Position numbers and translations under genes: made by a program. This document shows positions 1 through 64,000 of a DNA stretch of 64,000 nucleotides, one piece after another (position 1 is the stretch's first letter; each line of letters begins with the position of its first letter). The notes beneath the pieces were generated by a model. It was not told where the DNA came from, searched no databases, and was given only the letters and a program-made list of their open reading frames with translations. Source of the stretch: Ophelia neglecta (Eukaryota); contig OZ260663.1 of assembly GCA_965285935.1 (NCBI GenBank), positions 79,608,001 through 79,672,000 of the forward strand. Direction: 5' to 3'.

Positions 1-337
1 AATTCAGCATCCTATGCTTTTTTTGCCACATATCTATATGTTTTCTCTTATGAGTTTTCCAATGCAAGAAATTGTCATCTGCATTTAGATATTAATATAT
101 ACTATTAATTTGTTGTCGTTTGCCAACACATAATCAGATATAATGTTTAAAGAGTCTGTATCCTCTATTAGAACTAAAACTCAAATTTAACTAAAAGATA
201 TTAAGATATATGTTTCTATAATAGCCTTCGAACAGGTGACTAATGTTTATTTGCTGTTAGCTTTGAGGGTTTTTACCTGATTTAATAGATCATTCTTGGT
301 TACCTGTCCATGCCTGTCGGTCATTAACTCTCTTTAT

Positions 338-381
338 TTCAATATACCAGCCTGTTGCTTCAATATGCCAGCCTAGTGCTT
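338..381. repeat. Two tandem ~21-bp copies
   Basis: ttcaatataccagcctgttgc followed by ttcaatatgccagcctagtgc. Confidence 0.7.
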
Positions 382-819
382 AATAATCATTATGTTTGTC
401 ATATTGACCAAAACAGAATTCGGAGAAAGGGTGTTGCTTGACAGCTTAAAGTCATGTATCTTATTTTAGTATGGTGGTTTTTTACTTTGATTATCAGGTC
501 ATGGATACAAGTATGATAATTCGAGCTGGAGCTACGTGACAGAAGGCATGTCTGCAGCATAAAGTAGTTTCGTTGGAGCGGTGATACCTGACTTAACCCA
601 GTCGGTACAATGGTGTACGTAATTGTATGTAATAAGATTTGGACCGACCCCATTAGAGCCTTTTAACAAGCCCAGAGTGTCCTAGCCATGTAGTAGGTAT
701 TTTTAAGAGTAGGTGATGCCTATGTCCGATAGCGTTTGATTTATACAACAGTTGTTCTTTCATTGTTCAGACCATTTTCTTGTCTAGTATCTGATCAAAT
801 TGTTAGTTTGATATTAGTC

Positions 820-970
820 CCCGTAACCGTACATCCATACATTGTCCAATACATTGATAACGAATTGCCCGATGAACTCACTTCTCGTATCCATTGTCGT
901 GTTTTGTGCTTGACCGGCTACCCATCGAGATTGAAATACAGGGATCGCCTTGCTTTGAGGCATACTACTT
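820..970 (+). mobile_element. Possible highly decayed CR1-type LINE RT relic
   Basis: YIDNELPDELTS resembles the RT YINDLPD segment and LKYRDRLAL resembles the CR1 LSYEERL segment. Weak. Confidence 0.3.
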
Positions 971-2987
971 TTAATGTCACTGCTATTTTATCAAATATAC
1001 GATACATTTCTATCTACCTATGCAAGGTATATCTATCAGTTATCAATATAGACAACATTACACTACTGGCAGCTGAGTTCGTATACTAATTATGGGAGTC
1101 ACTCAGCTAGACAAAACGAAAAATACCAGACGTAGCTTTCTTTATTCAAATTTACAATTCTATAGAGCTTTACTATATAATATGTCTTTATGACAATTTA
1201 ATATTATAAACATTAATGTGAAAAAGAATGATATGAAGATTCAAATTCAGATTAAGATATTATTTATTCAGACATATAGCAGGAAATCATAATTTCGAAG
1301 GATCTATAAAACAGGCAACTTCACGGGATCATATCAACATGGCCATCTTAAGTTTTTCTGTGGCAGTCAATATCTTATTTTGGAACCATATTATGTTATA
1401 CTTAGAGATGCCTGCCCGTGGCCTTGTCTGTTCATTTCATTGTTCCAAAGTGTGGTGTGTGTCTGCATTTGGAGAAATGTGCTTAAAGTTAAGGCAATAA
1501 TGTGACATGTTTACCGTCAACTCATAAGTATAGAATGTGGTGTGCATATTCTAACTTTCTCAGTTTTTTTACATGTTATAACGACCTTAAATAATTAGTT
1601 GCAAATAAAGAAAATTATAGTAAATTGTAACATGTTTGTCATAGTTAGCGAGACAAAGAGTCTGCGAAGTAAATAAAAAATAAGGACAATGACAAAGATA
1701 AAACTATAGGAATCCCTTTACATTTGCACATAATGCGATAAGACTCCGCTGGCCTACTCAATCCGACTCTGCGCCATTATTAGGATCAGCCCGAGAGCAG
1801 TCCAGATAGCAAAAAGCACCTTTACGTCCTCAACGTCTAATACATTAACATATATTACGCGTAACGCATTCGGACTCTAAAGGCAACCAGTACACCTCGG
1901 ACCTCCTACTGGTTTCTCGTAAAGATGGCTTGATCGATTGGGTCAATGGTCCAATATTTCAAACGGTGTATAGACTACTCGTGGGTTTTGGGTTGTTAGG
2001 TTTGTCGAAGTTCACTTTTTAAAGACCGTATATCCACAAATAATGATATAAATGTTAATAAACTAATAATAGTATTGAAATAAAAATACTTTTCTAAAAA
2101 ATGTTACACAATCATGCTAGTAATGTGCCATGCTTAGAAAAACACACATTAATCATATGACATATGCTGGGGTTAGTAAAAGTAAAGATGAAAACAGCAT
2201 TTTGGAAACAACTTGCACAATAAACCGCAGTTAACGATACTGCGGTAACTGCCTGTTGCTTGTTTATTGCTAAAGCTGTACACTTTTGGGAATAAACACA
2301 CTGCAAAGCCCGATATCTCTATATACTTTCTTTCGTTCCACATAGTTTTTAATGGTTATAGTTTCGATTTATACCAAGTTTAGCCTAATATCTTCATAGA
2401 GTTGAAGAGCTTATATTTGCCCGAGTTCCAATAGCTTACAAACGTTGTACTGCTCTTAGTCATAAACGTACAATACTTACCATGACATTTTGTGGCACGC
2501 TATGTACACTGTATGGGAAAAAATGCATCAAGTACGTTTCAAATGTTGTGTAAACACGTGCTGAAGAGTTAATAATATTCATAGGTGAAACCCCCACATT
2601 ATTGTTGAGATACTTCGGGAGATGCAATTGACATGAAAATTATAGGAAATACAGATGAAAACTATGAAACATCTTAGCAGAGTTAGTTTTTTGAAATTTG
2701 AAATGTAAATAATTCAATTTTTCTGGTAAAGTTTTCAAATTAAAGATTCCTTATATTGGCAAGGTGTGTGGAATGATTTCTTCTGACATTCATGGTTTCT
2801 TTTATCCACTAAAATTTCTTATACTTGGCCTGACGGGCTACAATAACACAGGGTTCCAATGCACTAAACACAGAGAAGCTGTAGTGTCAGCTGTTATCGT
2901 TCATTATAATGCAGCCATGCCTCTTTACTCTAAGGGCTCTCTCCAAGTGTCCCGACTGCAAAACATGTTGGTGATCAATGGACAGTG

Positions 2988-3968
2988 TCAAGCAGAGTAT
3001 ACCACACTGCTAGTATTATACCCACCGGTCACAGGCTGTTCAGCCACGGGCGTTGCAATACCAAAACCCGCAATGAAAGCGTTGATTATAAACACTAAGT
3101 ACAACAAATAATTAATAACATGTTGCCAAAAACTCACGGATTTCAACACACGGTTTTTTCGTATGGCGTCTGTGTATTGGAACAGAATTTGCCCTTGTTC
3201 TCTTATGACTTTTTCTTTTACAAAGAATTTTTCCATACTTTTGGCCTTTTCCTTTTCTTCTGCAATTTGGTCTTGAAGGTTTTTCAGTTTTATACCGATT
3301 TCATTTTTCCTTGTCTCTGAGGATTCTGATTTTAGCTCGGCTTCTAAAGTTTTCACATCCAGCTTGGCAGTGTCTATCCTTAGTCGTATCCGAGAAAGCT
3401 CCTGTTGATATTGGACTATCGAAAGCTGGCTCCTCACAGACTGTTCACACCAGACGTCATATCTGTCTAAAATGTCATATTCATACGCAGGGTGCGTACG
3501 CTTGGTAACAAAGCAGGGACATTTTGGACAACAACCAGGTTCACCTTCGCCGAATTCCGCTTCGTTGTCCAAAACAACATTATCTGCTGCCAGCATGTTC
3601 CATTTCCCTAAATCTAAACCAAATTCGTTTTCTCGAATGAGTTTCTTTATTCGTTTTTCTCGCTTCACCCGACTTCTGCTTAGGCAATGGAAACCACAAA
3701 CATGCTCAAAAAATTCCTTGCACAGTTCGTCACGGTACTGGTCATAGTACTGACGGATATTAACTATAACAAGAGTGGTCAGCCCAATGATAAACTGGAG
3801 TACCAGTGCAATGGATATCAAACTAAGACTGACATGGTAGTACCGTGAAGAGTTCCCTCTATCGATTACTTCCTTCAGCAAGGTTATATGAACTATTGAC
3901 ATGGCTGTAGTTGCTGTAAACTGGGCCTTGTCTTTGGACGCTGCCAAAGTTGCCTTCTTTTGTTCTAC
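2988..3968 (-). CDS. NINJ: Ninjurin-family membrane protein with a long insertion between TM1 and TM2; coding exon 2 (last, 981 nt including stop)
   Basis: Ungapped by-eye match to human NINJ1. LLKEVIDRGNSSRYYHVSLSLISIALVLQFIIG matches QLKAVVEQGPSFAFYVPLVVLISISLVLQIGVG, and FWQHVINYLLYLVFIINAFIAGFGIATP matches FLNNLATGLVFIIVVVNIFITAFGVQKP. Acceptor ttcttcaaccaacctgttag|GTAGAA puts the exon start at 3968, in frame with the ORF-track ORF, whose TTG start at 3947 is not the true start. The symbol is family-level only; orthology is unresolved. Confidence 0.9.
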   Translation of the reverse strand, partial: VEQKKATLAASKDKAQFTATTAMSIVHITLLKEVIDRGNSSRYYHVSLSLISIALVLQFIIGLTTLVIVNIRQYYDQYRDELCKEFFEHVCGFHCLSRSRVKREKRIKKLIRENEFGLDLGKWNMLAADNVVLDNEAEFGEGEPGCCPKCPCFVTKRTHPAYEYDILDRYDVWCEQSVRSQLSIVQYQQELSRIRLRIDTAKLDVKTLEAELKSESSETRKNEIGIKLKNLQDQIAEEKEKAKSMEKFFVKEKVIREQGQILFQYTDAIRKNRVLKSVSFWQHVINYLLYLVFIINAFIAGFGIATPVAEQPVTGGYNTSSVVYSA

Positions 3969-4081
3969 CTAACAGGTTGGTTGAAGAACAAAATTATAAA
4001 TAAACATATATAAAATAAGTATTTTACAATTATTGGTTATATCAAATGAATATGCACATGGTAAAGTCAAAATTAACATAC
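3969..4081 (-). other. 113-nt GT-AG intron (phase 0) of the ninjurin-family gene
   Basis: GTATGT donor, AT-rich body, pyrimidine tract and TAG acceptor; reading frame is preserved across it. Confidence 0.8.
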
Positions 4082-4135
4082 CTCCTTAACGGCCAGCTCC
4101 CCAGACAATATGACGTTGTTTTCGGTGTTGTCCAT
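4082..4135 (-). CDS. NINJ: Ninjurin-family gene, coding exon 1 (MDNTENNVILSGELAVKE)
   Basis: ATG at 4135, 18 open codons, then donor GAG|GTATGT at 4081. The phase-0 join to exon 2 gives a 344-aa protein. Confidence 0.8.
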
Positions 4136-4198
4136 GCTAATATAAAGGTTATCCATAAGTTTTGTCAGCTCCTCTGTTATTCAGGATATCTAATGTAG
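4136..4198 (-). other. 5'UTR part of the ATG exon, preceded by a splice acceptor
   Basis: Minus strand reads tcatttcattctccgatttcag|CTACATT, with the AG at 4200-4199. This implies at least one further upstream non-coding exon. Confidence 0.55.
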
Positions 4199-5267
4199 CT
4201 GAAATCGGAGAATGAAATGAATTACAGTGCTACTAACAGTCACGTTGGTAGACAAATATAATCAATAGCGGCACATTTTATATGGTTGCTTCTATAATAA
4301 AAGTTACATGCTTAATTTTATGTTTGTAGCTAAATAGGCTTTCAACCTAACGTCGCTTTTCTAAAAAAAAAGCATTGGTTAAATTTTGCATTCAATTCAA
4401 TATCTGCAGACATTGGTTAAAGCACATTTTATCTACCGGACAAGTGATTAATTTCTTAGCATTCGTGCAGTTGTTTCAATTCTCGCTCACAATTGTCCAC
4501 CCTTTTCGACGACTGGTTTATAAACTAACCCTCATTCACAGCCGAAGTCTGCCCTTCACAGGTGATAAGTTTTAACGTACCGCCAAGTCGTCAACCGGCA
4601 CATTCAATGGATATATAGGCAGCCTTTTTTCCTTGGTTTATTCTTTACTTCTTTGCGGTTCCGATTACTTTTTCCTTATGTTTTACATCAAATATCCCTG
4701 CGTATTATTAGTCGCAAAATGTCCTAAATGCCACGTTGTTACGTGACAAGCTGCACATGGCTGTACAGTGGCGGATATAACGGTATGTATCAGGTTAGCG
4801 CGATATAGGTTATAGCCTATTCCGTCCCCTCATGTCTTAAGGTCATGTATAGGTATTAAGCCAGTCAAGTACTGAATGTTTTATTCGCATTTGGCGTCCT
4901 TGGCTAAACACACTAACGGAGCTGTTTTACCGGCGTGTCAATATTATTGAACGTTAACTGAATTCCTGAGATTATTGTCCTGCTTTATGGACGGCACATG
5001 TAACTTGTTAAATTACGCATTTCTTAACATTTTTACCTTATAAAATAATGGGCGATATTAGCCTAAGTATGATTATTCAGTACCGCCACCAATGCAAAGA
5101 TAATCAATGGCGATATTTTGGATGAGCATTAGCGAATATGTCATAGCCTCAAATATAATCCTGCTCTGATCGATATCCCTATACTAGGCATCCTGTCCAT
5201 GGTCAAATAATCCCTACTTTTAATGAGCGCAAATAGTTCATAACTGAAAACAGAGTCTGGAAATGAA

Positions 5268-5280
5268 TTACTCACTAAAT
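5268..5280 (-). other. Candidate donor of an upstream non-coding exon (exon would end at 5276)
   Basis: Minus strand TTTAG|GTGAGTAA is a consensus-perfect donor ~1.1 kb upstream of the 4198 acceptor. No transcript evidence. Confidence 0.35.
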
Positions 5281-7317
5281 TCTTGGTTCATATTTACGTA
5301 GTACTTTTAAACACAGACATGCACATTATATGTGCTTTGCTGCATTGTGCGTTTACCAGATGCGAATGTTACCAGAAAGGAAGATGCGGCATTTGTCAAC
5401 TTTTGCCCGCCTAGCTTTCCAGCGTTTTCTGAATGGAGGGGCAGAACGGATCCGTTTAATGGGCATAAATGTGGCACTGGTCATGCTTATTTAGTCATTT
5501 GAACTTTTCCGGATCTCGGCAGTCATGTGCATAACGTGATTACAAAATTACATATCTATATACATGTATACATATATTTAGAATATCAATATACAGTGCC
5601 CTTCCGGTTATCCTAACTCTAGGTGGGAGAGAGAATTAGTTCGTTTAATCGCGAGGTCGGAAAAACAAGAGAATTAATGGCCTTCCATCCTATAAAATGA
5701 TATTGTTTATTCATGACAAATTGTTAAAAATAATAACATTGGCGTATTATGCATGTACCAAATAGGTACTTTGACATTTTATAAGTCATGACTGAAATAG
5801 GGTCACAACGTACAGCAGATAATTTTACAATAAAGTTGCCATTACTTGCAGTCACACATAGCGTCCTCTGTGTCTCCTTGTCCGAAATCTAGTCTAGCCG
5901 CATATAAGGACGCCCCCGGGTGTAAGTAGGCGTAAATACAAGACTGTCCTGGGTCATGACATACACAGAGCAAATCGGGATCTTCACATTTTACGGCCTT
6001 TATAATCATGCTATGTTGAATCAACAAGTAAATGTGTTGCGCGTATTTTAAGCGGCCCTTTCATGCAACACCAGCAATGTAGTGGCTTGAAAGATACACA
6101 ATCAAACGTATTAATAACTAAAACAGGTGTATCCCTCGATACGCCGATTTAGTTTTTTTCATAATAAATCTTGGAATTGTACTAAAAGTCTCATCTTATT
6201 ACATGTGGACTTCAAATAATATACAAAAATTAAATGCGTGTACTTATTTTCTGTAAATTCAAACAAAATGTAGTTTTCATAAATATTTATTTAACAAGGA
6301 AGTAGCGTGCTAACTGGACACTGTATGATAGTTCATTATTCTAGAAGTATCTATGTATATATAAAGCACCATTCAAACTTGCACTGCTGTGAATTTGTTG
6401 TCGCAAAATTCATGTTTCATGTCAAAGGCACAAGCTTGGGTTGTGTCTTTCAATTTCTGTTCTTTTTTATTAATCGAGTAAGGTCTGATGATTGTGCTCT
6501 TATTTCGCGATAATGTAGTCTGTTAGCTGGCCTTCGAATTATTGACCCATAGCCGGACGACTACGAAAAAACATGGTCAAAACACATTCCAAAGCTGTCA
6601 AGAATGGCGATCGTAAATCATTGCATCTTGATTCGGGTAGGCCATACTTGGATGTGTTTCGACACGAAATTCTTTGTTCATATCATGCTTATTTTATGCA
6701 CACCGAAAGCTGGGAAAAACCCTCTTTTATCTCAACGGCCAGTTTTGGCAAGGCTTTCCTGTACGGTGACTGCCAAGGAAGCCTATGCCAAACTTATTGC
6801 TATCCCAAGCCCTCTCTTATGATATATAATTAAATACAAACTATTTCGGGAACGTGCTGAAATGTCGAGCAACTAACCGTTAGGTCCCCCGACTGCAAAT
6901 ATCTTGATAAAGGTCCGTTCGCTTCGTTCAACCTGTTTCTCCTTACAGAAGATTACCCAAACTGTTGTTTGATTGTGTACATGTATAGTGAATTTATGTC
7001 TATTCATCATATAATGAATAACATTTCAAATGCAACAAATGATAAGATCACATAACAATAAAAATAAAGACGGCAAACCAAAACGGAGATACTTTTATAA
7101 CCAAGTCAAACTAAATTATGTGATATCGCACAGCAGTTAGGAATAGAGCCCAAGTAAATAAATTTGTTGAAGCCCAACATATACTGACAAGTCACAGACA
7201 TTAACAGTAAAAAAACACAAGGATATAGCAGCGACAATATTTTTTTTTTTTTACAAACCTAATTGTCAATTTTTTTTCCAAATAAATGCAAGAATTGTTT
7301 TTTCAAAGACCTTCTCA

Positions 7318-7406
7318 CCTCCCCCCACCCCAACCCCTCCCGCCACACACCCCACACCAACCCCTCCCGCCACACACCCCACCCCCTACCCCTCACCTCA
7401 CCCCCA
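7318..7406. repeat. C-rich low-complexity tract with a duplicated ccaacccctcccgccacacacccc unit (G-quadruplex potential on the minus strand)
   Basis: Many C3+ runs, and the ~27-bp unit is present twice. Confidence 0.8.
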
Positions 7407-8734
7407 TAACAGCTAACTAGGTGACATTTTATATTCCTTTTTTGTCAATGTCCATGTGTGTACTTCTCAATCTAAGTTAAAAGTAGTTTAGGCTGTAGAT
7501 GGTCTTGTTTCTAAAGGTAGCATTAAACCCACGAGTTACTACTTCATGTAGCACTTTATGTAAACAATATGAATATTAGTAGTGATCATCATCGCCTGTC
7601 AGAGGGATATGGAATTACTGAACATGTTACACTATCCGATCAGTGATCTAATACTTAAAAGTTTAATGTACAATGTCACAAGCCCCTTTCTAAAATAAAA
7701 TCCTCGACGTTGTCTGCAGTACATGCCAAAGAAGCACGGTCAGAGAGAAAACACACTTATTAATTAAACAATAATATCTTGGGTGCTCCAGTAACTTCCC
7801 CATTGTCGATGGATTGTTCAGAAGAGATAAATATTATCAAGCTGTTATCGAACATTAATTAATGGAATAGGAACTTACACGTTCGATTTTTAGAAATCAT
7901 GAAACAAAAAGCCCCTCGAATTGATTTACTAGTATTTAAAAATAATAATGTTTTATTTAGATTGTATACGATTTAAAACAATACATGGCCACGAGAGATA
8001 TTTACATTGCAAAACAAACCCCTTTGTCTGAAAAAGGATTACAGCCAGGATCGTATCTGGTTTTTATAAAAATTTAATAATTATTTTAATTAAGATATTT
8101 ATTAAACTTTTAATTTAATATATAGTAGAACTTGGGGTAACATCCACACCAGCATTGTTTTGGTGGCAATGGGTTTCGTTATTTGGCAGCTAGGAAAAAC
8201 AACTGGTTAAATTATCTTGTCCGAGAAAATTGGACACATTTTATGACGCACACGGTGTCGAAGTGGGAACATGACAAAAACTCAATATAAGCTATTCTCA
8301 AAAACATCGAGGCATTGCTGTTATGCTCGTTTTAAACTGCATGAATAATAAATATGTAAACAAGTTAAAATGGATGTAATATGCGATGTTAATATTCTGC
8401 CCTGGACATTTTTCGTTTACAAAAAAAAAATCCCAAGCCCAGGAATGGTATTTGTGTTTAAGTAGTGTTGTTTGTTTTTCAGGTGGGTAATCCTAAGTCT
8501 CAGTGCGAAGTAGTAACACAGAAATTCAAGTAACATAGCAGGTTTTAAGTAAGTACACTATGTTCCATGTTTGAGTATCTGAGCAATCCATTACTACTCT
8601 AAGTAACTTCATGGTAAGTTATTCACATGCCTAGCAGGAAGATCCAAGGCAGGATGGATAAGCACAGTGCATGGAAAAGCCATTTTGATACCATGTCCGA
8701 CATCCTGCGTCTTTTTCTCATTACCAATTATCAT

Positions 8735-10352
8735 TATGTATTCACGGAGCGTGCCTGCCGCCCTTCGCGAGTCTGGTTCACGGATGATTTACACGCTGCA
8801 AAAGCATGTTTCACATGGTTTCTTGACTCGGTACCTACATAGATTGTCAACAACAACAAAAAAACGCTTGCTGTATTGACGAGAAGAGCACTTATATTCC
8901 TCTGCTTTTTGACATAGGCGCTTCCTTTGGCACCACTGACCATGCCCTCTGCTGGACACAATGGACACTCTGGCGGGTGTCAAGGGTGTCCCGCCGGGTT
9001 GGTTTCGATTCCACCTCACAGACGGCCGGTATGCTGTTAGAATCGAGTTGCCCTATCCGATTTGGTTCATCCTCCATAGGGTGCCTCGGGTATCCGTCCT
9101 CGGTACCAAAACGTGGCCGAGTGGTTAGGGTGTCCGCCTCGCAAGTAGGAGATCGGGGTTCGCCTCTCGATCGCGTCAAACCTAAGACGTAAAAATAGGT
9201 ACTGATAGCTCCCCTGCCAGGCGCCCGGTATATCGGGGGTCGGGTCAGGACTGGTCAACCCGGTGTCAGTATAATTTGACTGGGTGGGGTTCCCTGTCTG
9301 GTGTCTACGACAGGTACTCCAGTGAGGCAGCACTCTAAAGAGGGCATAGAGCCCACTGTCACAAGTAGGCACTGTGGCGATATGACCGATAAGTGTTGAA
9401 AGCCCCGTAAAAAGCCCAAAAAACAACAACCTAAGAGAGATAGGTAGATATGCTACCCCTACGGCTCATCATACGATACCTTGGGTTTAACCTTCATATA
9501 TCTATGCAGATGACAGCCAGATACACATGGCTTTAAGGATGTGTCTCCCGAATCTAATGGCATAGTATCTCACCTTTGAAAGTTGATTGGTTGCTGCCCA
9601 TGGATGACCCAAACCTTTCTGAAACTTAACTCTGACGAGACAGAGATCGTGGTCTTGGGGGTAATTTCAACTTACCTAAATGCAATATCCCTTTCAATGC
9701 GAGTGGAATACACGATGTTTCTTGCTCAAACAAAGCCAGACTGTAATCTGGGAGTTATGTTAGGCAATTTTCTCACACTCGAGGTGTTGATGTGCTTAAG
9801 TCCACCACAATACTACTTTCGCAACATCTCGCGTATCTGGAAGTGTTTTTTTTTCCAGAAGGAGATAACACATAATATCTTCTCTGCACGAGCTGTATTG
9901 GCTCCCTATCGCTTTTCGAATCGCGTACCAGACTCCTCTTCTGCCATTCAAGGCTCTGTACATAAGGCCTGTCTCCACTGTTCATTACAGAACTTATTGG
10001 AATTTACTTATCTTTAAGCTTACTTCGGTCAAAGTCACAGAGCTCTCTCTATATACTGAATTGGCTCTGGAACTCGCTGCCAAACTGTCTGATATATAGA
10101 GGGACAGTTGAAGTCTTTTAATCAAGGCTTAAGACCAAATATTTCAAGTTCGCTTTTAATTGCTTGTTGGATGGAGATGAATGTGTGCAACTATATGTTT
10201 TAGTTCAACCTATAAGTATTTTATGTAGTATGTTCATTCTATTCCGTCTTAAGTGAGGTTTGTATATGTCAGTTGTTTTCTCTTTTTTTATTGTAAAGCG
10301 CCATTGAACTGACTTACGAGGAAAGGAGCGCTCTGTAAGGTTTATTATTTAT
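8735..10352 (+). mobile_element. Degraded L2-clade LINE (3' part of ORF2 plus 3' tail), interrupted by a SINE
   Basis: Collinear frameshifted motifs: WFTDDLHAAK, FDIGASFGTTDH (DLSAAFDTIDH), GWFRFHLTD, VPRVSVLG (GVPQGSVLG), YADDSQI at 9503, WMTQTFLKLNSDETE, NLGV, FRNISRI, LHELYWLPIAFRI and WNSLP. An L2-type 3' end tgtaaagcgc...agcgctctgtaa...tattattta lies at ~10292-10352. Confidence 0.9.
9112..9430 (+). mobile_element. Full-length tRNA-derived SINE, probably Meta-SINE superfamily
   Basis: A box TGGCCGAGTGG (9114) and B box GGTTCGCCTCT (9157). The central GGACTGGTCAACCCGGTGTCAGTATAATTTGACTGGGTGGGG (9248-9289) resembles the Meta domain as I recall it. A/CAA tail present; no clear TSD. Confidence 0.85.
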
Positions 10353-11140
10353 ATCATATCACTATCATTGAAAAGAGTTTAAATAAAACCAAGAATTTGT
10401 TAGTTTTATTCTTTGTGAAACAAAAAAGGGCATCTGCAGATTATATACCATAATAAAATACATAATCGAATAGATGGATAACCATCTGTTGCCAATATAT
10501 TGATCCATTACATCACATTAGAATGGAGCCGTTATATAATTATACCGATTAAAAGAAAATAGGAAGCGTGCTGTGAGAGGTTTCAAGTTAGTCTAATAGC
10601 TGCGACAGATAGCCATTACCGGCTGACGATATACGCGATTTTATAAGACATCCTGACACTGTGGTGATTCATTTCATGGGTAATAGACATCGCGGCTCTG
10701 GTTGATTTCCAAGATTTCATTCAGATGGGTTAACAGGTCATAGAATGGCTACTTTTTCATCCAGGCATATTAATGCTGTCTGGTAGCACATCTTGATGTG
10801 TGACTACTTGGAAGGATTATAGCAAACAGCGACAATTTGACCAGATAAGTCTTAAAGATGAAAAACGAGTAATGCCTGATCTGCGTTGGTATGCGGTCAG
10901 CTGTGGCGGCGGAGATTAAATCTTACATTAGCTTTATATAATTCAAGTCGATATTATCAAAATATTATGCAATATGTCCTCGATGAATGCGCTAACGTTA
11001 TTCATCCGTCGTCTCTCAGACTAAAAGGAAAGGATTTCGCTTTGAAGATAATCTTCAGGGCGGCTTTGTATGAAGGAATATCTGGCAATTGATCCAAATA
11101 TGTTTTGTTTTAATAAGTATCTGGTAACGAGGCTACTCTC

Positions 11141-11331
11141 AGAGGATTCAAACAATTTAATTAAGACTGTATTCTATGATGTTTAATTTGTGGTTTCAGG
11201 AGCATCAACGTCTAAATCACCGCCAGCAGCTGTGAATGCTGAGGCCAATGGTGCACTGGAAAATGGAACTTCACCTAGCACGACTCCCACAGGAAGTAGT
11301 ATGCCTCCCATTCAGGCCAGCCCCACTGGAC
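11141..11331 (+). other. 191-bp insertion (intron end plus exon-like fragment) flanked by an 8-bp direct repeat
   Basis: CTACTCTC at 11133-11140 and 11332-11339. Absent at the homologous site of copy B (~18005). Contains ttgtggtttcag| followed by the open frame ASTSKSPPAAVNAEANGALENGTSPSTTPTGSSMPPIQASPTG. Confidence 0.7.
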
Positions 11332-12336
11332 CTACTCTCTTTACCAGTAACCCCCCCCCCCACATCCGGGTCACTTTTATTTTATCAGTTTAGATCATAA
11401 AAGTGATTGAGGTCATTATGCTTTTTAATTAATTTAAAAAAAAGCTGACCGTTGGATAGAAAGAGCCGGTGCAACAAGGAGAAATGGGGGCTGTTTAATA
11501 TTGTTTACCGGTAAGGTTAGGAGTGTTGCATGTTGTACACCAAAAGGGTGCTGCTGGCTCACTTGTGTCATTATCTAGATAGGATCACCAACGCCTCGGC
11601 CATGGATCCGCCTGGTTGCATTTGCGTCGTGCCTTAATATGGCCTTTTTGTGGCCTCTGTGCAATGAAGTGATCGATACCGCCCACGACCTGCCACAAAA
11701 TTAACCTCGCTGCCGGTGAACGAAAGATAAATTGATTTCAAGTTACCGAGGACTGTCATTACGATGGAGCTTATGGCCGTTATCATGAGTGACCAATACA
11801 AATGTCCCTGTAGAGTGTAATCCTAATTTATGAGGATAAGTCACTTGAAGGTACGCGATTTCCTAAGACTAGGCTTTCCTGAGGTTCGTTGATATCACTT
11901 CCCACGGCTTTAAACGGCGAAAGCTAATGCAAGGGCGATAGCTTTGTCCCCTTGTTATCGGTTAATTACACCATAGAAATATATTATGTCAAATTGTATG
12001 TAAAACCAGTTTACGTAATATATACAAAGCTTAAAATTACTCATATAACACTGCGGTGTTTTACTAGAAGTTAATCATTTGATAACCAGGCTTCATTTAT
12101 TATATAAGATATCTGATGGCGGCCGTACAAGTAGGATTTTGTCCTGGACATAGCAACCTATTCGCTTGAGGTGTATAGTAGAAGTTTTCTACACTTTATT
12201 ATACTGTAAGTAGGAAAACTTTTGCACGGCATTGTGAAATCACGAACGTTAACGTTGGAACTAAACAACACGTTCTGATCCTGCTGAGTATACACAGGTT
12301 GATTGCTTCTAAAATCGAATGGGCAGAGTGCGATTA

Positions 12337-12440
12337 ACTATCTAACATGTTTATCATTTATAAGGTATACTACTATCTAACATGTTTATCATTTATAAGG
12401 TATACTATTATCTAACATGTTTATCATTTATAAGGTATAC
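12337..12440. repeat. Minisatellite, 3 x 35 bp
   Basis: Unit actatctaacatgtttatcatttataaggtatact, nearly perfect copies. Confidence 0.95.
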
Positions 12441-12739
12441 CTGTTTTGGTCAAGGTGTCATATAAATGTGTACAATAACGACATTAGATAAATAAAGTAT
12501 GTCATAGCAGATAATTCACATATTAATATTAAACGAAAAAGTTGTTTGCCATATCATTTATTCGGCAATCAGCTACATTTTACGCCGCTGTACGTGTTTC
12601 CAATTGGTCCACAACGAAGGGAAAACTAATTGTAGCAAGGTTTTCCACTTTAAACTTGGTAATTGATTATATGTATCTGGGAAACCGCAGATAGAAATAT
12701 GTGACTTTTACATTCCAAGGTTTCAGTACGAGCCCATAA

Positions 12740-13170
12740 ATCTTTCTAGGAGAATTTAGGTCTGACTTTGATCAACTGGCGAAGTGATGACATGTCTCGG
12801 CGGAGATAACTTGGCAACATATAGCCATTTGAAACTCTGGAATTTAATGCAACAAGCAGTCATATAATTTTAGGAATAAAAGGCAAATAATTTGATAGAA
12901 TAAACAAGGTCGGATGTGTGAAAGAAAGAGCTTTGTTCTAAAAATAAACGCCAGTGTTAAAGGTAAAAATGATAAAAGGAAATGTCATCATCAAAACCCA
13001 TGATACTTGGTACATCGCTTGCTTTGCAACTTGTAAAAACTATAGTTGCGCTTGTGGGCAAGACAAATTGAGTTTTTTGATAACTCTGGGGCCCCTTACA
13101 GGCGAGATCAGAGATTAAGACCATTGATTGGATCTAAGCCGATCAGTGTCATACCAGTTTTCTGGTACGT
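12740..13170 (+). repeat. ~430-bp module, copy 1 of 3
   Basis: Shares GTCTGACTTTGATCA, ACATGTCTC, GTCGG, ATGTC.TC.TCAA and TTTGC.AC.TGT.AAAA in order with 13210-13590 and 20480-20900. Confidence 0.85.
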
Positions 13171-13209
13171 CCTAGGTATATATGTATATATATATTTCAA
13201 GGTTTCAAT

Positions 13210-13590
13210 AATGGCTATGAATATTCCTCAGAGAGTTCAAGTCTGACTTTGATCATTTACCTTTGTGATTGATGACATGTCTCTGTGCATAAAGCTATAG
13301 GCTCCATAAAGACCGGGACGCTACAAGAATGCTGTTTTAAGAATAGGCGGCAACTATTTGATGAAATAAACAATGTCGGGTCTAAAAGAGATGGAGTTCA
13401 GTTCTAACAATAAATACCAGTGTTAACAGAAAATATAAATGAAATGTCATCGTCAAGTAATTGGTACTATTCACATCGCTTTCTTTTTGCAACATGTGAA
13501 AATGTAGTGTACTATATGGTTAAGTAGAAAGGAGGTTTCTTGATAACCCTGGGAACACCCCCACGGCTCGACCAGACATTGAGACCAACT
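13210..13590 (+). repeat. Module copy 2 of 3 (local tandem duplicate, 3'-truncated)
   Basis: As above; GTCTGACTTTGATCA at 13241-13255. Confidence 0.85.
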
Positions 13591-16500
13591 TAATCACTTC
13601 ATCCTTCTTTTTAACATGATTAATGACATTTTTAACCTGTCTTTTGTTTTATGTTTTCAAACAAGTTCAATTTATAATTTTTGATTCATTTTCAGAAACA
13701 CGTAGATCTCAAATATGAAAAAGAATAAACTGCGATACTGGGTGTATCACGCCGAAACATAATTTTTCAGAACATTTCACGAGAGCACTACAACAAAGGA
13801 TGGTCACCTTTGGAGTCCTAGGACCCATGTGGACTCGAATATCAGACGTTCCTAATCAGCCTATGTACGATCTAACCAATTTTGTTTCCAGTCTGTCTGT
13901 CTCCACAGCTGAACTGTATTAATGCGGGATGAATCGGGGGTCGTTCTGCAAATAACCAAAATAAGTACTCTGTTCTAATGGCGCTTCTTGCACTTTGACT
14001 GCAGGGGTCAACTCCCGTTTTGAAATTTTATTACTTATTTGCACTTGTAATCCAAATGGGGAATATGTTAAAAATAATAGATTGTTTATACTGGCATATT
14101 TACTTTACTTGGGTGTATAATTTTGTTATGACATGATAAATAACCACGATATGAATTGAACATTGAAATGAATCCAAACCTAATAAATGAAAAATAAGTC
14201 TATATTTGATTACGACCTTTTGATGTTCGCAAAGTCATATATACGAATTCTTATCAGCACCAGACCAGTCGCCAAGGGCCAATAGTTCCACATTCCCTGG
14301 TTTAGGTAATCATCACCCAATTTATCGTCAAGAGTTTTAGAATTGGTTGATCTCTACCAAGAAACTTGCATAGCTTCGGGAACGTGCGGCTGTGACGCAC
14401 CTAAATTATTTTCGCGCCATTCCACATCCGTTTAAACTGTTCTTTTGTAAATCCTCTCTTATTGTATAAGCATTCGTGGAATCTCATTCATGACTCAATA
14501 ACTTAAGCGAGGAACAAGCCACACAAAGCATTGGCGCACCCGAAATATACTGCTCATTTTCCATTTATATATGCAAGTTTTTCTCTTTCCATTTTTTTCA
14601 ATATGTAACATAGTTGGTGTGAACTAGATTATTCACAAATTAAACATAGAGCCGATCTACATGTCCTTCTCGATCCAAGCGTCTTTAATTATTCATCTTC
14701 AATTAGAGCTTTGAAGTATGGTATCATTGGCTCGCCGTTAAATCGTGAACTTGAATCATCTTGATATCTACAGGGTTAGTCTCATGTCCAATTACCTTGT
14801 CTGCGGCGACGAGGAGCATCTGTGGACTTGTTTTAAAGACGTTGTCTTACCTGCTTTTCATAACGTGATACTTTAAGAAGAAGCAAGCTATTTTTCAAAA
14901 CACCAATGAATTGTTCGATCCCCCCCCCCTTTGGTGGGCACTATATATTATGAAAGTTCTGTTGTGTATATGGTAATCGTCGACAGAAATCAATTATAAA
15001 ATTTTACATCCAGTAAGGGGTCGGTATAACCTTAAGCTGTGTTCGGTCGCACTCCGAAGCATCTTTGGTGTGTTGATTTTCCCATAAGTTGTTCTCATGT
15101 GTCTATTAAGCATACTCCCATAGGAGAACATAAGATAAACCCCCGTTCCTGTGTGATGGACAAATATGACGTCCATAGTCAGGCATATTAATTTAAGCAA
15201 CAATAATTAAGTGATTATAATGCCAATAAAATAGCTTATTTAGTTGAATGGTTCGATCACATATGAATGATACAATGTTTATGACACCATCCCAAGCTAG
15301 CAGTCGTGGGCATGGTTGTCTGATATACCTTCCAAAGGTACTAGCTTAGCAAAGTCATTGATCAGCAGAGGAAAAACGTTTGACACGGTTTTGTGTATTA
15401 GACGAAAGTAGACTACAGAAGTGGAGAAAAAGAGAAAGACTTATAGGCCTATATCAATCATTCTGCGAACTAACAAAAACGTGACTAATTTGGTAATTAC
15501 AAATATTTCTTGACATACATGCAATCAAAGGTGTTATCTTAAAATGATTAATACATAAGAAATTCAATTCTAATTGGTGAGCTTATTGCATAAAGCCTGT
15601 TTGTAGAGCAAAACTCATTTTCCCTTTCAAAAAAGTTGGTTGGTAGCTTGTCTACAAACAAACGGATCTTTTTTCTTGCAGTGTTTGGACCCGGCAGTAA
15701 ACCGGTGTTAAGAGGGGTTCATGCGGGTTTTTGGTTTCCAATATATTCCTGATACATCCAGACCAGATCCGTACCCTCTACTCTTTTATTGTATTATTTT
15801 CGTTTTAGCCCATTGAGTACTTTAGTATCAATATGATAAAGACGGAAACATAATTAACTTCAATCGCCATTAAAAGGTTGCTGCGCACTGATACAAGGGG
15901 TCATTGGCGGTTTGGATGAGGCCAACCGGATGGGTCATACGAAATGTCATTTTTTGAAGAGTTTTGTAATATCGTCTACTTATATTATCAAACCTAACAT
16001 GTTTTATTCCAATATTGTCTCACAAATATGGAGGCTTATTGACCAGTGAATGAAATTATGCACTATATGAATAACCCAAACCAGAACTCGCAAAAGTGAC
16101 CATATCTAGTTAGGCTCTGGTCTTTAATTATTTCCTCCAGTTGGTAACGGTGCTCTACAAAATCAAAAGGCTGCATACCTTAAAAAACAGCGAGTCCTCT
16201 GTGTATACTACTAATGAGCCAACCAGTGGGTGTGTCTGTAATAAACATGAATGTGTTTCGACCTCATTTCCTATTTTCTATTTTCAATCGGTCTGATATT
16301 TACCTGTATGCATTGCTGGGTTGTCAGATATAGGTCGCACTAATACATTTTCTGACCATTATTTTCGAGCTTCCTCCAGCTGTCCCTGATACGAACATAC
16401 AGATGTTTTGATTCCCCTTGTTAATTTCTTTGTTTTGACGGATTTCCTGTTGACCCCGTTTAAAGAGGTACGCTGCACGGTCCTTCAATCAGAATAATAA

Positions 16501-19500
16501 AAAAGGGAAATGTGGATAATTATATTGACGCCCAAATTACCCCGGAAGAGCGCAAGAGTACTGCTATCAATTTGAAGTGGTTTATTCGCAACACTCCTTC
16601 TACTTGATTGGCAAAATATTGTTGGCGAATGCAAACGGCATGACGTCACTGCAGCTTCATTTGATAACCTATCTATAAATCTATAAGCGTTGAAAGCCGT
16701 ACAATTATTATAGCCGGGAAAGGCTCTGACGTTATTCTCATGCATTTGTAAATGATTATGAAAAAAAGGTAGTTGCAGCAGATCAACCCGATTTCGGGGA
16801 GTTAAGCTAAGCATGATAATTAGGTCACTAGCCCAATCTGCTTTCACGGGTAAAAGCAAAAGCTAATTTGAGATAAAGTTGTTCCGTGCCGTTTAATCAT
16901 TTGAATGAAAGTTTACTCATTAAAACATGTGTCTAAGATAATTATTTTCAACATCACTCGATGGGAGGAGATGGCTGTGGCCTACGAGAAGCTTTAATGG
17001 AGATACAGGTATGATATTGTGATGATTCATACTCAGGAATTTAATGATGCCCTTTATTAGATGCGGATTAATAAGTTTAAAGCATAAAATTTATTCATTC
17101 GTTAATGATAATCATTTGATGACGCAGGCCAGAACAAAAATGTGGTGACCAGAAGGTTTTAAATAATGATCGATCCGTTTCTGTGGTACTCCTCGTTTCG
17201 AGTGTCGGCCTATAGCAAGCTTAAGTACTTTTCATTTGTGCCCAAAGTAAGATAAATTGCGACTAATTGAAGTTACCAATTCAAAACTGAATGAAACGTT
17301 TTATTTATCAGAGAACCTTTGTCCTAATTTTTTTTAAAGCCAAGGTTATTTCCATGCATAGCAGTAAAGATCCCAGGCTACGCTTGGATTTGGCTAGTGC
17401 ATGGAAGCGTCATTTAGATGCTATGCCAAACTTTCAGCCGAACACAGTAATGCTGTTTAGCCAAGATATATTGATTCGTTGCATCTCTCATTAAAATGGA
17501 TTGGATAGGAAAAGACTAAGATGCGTTTTTTTGTGGGAATGCGCTTAAGGATAATATACATATCACGGCTTGCTCATTTACATGATTACATACACCGTTA
17601 CAGGTTGTAGTATTGCTACCATTTAACCCAGGCATATTAATTCTGTTTGGTTGCTTATCATGTTATTTGACTGGGGCAAGATTAAAGCAAATAGCGACAA
17701 ATTGAGTAAATTCGACTTGATTATGAAAAACGGGCACAACCTGACCTGCATTAGGTATGCGGTCAGCTGTGGCGGCGGAGATTAGATTTTCCATTTGCTT
17801 AATAGCATGCAAGTCGATAGCACTCAAATAATATGCAATATATCCTCCATGAATGCGCTAACTGTATTCATACGCCGTCGATGAGCTTTAACGAAAACAA
17901 TTTCCGCGTTTTAGGATAACGATAATCTTCAGGACCCGTTTTTACTGATGAATATCGGGCAATTTATCCAAACCTGTTTGTATTAGTTTCTGTGATTATG
18001 ACAACACTCCTTACCAGTTTCCTTCTCCGCATTAGGTTCTACTTCAGATAATTTGTCCTGATCATAAAAGTTGATAGAGTTCATTTAGCTTTTAATAAGT
18101 TATGGCTGGCCGATGTAGAACATCACGTGGATGAAACAGATCAGTGTTATGTTGTTTACGGGTAAGGGTAGGAGTTTTCTAAAAAAAACTGTGTTCTAAA
18201 ATCGTCCTCTTTGCTCAATTGTGACATTAGCTGGATAGGATCAGTTACGCCTAAGCCACTCTGCAAGATGAATTTGCGTTGAACCTTTATAAGGCAAGCT
18301 TTGTCGTCTCATTGTTCAGTGAGGTGATCAATACCGCCCACGACCAGCCGCGAAATTAACCCCGCTGCCAATGAACTAAGGACAAAGTGAACACACGCTA
18401 CCGAGCATTGTAGATACGATGGAACTAATATCCAGATTATTATGCGACCAATACAGATGTCTTTGAAGGATGTAATCTCAATTCCTTAACGATTACTCAC
18501 TTGAAATTACAAGTTTTTTTTCTAAAGCGCGGGGTACGTTGGTTTTATGCATGGCATTGATGTCACCCCGACAGCTTTGCGTAACCGGCGAAAACAACAC
18601 TTATTTTCGTCTTTTGTTTTCGCCTTTACACAAAACCCATCGCACTGGGCAGATTTGACATTACTTTCTATTTTTGACCTCGATTGCAAAACCTCTGTCG
18701 CAAAGGTTTTATCAGATTAAAAGAATTCTAATAATATAATATATAATGCAAATAAACGATATCACAACGTTAACATTAATACCATTTGAATAATGCTATT
18801 TGAACAACTTCTAAATATCTACAAGATATCGTATACCTCAGGCCTTTCTGTGAGAAGATGTCGTATCTTCATAACAACATTTAGAATGGGAGCGCGAAAT
18901 ACTGTATGTAAGATATATACTGAAAACAAATCCCAGACACGAAGACGGATATTCAAAATATTTAAATATAAATATACTTTTCCTGATAATTGTTATTGTT
19001 AAACCGTCCCAACCATTTGATTAAGTAGGAGAGACAATCATGCGTTATTTTCTGTACTTCGCCCCTAGATCCTTTTTTATTCCTTTTTTTTTAGAGAAAA
19101 GACCTGACAGAATAGGATCGCTAACCACTGGCTTCAAAGCCAATTAGAAACCAATAACACTATAGATGAGATGACGCTTTGCAGCAACATAAGTCCAATG
19201 TTGGATATTTACACTACTTTTCTCAACGAACGAAATTTATCAATGATTTTTAAACTTCCAATAATGCGATAACAACCTTATTTTTTAACCTTTTTTATCC
19301 TTGTAACTATTGTGTTATATGATAGCAATACAAAAGCACTGATTGATATAACATATATTTATCGAGGAACCAGTTTCGAATGGACAATCAGCTTTTGTCT
19401 AATAAATTTTAAATATATAGGCACGAAAATAAGCATGTACCCCTGGTGCAAGACGCCACCGAATAGACCACATTTAAGGAAGTAAACAGAGCAGTGTCCT

Positions 19501-20337
19501 ATATATTGTCATAAAGAGCTAAAACACCAGGGTATCCATCTGACATCAAATAGGACCACGATGGATTACGATGATTGGATTACTTTGTATCCACCCAACA
19601 AAATAGACTTTATCATTAAATTGGACCTATTCTAAAGATGAAATGATGTCCCTTTTCGGAGTCGCCATGGACACTAGCAATGCCATTCCGCCTTTAATCT
19701 ACATACTAGAGTGTCTTTGAATGCCTTTTGCAGTCCTGTTGTTAAGATCGGCGTGATGTACCGGGGTATATTTGGTCAAATGAATGTCTCTAGGAAAATG
19801 TGCATTCTAGACACGGTTACTACACTAAAAAAGAAAACAGGCTTTAGCGGGAATAAGACTTGGAGCGTGTTCAATATATCAACCCAAGCGGATGCCTGTA
19901 GCTCCGAAAGAGGATGACACGCCTTGAGCGAACGGCTTGATTACATGTTCGGTACTGAAGCTTTGGGGAGTATTATCTGGCACCTTGTTAAGGTGTATAT
20001 TTTTGTCCAATCACAATGGAATTATTTTATTGTATTTTGAGGCATCTTGACTATCTGGGTATTTTTTTTTTATAAAGTTCGCGTCCCACGCTTCATCTTA
20101 AATTTTACTGTCTACTATGTACGAAACTTTTTTTTCATTAATCTAGCCGTAATAATAAAACGTTAAATAAGTAAATAGAAGAAAACTAATTTCCAAATAT
20201 AATTTGAAGCAAGAATTTGTCGAAAGCCGCCCAATAACCTTTTTTTATGCAAAGAACTCGCGTATGGCAGGAGAAAACATCATTGAATTAAAAACTGTAT
20301 ACTTATACGAATACAAATTCAAATACAAAGACATATT

Positions 20338-20342
<5 letters not shown>

Positions 20343-20401
<59 letters not shown>

Positions 20402-20458
20402 CTCTCCCTCCCCATCTGTCTCTCTGTCTCTGTCTATGTCTTTGTCTCTCTCTCTCTA
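20343..20458. repeat. (CT)27 microsatellite with a degenerate CT-rich tail
   Basis: Perfect CT run at 20343-20396. Confidence 0.97.
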
Positions 20459-20479
20459 TTCACTGTTTCAGTACTAGAT

Positions 20480-20900
20480 AAGCTATGAATAGTCCTCAGA
20501 GTATTCAGGTCTCAGGTCTAGGTCTGACTTTGATCATCTGACGACGTGATAACATGTCTCTGTGGAGATAGCTTGTATGTATCCTCATTCGCTACATGTA
20601 GTCCTGATCGAGTCATTTTAGGATACGGCAACTGTTTGATGAAGGTCGGGTGTGTAAGAGATATAGTCCAGTTTTAGCAATAAATACCTGTAAATAAAAA
20701 AAATATGTCGTCCTCAAGTTATCGGTACTAGTCACAACGCTTTCGTTTTGCGACTTGTGAAAATGTAGGACCTGTACTATATTGGTAAATAGCGAGAAGG
20801 TTTTATTAATAACGACCCTCTGAACTCTCGTCGGCTGGGTCAGAGATTAAGACCATTGATTGAATCTAACCTTATCAGTCTAGCACCAGTTTTTCTGACC
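20480..20900 (+). repeat. Module copy 3 of 3 (in duplication copy B)
   Basis: GTCTGACTTTGATCA at 20522-20536. TCAGAGATTAAGACCATTGATTG at 20840-20862 is identical to 13108-13130. Confidence 0.85.
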
Positions 20901-21740
20901 TGGTACTTCCACAGTGTCTGAGCTTAGTACATCATCACACCATTACTAGCACTAATCAAGCCGAAGAAAGTCATTACTGGCTGGCCTGAATGGTTTCATG
21001 TGTAAGCTTCCATTTAGTAGTTCAGTTGCAATCTCGTGTCGACTTTACTTATCTTGCCCTTGGACAGACGTGAGGGCCTCCTTGTTGCCACATGTGCTCG
21101 TTCAGGAAAAACAGAATTAAGAAGTAGTCGCCAAAAGTTGAAAAAAAGGCAGGAAAGTGAATTAAGCGATTATACAGAATTGCCGGATGACAATTGTATT
21201 CGAAGGGCGGTCACAACATGTTGGTATGGCCTGTTGGTACCAAATTGTGACAAACAAAATTTCAGCCTATCGAGGTTCTTCATTCCTTCATACAGGGACA
21301 CCAGATTCGTACATTAGTAACAAGGACGCAGGATATATTCGTCTTTTTTATAATAATAACCAACCATCTATCTTTGTTTTGCGTCGTCAAACAAGATTTA
21401 TTCGTATTTGTCTCTCATGTTGAGAGGCACTTAAAACAAAAAAGCAAATACGAAAAAAAAAGAAATATATAAACGGTTTTTTTTCTTATAGTAGTTCATT
21501 TTTCACAGTAGCAATGCTTTTTGTAAATAATGCGAAGAAAACAAGGTCAGTCAACATGAACGCAACTAACCTTTGTTCCATGGGTGGTATGTTCATACAG
21601 CTAAAATTTACATCATGCGTTGGGTTATCAGTCTTTGAATATTTTATCAATACGAACGGGCTTAGGCATCTATAACTACCCACGGGTGAGTTGATTGTAC
21701 GTTGACTACGTATGTAGTCACAGGAAAATTCAGTCACAAG

Positions 21741-21809
21741 GTTTCGAAAGGAATTCCCAAGAGTGACTTTAGGCAAGAGGTCATCTCACTCTGAATTGCT
21801 TTGTAAAAC
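21741..21809. mobile_element. Degenerate palindromic MITE-like relic
   Basis: Left arm GTTTCGAAAGGAATTC..AGAGTGA versus the reverse complement of the right arm GTTTTACAAAGCAATTCAGAGTGA. Confidence 0.35.
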
Positions 21810-24800
21810 GAGGCGAAGCTGGCTGCTTATATAACACGGCATGGTGATGGCCGTCTAGGGAAATTATCCCTCTTCTCATAAAATCTTTCTGGGCCCTATT
21901 CGCAGTCCCTCGGACGCCTATGCGTATATTTCAATGCCCGTCCATAGGCCTACTCTTTGGAATCTCTCTAATTTGCACCCTCTCACATTTAGTGCCACCC
22001 TTGATTTCTAAAAGAAGCTACTGTTTTGCTGTCAACAGTTACCATAAAAGGAGTGATTACTTAATAGCAAGGCGTTGAGTCCAACAATAAAAAGACTAAA
22101 GCTCTGCACAAGCCCCATAAATATGCAGGGTGGGGGTAGCTGATATTCAAACGCAGTGATTTGAGATTTTGCTATTTCAACATAATCATTTCCTCCGATA
22201 TATTTGGGCAGTTCCACACTCATCGACCGTCTACGCTCCTTTTATTTGACGTTTGGTGAGCTTCTGTCGCTCCACAACCCAGAGTAATCATGGTACCGTT
22301 ATACGGCAATAAAAAGATGATTTTAGCACAACAACCCCTTTAAAAAAATTGGCTCGTTTTAATGACCGCCGAGTGGTGACAAACTCTCATATTTTTTCTT
22401 CACGTAGGTGTTAAATTATGAACAAAAGGTGTGACTATAAGATAAAGATACAAATCAAAATTGAATAGATTCCTCTTTGACTTAAGGTGTGCACAGAAAA
22501 TAAAATAGTATATATAAATGTACTACTGGTGGGGTTTGTTCATATTAGCATTACATTTTATCAATTCACAATAATTATTAGTGTTGTCAAAATTACCGTA
22601 CTTTAGAATTATATTGCATAACAATCCGAGCTTTACTTTATTCTTAACAAAACTGTCTATATGTTATAGTTGCATTTTACATTCTATTAGTTGTAGCAGA
22701 AGTGGGAATTCCCTAAAGATACTTTCGTAGATAAAAGGTGGTCTATATATTCAGCCTGGATTACATGTAATCTTCCCAGATGCCTATTTCACGTGACAGG
22801 CATATAAATACTGTCTAATAGGCATTGTATATGACTTCCGAGATGTCTTGAGGCGAAACCAAATCCCAAAATTCACATCAACGTGACGTTAGATGTACAA
22901 GTGGTGTGTACGAAACATGAAAAGAATGTCTGCTAATGTATCTACGACAACAAAGTTTGAACTATTGGCCCTCGTGCATCAGGCGTTATCTCGCATCTGA
23001 TCGCTGTTAATTGATTTTCAGCATGACCAACCACATATAATCTGCTGTACCACACCTTCGTCCCTAGTTGTAGCAGGCCAATCAGACATGTTGAATTCAT
23101 ATTCAAGTCTCTCTGGATCTCTGGAATTGAGGAAAGAGCACACAAGAGCGTGTTATAAATAACCTCCCCTTTGGTACTTAGGGAGTATGTTTCTGCTACC
23201 AGTATGTTATACGATACAGTTCAAGGACATTACAACAAATGTGGTCGCCTAATGTCCCCCCCCCCCTCCGCAGTATATTCACATTATTGTACTTGTTAAC
23301 TTATTGGAGGATATGGGACAAATCAAAATGTGTTCTAAGATGGGTGGTTTAAGAATGTTCATTAAATATAGAACGATATACCAAACCCCTCCTTGGCTTC
23401 CTAACCTCATTAATCATGATTTAATGTTTTAATATATCTATATTCTTTGGTTTACCTATATTGATATCATGTTGAACTATATATTATGTATTTAACCAGC
23501 TGCTTGGCTTATTACGAATTAGTTTACTTGGCAATGTTCACTTGAAAAAAAGTAATTATTTGATCACCACGAATGCGTAGATATATATATTAAGAATGTT
23601 TTTATTTATTTCTTATCAGCATAAGACCATACAGCAAAGTTAATAGTTCTGCACTTCCAGGGTTTTCGGAAATTATCGCTACCTTTACCACGGCGTAGAT
23701 TTCAGAACTGATTGATATGTACCGGTGAAGTTGTACAGTTTCAGCAACATGCGATTTTTCATGCTTTCATCTTGGCTTTGACGCACCTAGGTGACGCCTT
23801 GTTGAAACGTATACCAATCTAAGCATATGCAGGTGCTAAACATATAAACATACGGTACAGATCGCATTTCTACAGGCACCAGCAAGGAATCGAATATACT
23901 TTCGAGCAGCATTTTCGGTTTCCTATAACGCTAGAAAGGCGGCCCCTGTAATTTAGTTATGACTTGCAGCTATTAGTGACAAGAGAAGGCCAAAAGACGA
24001 CCACAAACGAAGATACAAGTCTAAGAAAGTATATGAATCAGCTTGCATCTGGACTTGTAATCGGGCAGGGTTTGACTGATAATATTGATCAATGTTTTGT
24101 AGGCTTCCTAATCTCGGCAAGGCGATTCCGACACTCGACTGATATTTCTGAGACACGTGGCTGTGAATAAATCAGAACATTTTAAAGTATTTGTTATCGT
24201 ACTATGATTTCTGTTATAGGCATATTTACAATATGGGACGGGGTTTGGTGTGTTTTAGGGGCTCAAACTCATATATCTTGAAGATTTGGGACCGAAGTAG
24301 TACTTTAATCATTATTTCACGTTCTCTGCGGGGTAGCGTTCTTTTAGGAACTGCATATGAATCGCACAAGGGTGATATTACCTCTTATAGTTAGTTAATG
24401 ATTTTAAGAACACTTTTTGCATTAATTTCATCCTTCTTGTCTTTTCTCATTATGAATGCAAAGAATGAAAAATAACCCTGTTTTAGTTTGACAAATTTAT
24501 GCTTGTTTGCATTTAAATTATCTTATCATAATATGGTTTTACCTTTTGTTGGTGGAATAAGATTTTTAAAGAAAAGGATACAGACGGTAGCATTCCATGT
24601 ACTGAGGCACTTCCCACGGACTGATTTGTATCGTTCACGCTAGCATATTTGTTTATGTTTGCTATTTTCAAAAAATCTAATCTCATTATCTAAAGACACC
24701 GCAGTGTGACTTACGTATCAGTGGAAAATCGATGCAATAATAGATAAGGACATATAAAGCAATGCTCACACGAGTGGATCAAACTGATAGCCGTTGCCTA

Positions 24801-27696
24801 TATGTATCCATTGCCATCAAGGCTGCCACTAAATCGACCCCTTGGTTTTGATTTACTGCCATTACAATGCAGCAAGATTGGCTGCGTGTTCTTGTCTGAG
24901 TCGTTTACTCCTAAGTAGTTTAACCTTATGGACTATCGCAGCATTGTGCCAAACACGTTCTTGCCGACCATGGATTTAATGTACTGGACGACTAATGTGC
25001 AAATGGATACACATATCGTGAATAAAATACCCACAATTTGCAATAATAGAAGGATATGGCCTGAGGCAAGGTGAAGATAAACTTGTGATGCTTTGTTGCA
25101 ATGGCAACCCTGGAAAATTGAAGTTGAATAATATTAGGGCGGTACTTTAAAACATTATTCATCAAATCAATGGAATTGGTATAGTCAGGAATATTATAGA
25201 AATTTGAATCAGAAAACATCAGCTGGATATATTCCGAAAGAAATTGTTGCTATTTTAAGACATTAATAAACCCTAAATATGGTATTGTTGTTAATGACAA
25301 ACTTATCTTCTTCGATTTCCCAAAGGCCGAAGATCTGACTCGTATGTCCGGTTCAACAAATGGCTTATTTAGCGTGCCGTGAAAATTTAATTGTCATTCA
25401 TTCCTGTATAAGGCGAAAATAGAAGATTTGCCCTATGTATAGATGTTCAATATAATATAATAAGAATTGACTAATTCTACGATTGTAAAACAAGGGCTCG
25501 ATTGCTCACACCTTTGTGTATCTAGGTGGGAAAAACCGCAAGCTTCATTCCCTGAACATGGAAATTAGGTCCTAATGAAACGTCATCATGATATACAGGC
25601 AACTCAGTGAACATGTGTTTGTTTCAAGAAGGTCCTTTGATGTGTACCTGAATAAGTTATGATGCATTTAATGTTAAAGAACTGGGAATTGATGCATGTC
25701 GGCCTTTAGCTTACGGTTCCAGAGGATTAATAAATTATTCTTGATCTTAACTGTTTTGATTTGTCTGCCGGGTACACACTAAGTTTTTCGTTCCTTCTTT
25801 GGCAATGTTCCATCATAGGATCCAGGTATCAACACATATTTACCTTTTTGAATGCACATTTGCTAGTCTTTTCAATAAATCAAACAAATACAATACAATT
25901 GAAATATTTTCCCGGCAAAGCAATAGTGTTCCATTTCACTGCCATATAAGTTAATCAGGCCATTTGGGGTATTTTGTATTCCCTGCCTTCAACCACGGTC
26001 GGCAAATCTCCTAGGAAGCAGAGCTTGTGGCATATTAATACGGCAGGTGGTTGAATCAAAGCAAAATTAGATCATGTTTGTTGCTTTCTGAAGTAATCTA
26101 TGCGGTTTGTTTAATATATATTCAGTCATTGATTCCCATTAGTTCTCATACCAAAGACACTTTAATATAACCTATTGTAGTGTATGCGGTCCCAAATATG
26201 TAGGTCAAACCATTCAACACCTTCATGGGCGATCCGGTTGTGATCGAATATATTCACAAACTATTTATTCCAGTCATTTTCCCTATTTTGTTCATAAATC
26301 AGTAGGGCCTATCTATACTCATTTTTATTGAGTCAGTTAAAGAGAGTTTATCCCGCACTTGAGTTAGGTGGCAAGTACAACGATATCTGAATTTGTAAGG
26401 GTATTATAGCTTTAGGTGTAAATAATTTGTTTATGATATAGATCGGGTAACTTAGAGTTTATTTATTACTCCTGACATTATTGGCTGGTCTGGGCTGGAT
26501 TTGCTTGCCATTTACTGGCACCAAAGATGCAAATGGGCCTCTACAAAAGCCTACCTCAGCAGGCTTGGTAGTTGGTAGTTGAGTTGGTACAGTGTCTTGA
26601 CGATTCGGGTACTGTTCTACATAGAAGGCCCAAAACAATTTTCCTACACTTCAACAAGTTGATGTAAAATACCGGCATGGATACTCTGCAGAAAAAGCAA
26701 AATTATTAGTGTTGCAACTAATGAAACTCATGAGGTAACAAAGAATGTTTGTATTTATACAATCAACTGGTAATGTAAGCTAACAACGAAAAGGCTTTCC
26801 TTTTACTTAATGAAGCTTTGAGGTCAACACATGTGCAATGCGCCTAGTTTGCACCTAGTCTTAAATAACTTCCCCATTGACTAGATGGCTTTTTCTTGTG
26901 GGACGAAAAGTGTTTCGCCAAGCATGTTGACCAATTGTGCTTATTGTTAGTGTTCGCAGATTTATATTTACGCTACCATAACAATGTTGCTAAAGGATGA
27001 GAAAATTCACTTAGAAAATCAATATCTACCACATATAGGTACAAAGCTGATTCATTTTTTGTTCAATAAGAAATACTTCAGACAATAAGTTAGTTCTGTT
27101 AAATCAATCACATCTTATAAATCATTTTCAGCACTAATATATACCACCGAAAACCCAGAGTGTTGTCATCTTTTGGATATATTGTTCTTATACAACTAGC
27201 TTTTAGATTCAAATTTGATTGTTTCCCTAAAAGCATAATCACCATTGCGACACAGCAATATTACGCGTGTAAACGTCGAGACTTGTTGCCTTTCTAGGAA
27301 TAGGTGTTTTTCATTTCCCTGTGACTTTAAAGAGGTACATAGCCCTAAACTGTACAAGTTACTGTACATTATAATGAATTCAACCAGTTAGGTAAATTTA
27401 TACATTAATAAAAAGCTGACTTACCTAATGAATTCTCATCGATTTCTAGTCCCATTAACATTTTTGGATTTTCGGCCGGGATTCATTGTTTTCGTTGTCA
27501 CCTGATATAATATTTTTGTGGAATCAGACTTATCAGACAACAACTAAGGGAGAAACATGTCATCCAAAGCAGCATCTGTTCAGTATTGTTAAAGTTGTGT
27601 TTTTCCCCCTCACAATAATTGCTCTCAGGGATAATGCGTTCTACATAATCATTAAAGATGACTTTGTTAGCTATAAATTCCAAACAGCATTACAAT

Positions 27697-27740
27697 AAAT
27701 ATCCCCCTCCATACCCGACAAATATCCCCCTCCGTACCCA
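27697..27740. repeat. Two tandem 23-bp copies
   Basis: aaatatccccctcc(a/g)taccc occurs twice. Confidence 0.8.
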
Positions 27741-29439
27741 ACTCTCCCGCAAAAAAATAAATAAATTGGTGTGTGGTATGAGTCTGGCCTTTTTCACTAA
27801 CTAAATAAAGTGCTTAACAACTACTCAAAACTTATCTAATTGCACATCTGCAAAGAGAGCGTAGTAATATAGTTGGTAAGATTGATCCGGCATAAATAGG
27901 CCAACTTGAAAAATATCTTACGCGCTGAGTCTCTGCACGTACACCTCATCCTCGTGTGTCCTATTACAGTCTTAGCGGGCGATGAGTAGCGCTTGTGGAC
28001 ACGAGTTGTTGTGAGACAGCTCTGTGAGTATTAAGCTTTGAAGAGAAATCTAGTTTTCTCAATATGGATGACTAGTTTTATGTAACCGTCGTGGCACTAG
28101 ATAGCTGTGTTCAGCAGACCGCCATAGCAAAATCTGGTTGGTCGATGTCTTATGTTGTTATGCATTCAACATAAGTAGTTTAATCCCCTAAGAGGACATA
28201 TGATAATCCCCTGTGCTGTGTGATTGAAACATGTCATCCACTGGTCATGTTTATATTGTCAGGTTTATTAATATAAGCAGATTCAATTTTTTTCAGACAT
28301 CAGTGCTACATTTATAGTGGAGTAGGAAACATGAAGAATCGTTGAAACATTCTTATAAACTCAGCATTTCTGAAAACATCATTAATAAGCATATTTTTAA
28401 AATCACTTGTTGGTCTCATTAAATTCCAATATGGCCGCCAATTTCAAGTTGGCCCTAATTTAACTAACCAAAAACAGGACGAATTTGTAAGATTCAGTTA
28501 TTTTAATGATAAATGCATAAAACAATTCAAGAAATACTCTTTTAATATGTAGTACTTTCCCCTTGCTTATACTATTTCACCATATTATAAACATGGCAAC
28601 GATTTAGCTGAATTAGAGCTTTGTGTGGCTATATTCATAATGCCATTATTTTGGGACATGTTTTTTCACTGTGATCCCCATAGTACTTCTTTGTCACTAA
28701 TCTGGCATTAACAACATACTGGCATCTTCAAAGAAAACATCTTGAATGATGTTTAGTATAATCATATGCCTTAGCAAAGTGTGTCATTTAATACATATAG
28801 GTTCCTTCCAGCCTAATTGTTCAGTAAGCTCTTTTTAATTCAAGGCCAAGCTCTCTTGAGCTTGCAATTATGTGTAGATAAGCGGCGAAGGCATATCTCT
28901 GATACAAGGGTTTGCTAAATAGTATTTGAATGTGGTACATGCATATTACTAGTAGCTGTCACCGAATCCTACGCTGGGTCACAGTAGAGTTACATAACAC
29001 CAGAATGCCCTTACATGGCAAAAATGTCAATTCAAACTCCTTCATTAAAACCATTTTGTGATTCTAATGATGTAATATACAATTTTCTTCTTTTTGTTAA
29101 GGTAGATAAATGAGGAAATTCAATCCATATTCTACATATGATATGGGAATATAGATTACGTAAGTAATAAATGAGATCACACGTTCTTGCAATTTCAAGC
29201 CTGCTTAGATCATAACTACTAATTTTATTTCTTCTGGTAACGACATAACATCTCCTAATTAGAGAAGACTAATGCAAACTGTTTTTAAACATACTCATCG
29301 CCCATCTCTCTGCCACTTCATATTGATGTACTTCCAGCGCAATAACAGAGGGATCAAATATCTCAAATATTCAATGATTTTTTCGTTGACCAGTCCCTGC
29401 TGGGCAGGAAATGATACCTTACCTGTTGTTATACGGGAA

Positions 29440-29860
29440 CCTTCCCGTCCTCCCCTTCTCTGGAAGCAAAACTTATTTCTACTATTGTTGAAAAGTGCGA
29501 GGACATCGCCTTTACATCAAAGCGGAATGATCAGGTATCCGCCGTACTAGGCAAAGAAGTCATCCTAACAATAGTATAGAGCAATAGTACTGTACTGTCA
29601 AAACTCTATTGGTCCATCATAAAACCTAGCATCGTGTATGGTCTTGAAATCGTTCATCTCTCAACAACCCATATTGTCCTGTTAAATCAGTTCATAGACA
29701 GAACGCAAATACAATATTCAAAATCTACCACGGCATATAAAGCAACGCAGTAACGCTAGCTCAATTGGGATGTCATACAATAGAGAACTATCTCGATTTG
29801 AGACGCCTACGGCTATTTCGAGACATCCTCGCACTTCCAACTAATGCGATTCCCCCAAAA
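29440..29860 (+). mobile_element. Degraded non-LTR retrotransposon ORF2 relic (post-RT/thumb region)
   Basis: Frameshifted peptides VEKCEDIAF, VLSKLYWSIIKPSIVYGLEI, IQNLP and TLAQLGCHTIENYLDLRRLRLFRDILALP resemble the LINE region after the RT core. Clade not assignable by eye. Confidence 0.7.
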
Positions 29861-30479
29861 CGGCCATTCACACACTTACCACCTGTGGCATTACTAGAAA
29901 ACACCCACAAGATAGCCCCTTATCAATAATGATAGAATATTATAAGTAGTTTTTCCTACTATACAGTGCGCAATTGAACATACAACGGATCAACACAGGG
30001 CAAAGATACAATGGACAAACACTCAACAAACATCATCCTGATACATAGAGAGGGAGTTTGGTAACGGTAATGCCTTATAGTAGGTAGGAGATGTAAAGAG
30101 ACCTGTGCCCCGAGTATACTGTTTTTTTAAAGTCCGTCATGGCTGAGACCGGAGTCGGATGCCGTGAGTGCAAGACACCGGGGCTATCGGTGTGCGGTGG
30201 CTACCCTTCTCACATTACTCTTACCTCATAATGCCCTGCTCATATTTTTGTATCCATTGAGTGCCTTACCGTTGTAATCATTGCTTCGGGTGTCACATTT
30301 AATTCATAGTTATGCCCCATCTTTTTTTTTTACTAATTTTTAAACCCTACTGTTTTAAAGATTAATAAAAATTAATGTCTTAAAACACTTAAATACATCT
30401 AATACACCCCTGGCTAGATAGATAATGTTCTTCCAAAGGAGGCCGCTGTGCAACTTTCCGTTCACATAGCTACTTTATT

Positions 30480-30630
30480 GAGTATCTCTTTATCCCAGTG
30501 TTTATTCCAGCTTCTTGTGTGTTTTGGAAAGTGGCTGAGGTGACACCAATTCATGTCAAAAAAAGGGTTCACGACTATGACAACTATTGCCCGATATCTC
30601 TTCCGCCGTGTCTTTCTTAAGTCTTGTCTT
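30480..30630 (+). mobile_element. CR1/L2-type RT N-terminal fragment
   Basis: WKVAEVTPIH..KKG..DYDNYCPISLPPCLS*VL matches the WKxAxVxPIHKKG..NYRPISLLPxLSKVLE motif, with a frameshift and a stop. Confidence 0.8.
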
Positions 30631-33392
30631 TAACCAATCATTTGGTAACCTAAAGGCCCGCAGCATTTTAGTCGAAATGCTTCGACTGTAAATCAATGCT
30701 ACAAAAATGTGAAATCATCCAAAAAAACTATAGTCGAGTGACGAAGTAATTGGCGTTTTCATTAATTTCACATTACTCTTGCTCAGTGTCGTCTGTCCTG
30801 TAGCTGTCTAAATTACCATTTGTTTCATAACCACTGTACTACGTCACCTCTCTGCCAATGTGTTTTAGAAAAAGAATCCCCATTTCATTACGTCTCCACT
30901 TGCCACTTGTACATTGCCACTATTTGTTATTCCTCTTGCTAGGCCCGCCTCGTCAAAAGACCATTATTGACTTTTACTTAAGGTTACCGTCAAGCCATAC
31001 TGTTTTGTAATATAGACCATCGACAAACATTTGCAGACATACAGATTGAAAGGTTTCTTCAACATATATAAAAGTGAAATTATCTTTACACATGGACGCA
31101 AGTCCCTTAACATACAACATACAGAGATTCGGGTTTAGCTGCAGCTTTGTCTGGTTCCCGTCATAAAAGCAAAGACGTTAGATATATAGCTGTTTTATCA
31201 CTTTAGCGCTAATTAGAGCATACAGTTCATACTAACTTTACCATGCATACCCTTATCTCGCTTATGAATAAGCTTTCACAAAAAAAATGCTTATTGAGGA
31301 TTAAATCAAAAGCTTTAGAAAAAAACAACTGCGTGATATGGAAACCTGCTATTAGAAATATAATAAATGAGAAAACAAACTCAACTGCACGAGTAATATG
31401 GTAAAGTAATGTTCTCTTATGGCATTATGTATTATTCCAATTGCGTCTGACTTATTGTGCCACATGTAAAATTGTTTCCTACTACAAACTATGTATTTAT
31501 TTACAAATGGATGAAATGCTACACTTAAATATACAAACTATACCTAAAGCAACTGAACGCTAATGGGATCATATGTAATAGTACGTTGGTCTATTATCAT
31601 TTTCTCCGGTGGGTAACGCTGCCCGATAAGGACAATGGCCTGCAAATCCGAGTATCGGTGAGTTCTCAGTGTGGTGCCATTACTAATTGGCCGACTGGTG
31701 GGTATATCTGTAATAAGTATGAACGTGTTTCGACATCATTTCCTATTTTGTATTTCCAATAGGTCAGATATTTACCTCATGCATTGTTCGCTTGTCAAAT
31801 ATAGTTGCCTATTATTAATGAGTTGTTTTTCTGACCATTATGTTCAGGCTCGCTCCCGATGTCACTGATACAAACATACAAAGGTGTAATTATCCCGTTG
31901 CTAACTCCATTGTTTTGGAGCAATGCTTGTTAACCCGGTATCACGAAGTACTCTGAACGGTCCGTCTATCAGAATAAGAAAGTATTGTGATGTAGCCGGG
32001 AAAGGATCTGAATTTATTCGGATAAACCAAAAAATAAACTTAAACCAAATTTCTAGCTAATAAACAAGGTTGAAAGAAAAGTTGAAACAAAAACGTTCTA
32101 TAAAAAACAGTTATATTGCATGATAGACTTACTTTAACCGCAACCGCAAGTCCATTCATCAATCAAAGTCTATTTGCCCTGTTTATTCAAGCAAGAATAG
32201 ACTGGCTGCGATTACATGATTAATAATTTCCTTGTATTATCTTTATCTATTAAGTGTGCTCAACTTATTATCACGTTATCCTCTGATTAGGCTCTCTTTC
32301 ATTTTCAACTAAAGTTGGTATTCCGAACCGCCTTACAGCAGCCTATCATGTGTTTTAACAAAACATGCCCGTTTTCGAAATGAATGTCCAGTTATTGATG
32401 TCACACCATTCTAAAGGATATTTCGGGTACATTGCAGATTATACAGCCTAGCATGGCCTCATATTTCAAAAAGATAATAATAGTACTAAGAGCTTCTTTC
32501 ATTATAGGGACTTTATCTCTTTGCACAATAGTTGTACTTTGGAAAAACCATACTTTTAAATTAAAGGATATTTAAAATAGTGAAAAAATCCACGACCATA
32601 AGACTAAGTCAATGTAAGGTTGCATTGAAGACATTTGGTCAGATTTCAGTAAGTGATAGATGACAATGGCTACCCACACATCATATCATTAAGTGTATCA
32701 AACGGATAAGTTATACTTCTTGCACAGCATCATTTATTAAAATGAGTTTATTTCATTTAAACCTTGAATTGACCAATAACATATCAGAGAAGACTGCTGC
32801 AGTTTACTGAACGGTATGGCGGAATACCAGATGTTTATTTGCCGAAGAATGGGTCTCAAAATAAGTTTTCTTAATAAACAATGTAGGCCTATATGTTTTT
32901 TTCTTTATATTCTGGTAGCTTTGGCACAAAGTTGCAGATATTGCTGTAGTAGGAAGCAACGCCTTGGAACAGCACATCAATCATTACCAGGCAAAAAGTT
33001 CTGACAGGCATAGCCTCTGTGGTTGCTTGCTGAGCTGGTCTCTGATAAGCTTCGTCAAGTCCAATAACTCTATCGGTGGGTAGGATCCTGTAGACCTTCA
33101 GCTAAAACGGGAACACTTGTGTTATTATGGTGTAAGGTATTTAACTAGTCCAGTGTAAGCCAAGTAAAAATGAGTCATTTAAATATGTTGTCAGCTATAA
33201 AACGCCTGTTTAATTGCCAATCGCCATGGACATGTAATAATGTTATTAATCCGAAAATTAACCTTTCCTTATAAGGGAAACTTGTCTGTTTATAATGCTG
33301 ACAGCTCAGATGGCTGAGTAGATTAAATGGGTTGAGTAATATTGCGTTTGTTTTACTAGGGGTAAAGGCATTCGAATCTAAACTCGTTGTTA

Positions 33393-33425
33393 GGCACGAT
33401 AGCCGAGTGGTGTAAGTGAGCTTGT
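33393..33425 (+). mobile_element. tRNA-derived SINE head fragment
   Basis: A-box-like TAGCCGAGTGGTGTAAG; no intact B box or body. Confidence 0.35.
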
Positions 33426-36400
33426 ATGGTTAGAAACCAGGTAAGGACCGAAATATTACTAGACGGTTCAGTAAAGTAGGCTATATTCGTCCTAGATTGG
33501 GGTTTAAGATATCAAATTGTAAGTTACATTAATATATTTATTACAATAAAAATATTTCTACGAAGAAATTATTCTTTCAATTCACGGAATGTGTCTATAA
33601 GAGGTGACGACGTTCCCGTTTTGTTTGTTTTTTTATTTTCTGTCAGGTTGAATACGGCATGTAAAGGCATAGGCCTAATCCAACCCCGAGTATATCATCA
33701 TGGTGCTGGACAGTATGGGGACAAAAAACATTTGAGCCTAGTGATAGTACCCCCTAAATATAGTCGACATGTGGGTCGGGTAGGGGGTTGGGACTCTGAA
33801 GTGTCAGCAAAATAAATATCAGGAAAGAATGTTGGTGCAAGCGGTGTTTTGCAGGTGGTGTGCAAATGTGCCAATCACCAAAGTCTCTGCCACCTTCACC
33901 AAAATGTTTACAAACTAAGCAAGAGTGATGAGCTGTTTGACAGAGAAAGGCCACGGTAATTTGAATAATATATACTTATATTAAGGTGAAATTGGCATCA
34001 AGGACAATGTTATTCAATTATCGACTCCCATGGAGTTAAATGATACACCCACAATTATTTGCATTAAAGACAAACCACGTTTATCGAATTCCTAGTGTAT
34101 CATCTTAGCTACGACGTCATTCTAATCAGGGTCTTAGTATATGTAATAAAAAGAATGCCACGGGTTGCACTTATAATGAGGGACCTAATAATAAATATAG
34201 TGACATGCTTGTCGTAGATGCGCTATGTACCTTGTACGGCTTGGAGAAGGAAATTTTATTACTTATGATTCACTTGTTGTACGAGACCGATTATTTACCA
34301 GCACGCTTGTAAACATGTCGTATTGCCAGAAGAATACTATTGGATTATTCACTTCAAGACTCGTTGCCTAACCCTGTGTGTTTTTCTAGGTAATAGACGT
34401 GAAAAAAATGTGGCGTTCAATGAGACCAAGCATCAAGTACCAAGCAAGATTGATGATAGTTTTCAACCACATTTAATATCGCGTTTTTCTAATCATTTTC
34501 TAATTTTTCTAAGACCGACTCACTCATAACGAAACGAAGATTGTGATTCGCATGCATTCGACACCATTTGAAGATATATCTACATCCTTATTGTGTTAGA
34601 TTCAATCAACCCAACGCTCAGCCTATTGTTTTGCGCTTTCACCTATCATTGTAAATAGCATAAAAAAGGTAGTCTTTATTGCAATTCGCAGCCCAGCTGA
34701 CAGATTTATGTCCTCTTTCGGACATTCACAAAAAAACCTATATATATTGAATGAGCGGTTTTTGTAATATCGGGGTTCGCCATACTCGAGGCTGCTATAA
34801 ATATGTGCAGTTAATAATGTTTCCAGCCTTTGGCATCATAAAATCGGATAGAGATATTGTATTTCGGCCCTATGATATGGCTTAAAAAGGCCCGTTTGCC
34901 ACCAGTTTGAAAGTCGATCATGCGCACCACCCCAATTGGCGATTTGATTTCGAGCTTTTCAACTCTGGATCAATGTTTCGTCTATCTCGTTTGATTACAT
35001 CATTTATATATATTTTAAATTAACCTGTATTCGTATTTTTGAATATTTTCACTTACTCGCCTCAGAGGAAATATTTATTTGTACTCTGATCAAAGGGAAT
35101 ACTGTATGTTTATTTGAAATCAACCTTGGATTCGTAAGATTGTTAGGACCCCTGGCTAAAAAGTCTAAGGATCTCATACCCATAAGATGACACGACCCGG
35201 AGACGTACGTGATATACCAGTGCAAAGCGACCGGACGACGCATTAAACCAGGATCGTCGGTCCGGATTCCTAACATACTTGGATTTCTATCCCTGCAGAC
35301 TTTAATTGCCAGTTTTAAGACCGGGGATTGCCGGGTTTGGGTAAACGTTAGTATCTGTAAGGTTTAATGATAGTAAATACAGTGCAACAGGAATGTACCT
35401 TCAAGTCAAGTTACTCCCAAATTTGGTACACGGGTTCCTCTAGATAACCGCTGTCTAGTTCGGTTTCGCTACGTAGACGCGTTAATGGCACTCACTGCAT
35501 TGAAGAGGAATCTGTGCAAGACGGGGGTATTCTCGATAATTAAGTTTAATCTAGTCACCATTATATTTTCATCAACAGTTTTCAGGTTTCTGGCGAGCTA
35601 ACGAAGTTTGATATTGTGTTATTGGGTATAAAGTAATAAGAAGTTTTTGTCCCAAGAATGGCGCTGCAGTTTAGAAGAATACATTTTCGGATTATTGGAT
35701 TTTAAGCCAAATCAGTAGGATTATGAAGGACAAAAGCCGGGAATTGCATGGTTTTACATTGACGAGCAATCTCGAACCAGAATAGAATATTGCCTTTCAT
35801 TGGCCAATTGAGTGAATTGTCTTCATCTCGCTTGTATACTGCAATCAAAAACGACTTATACTATCTCAATTGGTTTCATGCGGCCTGGTTCAATTTGATA
35901 TTTGCCAAACATAAGCAGTCCAATCAAAGTTATGTTCATCGTCCTAACAATATTGGGGTGACATCCTGCCTATGACTTGAACAAATTATGTTTCCCTGAA
36001 AAATATGGCTTAATCAAAGTTACGATGATTTAAATAGATCGAGATAATAATTCTAATGACAGATATGAGTGACTATATCCTGCCGAGCTCGAAAACTGGC
36101 TGTTCCTGTCGAACAAGATTATCAATGTGACTATTTCAGATGATAGCGTAAGGTTGCACATAACAAAAAATGAACTTGTATTTTCCTGTCTTAAAATGTG
36201 CAAATGTTATCCTATAATATTGTTTTCCCTAACTTATTGGCGCTCACCTGTTTATTATTAAGCCTATTTAATAAAATGTTATTGAGCGAGACAAGTTAAG
36301 AGTGTTTTGCTTAAATGTGTTATCAGACATGCAATGTGAGAGCTTTTAGTTAATTCCGCACAATGGATGTCTTCCTTTCATAATTCTCATGTTAACTGTG

Positions 36401-39400
36401 ACTACGTTGCAATGAGTGTCACACAAATATGTTGTTTTCCTTTTGTCTGGATACAAGTGGCTCCTATGGACTTTTAATGAGGACTTCATGGTTCATCATG
36501 TGTCAAACACTATTAGTAAAAGGTCACATTCCGTAGCAATTCTCGTGTTTTTTTTATTATTCCAGGCTTTATTGTTATATGCGAATTCGTGCCAAGATAT
36601 GTGTCAATAAACTTAAAGGCCTGGATACGCTGTGCAATGTGCTGCCGTCCACTTAGCAAATTTACGAGAATGGGTTTTTACTCCATGAAATCTTGCATTC
36701 AGTTATGCTGTGAAGACATCATGGGCTCATGCCTCCTTCCTCTCCATTAACCTATGCCTTATCATTCCGTTTTAACGGATGGCATTCCCATTATCACAAT
36801 GGTCTAGTACTTTTTAAATGGCACATGCGCACAAAAGATTAGCAAACTGCTGAGTGGTGAAGCGTAACTCAAAAAAAGAAGTTTGGATAGCCGGCGGCCA
36901 TGTGGGAAGCATCGATCAACAGATGTCCATTCAGTCGGTCCGAAATGAAAAGGAACCAACAGCCACAATCACATATGCAGTAATGTAAATAAGAAAAACA
37001 GGAATTCATACCCGGTAGAGAAAGCATAGTCATTAACCTCGAAATATCAATTAAATCGGTCATATATTCGCAACAACCTCCAGATTCTTCCCACATTCTG
37101 TAATGCCTAAATCCATTACTGTAAATTTGCATGTTACGAAATTAATAATAACCAGTTCTTCTGATATCACTTTCAACAAGTCACATTCATCATTTTATCA
37201 TGACAGCGGTCAGTGGTAAAGGTAGAACAATAATGACTTATGCCCTGGGAGAGTTAATGATGTATTAAGCTCTCTCATAATTGTGAGACTATAGATGGAT
37301 TGGTCCCGAGCCCTCTACTCTCAAGCTACACATTTATTTCGGGAAGAATTTACTTTCCAGTGACCAGGATGAAAGCAGGTCACGTTAGTGCTACACTCTC
37401 CTACCCTAATTACCTTATGGTTTCTTCGAAGCTTCACCTTGCTATTCGGCCAACATTGGCGCGTCATTGGCGCAAACCTCTACTCTGCATCCAAAACTCA
37501 ATCCGCTGTTTGACTGCAGCAGAACACAGTGGTTCCGTAAAATAAAATGCATTTTAAGCAAATGTGGCTATTTTGAAATTACTCAAGTTTCAAGAAATGA
37601 ATACAACATAACGCGCTATGTTATGCTTACTAGGACGGATATGTGACAAACCCCAAAAAGGCGAGACAAGTGATTGTAGCTTATGGAGGTATATACCCTA
37701 GTGGCGACTCAAAGCGAATTATTCTTATCCAGAGAGAGGTTACCATTCTGGTTATATTTTATTTAAGTTGAGAGCATGCTGTTTAAATCCACCAAAATAT
37801 TTGACAGGCGTATACTTCTGCAATGTTGTATTATGCTGGAGTAATATTAATATTTTTTTTAATTCGTGCTAAAGAAAGAACGTAGAGGTTTGGACACGTC
37901 ATGACTTTGATATATCAAAACCGTAGTGACCTGCTCCCCTTCTCTAGCAATCTTTCCCTCTGCCAGGATACAGACCCCTGTTCCTACACCTCCCCGACCC
38001 CATGTCGATTCCCCCAGCATAATAGCACCCACACAGACAGGAGTCACTGTCCCACCTTCACCCTTACCTAGGTTAACTTGTTACCGAACGGTGGTCTGTA
38101 TCAATCCCCTGACCCGAATTCTTGTCCACTGCCGCTTAGTGTGTTTTCCAGTCGTACTGCTCAAAGAGCGTACGTAAACGAACAAGTTGTTACGCCCAGT
38201 TCATACTAACATTGCCAGTGTATTCAGTTCCCTATGCTGCAAGCCGCAACGTGTAAATATATGCTGTACTAAATCAAAGATATGTGATGTATGGAAGCCA
38301 AGCAAAAATACCTATTTTCCACTTATGTAAGTACAATTGAAAACTTCACATCGAACGATATTTCAAAAAGATTTTCACCTGTCCCCTGCTAGGCTGTGGA
38401 TGAATCGATATTTACTCTATTGTGAAATGGTGTCCTTGGATGGCTTTGTGAAATTTGAATTTGCGATTTTTTCTAAATTATAATAGATTAAATGCTAAAC
38501 ATACTTCTATGTCCAATGTCCTTGACTTGTATTGCTATAGACGTGGCGGAGGCGAAAGTATATTGAATAGACTTAAGCTCAGAGCCGAGCGTAGCCTCAA
38601 AATAAACCTTCCACCGAGGCGAGCAAACCTAGAAGAATCGTTCAACCTTGTTCCTAAACACTGAACCACATCCAGGCTACAGCAGCGAAGGGCAAACCGT
38701 TGATTACTGACTTCCGATCTTAACAGTTGAGTTATTAGTTCGGTCGTTTGTTTATCAACCTCAAATAGGTAGCTTCTTCAGGCGACACCTAGGTTCAACA
38801 CAACAATACAATATTTCTTACAATAGTTGAAAGGGGAAAGTAGGTGCAGTGCACCCCCCTCAAACCCCATCCGAACCCTCTATCCCACCCTCTCCCAGAG
38901 TAGTTGGAGTAATATGAAACACCTGTATGTGTTTCTCCGACGCATTAGAAATGCAGTAGATATATTACGCATCATCACACGACTGTCAAGACAGCTGAAA
39001 GGCACTATTTTGGGCCAGGTAAAATTGTAAGACAGTGAGTCTTATTGGCATTTTTTTCGAGAACGAAACTAAATGTGATGCATTTCAATTGGTATCCACT
39101 CAGGTTTTCGCAATTCAGCCAGGACGTTTAATTTCACTTGTTGGTTCCATTTCGCTTATCCGTTTTACTTGATTTCCTGATCATGTCTGCATCCCATAAG
39201 AGGGTAAACGCTGCTCTGTAGCACTTTAAATCCATTACAAGCTGCATTTTACTTGATTGTTATATTGTTAAAGTGGGAGCATAGAGTACATTACCCTCTT
39301 AAACCATGTTCTTAGTCTGGTTTGCAAATGGGCAAGGGATGCCTTCTTAAGAGTTGGCTGGTGTAAATGGGTGCTACAAGTTACCATACACCAAGAAAGC

Positions 39401-41891
39401 ATCGTGCACTGATTGTTGTAGAGAATAACCTGGCTTGTAGGCCACAAATATAAAACATTTGAAAATGTATATCCGCACATTTATCAATGGAGTTCAAAAT
39501 TATTGTACACCTTCATAGGGGAGGATTCCTAAATAAACATATCTAAATGACATAAAACAGTAATGCTTTATCTTTATTTAAAGTGATATCAATTTTATGT
39601 TTTTTTATAAATTTGCATTATATATTTATTTACAATATGAGAGGGTTGAAGTATTAAAACTGCTAAATATAAAAAGTGGAAATAGATATACAGCTGTCCA
39701 ATTAAAATTCCGTAACTCAAGGGATATCTGTTAAATGAGCCCGACATCACCAGTAATGTTTCAGATGTATTCCCTTGAAGTTATTTGTAACTAATATATA
39801 TTATTTCGGTTGTGGCAGTTAACTTTAGTTCGGGCTTAAACTAGACAAAGTTCTAGTATATAGTTTAATATTTGTTTTAATGATTTGTTAAGGTTGAATT
39901 TTCTTCATCACTGTGTTGTCATTTCTTTGGTATATTTAATGTTTATGCATGAGAAACTAGATGGCAAATAAGTAACATCAACCTTGGTACAAGCTTATTA
40001 CTTGAAATTCTAATAGGTTATTCAGACTAAGTGGATAGCGTGTGGCTGTATTACTAAGCAATGAATGCCTCAACCATCTAAACGAGTGGGTCATTCTTTA
40101 ACCCGTATTGTACTGCTGTTTCCCAAAGATGCATCTATAGTCAATGGACAATATGAACATATATCTTAACTTTAAGTGATATATGATATATTCTTTTCGC
40201 CTTGTACATTATACCACATAACAACGTTTGAATAATTCGAATAAGTGAACTTGAAATTTTTAGGGAAATGATGGTGGATACAGCACAGACGAGGCAAAAT
40301 CATTTCCAAATCATCTGGAATCAAAGGCTGCAAGCCCACATCTGGATATATCTGCTAGGCTGTAACTGGTATCACAGGATAATATTGAACACGTTCAGGC
40401 ATGACGAAATTCAATCTGAGGTAGTTGTGGCACTTGATGGAAGTAAGGGACTGCCTCAATGCCTGAGATAACTTCATTCAACTATTGGTTCTAACTGATG
40501 ACGTTACTATGTTCATGACGCTGTACTAATGCAAAACCTCAAAACGAATTAGTAGGCAAGAATTATAATCATGCTATTCTGATAAGTCAAACAAAATCAA
40601 AATCATTGCAGTGTCTTGAAATCTGTGCAGTACTTCCTTGACGCCGCAGACCAGGGTGCCCTTGTGACAATTTATAGATGTGTCTTAGGGTTCTAGTCCC
40701 TGGTATCCAGGAGGGCCTGGTACCCATGACCTGGGGTATTCTTATGATCATAGCCGGTTGTAACGCAGAACAGTGTAAATATTGCGTGACACATAAATAA
40801 TTGTGTGCATATATAATGTTAGATATATAATTGCGCTCAAATGGAATTTGATAAGGGAGTCATTGGCTATGGTAAGAGATATTTCCGAAATTGCACAACA
40901 CTATTGTTCACAAGTTAAATAATTCCTTCATTTGCACTTCTAAGCATACATCTGCAATATATATCGTATTGTTCGTGATCTTTCAAACACACGACACTCC
41001 ATTGTATTTAAGCATATAATCAAGATAACAAAATTCTGCTCAACATTTCCTTTACCTTTGATTCTGTGGTGCATGTAGTGCGTGCTTAATTTACCTTCCC
41101 TTTGGTAAAAGTTCTTCAAAGTCATGTAGGAGACGCATTCAGTATCACAGGAACGCCATCGTCTCAATCTTTTATTGGCTGGATTAGTGGCATTTGCCAA
41201 ATTCACATGGTTCGTTCATACGAAACATCGAGCGTAATGAACTTGAGGTGTAGACGATGGAGGTTGAATGGTAGAGGGAGAAGGTCATTTGCCTGTATGC
41301 ATTAACATCTGAAATATTGACTTTGTTGCCACAATCCATACTCCAGATTTTAGCCTGCGAGAGGCATAAAGATTGCAATATTTTACCAGCATTATTGTAC
41401 AGGCCAAAGAGTTAAGAAATTTGCTAGATTCCCTTTTTGTATATTTTTTGTTTGTTTAAATGTTGTAATTGGTCTTTCATAGACTAGAAACTATATGAAC
41501 AGGTAGTAAAGTAACAAGTTTCCTCGTCTCTTTTTAGAACACGAAACCTTTCTACCAGTACAATATAAAATCTGGAAATCGGCTTATCGTGTCTTATATT
41601 CTGCATGTCAGTTACGATGAATTACTTATTTTGAATAATTACCAGTGTCACATCGCGAGTTTCCTCATACAAATATGCCATGCAAACATTATGCAATTAG
41701 AAGCTTAGTTTATAATATATTATATAGTAAAATTTATTCGGCTTGATAGTTACTTGAAAATTCTAGGACTGTGTAATTTCAGTACATATATTCGAAAGAC
41801 ATACGTTTAACATTTATTAGAATAGCTCAATCTATCCGCTTGCAACAGGAACCGTCGACTCCTAATAAAGGATGAAATATTTGGGCGCGGT

Positions 41892-41910
41892 GGGGGGGGG
41901 GGGGGGGGGG
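41892..41910. repeat. G19 homopolymer
   Basis: Direct observation. Confidence 0.95.
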
Positions 41911-42129
41911 AGAGAACCCGGCAGTCCCTGGCAATCTAGCTTTGCGGAAAAGCCGGTCACCAACTGCAGATAAGTAAGAAAATTAAGTTAATGCCAGTGA
42001 CCTTTAGATACAAGATTGATTTCATTAAATCGGCAATGTCATTGAACTTTGGTTCTACTATGGTATACTATCAGGCAAATGGATATCTCCAATTCTCCTC
42101 GTTAATATCTAAAGTCTACCGATAATACC

Positions 42130-42180
42130 TGAGACTCCAAGCACGAATAGTCGGATGTTGCGCTTTACCCACTAGGTTAC
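42130..42180 (-). mobile_element. Possible SINE head fragment
   Basis: Minus strand GTAACCTAGTGGGTAAAGCGC resembles a tRNA A-box/D-arm. Confidence 0.3.
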
Positions 42181-45100
42181 AATAATGTATCGTCCGAAAA
42201 GTAACACCAACATAGGCTTCTTCTATTACCAGACGTTAGTTTTTCGGACGCTGCTTGCTGTTAAATCACATGCTTATAATTACTTACTAGTTCTGGCCAA
42301 GGTGTTTTTAAGCGTAGGCTATGTAATTCAGCGCGTTAAAACAAGCAGATCTGCCCTTTACATCTCGAGAATTTGACCAAGTTAATAGGCGGGCGGTCCC
42401 TGCTGAGTTGCAGGCTGAGTTCTGCAATGGGCTGATTTCACCACAATAGACATCGAGTTATTCGTCATTGGCATTATCATAAAATGTAAATTTTATGATC
42501 AATACTTGAAATACAACACATTAATTATACAAATGGCGAAATATATGATCAAAATAGTCGCTTTAAACACATGTTTGTGCACATTGTGGGGAGACAAACA
42601 TAATGGATTACAAATGCGTGTATGAAGGCATGAATAATAACAGATGACCCAGAACACTATACAGAAAAAAGGCATAATCTTATCCCTATACTTATCCCCG
42701 ACAATGTCTGGGTATGGCATTTGTCATAGATAATGGCCCCACTGATTGATCAGTCCAGGCAAGACTAACCTTGAACACCCCTAAAATAGCCGTAACCACG
42801 GATAATTGGATGATTATAAACTATCATCATTACAATGTTCGTTTACATCAAAGCCTATTACCCTTTGTTATATTTGCCCTTAAAGGTACATAGGTACATT
42901 TACTTTCAACATCATCGAACTAACTTTGGTCACCATGAAGTACTACTCAAACGTTCAAGAAGCCCCGATTGCGTGATTATATATACATGTACGACAATGT
43001 TGTTTTTCATCATAGCTATAGCTTTGATGAAACAGAAATAACCATAAAAAATTGCCATATATTACTCAGGCACGTTTTTGGTCACAAATATCCACAATAT
43101 ATCTGTTTTGAGAAGCCAGAAGCGATTTTTCTTTCGATTCAGTCCATTAGCAGGTTCATAGGATATAAAAACGTCACTCCGATGCATGCGTCCAAAAGCA
43201 GTGTCTGATCAATTATTGATAACGAAAATGAACACGATACATATGCGATATATTGAATTTCATAAGGTGTGGACTTATTACTGGTAATAAGAGACAGGTA
43301 TATGGGTGCACTATTTTCCGATAATACTAAATAGTTTGTGGAGTGGCATACCCTTTATATTCGATTCCATCCATATCTTTGATCTAACCAGATGGAAAAT
43401 GGATGGTTTTTGCACCGATATTCGACGTTATTTCCATTGAGACCATCTGTCCCTTCATCTCCATTTGAAATGTTAACCTACAAGAAGATAAGTTTCTTTA
43501 CGTTGTACTGTTTCAATTTCCTCTGAGAGTATGTCAATGACCGGGTGTACATCTCTCCGGATTCGGAACCATTGCAATCAGTAGTTCTAATAAAACTCAA
43601 TTCGAGACGAAGCAATCCAAAAATGTTTGTTTTATCGGCAAAGGCGACCGATCTTTTTCTTTACCCAGTAGTTTATCGAAAAACGCAAGTTGACATATTT
43701 TTAACCATATATTCATATGACATTATATTTAACAATGGCCCAAGGGTTTGTCCAAGGGTTCGGAAACAGTAATGTAGTCAACCACCATTATTTCGCATTG
43801 TGTTGGGTTGCTGTGATATAATTCACAATACACTCTAAATAGCCCTACGTAACTCGATCAGGGTCGGTCAGTGCACAGTAGAGCGCGAAAAAAAATGTAC
43901 CCCTCGGTTCAAGCTCAAACCAGTGTGCATTTCAATTTTGAAAAGTTAAAGAAATATATAGTAATCCCGAGATACTGGTAAAACAAAGAGACGCTGTCTT
44001 TCCAACCCTTTTCCATTAATTACAAATATTTGCCGAACGTTTAATAGCTCACGGTCAAGAGATAGAATCATGTAGAAGTCATGGAATATAGATGGTGCCG
44101 TCTAAAAACAGAAAACTCCTCATCATAATCTTGCAAAAAGTTTTGGGACGAGAGGCCCGCCGTGTTTCTCCTACAAACTTTGACTTTGAAACTAGTCACT
44201 TCCGTCCCAACCAACATCGTATTTGCTCGGTGAGTCAGTTTTTTCTCATCGGGCCGCCGGAGACGGGTCATACACCTTGCCATATTCCGGTAGGCTGAAT
44301 AATCGCCTGGTTTGTTTTTCTCCTCTCCCTTACGCCGTGAGCTCAATGGTGTCGATCAATTTAAAGCTTGCTTAAAGCTTGCTTAGCAGGGCTTTGATTG
44401 TACCAAATGTGCTATTAGCGTATTTCATCTGCTATATGTTGGTTTTGCTTGTTTTTTTTATATAGTTAAGTTCAGTTCATTTAATCACCACTTGAATGTC
44501 GGTATCAGTATCAGTCATAACCAGAATTTAAAAAAAGGAAATTTGCCTGATGACAACACGAACAGGAAGTCGACATTACCTTTTATAATGATGTTCGCCT
44601 TAAGGCTTTTAACAATCACCTGGGTCTGTGTCGTCATTTACGAAAAGACACCATAATCCGCGTTCTGCCATCTCTCCATTATTTATTAGTAAGAAGACCG
44701 ATATTTAAAACTTAATATCATTTATTATATTATTTATTATTATTTTTTTGTAAAAACTTACTATCATCGCAAGCTCTTCTGCATTTAAGGGGGAATATAA
44801 GAGAATGATCATATTGTTATCATTCTGTTATGTTTTACTTGTACGACTTGTATAGCTTATTACGCTGCACAGCATATAATCGTATGTGTACACAGCATAC
44901 TGTAATTCGGCGATTTACTTACATGACGTGTAATCATACTGACGTATCTACGTATATTCGCCATAATCATTGTGGCATTAAAATATCACATATTGTTGCT
45001 TTTTCCGTTTACACATGTATAATGGACGAATTCTTTAGAATTTCATACATACATCATGTGATGCTATTTTAGTGTTTGCGAATAAATATACTCCAAATTT

Positions 45101-45885
45101 AATAAGGCGGTAGTACTGTTCATTTATCAAGGCTTGTGCCATCATGGGAGAGCCGGTTAATTTAAGGCATACTTTCAATAATAAGTTTGTATTTATCAGT
45201 TTTGTCTCAGCAACGCAAGGTGCCCTTCGTTTCCTCGTCATCAATAACAGTCAACTTAATGCGGTGCAAACCTACGTATTTTCTTCTATAGATGCGTCGA
45301 TCACAGGCATTGCTGTTGACAGCTGCTGAAAAAAGCCCAAGGCTAACGGATCATAAGTCCACTTGAAAAGTCAATTGACTGATTTGACCTCGACGTTAAA
45401 CAAAATGCCCAAAAGAAACACTGATGTTTGCTGGCGTCAAACGAGGTCATTCCAATCATCGAGCGAAATTTTGTCAGAACGCTTTGGTAGATATAGCTGT
45501 GCAACGTCCATGTTGAGTTAGCCAGGTTCTAAGCCCTCGTAGAGAAAAAGGTTCGATGAAGGCCAACCAATTTTCGGTATTGATTCTGCTCCATTGTGTT
45601 GGCCTCGAATAATAATTTCTGCCTGTTGGATTTTGAAAATATTCTATTAATACGTACCTTGTAACCATTTTTGAGAATTGTCGATTGTAATTAAAATATT
45701 TTTTTTCGCCTCCTGGTGAACATCATTCCCCTGAGCATAAATCGTTCGCTAAGCCTCTGAAATTGATCTCAGGTCCAACAGTTACTGATGAATTCGCACC
45801 AATGTATTAGTTTATTCTTCCGCCTTGGATTGTCTGCAAGTATCCACTTTCCTCGCTTTCCCACTTACGGAAGCAACTAACGTTG

Positions 45886-45920
45886 ATATATATATATATA
45901 AATATAAATATATATATATA
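45886..45920. repeat. (AT)n microsatellite, interrupted
   Basis: Direct observation. Confidence 0.9.
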
Positions 45921-46572
45921 GCTATAGAATCATTTTTAGTATTACAATTGAATAAAATCTTAAAATTATACGTGAATGAGAGCCAAACAGAAATAATTTG
46001 ACATCACCTCGGTCAGGGGTTATTAGAGTAAGTTTTATGCCCGTGTCTGGTCTAAACCTAGATTGTCTTAGCAGCCAAGCTACTCGTTTTGGGACTTCAA
46101 TTATAAGACTCTCCATGCCAATTTAAGGCGGTATAATTGTCGTAATGGGGCTTGGTAAGTACTGTCTCAAAATGCATTACCATTTATTGGCTAGAGTATC
46201 TTGGTCCTTTGTAGCCGCAATGTCTTTCCCTTTTGTCTACTAGCAATAAATAAAACAGCCTCGAATGGCAAGATCAGGACACTGACGGCATTACAAACAT
46301 TACATTTTTGTCTGTGCTTATCATCTAGTAACCTAGGGGTACACGGCTGACCTATTATTCACACAAGCAATCCTGCATTGATGTTATACCATCTTAGTCG
46401 TTTGCTTCAGTCAAACCTAATGCCTCAATTTAAATAAACAAGAATAAAGGGGCTCATCGTGTACAGGCAGAACATATTGAAGCCAAGTAACAGTGTGGTT
46501 AAAACTGGACGAAGATACATGAGCTTACGCATAGTGGTTTCCTTCCATTCAGTTCCCCGGAAAGAGTATACT

Positions 46573-46591
46573 GGGGGGGGGGGGGGGGGGG
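46573..46591. repeat. G19 homopolymer
   Basis: Direct observation. Confidence 0.95.
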
Positions 46592-49500
46592 TAAGGACTG
46601 CATTAACACAAGTCTGTAGCTTATCACAATGTTTATCCGCAACAACTGCTCAACTAACCTACTTTCGTCCTATCAACCTAAGAATCGATAAAGCTTCTTT
46701 CGGGAGATGGGGCAATGAGGTTAGTCGTATCGAGTCAACATCTTGATGTTTGAAAAAATTCCTTGTGCAGGATGGATATTTCTAACTTTCACGATTATTT
46801 CTCCAAAACTCCATATAATGCGTAACTATTATTGATATGTCATCTCACGCGATTGCTAGATATGTCATTTTCGATTTATTATAAGTTATACTGTTTGCGT
46901 GCAGATGATTGCAGTTTTTTGGTCGGCAACTGGTGCTTTATAGTAATTTCGAAATTTGATAAACTATTAATATTTTTGACCGATTTTGCTATGCTGTCAG
47001 CTGAACTTTTGATGTTTTACTATGCTTATCACTAGGTTCTGGCACATATAAACCAGCCACGACCCCCCCCCCTCCCCCCCTCCCTCTCTCCTATAGTCCA
47101 TGGAACCCATCTTATTTTCATTTTTCTTTGAGTGGGAAATAAGTAAGCACATAATGTAGTTTTGTGATTTCAAACTTAAGACTTAGTCCATTAAAAACCG
47201 GAAAATAAACTCATGGTAGATTCGGTTGACAACATTACATTTTGTCGATAGCCTTTGTCATACATCCGATTCCGACTGATCTGCAAATCAATAGATATCT
47301 TGACTTGGAATAGTTTCCAGAAATTAAATTTCCCGGAAACTACACGTGTTTGGTAGTATCTTAAGTTGGTGTATAACATAACAACACTAATGTATAGTAC
47401 GACAACATTTTAGCGCCCGTTCCATCACCAGAACTTTATCACATCATCCTGTGGAGCAGCGAAGCGGAGTTGCCTGCCGATCAAACCGCGGTTCTGCCGA
47501 GCTGGTGCATCAACTAACCATCGCAGAAGTGCCGACTACTAAGGCGAAGAAATCAATCAGCCTTTAGCCGTCTACAATTACAGTCCTACCGACCACTGTG
47601 CGCAGTATGCGGACTTTTCATATATATTTGACATTCAGCTTGAGATTTGGATAGTCCCATTAATTATCAGAAAGAACGTGCTAACGGATGCAGCCAGTTT
47701 ATCAACCAATATGTCGCGGTAGGAAAGCGAAGAGACATTTCTCAACGAGAAGTATATGAAAACAGAGTGATCCACAAACCACAACTGCACGCAAATAGGC
47801 GAACAGCAACATTCGGTAACTCCGCAACTAGCCACGAGTGTACAAGAGTCGAGGGATTGGTTTCATGACAGGTTTCATAGTCATAATCACCAGTATGATA
47901 CTTACCATGGTAGGTGTATTTCTTACTTTATGACAGAGTTATATTTGACCCCGTCAGGTGCAAAGTCATGCAGATGAATTGTAATTCGCAATCAATGTAT
48001 GCCTATTTTCATCCATCCATATTGTCAACGCCATTCATTTAAGACGCAGCTTTATGACACATTGATTATCTGCGGACATTTAATGATAAATGTTGTCTCG
48101 TTTAAATAGAATATCAATGCTGCATTGTTGTCATCGGTCTTTCTGACCCCGGGGCTATATGTCCTATTTGAAGATAGTTCATTGGCAATGGGTCGAAAGT
48201 GCATATCATTGATTTCGTTGTGCTTTCGGCAGAGGAGACATACTGGACAATATACATCATTCATGAAAAGACTGGTTGCACCGCTATATTACTCCAGTCG
48301 CCTTCCACATTGTTGCCGAATTTGACTTAGACTTTCATGTTTGGCAAACTGTGAATAGGCCAAATGTTGTCTTGTTTATTATTGGAGACTTTTTAAAAAG
48401 GAACATCTGATCTATACGTTATATTAATTTAGTGTCTGTCAGTGCCGGGACTTTGTGTAAAAAGAAAAGTTACATTCTAATTGACAATGGGACCTCTATT
48501 CCGAGTTCGGGAAGTGTGATGGATGGTTATTTAATTTGCTGTGTATCCCGTCAAACATAACTATATACGCCCAATAATTACGTCTATCCCGCCTACTTAA
48601 GGCCAAGATCCCTCCTCCCAATACACACGCATATGATATTTCTGATAAATATAGTAATTTAAAAGGGTATGTCTGCACACTTTGGGTTGGAAACGACCGT
48701 TCCTCCCTCCGCGGTGAGTTGTTACTTCCTCCTTCAGACCATAAATATAACAAGAGGCATCAACACGCTTAACAACCAGTTTCGTACATGCATTGGCACG
48801 TTTAAACTAATCAGCCATGCCATAAGTTTGAATTTTGACAGAACACAGTGCAATGCATGGACAACTGTCTTGTTAAAAATGCGAGTTACTTTGACAATTT
48901 TAGTAATTACGTCGAGCATTATGTTTGTTTTCGGCGCCTGATGCGGTAATTTGTCAATTATCCTGAACCTGTTCCCGTCCTTACTGCCCTAATGAGTGTT
49001 TGGTCTGTATGCTGGAATTAGCATTTGGTAATACGCCAACTACGCAGTATGTATAAATAAGTCTGGTGACGTACTTGTGTCTGTTTTTGAGCGTCGCCCT
49101 GGCATTGTTCGCCTGGCAAAACTATCTTACTATAGATGTATTCAGTCGAACGTATTAGGAACCACATCATTGTGACCCAGTAGGCTAAGGGAATACCAAT
49201 AAACGGTAAATCGGATAACAGCATCCACCATAGATTTCCGTTTAAACCTATTTTCCATAATGTGAAAATGTATTATTTATCTTACCACAACATTAACAAT
49301 AAATGATCAGAGCTAATAAGTATTTAGGCCTATGGATTGCATTCGTCTTGAAAATAAGACAGTTTCTGATAATTTCGAATATATTATCAAGGCCTAGAAT
49401 TAACCGCAGTCAGCCTTTATGGGGGCTGATTTTATCTGCATATCAAGATACAAACTATAAATGCACGCTGGCTTCTTGCAGGGGATTACATTGATTGGGA

Positions 49501-51907
49501 CAACATTCACACCCTATTACCAGGGAATGTTAACAACTAGCATAATAAGAACCATAATTATATAATAGTAGGGATGGAATGGCGGTCACCGGGGTTTTTG
49601 TTCATATGCTGTCAAATAATTTGTTGAGTAGTACAGTGTGTTTCTTTTTCCGAGTGGTGATGATGTACAGAACAGGTCTTTATCTTACAAACACAAATAA
49701 ATTAGTCATACGTATATGGAGACTTGTTAAACGTGTATCATATAATAAAAAAAGAGTAGTTATAGATATCTACCTTTAAGCCAAAGATAATACACGAATT
49801 ACAATCTTTGTCTCTTTTAGCAGTAAACACCCAGCACACTGTTTAGATTGTCTTCTCAAAGGGAATGAAATTCAGATAAGCGTGCGCCTGTTATTTCTTT
49901 ATCCGTTTAAAATATGTTTTTACGACGTGTGTTTAGTACAGCATAATCTATTCTTCGGATTGATATGCGGTAATTAATCTCATGGCAACTGTTAAAAAAA
50001 TTTCCTTCGTATATGTTAATCAAATTTAAAATATTATTGATGAAGAAATATATGCTATCAGTTCTATGACAATGCTCCTTTTATGCCGCCTTTATATTGA
50101 AAATGCACATGAATGGTTACAATACAGTGCTACCTTGTTGGTATGCAGTTTCGGACCCGTGAGCCGCGTCAGACCTATCTCATGAATGGATCATCCTCGC
50201 ATCCGTAATGATTGATTTACCACTCCATCGTGAATAATGAATAAATATACAATAGTGAAAGAAGAAATGAAGGCGGCGGCCTTCACAAATACATGCAGAC
50301 CTAAATTTTGCACTCTAACAAGAATATGAGAAACTATGGACAGCGAAAGAGTTATTTGATAATGAAATAGGGTCGTATTCACGATTTGTTAAATTTCCTC
50401 TGCCTCTTCAGTTTGGAAGGAAATAGTTTCCTACAAGCTTGTTTTATTGAACATGTTCTTTGTCCCACACAAACTGAACTCTAGAACGTTTTTTGTAATA
50501 TTATCTTCTTTGAAGCAGAAAACAATTGTTGAAGACTTAGTGAGTGAAACATAGTCCGGACAATATTGCAATAAGATTTGTTGGAATGTAGTCTCCGCCC
50601 CCGCCACACACACAATAGCTCCTCGGAATATTGCTTATCGGGTTGGTTTATTTACGCAATGGCTCGCTTTGTCTTATTCGTTTCATTCCATGATAAATAG
50701 TAGACGTTGGTTTCCAGAGTGAACGTGAGCAATTGCTTATCCGAAGGTTTTGGCAATATTGATATTAGCAGAAAAATCGGTCTTGTGACCGTAAGATCTC
50801 TGATATATTGATAAATGCTCTGCATATAACCTTTCGGAATCATAAAGGGTCAAAAGTATGAGGGTTTATTATTCCACCGTTTTAAGGTCATATTCCTATC
50901 ATGTGCTGATAGGCAAATAAAACAACCGGAACTGTTCTCTCTCCGCTTGGATCACTGAAATCATTGCTTCTTAATGTTATTACTTTTTGACCATGTATTG
51001 AAGCTTTTTGCCGTCATTGTTTCTATTATTTATGTTCGTGATGTTATTTAGTGTCACACTGCAATGTTGTTATTGAAGACAGGATCGCACTTTTAAAGCC
51101 TATATAACGAAAACTACGATGATATTTTCCTTAATTTGCATTTAAAAACAAATGCCTGATTGTCCATTCTAATTTGGGAACAACTTGTTTGAAGATGGCG
51201 ACTGCATATGCATCAAGGTGGCACCCGGCAATAGTGTCTGTTAGTTGAGCCAGAAACATATTTGTTATTCAGTCGGATAATACACTGGTGTCGGATACTA
51301 CATGTTTTGAATAACAAGATAATGCAGCAAAATACACTGAATATATATCACCTTAGATTCCATACAAATTACTTATGTTATTATATTATAGGATATCAAG
51401 AACAACAGGAACATTAGTACGTGAACATATTACGTTAACATGTAATGTTCGCCCACAGAACTATGAAATCTACATTTTAATAATCTAATTGAGAATTAAA
51501 TTCAAAATTACCTCAAGCTAATTCGATGTTACATGAACACATTGGTCCACATATATTGCTTTTATATATGACACAATAATGCTTATTTGGTTGTAGTGTT
51601 CTTGAGTGCTTCAAAATGATACATATTTCATTGCCAACGGACTTTGAAGCCTTGCAGACGATACCAAAACTCCTATCTGTACATTTTCCCTTCATGACAC
51701 AAATGCGTTCCTCCAGTTAAATTCCTCAACATTGCCCCCCCCCCACACACACGCACACAATTAGCCCTAACATTTTCTTAACTTTTAAGGTCAATGTCGT
51801 CGCAATTCTTTCATATCGTATAATGAAAAATAGAATATTATTAGAATTATTATATTAGAATATTGCTGATATCATATGATCTGTATTCCTACCTGTTATA
51901 AAAGCTA

Positions 51908-51980
51908 TACAGTCGAATCTGTATATCAAGAGCACTCAGGACTGAGTATATTTGCCCTTCATTTGCAGATGCCCTCGGAC
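51908..51980 (+). mobile_element. Solo terminal inverted repeat of a Tc1/mariner-pogo-type MITE
   Basis: TA|CAGTCGAATCTGTATATCAAGAGCACTCAGGAC resembles TA-targeting CAGTC-starting TIRs; partner TIR not found. Confidence 0.4.
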
Positions 51981-54900
51981 TGCCCCTTCTTCCACTAAAT
52001 TATTTTTCATACAAACAGTTGTGGTCACTAAAAATAATCACAAAAAGGTACTTGTCCGATATTCACTTTAGTGCATGATTGACTTCCTACTTAACATGTT
52101 GTCATCTTATGAAGCATTGCTTGCTATATTAGCAATAGACCAGTTATTCAGTATTCTTTGCTGGCAGAAAGTTGCTTTACCCTGAGCGTAAACAGTGTAA
52201 TGTTGTTTTCATATATATTAAAGAAGACGCGACGACAACCGCATGACTGCCCAAAGAACACTTTACTCTATCACCGACTAGGCCTACCAGTGAAAGCTAT
52301 AAAAGAACCATCACCAGTTTCTGACCCACTAACCACTTCGCGCTGTGTGCGGGCATCTATTTTTGCTTGACACGATAGTCTTTGGGAACGATAGCCGTGG
52401 TTATTATCGGGAACTATGTGGATAAACATATGTGTCCGTGCCATGAACTAATACACACAACTTTTGATATACAGTGGGTGAATAGAAAAATAGTGGGAAT
52501 GAGGTAACTAGCAACAAAGCAATAGGATTTGAGTTTTTAAAGCTAATAGGAGCCACTCTCCCGACATGGATCACGGTAGGTTAAATTATATATTCATCGC
52601 ATGTTGTATGATTAGGGTCGAACTGGTAAAAAGGCTGGATTTGTAAAAAAAACAAAAACAATCAGAGTAGGTATCAACGATCAATTGACATTTCAAGTTG
52701 TCCCGGCATTTGTGGTTAATGATATGTGGCAGAAGTCGCCTGCTACAATGATCATACGGTGGGCAACTCAATAACTAACCGGAATATACAGGAAAACACT
52801 TTTAGGGACCTGGTAGCTTTATATGAACTCAGAGAACACTCTTTCGGTTTAAGTTAGGGAAATTGGAATATATTCCGCCAACTGTCCGATTGTTACTTCT
52901 GCATTCCCTTACTACTCATTTGTATTTGTTGTCTGGGGAGGGTTTTCTGGTAAGCAGTGGCAATATAACTTGAGTGTGGGTGGTATTTGTAACGCTTTGA
53001 CCGAACAGGCAGATATGCTTGGCAATGGGTAGAAAAAATAACTACGGGTCCAATTACTGACTTAACAGTCCTGCAAAGAAAATGGTGTTGTTGATGGTTT
53101 GCATGTGGTCGCTCGGGACATTTTAATTCTCAGATGTTGCTCAGTAAACCTGCAATGTTCAACAAACCTTGACCTCTCATCCGGGCTTTAGTACTTTTTA
53201 AATATTTGTGGTTTGGTCGGTTTAATATAGGATCTACCTGTAGTGTTTGGGGTATTTATTTACCTATGCTAAATTAACATCGTTGATGTGGGTTGCTTTT
53301 ACTTACTAATGACTGTTTGGCGGCTTTTAGTACATCATTTGTTTTGGCTAGACATGTTTATGCTCACGAAATGAAATAATCTATGTAGCCACCCTTTTAT
53401 CATTACTGCCTCCTTATTGCTGTTGCCCGCTTGTAAACATCTTTCAGTTCAGAGATGATTATTTGTATTTTCAACCATTTGCATCTTTCATCATGAAGGT
53501 TTGTTTGTATTCTGGAATCCCTGCACTCGTCAACATTTATGAAGGCGGTGCCTACGAAAACTAACCTTTTCATTGCAGGTACCATTCGTCTTACTTGTCG
53601 TTTGAAGTTATACAAAGTGTGTGGCACTAACAAAATTACCCCCGCTTCCGGTTGTGAACACATTATCAATGATTACTACAACGTGTGTTTTCCTTTTGCT
53701 TCAGTGCTAATGCCTTGCACTCGATCATCGGACACACTCATGCTATTATAAAATATTCTTATATTCATACAGCCGCTGGTAATGCGCCGATGTCGATATA
53801 ATTGCGTCCGTAAAATAATGTTTTTGACAAAATACAACATTTAAATTTGGTTTTGAATGAAAAATATTGGTCGATAGGCCCAACTTTTTTATTGAACAAA
53901 CACAATAAATATGGATATTGTGTTTATTTTATCACTTTTATATTATGTTGGCAGTCAGGCACTGCCAAGTCAATGATTAAGGCATCTAATGAAAATAAAA
54001 TGCTAATATTGAGATACATGTTATACGAGCCAGTTCGGTCTACAGTGTGTGTGCAAATAATGTTAAACTACAGTGCTAAACCTATTCAAGCATGTTATTT
54101 CGTTTTAACAGTGGAAATAACCAAATGATATCACTTAAAAATAAAATTTAGCAAATCCCAATGCAAAATTGTCTTTCGATAATTTCTCATAAATGTATGT
54201 GAGCGTCCACTTTCTAAATCATGTTATTAACTTTGACAAGTCTTCCCATACGGCCAAATGAAAAACAGGACTCTTCTTTGTTTCATTAAGGAACAGAAAA
54301 AGCGTCCAAATAAACTATTGAAAGGAGGAATCAAGGAAAATGAATCTGTTGCTAGGAAAAAGAGAAGCTTCTCCCACTCGTTGATCATACTTGCCATGTA
54401 GCATCGGACGTTTTATTTTGAAGCAATGGCAACTTGTCAATGACAACACAGTCGTTATATATATCTGACCTCAGATCACCCTACACAGAAAGCCAAATGA
54501 TGTATTGGCTGTGGGTCGTGCTATTCACGCATGATAACGAACATATTGTATCAGTGCTTGGCTGAAGAGACAATGAACTTCATCACCAATGCAGACGTAG
54601 AGCAGCTGCAGTTAAATGAACCAATCAGGGTCGGCAAAATAAGCACAACATACGGCGGTAGTCGTGATGTGCCTACGAATACCTTCATGCAGGAGTTAAT
54701 AATGGGGATACATACCCGGCATGTGATGATAAACGCATATCAAACTTATAACAGAACGAGAGTGTAAACATGGCAGACAAAGTAAATGATTAATCACGAA
54801 TAGCTTATTACATCGGCCCGTTACCAAGGACCAGCAGCTTAAACTCTATTACTTCTCCATGTAAATTGCATGTAGACCCTAGTGTTATTTTGACACGCCG

Positions 54901-57900
54901 GGCTAGAAAGAAAAAAAACCTTCTTCAAATTTTCTTAAAAAATTCTTCAACTTCAACCAAATAACCATGGTTACCAACTTGACTTGAAGCTCAAGTATCT
55001 TTTAGAAACTGGCCCCTGGATTCATGAAATGTTCATGTCAATTGAACCTCCCTTCTAGGGGCAAACAGTGTAACCATGGCGAGGGGTTTCACCCATGTTT
55101 ATAATAAGCTCTTAATCCCACAAAATGGACAAGGACATATTGATTGATTGGACATTTTATTTTACTGTTTAGATTTGGAGATGTGTCAGCTCACGGAATT
55201 TAAGCTACTATTACGTATATTAAATGGCAACTATCCCCAGAGCTCATGAGGCATGCCGATATTAAGTGTATTTGTTTATGTATTTATGTCCAACTTCCTA
55301 ATTACAAAGATAACGCTACTTTCAGTTCTGGAACACGGGATTGCCGCTTTTTAAGCTTGCCCTTTGAATATTGCAGGTGCATTTTGACACTAGCTGAGTA
55401 GATTTTCCTTATCACTCAATGACATAGGGTTCTGCATGATTCGTATATATTCCGGTTGTTTTAGCATTTGTGTATTCAGGCTCGCGTGTCATATGAAGAT
55501 TATTACCGTTACTCTTATCAAGCGATATAGACAACAATGGGAAATCATTGTTTGCAGGCACAGTCGCGTCCAATAACCGGTGTCCAATCAGAGATAGTCT
55601 AATGAAGAGAAGTGGGAATGCACACACCCCTCTAACTAGTATTACTCTGGAAAAGTCCATTTCCATCTATTCAATTTCACATGAAAACCTCAGCTGCTGG
55701 CTCACAATATAAATCGCTTGTTCATTGTTTTTAGTAAATTAGCTTACAAGAAAATTAAATCTAATGATAATAAAAGTCATATCACTTTAGCATATCGGGA
55801 TATTGGAGGATGATTCTTTGAGGCAAATGGACGTCTCTTTTGGTATCTCAAACTACGCAAATGCCGGCCCTTGAGATAAAGTGTCACATTTCCTTTGCCC
55901 GGTATGGAGTTTTAAAACGGCATGTCATACACGTATGTGGATTAATGAATAATGCCAATTCCAAGAATCCGGTTTCTTTTTCCTTTCGACTCTGCTGTGT
56001 ATAGCTGTGTATACCTCTAGGCAATATGTTTTGCTAAGCGCCCTGTTCACTGTTTAGCAGGCAGAAATACGTACCATGGCCTAAAGATATTTATCAAGTT
56101 GCTTTGTGTATGTTTAACTTATAAACGTTTGAGAAACAGCCTTTATTCCTGCACATTAACTCTAAAATCAACATAGAAAATTGTCCAGCAACGTCACTGT
56201 AGCGGATTGTGGAATATTGATCATACAATGGTATAATAAGTTAGCGCTAATTTGATACGTGAATTTGTATCAGTGCGTTGATTTCATAAGCAGCCAAACG
56301 TTAAAGTATTAAGTTAACAAGACATGACATTGCAATAATTCATACTTGTATTGCATTTCTTCTTGATAAAATCAGTTAAAGACAACTATAATGCGGAAAT
56401 GTATTTGTTTATAGTTAAAGTTTCTTTTCAGCTTATAAATACAACACGTCACTGAATAAAATTGTGCTATTAGTACCGAACGAACATTTTCAAACCCGTC
56501 TGCAGCTATAACTAACTATTCATTGTTTTACCAATTGTCTTAAAAACGATATGGTAATGCGATTAGCGTGTGATGCAAACACGTATTACTCTCACTTTTA
56601 ACCTTCTTTTTAGAAGGATCACTAAACGTAAACATACATTGTTTCACGTATATGCATAAACCTACTTCCCTGCCCAGGCCAGATTCAACAATGAATTATT
56701 CTCTATCAGTTTCTCCCAATCGATTGCTAATTATAATTGGCAATTGAACCGTCACACAGTTTTGCTCTCATTTCAAAATTGATTTGACCTACGTTATGAA
56801 TAGTATAAGAGAATATCGAATATAAAATGGGAACCTGTGATGAGGAGAGCACTTGAAATTATGGAACGCCGTTTTTTTCAAATAATTGCAAGGCTCTCAG
56901 CTAAGCAGGCACACAATATCGTGTCATTTACAAATGGGCCGGAGCTAACATTGAAATATTTTCCGGTGTTCCGATTGATACGGGAAATTTGCGGCAATAT
57001 CAATACCCGTGGTAATCATGTTCATGCCGCATGCGTGCGTACTTTTGAAGAGATTATCTATGCGTCATTGCTTTGCATTTACGAACTATGAACACAGTTG
57101 TAATCTTCGCTGTTAAATAACCTAGTTATATATTTATGATGCATGTCATAGTCAAAAGGAGAGAAGCGCGCATATCAATAATATAGCTTGAAGGAAAATG
57201 CCACGAAATAACATCCTTGCAATTTTGTTAAGGCATTTGGTTGGACTAATTTACTAAAACAAATTCAAATTGATTCTCAAATATACTTGAAAAGCGACAA
57301 AGCTCCCATTTGGGAAAATGCATACACTGGTGAAATTGTTATCACTATGTGCAGGTAATTCCTTAACTTTAAAGACATATTCATTATGTCAATGACAGTG
57401 AAATAGTATTAAAACAAATAACTCGGAAGAAATGTATACAAATGTTGGCATATAATGTGAGACATTTATCAATGGCCTTTATGCAATCAGGTTGTACAGC
57501 TTGACGACTTGTTTAAATGGTTAGTCATTGGCCCCTAGTTGAGGAATGGAAACACTATATTCATTACAGTTACTACATGAAATATGCCGATAAGTACAAC
57601 CAGGGCATCAGTTGTGCCAGCTGTGACAACCCCCTATATTTAAAATGGGTTTTACAGCAGTGATATGCCATCTTGTTTCTTTTGGTCACGTTTGCCAAAG
57701 CGGTCCTTATTGAATTGCTTCGTTTCAGCCGGAAATTACATCTCCGAATGCACAGCCGCGAGTCTTACGTCTACATTTAATCAATGCCAATATCACTAGC
57801 ATTACACCCTTGTGGCTGCAAATACGTGTCACGCACTGAAGAAGAAGGGATAACATGACAAGCGTTAAGTGAAGTGACTATTTTCAAGATTTAATAAATG

Positions 57901-60900
57901 GACAGTAACTAATGCATTGTTAATATACATATATCGTTTTTTTACTCTACAGCATAACAAAAACTGACATTCAAGTTAAAGTGCTAGAACAATATATATT
58001 CTGCCGCTGGCATTAAAAAATGAAAGCATTGTTTAAATTTATATTGAAAGTATTCTAAAGATTAACTTATTTTAAATATACAATCAAGCTTCTAATGAAG
58101 GTAGTCCGACCTCATGGACTATTTTCGAAAGATCCGTCTTCACTTTATCCGCCGGTTAATCGCCCACTATGTGCACTGCCCTCTTAGCAGTCAGGAAAAG
58201 TTTACTAATAAATGTACGAACATTTATAATATATACATATATATATATTATATAAATATAGGGTATTAAAAAAGACAGTCATGAGTTTAATATCCAAACT
58301 GTTGTGCAGTTGAATAATGCAAGTATAGATTTATATTGTAATATCATCATCATAGTTATTGGAATAAGCACGTAATGAGAAAAACGCGCCCATTATGGCA
58401 CTGGTCACAAACCAAATAATCATCGGGACTTACAGGGATCTTTCTGCTGTATATATCATTCTAAATCGATAGAAACTATCGACTTATTCATGAAGCATGT
58501 CCTCGTCTGACGATGTGTTTGTCCGAAACATTTTACTATTGATTACAATTGAGGTCATGGAGCTAAATACATTCATCGATGGTCTATATTGATTTGATGA
58601 TCATTATGTCAACTCTAGTGTTATATATTGATAAGCCCCATATGATAACATACACAGGATGTGTTGTCCTACGCCTAAGAGATTAGCTTTTATACAAGTG
58701 ATAGTAATTTCAGCCAAATATGTGCCTCCCAGTTAGGTAACAATGAGAAATAATCAACCCAAACAGTGTATTAACCAGCTCTTTGGAACACGGGTCCACT
58801 AAATAGTTTACTATTTAACTATGATTTATGCAATATATGAGTAAAATATAAAAGGAAACAGACAACCCTTCAAGTGCTCCCTTTCTTCCAGTGTGACAGC
58901 ACTCACCGCCCTATGTTCAATGCCTACCCCTAGCACCTCTACCCTCCTACATCACCACATGGCAGGTACCTTCCAAAAGTCGCTCTGCTGTCTCATTCCC
59001 GTCACTTATCTACTTTATTGCTCATCGAAACTCGTCCATCATACACTTTTAAATCACCGACGTCTGTGCAACTACACTTTACTTAAGAGAGTTAAAGAAA
59101 ATGAATTCTTTCATAATAATTCCTGTGTGGAACGGAATCGAGAACTTTGTACTTCACATGAAAAAAGATATTTATCGTAAAATTCAAAGCCCATAAAACA
59201 ACCGTACTTGGGTCAATCTCTAGCAGTGTTATGTGTCGAACGATGGTCTACAAGCAAGCAGCAAGTTCATTGCGTGAATTGCAGTCTTATATAGCCATTT
59301 GTGGTACAGTCAATACTTGAACATGGAAAAGTACTTGCAATACCCATTGATCACATTGACTAGTTGCGCACATGATTTTAAGTCTTGGGGCCTGTATGAC
59401 GTTATGCATCATCAGATTGGAGATAAAAGCATTCGTCCATTTAACGTATGATACGAACAGGGCCACAACGTCATGGAATTCTATAAAAGATGCCTGCTGC
59501 GAAGTTAGTGAATGAATCAGTATTGAGGTAGATCGTTCATTGTCGAAACGGCCACTCTAACAATCCATGTTTCCAATGGATTAGTAGAAGAAGAAGCAGT
59601 AATCATTAACATCAGTGTAATGTGCAATAAAATAATGGGAACAATAAATGTCACCTGAATAAAACAATGCCTATATGGGTTAAGGCGCAAAAAGAATCAA
59701 ATTAGTCGACTAGGCCTACTACAGCATAATTATACGTTGAACCAATTTAAATTAAATATGAATATGAAACAAAACAATAGTGCAAGCTATATTCATAATG
59801 ACAATAATAAATTCAGTGGATTAAAGTGCTTACTTTTGTGTGCATTATTGAAGCAGCTTAGCTTAAATTTTAGGGTAAATGCATTCTAACAAAGGCACAA
59901 TGTTTAAGATCTGGGGATGGGGTCGGGATTAAATAGTAAAGCCCTCCAGTGTACTACTGTTTTTAATACAACGCAGACAATGCTACAGATGCCTCGAAAA
60001 AAAATGCATTTTCCTAGTACAATAATCATAAAATAGTGAGGATAAATGTACTTTCCATTAAGCTTAATTTGCTGAAGCCATATTTAGGGTCGAATAGTTC
60101 CTAATGTGAAGAAAAGCATCAAAATGGTTCAAAACAATTACTTCTTCGGCGAATAGTTTGCGTCTGCTAGGGGTAATGCAGAGCAGACATTCTTTTTCCG
60201 TAATGCAATCTATTGTGTAATATCTCAAAGATGTGCAATGCGAATTAGTATTATGAATGAGGGTCCACCAGAAATGACCCATGGTAGAGACATTGTCGCG
60301 AAATCTTTGCCATGTTCTGTGGTTCGTACTTAAGTGTACGTTTTCACCTTACTTATGGTTCGTGTGAGAATCTTTAATTCTTTTGTACGTTTTACGTTAA
60401 AGATATGTTCCCCATTTTGGGAGAAAGTCGATGTTGCAGTAGACGCAATGAAGTCAGTGGACCATTACAATGATGATTCAATGATGATTTAATTTCATCT
60501 CATAGGTCCTGTGCACCATGTAGTTTATGTACGCATTACTATTACGAATAAGGACACTATTGCCTTATTGCTTCATAGGGCTAACATCTGATTTGTATTT
60601 GAAAGTACTACACATAAAGTACTACAAATCAAATGTTGGTGCTGGGATGTTAAATCCCTGAACAGATATACTACATGAATCACTTTCAATCATATATAAT
60701 TGACATTGAGTCGCCTGAAGTTGGCTTTATCTTAACGTTGGATCTTGCGAAGAAACCGTTCCATAAGATATCTATTAAAGCACTTCTTCAGTAATCTTAA
60801 GCCTGCCAACGGAATGGATTGCGTTAAGAATAAGTCTACGTGGAGTAAAATGAGCATGCCGCCCCTTCAACGTTTCAAGGTTGGACTTATCAATATGCTC

Positions 60901-63900
60901 TGTTTCTCCAGCTAAGTTAAAAATTTTCTTATACTGAGTGATGCGACTTACACTGTGCGTCCGAAAACAAATAACAGAAGAAAATCTGTAACGAAAACAT
61001 ATATACAAAACTTATAATCGAAAAAAGGATGGGAAAAAAATGATACACAACATTCAGATTTAAAAGTAATTTCCACTAGGCTAAACGTTTTATTTGTGCA
61101 CAGGAGTTCGCCAGAAGCAGCGAATTACATATCACCTGTTACGCTCGCGTTGAGAAAATATTCCTATGGGCGACAAATAAAATGAATTCCTACGACACTA
61201 AACGAAAGCCTTTTTGGCTGAGAATTTTTTTAGAACTGTCTTCATTGCGTTAAATGTCACTTTACTATATCAATGTAGACAAGGCATATAAAAGTTATCG
61301 GGATATGCGTTTCTTTATTCAAAATGAGATAGAGTAATCTTCTTTCTCTAAACCAAAATATCTGGAAACTGCACTGGTCTTCAAAATGCCTTTTGTTTAA
61401 AAATATTTGCGCAAGTCCTTTCTGAAGCGATTCTCTGTCGGGTCCCATCGCCTAAACCATTGAGACGAAAAACGTCAGACATGGCAATGTATTGATCTCG
61501 GTTATCGAAATCTAAGAGCTGCCACCATGCTCTGTTTAATACACAAATGATTCCCACACTATGTCTAAAGCAAATAGTAACTATGCAAGAAAGAGCATGT
61601 TCGATTATCTGTCCTAAAGAGGACACAGTCAAGTATTTGGTCCAGCGCGACTACGGAACAAACAAATAGAGAAGCCATTGACATGAATAATGTGGGAATT
61701 GTTTCCCTTTAAATATAATGTCTGGACTAACTGTACTCATTGGCTTTGTGCTAAACCTGTATTTGGGAGGCTTAATAAATCGAATTTTACAATGTTGCGA
61801 ATTAAAATAGTGATACCAGGAGGTATGGTGATTTCCAAATATAATATAAGCTTGCAGGGCAATTTTCTCATGAATAAAATTTAACAGTGTCAGGCTGCTG
61901 ACACGTAATTAGGATGTGTGGTAATGAGTGTTGGGTTATAAAAGCTGAAATACTATTGACACTGTCTGGCACTTATAGGCTATTAATTTTCCTTCATTTG
62001 GATAAAAATGGAAATGGATATGAGAATTTTGACCCTTCCAAGTCGCTTTTAGTGTCAGTGCTTTGATATTCGTCCAGCAACATTTCTGCAAATGACATAC
62101 CACAAGATTGTACCGTTGCCTCAAGTTGAAAATAGTAAAAAAAATATGTTAATTTTTGTATTCCATATTCAGTTATATATATTTGATAACAATTATCCTA
62201 TTAATAGTATTCTAGATTTTTAAATCAATCGATTTGTGTCACTGCATAGCCATCTACATACCATCCTTTATCGTATCTCGGCTCTCACCTCGTCCAATAT
62301 GTACAGTAGTTATTGAATATTTAACAGCGGAAGAAACACGACGATAACTTTGTATTTTATGCCGATGGAGTGTGTTAGCACTGCGATCGCATACATGGCT
62401 GGTCGTTAATGTGTCTTTTTAAACCTACGTCGTTTCCTTTGTATGACATATATTCAATGACTAAGTGACCAAGCCTTGGCTACCATGTAAGATAAATCAA
62501 ACGAAGCACCAGCCATTCACGCTCATAATACTCTTCTAATGTTAATTTATGTTAACACGATTTACGCTGAACGGATGTTTGTGCTCAGATATTTCATTGA
62601 CTAATAATCGTCAAAATGTGTTCATACTCGGATGTTTTCCTTTTTAAGCATACAGCCGATCCTTAACAAGCATAATCTATGTAAAGCCATTTGGTATTAA
62701 TCCTTTTATAAGCGACACACAGTATAACCAAACTTTATTACTTAATAGTTTTTCGTTAACTTTCGCAATTTTATCATATACAACATATGCGTTTAGAAGA
62801 AGTCGCCTATTGGCCACGGTGAGAGTCAGAGCACATATCAGTGTTTCTTGCAGGTTTAATCAAAATTACAATGTAATACCATTATATTAAAGTGAACAAA
62901 GAAGAAGGCAAACAGACCTAGGGAAGAAACGTCATCAGCCCCATGCAAGGAGCTTGGCATAAGTAATGCTTCAGCATTCAACCGATCATCCACCTCAGGC
63001 AATTGATTATCATTGTGAACGAGGTGTGTGTAAACACCTGCCTACCCATTGGCCTAAAAGCATTTGATAAGGCCTGATCTTCTGAACTTAGTGTAGTAGG
63101 GGGAGGGGGGTATTCAACTGCTTCTTGCTGCAGTGCAAACATTGGTCACTGGTGTATTATGAAAAAAAAACTTTACTATCCAAAGTTACGAGGATGATAT
63201 TAAGATATTAAGCTACTCCTGCAATGGATTCAAACAGGCAGGAGACGATTGCCATATGTCGCTATTTTGGTATTTGGCGAGGGCTGGCATTTTGACTCCG
63301 AACGGAATGATCTATCTGTAATGTACCACCAATCGTATAAATGTCGATGCTTTGGTGCAAAGAATACAAGATTCAGTTTTACTTCTATTCAACTTAAGCA
63401 TGTTATATTCCACCCTCACCCAGCGACAGATGTCAACAGGCTGATTTTAGGCGTCAAATTATGTAAAATAAATTAAAAAGCCACATATGCATGCAGGAAA
63501 TCGCTCAACATTGGCCCGGATGGCATAGCGGGATGATATTGACATGATCTTGCGCCTGCACCTTGTGTAAGATCGTATGTCCATACCATTATGTTCAGTA
63601 GATAGAAATATTGTCCATACATTGGTCATATGTTATATTATCAAGGCCCTTCACCAAGACAGCAAAAGCATAAAAAATATGGTTTGCAAGAAATATTTAG
63701 GTCTTGGGTTCAACAATGTTCTGCCACAACCCTTCCCCCATTTGCCCCATACATTGACACAGGGCTTGGTAATATAATAGAATTTGACATTCGTTCACGA
63801 GCCCGCAGTTGACGGTTAATTCTCAATTAGTATGAATGCGTTTGCAAATATACATTTTTTGCTGATTTTGTTTCGTCAGCTGCATATCCATTAAATGTTT

Positions 63901-64000
63901 GCTTATTGCTTTGGTAGCGCATGATACTTCCAAGTAATATACACTGCAATATTTACCGCGCGTTTCATGATGTCACGTGATCATGAAATGGTAAAACGCG

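Follow-up and report, generated by a model that had tools for sequence, protein, structure and literature searches.

A Long-Loop Ninjurin of Ophelia neglecta and a Conserved Subfamily with a Large Insert between the Two Membrane Helices

The Locus and Its Gene Structure

The window analyzed here is a stretch of 64,000 nucleotides (64 kb) from the genome of Ophelia neglecta. Translation of 2988-4136 on the minus strand reveals a ninjurin gene of two exons (exon 1, 4135-4082; exon 2, 3968-2988) that encodes 344 amino acids in total, 18 + 326 codons, the length that an earlier note on this DNA had given. The features of the gene are collected in Table 1. The exon-2 frame is by far the longest open reading frame of the window, the runner-up encoding 144 amino acids. 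Searches and structure predictions used the exon-2 protein, and residue numbers refer to it throughout.

The intron contains internal stops, and the frame shifts between exon 1 and exon 2. The position of the intron is shared with the Capitella locus L010. The 18-residue exon-1 peptide ending in GELAVK[EQ], with GT directly after it, is also found upstream of the paralogues L002 and L003 and of the orthologue locus L008, and a homologous N-terminus is present in Capitella and in P0004. An in-frame ATG at 4156, seven codons upstream of 4135, could extend the N-terminus; in the paralogues, only the Met equivalent to 4135 is conserved, not the upstream ATG.

Table 1. Features of the long-loop ninjurin gene (window positions; residues of the exon-2 protein)
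Feature	Position	Strand	Basis or remark
Exon 1	4082..4135	-	ATG at 4135 and 17 codons, ending AAG GAG (conserved motif SGELAVKE), then gtatgt donor
Intron, 113 nt, gt..ag, phase 0	3969..4081	-	Donor gt 4081-4080, acceptor ag 3970-3969
Exon 2, 326 codons and TGA (stop 2990-2988)	2988..3968	-	Whole ninjurin core and insert
N-terminal amphipathic helix region, alpha1/alpha2 equivalent (residues 9-40; K12 = NINJ1 K45)	3849..3944	-	HMMER to NINJ1/NINJ2; AlphaFold2 helix 2-40
Membrane helix alpha3 (residues 43-73; Q58, G62 = NINJ1 Q91, G95)	3750..3842	-	Hydrophobic segment; NINJ1 alignment
Insert part 1, juxtamembrane Cys cluster (C83, C91, C95), then basic helix (residues 78-115)	3624..3737	-	Cys columns conserved at 83-96; pLDDT 60-78
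Insert part 2, poorly ordered, partly acidic linker (residues 116-160)	3489..3623	-	pLDDT 51-65
Insert part 3, predicted antiparallel helical hairpin (helices 161-214, 218-277)	3138..3488	-	AlphaFold2; second helix runs unbroken into alpha4
Membrane helix alpha4 (residues 278-305)	3054..3137	-	F280, N296, I299, F302, G303 = NINJ1 F117, N133, I136, F139, G140
C-terminal tail (residues 306-326), N-glycosylation sequon N318-T-S	2991..3053	-	Family sequon count

The Ninjurin Core

NINJ1 ruptures the plasma membrane by polymerization of its alpha3/alpha4 hairpins, and what triggers it is still debated (PMC12547243). The topology of the protein, the filament of alpha3/alpha4 hairpins and the position at which NINJ1 has F117 and NINJ2 has Q103 have been described (PMC12547243). 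The exon-2 protein belongs to the same Pfam family as NINJ1 and NINJ2 (PDB 8uip, 8cqr, 8sza, 9bia and 8szb). Ninjurin (PF04923) matches its residues 9-86 at 35.9 bits, above the cut-off of 26 (E 7.3e-09), and also matches 29 of 30 aligned family members. The split into two pieces is seen with phmmer against the PDB, where the amphipathic helix and both membrane helices align with NINJ1 and NINJ2 ungapped, as had been claimed for the two halves of the fold. With 9bia_B, query residues 15-69 pair with NINJ1 48-102 and residues 278-311 with NINJ1 115-148; with 8uip_A, the first pairing is 9-69 with 42-102, in which residues 9-40 correspond to NINJ1 42-73. Searching with a family profile gave a likewise split match to NINJ1 (residues 45-102 and 119-146; E 1e-10). 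By hydrophobicity, the exon-2 protein has two membrane-like segments and no more, at 43-73 and 282-310, the insert being free of them.

The NINJ1 residues K45, Q91, G95, F117, N133, I136, F139 and G140 are retained. The motifs LQxxxG in alpha3 and NxFIxxFG in alpha4 are present, and Q58, G62, N296, I299, F302 and G303, identical in NINJ1, occur in 76-98% of 109 family members (G62, 98%; N296, 97%; G303, 93%). The residue equivalent to NINJ1 D53, which we take to be an important contact in the NINJ1 filament, is a Thr in the exon-2 protein, so that at least one filament contact may be lost. The predicted core superposes on solved ninjurin structures: all 102 of the 102 resolved residues of the NINJ2 filament chain 8szb_F fit the model between residues 5 and 303 (Z 11.4, 26% identity), and Foldseek also matched 8szb_A and 9bia_A with TM-scores by target of 0.52-0.57.

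Further features set the long-loop protein apart from NINJ1 and NINJ2. It lacks the long disordered N-terminus with an adhesion motif and has about 25 residues before alpha1; its C-terminal tail carries a conserved glycosylation sequon; and the alpha3-alpha4 turn, 12-16 residues in NINJ1 and NINJ2, is replaced by an insert of ~208 residues. The earlier note had put this insert, open throughout, at 3761-3141 in the exon of both membrane helices. Minus-strand translation agrees, placing residues 70-277 (3761-3138) free of stops in that exon.

Composition and Predicted Structure of the Insert

The AlphaFold2 model of the exon-2 protein has a pLDDT of 82 and a pTM of 0.68. Its two long helices, 161-214 and 218-301, are predicted with high confidence (pLDDT 88-98), and the Cys-rich regions with low confidence (pLDDT 51-69). 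At its C-terminal end, the linker at 116-160 carries a second Cys cluster (C146, C147, C150, C152), together with the motif PAYEYDILDRYD. In the two hairpin helices, heptad periodicity, measured as Fourier power at a period of 3.5, did not significantly exceed that of shuffles (p 0.22 and 0.74). Support for the hairpin thus comes from the confidence of AlphaFold2 and from conservation in the family, and we call it a helical hairpin, not a coiled coil. A homodimer prediction for two exon-2 copies, run without controls, gave a score of 0.00 and bears on self-association in neither direction.

The composition of the insert recurs across the 109 members that were retrieved with both helices. The first 35 residues after alpha3 contain a median of five Cys, the first 45 loop residues have a mean net charge of +3.2, and a CC pair occurs within the loop in 92 of the 109. 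Cys makes up 3.8% of the loop (median 8 per loop) and 0.4% of the tail. A hydrophobic-then-acidic motif in the linker (VVLD-type) was considered as a SUMO-interaction or caspase site and dropped, the alignment being too gappy there.

The same statistics bear on topology. Among the 93 members with a tail of at least 8 residues, 76 carry an N-x-S/T sequon in it, compared with 30.6 +/- 4.1 for shuffled tails (maximum 44 in 1000 shuffles). Sequon density is 3.06 per 100 residues in the tail vs. 0.28 in the loop, about 11-fold, and the loop ends that adjoin the membrane have a net positive charge. Sequons that are dense in the tail and scarce in the loop point to an insert in the cytosol. These family-wide statistics suggest that both termini are most probably extracellular, with an N-glycosylated C-terminal tail and, as had been proposed, a cytosolic insert. 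This probable N-out, C-out topology is also that of NINJ1 and NINJ2.

A Conserved Family of Long-Loop Ninjurins

The genome contains at least four intact long-loop copies and two short-loop ninjurins (L001 and L005). Two genes of Capitella and one of Intoshia are built in the same way, as are over 100 distinct proteins from public assemblies; Capitella teleta and Intoshia linei are the named species among the matches. A threshold of E <= 1e-3 yields 269 cluster representatives, of which 30 reach E <= 1e-30. An Atlas cluster made up of short fragments comes predominantly from Mollusca. The loops of the 109 members with both helices span 136-378 residues. The gene is therefore no one-off or mis-assembly but belongs to a distinct, conserved and widespread subfamily of invertebrate ninjurins.

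The family has two deep types, both present in Capitella and in the source genome. Type A includes the gene at 2988-4135. Type B is represented by L007 of the source genome, CAPTEDRAFT_205572 of Capitella and A3Q56_00693 of Intoshia, and scores only 40-70 bits against type A in BLASTP. Type B proteins of the source genome and Capitella are ~78% identical, and conservation between phyla is much greater for type B than for type A (78% vs. ~30%). Stalk and core are conserved to a similar degree in type B, where many hairpin positions hardly vary. Type A shows lineage-specific duplications and fast evolution. In many species, type B genes have an intron directly after alpha3. The order of elements is the same in both types (core, Cys cluster, disordered linker with an acidic run and GCC, hairpin continuous with alpha4), as is also seen in the AlphaFold2 model of type B, and the acidic run followed by GCC[PD][WF] is common to both.

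The short-loop proteins L001 and L005 match Pfam Ninjurin over the whole 102-position model and have two membrane helices, but their loops are ~15 residues long. They score just 17-25 bits against the long-loop copies in BLASTP, which indicates that the long-loop genes did not arise from them recently. These two were the only canonical ninjurins returned by the profile searches; other short profile matches are type B fragments reaching only to the intron after alpha3.

We found no description of the long-loop architecture in the searched literature. The databases do hold members, as "hypothetical proteins" with a Pfam Ninjurin tag. The system was thus undescribed in one sense only: the sequences are not new, but recognition of the architecture is.

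A trivial reading of the locus is that the insert is a retained or unrecognized intron, or that the copy is an unexpressed pseudogene, with a short canonical ninjurin or nothing as the real product. The public runs that contain the locus number three, from one sample. Their contigs spread evenly over the intron and flanks, and are thus DNA that carries no splicing information. One low-depth contig in X3 lacks 3506-4025, with non-canonical ends and only 28 nt on one side, which we put down to assembly and not to splicing. The artefact reading can point to these runs being DNA only. Against it, 326 codons stay open in AT-rich DNA where the next frame reaches 144 amino acids, the insert protein is conserved over paralogues and phyla with motifs in common, and paralogues and the orthologue locus share the gene structure. 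In a relative (L009), a transcript-like Logan contig also has the N-terminal exon fused to the body with the entire insert kept. Synonymous sites are saturated in orthologue pairs (pS 0.8-1.0), so that for dN/dS only the contrast of pN with pS and the pair L002/L003 are usable; in the insert of that pair, pN is 0.244 and pS 0.706, pN lying far below pS. These comparisons support the view that the insert is translated and that purifying selection acts on it, and we regard an artefact as very improbable.

Searches for a Known Domain

The earlier note had suggested a built-in sensor in the insert. The searches did not uphold this, as they returned no recognizable sensor domain. A Pfam scan of 30 members at E <= 0.01 gave nothing recurrent except Ninjurin, and matches of the exon-2 protein other than Ninjurin were confined, at E <= 1, to Med9, BST2 and DUF7170 at noise level. 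One family member has a weak Pfam LAT2 match (E 0.0058). In a PDB sequence search, the insert hit only the dynein stalk (E 0.23). Foldseek against the PDB had no match at E <= 0.001, an ESM Atlas shape search returned no long-loop cluster, and the hits of Atlas feature searches were all short ninjurin clusters, at <=0.80.

VIA-align matched generic antiparallel helical hairpins and NINJ2 only. Over 74-115 residues, the predicted hairpin (~160-275) fits solved helical hairpins with an rmsd of 0.9-2.2 A; these include ESCRT-III CHMP4B/Snf7, PspA/Vipp1, moesin, Rad50/SMC coiled coils and IpaB (Z about 10-12). Identity to these is 5-16%, their Pfam families are unmatched, and according to the tool such Z values are usual for any long helical hairpin. 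The likeness is one of shape only, with no evidence of kinship or of ESCRT-like polymerization. Membership in the ESCRT-III/PspA/Vipp1 family was rejected, the Snf7 and PspA_IM30 HMMs being unmatched in 30 members at E <= 0.01. BAR and F-BAR domains were also rejected (Foldseek E 0.05-0.06, TM 0.36-0.42, rmsd >9 A; Pfam unmatched; best Atlas row for F-BAR, TM 0.49 by query and 0.20 by target). "Scaffolding or regulatory stalk" fits the insert better than "sensor."

Cys clusters that are multiply S-acylated are known from the SNAP-25 linker and from LAT-type juxtamembrane CxxC sequences. Like these, the long-loop insert has 3-5 Cys within ~10 residues that would be cytosolic, membrane-adjacent and between two helices. 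There is no sequence homology between them, and acylation of the insert is putative; the Cys clusters could instead bind metal.

Models of Long-Loop Ninjurin Function

The protein keeps the ninjurin core, with the alpha3-alpha4 turn replaced by ~208 residues. Directly under alpha3, a Cys-rich and then basic segment is predicted, followed by a disordered acidic linker that ends in the second Cys cluster. After the linker, a hairpin of ~55 residues per arm is predicted in both types. Since its return helix is continuous with alpha4 in the AlphaFold2 prediction, the hairpin would form a rigid stalk below the membrane.

The explanation that we favor, and think probable without being assured of it, is that the gene encodes an intact type A long-loop ninjurin whose core oligomerizes and whose acylated cytosolic stalk couples assembly to the cytosol. 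The two Cys clusters would be S-acylated. One arm of the stalk would thereby be fastened at its base to the inner leaflet, and the other would be anchored by alpha4. The core would drive oligomerization in the membrane, as in NINJ1 and NINJ2. The stalk would then link the membrane assembly to the cytosol, whether by side-by-side packing of stalks, by fixing the orientation of alpha4 or by recruiting a partner. Such an assembly might rupture the membrane, serve adhesion or organize the membrane in some other way.

It is possible, though we consider it unlikely, that the core has been repurposed as a two-helix anchor, perhaps in an organelle membrane, and that the cytosolic stalk serves as a tether, scaffold or trafficking adaptor, with neither polymerization nor lysis. 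Acylated membrane proteins that undergo sorting typically have juxtamembrane Cys clusters, as the insert does; the conservation of the type B stalk, about equal to that of the core, is as expected of a partner-binding surface. Human NINJ2 keeps the ninjurin core and has no lytic activity (PMC12547243). The pattern of conservation speaks against such an anchor, however. The best-conserved positions in the 109 members are those of the NINJ1 helix-packing core (Q58, G62, N296 and G303), which is not expected of a mere anchor, and the N-terminal amphipathic helix, which makes subunit contacts in ninjurins, is conserved together with the K45 equivalent.

Another reading, the strongest form of that in the earlier note, is a cytosol-gated lytic effector, in which the insert would keep the alpha3/alpha4 hairpin inactive until a cytosolic event frees polymerization and membrane rupture. 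Proposed triggers are loss of acylation, phosphorylation, cleavage of the acidic linker by a protease and a change in redox state or metal at the Cys clusters. F280 is NINJ1-like where the non-lytic NINJ2 has Gln, and the K45 equivalent is kept. The acidic linker, predicted to be disordered and exposed between the two Cys clusters, is a plausible site of regulated modification, and type A is duplicated by lineage and fast-evolving, as immune effectors often are. Yet none of the tests yielded a protease-site or sensor-domain signature, and the highly conserved type B resembles a housekeeping gene more than an immune effector. We think such an effector rather improbable, and lytic activity, gating and autoinhibition of the long-loop ninjurin are conjecture.

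There is also a small chance that long-loop ninjurins are membrane-remodeling or rupture proteins under cytosolic control, in which acylated, rigid hairpins would be arrayed under a ninjurin filament as a second, cytosolic polymer layer and modification of the Cys clusters or the linker would switch assembly.

Implications for the Ninjurin Family

To our knowledge, the cytosolic turn is minimal in all ninjurins examined to date, and the family has therefore been regarded as having no cytosolic face. The long-loop proteins appear to be an ancient, conserved branch with a large structured module at that turn. Because the module sits exactly there, the core fold appears to tolerate, and in these animals to use, a predicted rigid extension of alpha4 into the cytosol. 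Loop swaps between NINJ1 and a long-loop ninjurin provide testable constructs in both directions. Acylation of the Cys clusters is a candidate regulatory chemistry, and the family is an invertebrate gene set for work on injury, infection and cell death. If long-loop proteins do not oligomerize, they would be an example of a cell-death or adhesion fold redeployed as a membrane anchor. If they are controlled from the cytosol, they would offer a natural handle on what triggers ninjurin polymerization.

Ninjurin Identity

The window protein belongs to the Pfam Ninjurin family by every sequence and fold criterion tested. Searches and folds used the exon-2 protein alone (window 2991-3968, minus strand; exons not joined), to which residue numbers refer. 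The Pfam model matches residues 9-86 (35.9 bits, cut-off 26, E 7.3e-09). In a phmmer search of all PDB chains the significant matches were ninjurins only, each aligning as two ungapped blocks: residues 9-69 with NINJ1 42-102, and residues 278-311 with 115-148 of the NINJ1 chain 9bia_B. A profile of 30 family members also aligns to NINJ1 in two blocks (45-102 and 119-146, E 1e-10). The blocks are separated by 12-16 residues in NINJ1 and by about 208 in the window protein (residues 70-277, window 3761-3138). Membrane-like segments, according to a hydrophobicity scan, lie at 43-73 and 282-310, with none inside the insert. The two-block matches, the ~208-residue gap and the two membrane segments confirm in every detail the split ninjurin of the earlier note, including its 344-aa product and an insert that is fully open and shares an exon with both membrane helices. 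The ninjurin match that it proposed as a check came from the Pfam model, with the two blocks supplied by phmmer and the profile.

The conserved core packing residues K12, Q58, G62, F280, N296 and G303 are those of NINJ1 (K45, Q91, G95, F117, N133 and G140). Comparison of an AlphaFold monomer with a ninjurin structure, a further check suggested there, also bears out the fold: the predicted core (model range 5-303) can be superposed on a subunit of the NINJ2 filament over its full 102 resolved residues (Z 11.4).

The full-text literature searched on ninjurins, invertebrate ones included, yielded no mention of the long-loop architecture. The supposition that it was undescribed thus stands for that literature but not for the databases, which already hold such sequences as unnamed hypothetical proteins tagged PF04923. 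We rate the long-loop ninjurin as not a categorically new system, because it is a Pfam Ninjurin member whose sequences are public; it differs in lacking the tight alpha3-alpha4 turn common to all described ninjurins.

Gene Structure

The gene has two exons, and the exon-2 frame is more than twice as long as any other ORF in the 64-kb window.

Features of the gene, its surroundings and its long-loop paralogues in the Ophelia neglecta genome (G000)
Feature	Location	Strand	Description
Exon 1	4135-4082	minus	ATG at 4135; 18 codons ending AAG GAG; then gtatgt, donor 4081-4080
Intron	ag at 3970-3969	minus	113 nt
Exon 2	3968-2988	minus	326 open codons; TGA at 2990-2988
High-copy dispersed repeat	2571-2712		Just downstream of gene 3' end; word depth ~800-2000 in DNA contigs vs ~20 around; many contigs break there
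C-rich tandem repeat	7323-7394		27-nt unit, 2.6 copies; surrounding block has strong negative GC skew (-0.40 over 7001-7500)
L007	G000:C12:27629825-27633070		Type B, the much more conserved kind
L004	G000:C12:28700887-28704081		L007-like, split over several frames
L002, L003	G000:C12:52.47 Mb and 53.03 Mb		Type A, ~0.56 Mb apart, on a chromosome-scale contig other than the window gene's

The 18-residue exon-1 peptide, ending SGELAVK[EQ] and followed immediately by a GT donor, also lies upstream of the paralogues L002 and L003 and of L008, the closest relative from another assembly. The first intron of the Capitella teleta homologue occupies the identical position. A relative's public contig that resembles a transcript (L009; 5' leader, ORF, 3' trailer) has the exon-1 homologue fused to the body and keeps the entire insert. 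An alternative in-frame ATG at 4154-4156 (minus), seven codons upstream, would add MDNLYIS to the N-terminus. Its sequence context is weaker, and of the two Met codons L002 and L003 conserve only the one at -18; 4135 was kept as the start.

The public runs holding the locus are DNA contigs from a single sample. One low-depth contig of a single run (X3) skips 518 nt (window 3506-4025); the ends of the skip are non-canonical (AA..TT), and one side has only 28 nt. The other two runs lack the skip, which probably reflects faulty assembly or else a rare structural variant.

Family Extent and Conservation

The O. neglecta genome holds seven Ninjurin loci. Four have uninterrupted frames of 309-328 aa with the same long loop (the window gene on contig C5, and L002, L003 and L007 on C12), two (L001, L005) are ordinary short-loop ninjurins, and L004 is a fragmentary L007-like copy, either intron-containing or decaying. 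Between L002 and L003 the insert has a pN of 0.244 against a pS of 0.706, similar to the core; in all more distant pairs synonymous sites are saturated, with pN still well below pS. That the gene is an artefact or a pseudogene appears very improbable.

When 1.84 billion cluster representatives were searched with a profile, 269 matched at E <= 1e-3, 30 of them at E <= 1e-30. Both membrane helices are present in 109 of all retrieved proteins, every one of which has a long loop (136-378 residues). Most matches are anonymous; those with a species name are two 'hypothetical proteins' of Capitella teleta and one protein of Intoshia linei. In the ESM Atlas, one cluster made up of short fragments comes mostly from Mollusca.

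Two deep types can be distinguished, scoring only 40-70 bits against each other. The window gene, L002, L003, P0001 and Capitella 186579 belong to type A, and L007, L004, Capitella 205572 and the Intoshia protein to type B. L007 matches Capitella 205572 with 463 bits and 78% identity, whereas type A, at about 30% identity to Capitella, evolves much faster. Type A has duplicated locally; L002 and L003 are 55-86% identical, depending on region. L007 is also 93% identical to an ENA protein. Sequence comparison places both types in both genomes, which indicates that the type split, and the long-loop architecture, predates the divergence of the O. neglecta and Capitella lineages.

Some 25 residues of alpha2/alpha3 are missing from the deposited model CAPTEDRAFT_186579 (L010, KB305422.1, locus 3001-4648) but present in the genome, where QVIDQGKSS is read in one frame and RYYEVSLAFLGISLIL follows beyond an additional intron. 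The deposited protein therefore seems mis-spliced, and this may be the reason that it has no precomputed Pfam Ninjurin tag.

Predicted Architecture of the Insert

AlphaFold2, given a 30-sequence alignment, predicts helices at 2-40, 44-78, 82-90, 98-115, 129-136, 161-214 and 218-301 (mean pLDDT 82, pTM 0.68). The last two form a predicted antiparallel hairpin (pLDDT 88-98), for which solved helical hairpins give superpositions at 0.9-2.2 A, and helix 218-301 runs unbroken from the insert through alpha4. We use 'helical hairpin' rather than canonical coiled coil because a Fourier test for heptad periodicity in these helices was not significant. From alpha3 to the hairpin, the chain passes through a Cys cluster (C83, C91, C95) and a basic helix, then through an acidic linker with little predicted order to a second Cys cluster (C146, C147, C150, C152) and, directly after it, the motif PAYEYDILDRYD. 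A separate type B model has the same element order, and both types share an acidic run with GCC[PD][WF] after it. Family loops have a median of 8 Cys, with a CC pair in 92 of the 109 members.

Ser, Thr and acidic residues abound at the hairpin tip (residues ~212-220, window ~3309-3335) of the window protein (SESSE) and of L002 and L003 (TPESE), where many relatives instead show a D/Q-P-x-x-[DN]-K motif. The tip could be a phosphorylation or partner-binding site.

Membrane Topology and Proposed Mechanism

Among the 93 members whose C-terminal tail has at least 8 aa, 76 carry an N-x-S/T sequon there (N318-T-S in the window protein), compared with 30.6 +/- 4.1 after shuffling (maximum 44 in 1000 shuffles). 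Sequon density per 100 residues is 3.06 in the tail and 0.28 in the loop. Mean net charge is +3.2 over the first 45 loop residues, +1.8 over the last 20 and -0.3 in the tail. Such a pattern would be expected of a loop in the cytosol and a glycosylated tail on the lumenal or extracellular side, and from these statistics we infer that arrangement. The orientation reported for NINJ1 agrees, with the C-tail outside and the loop cytosolic (PMC12547243).

The earlier note had envisaged a built-in sensor, autoinhibitory or scaffolding module and, in its boldest version, a lytic effector gated from the cytosol. The sensor found no support, in that Pfam, PDB sequence search, Foldseek, VIA-align and Atlas detected no known domain in the insert. 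F280 is the residue of lytic NINJ1 (F117); the non-lytic NINJ2 has Gln at this position (PMC12547243). This likeness is a weak pointer only, and we consider the gated lytic effector improbable. A repurposed anchor, in which function resides only in the stalk, is somewhat less unlikely. The protein combines a ninjurin core with conserved packing residues and a conserved insert of about 208 residues at the hairpin turn.

The mechanism that we favor, which may serve membrane rupture, adhesion or another function, builds on the model prediction that the hairpin forms a rigid stalk running on into alpha4 and that both Cys clusters lie near the membrane. If, as is plausible, both clusters are S-acylated, the stalk would be anchored on one arm by lipid and on the other by alpha4. 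The core would oligomerize in the plane of the membrane, like other ninjurins, and on the cytosolic side the stalks may pack, orient alpha4 or recruit partners.
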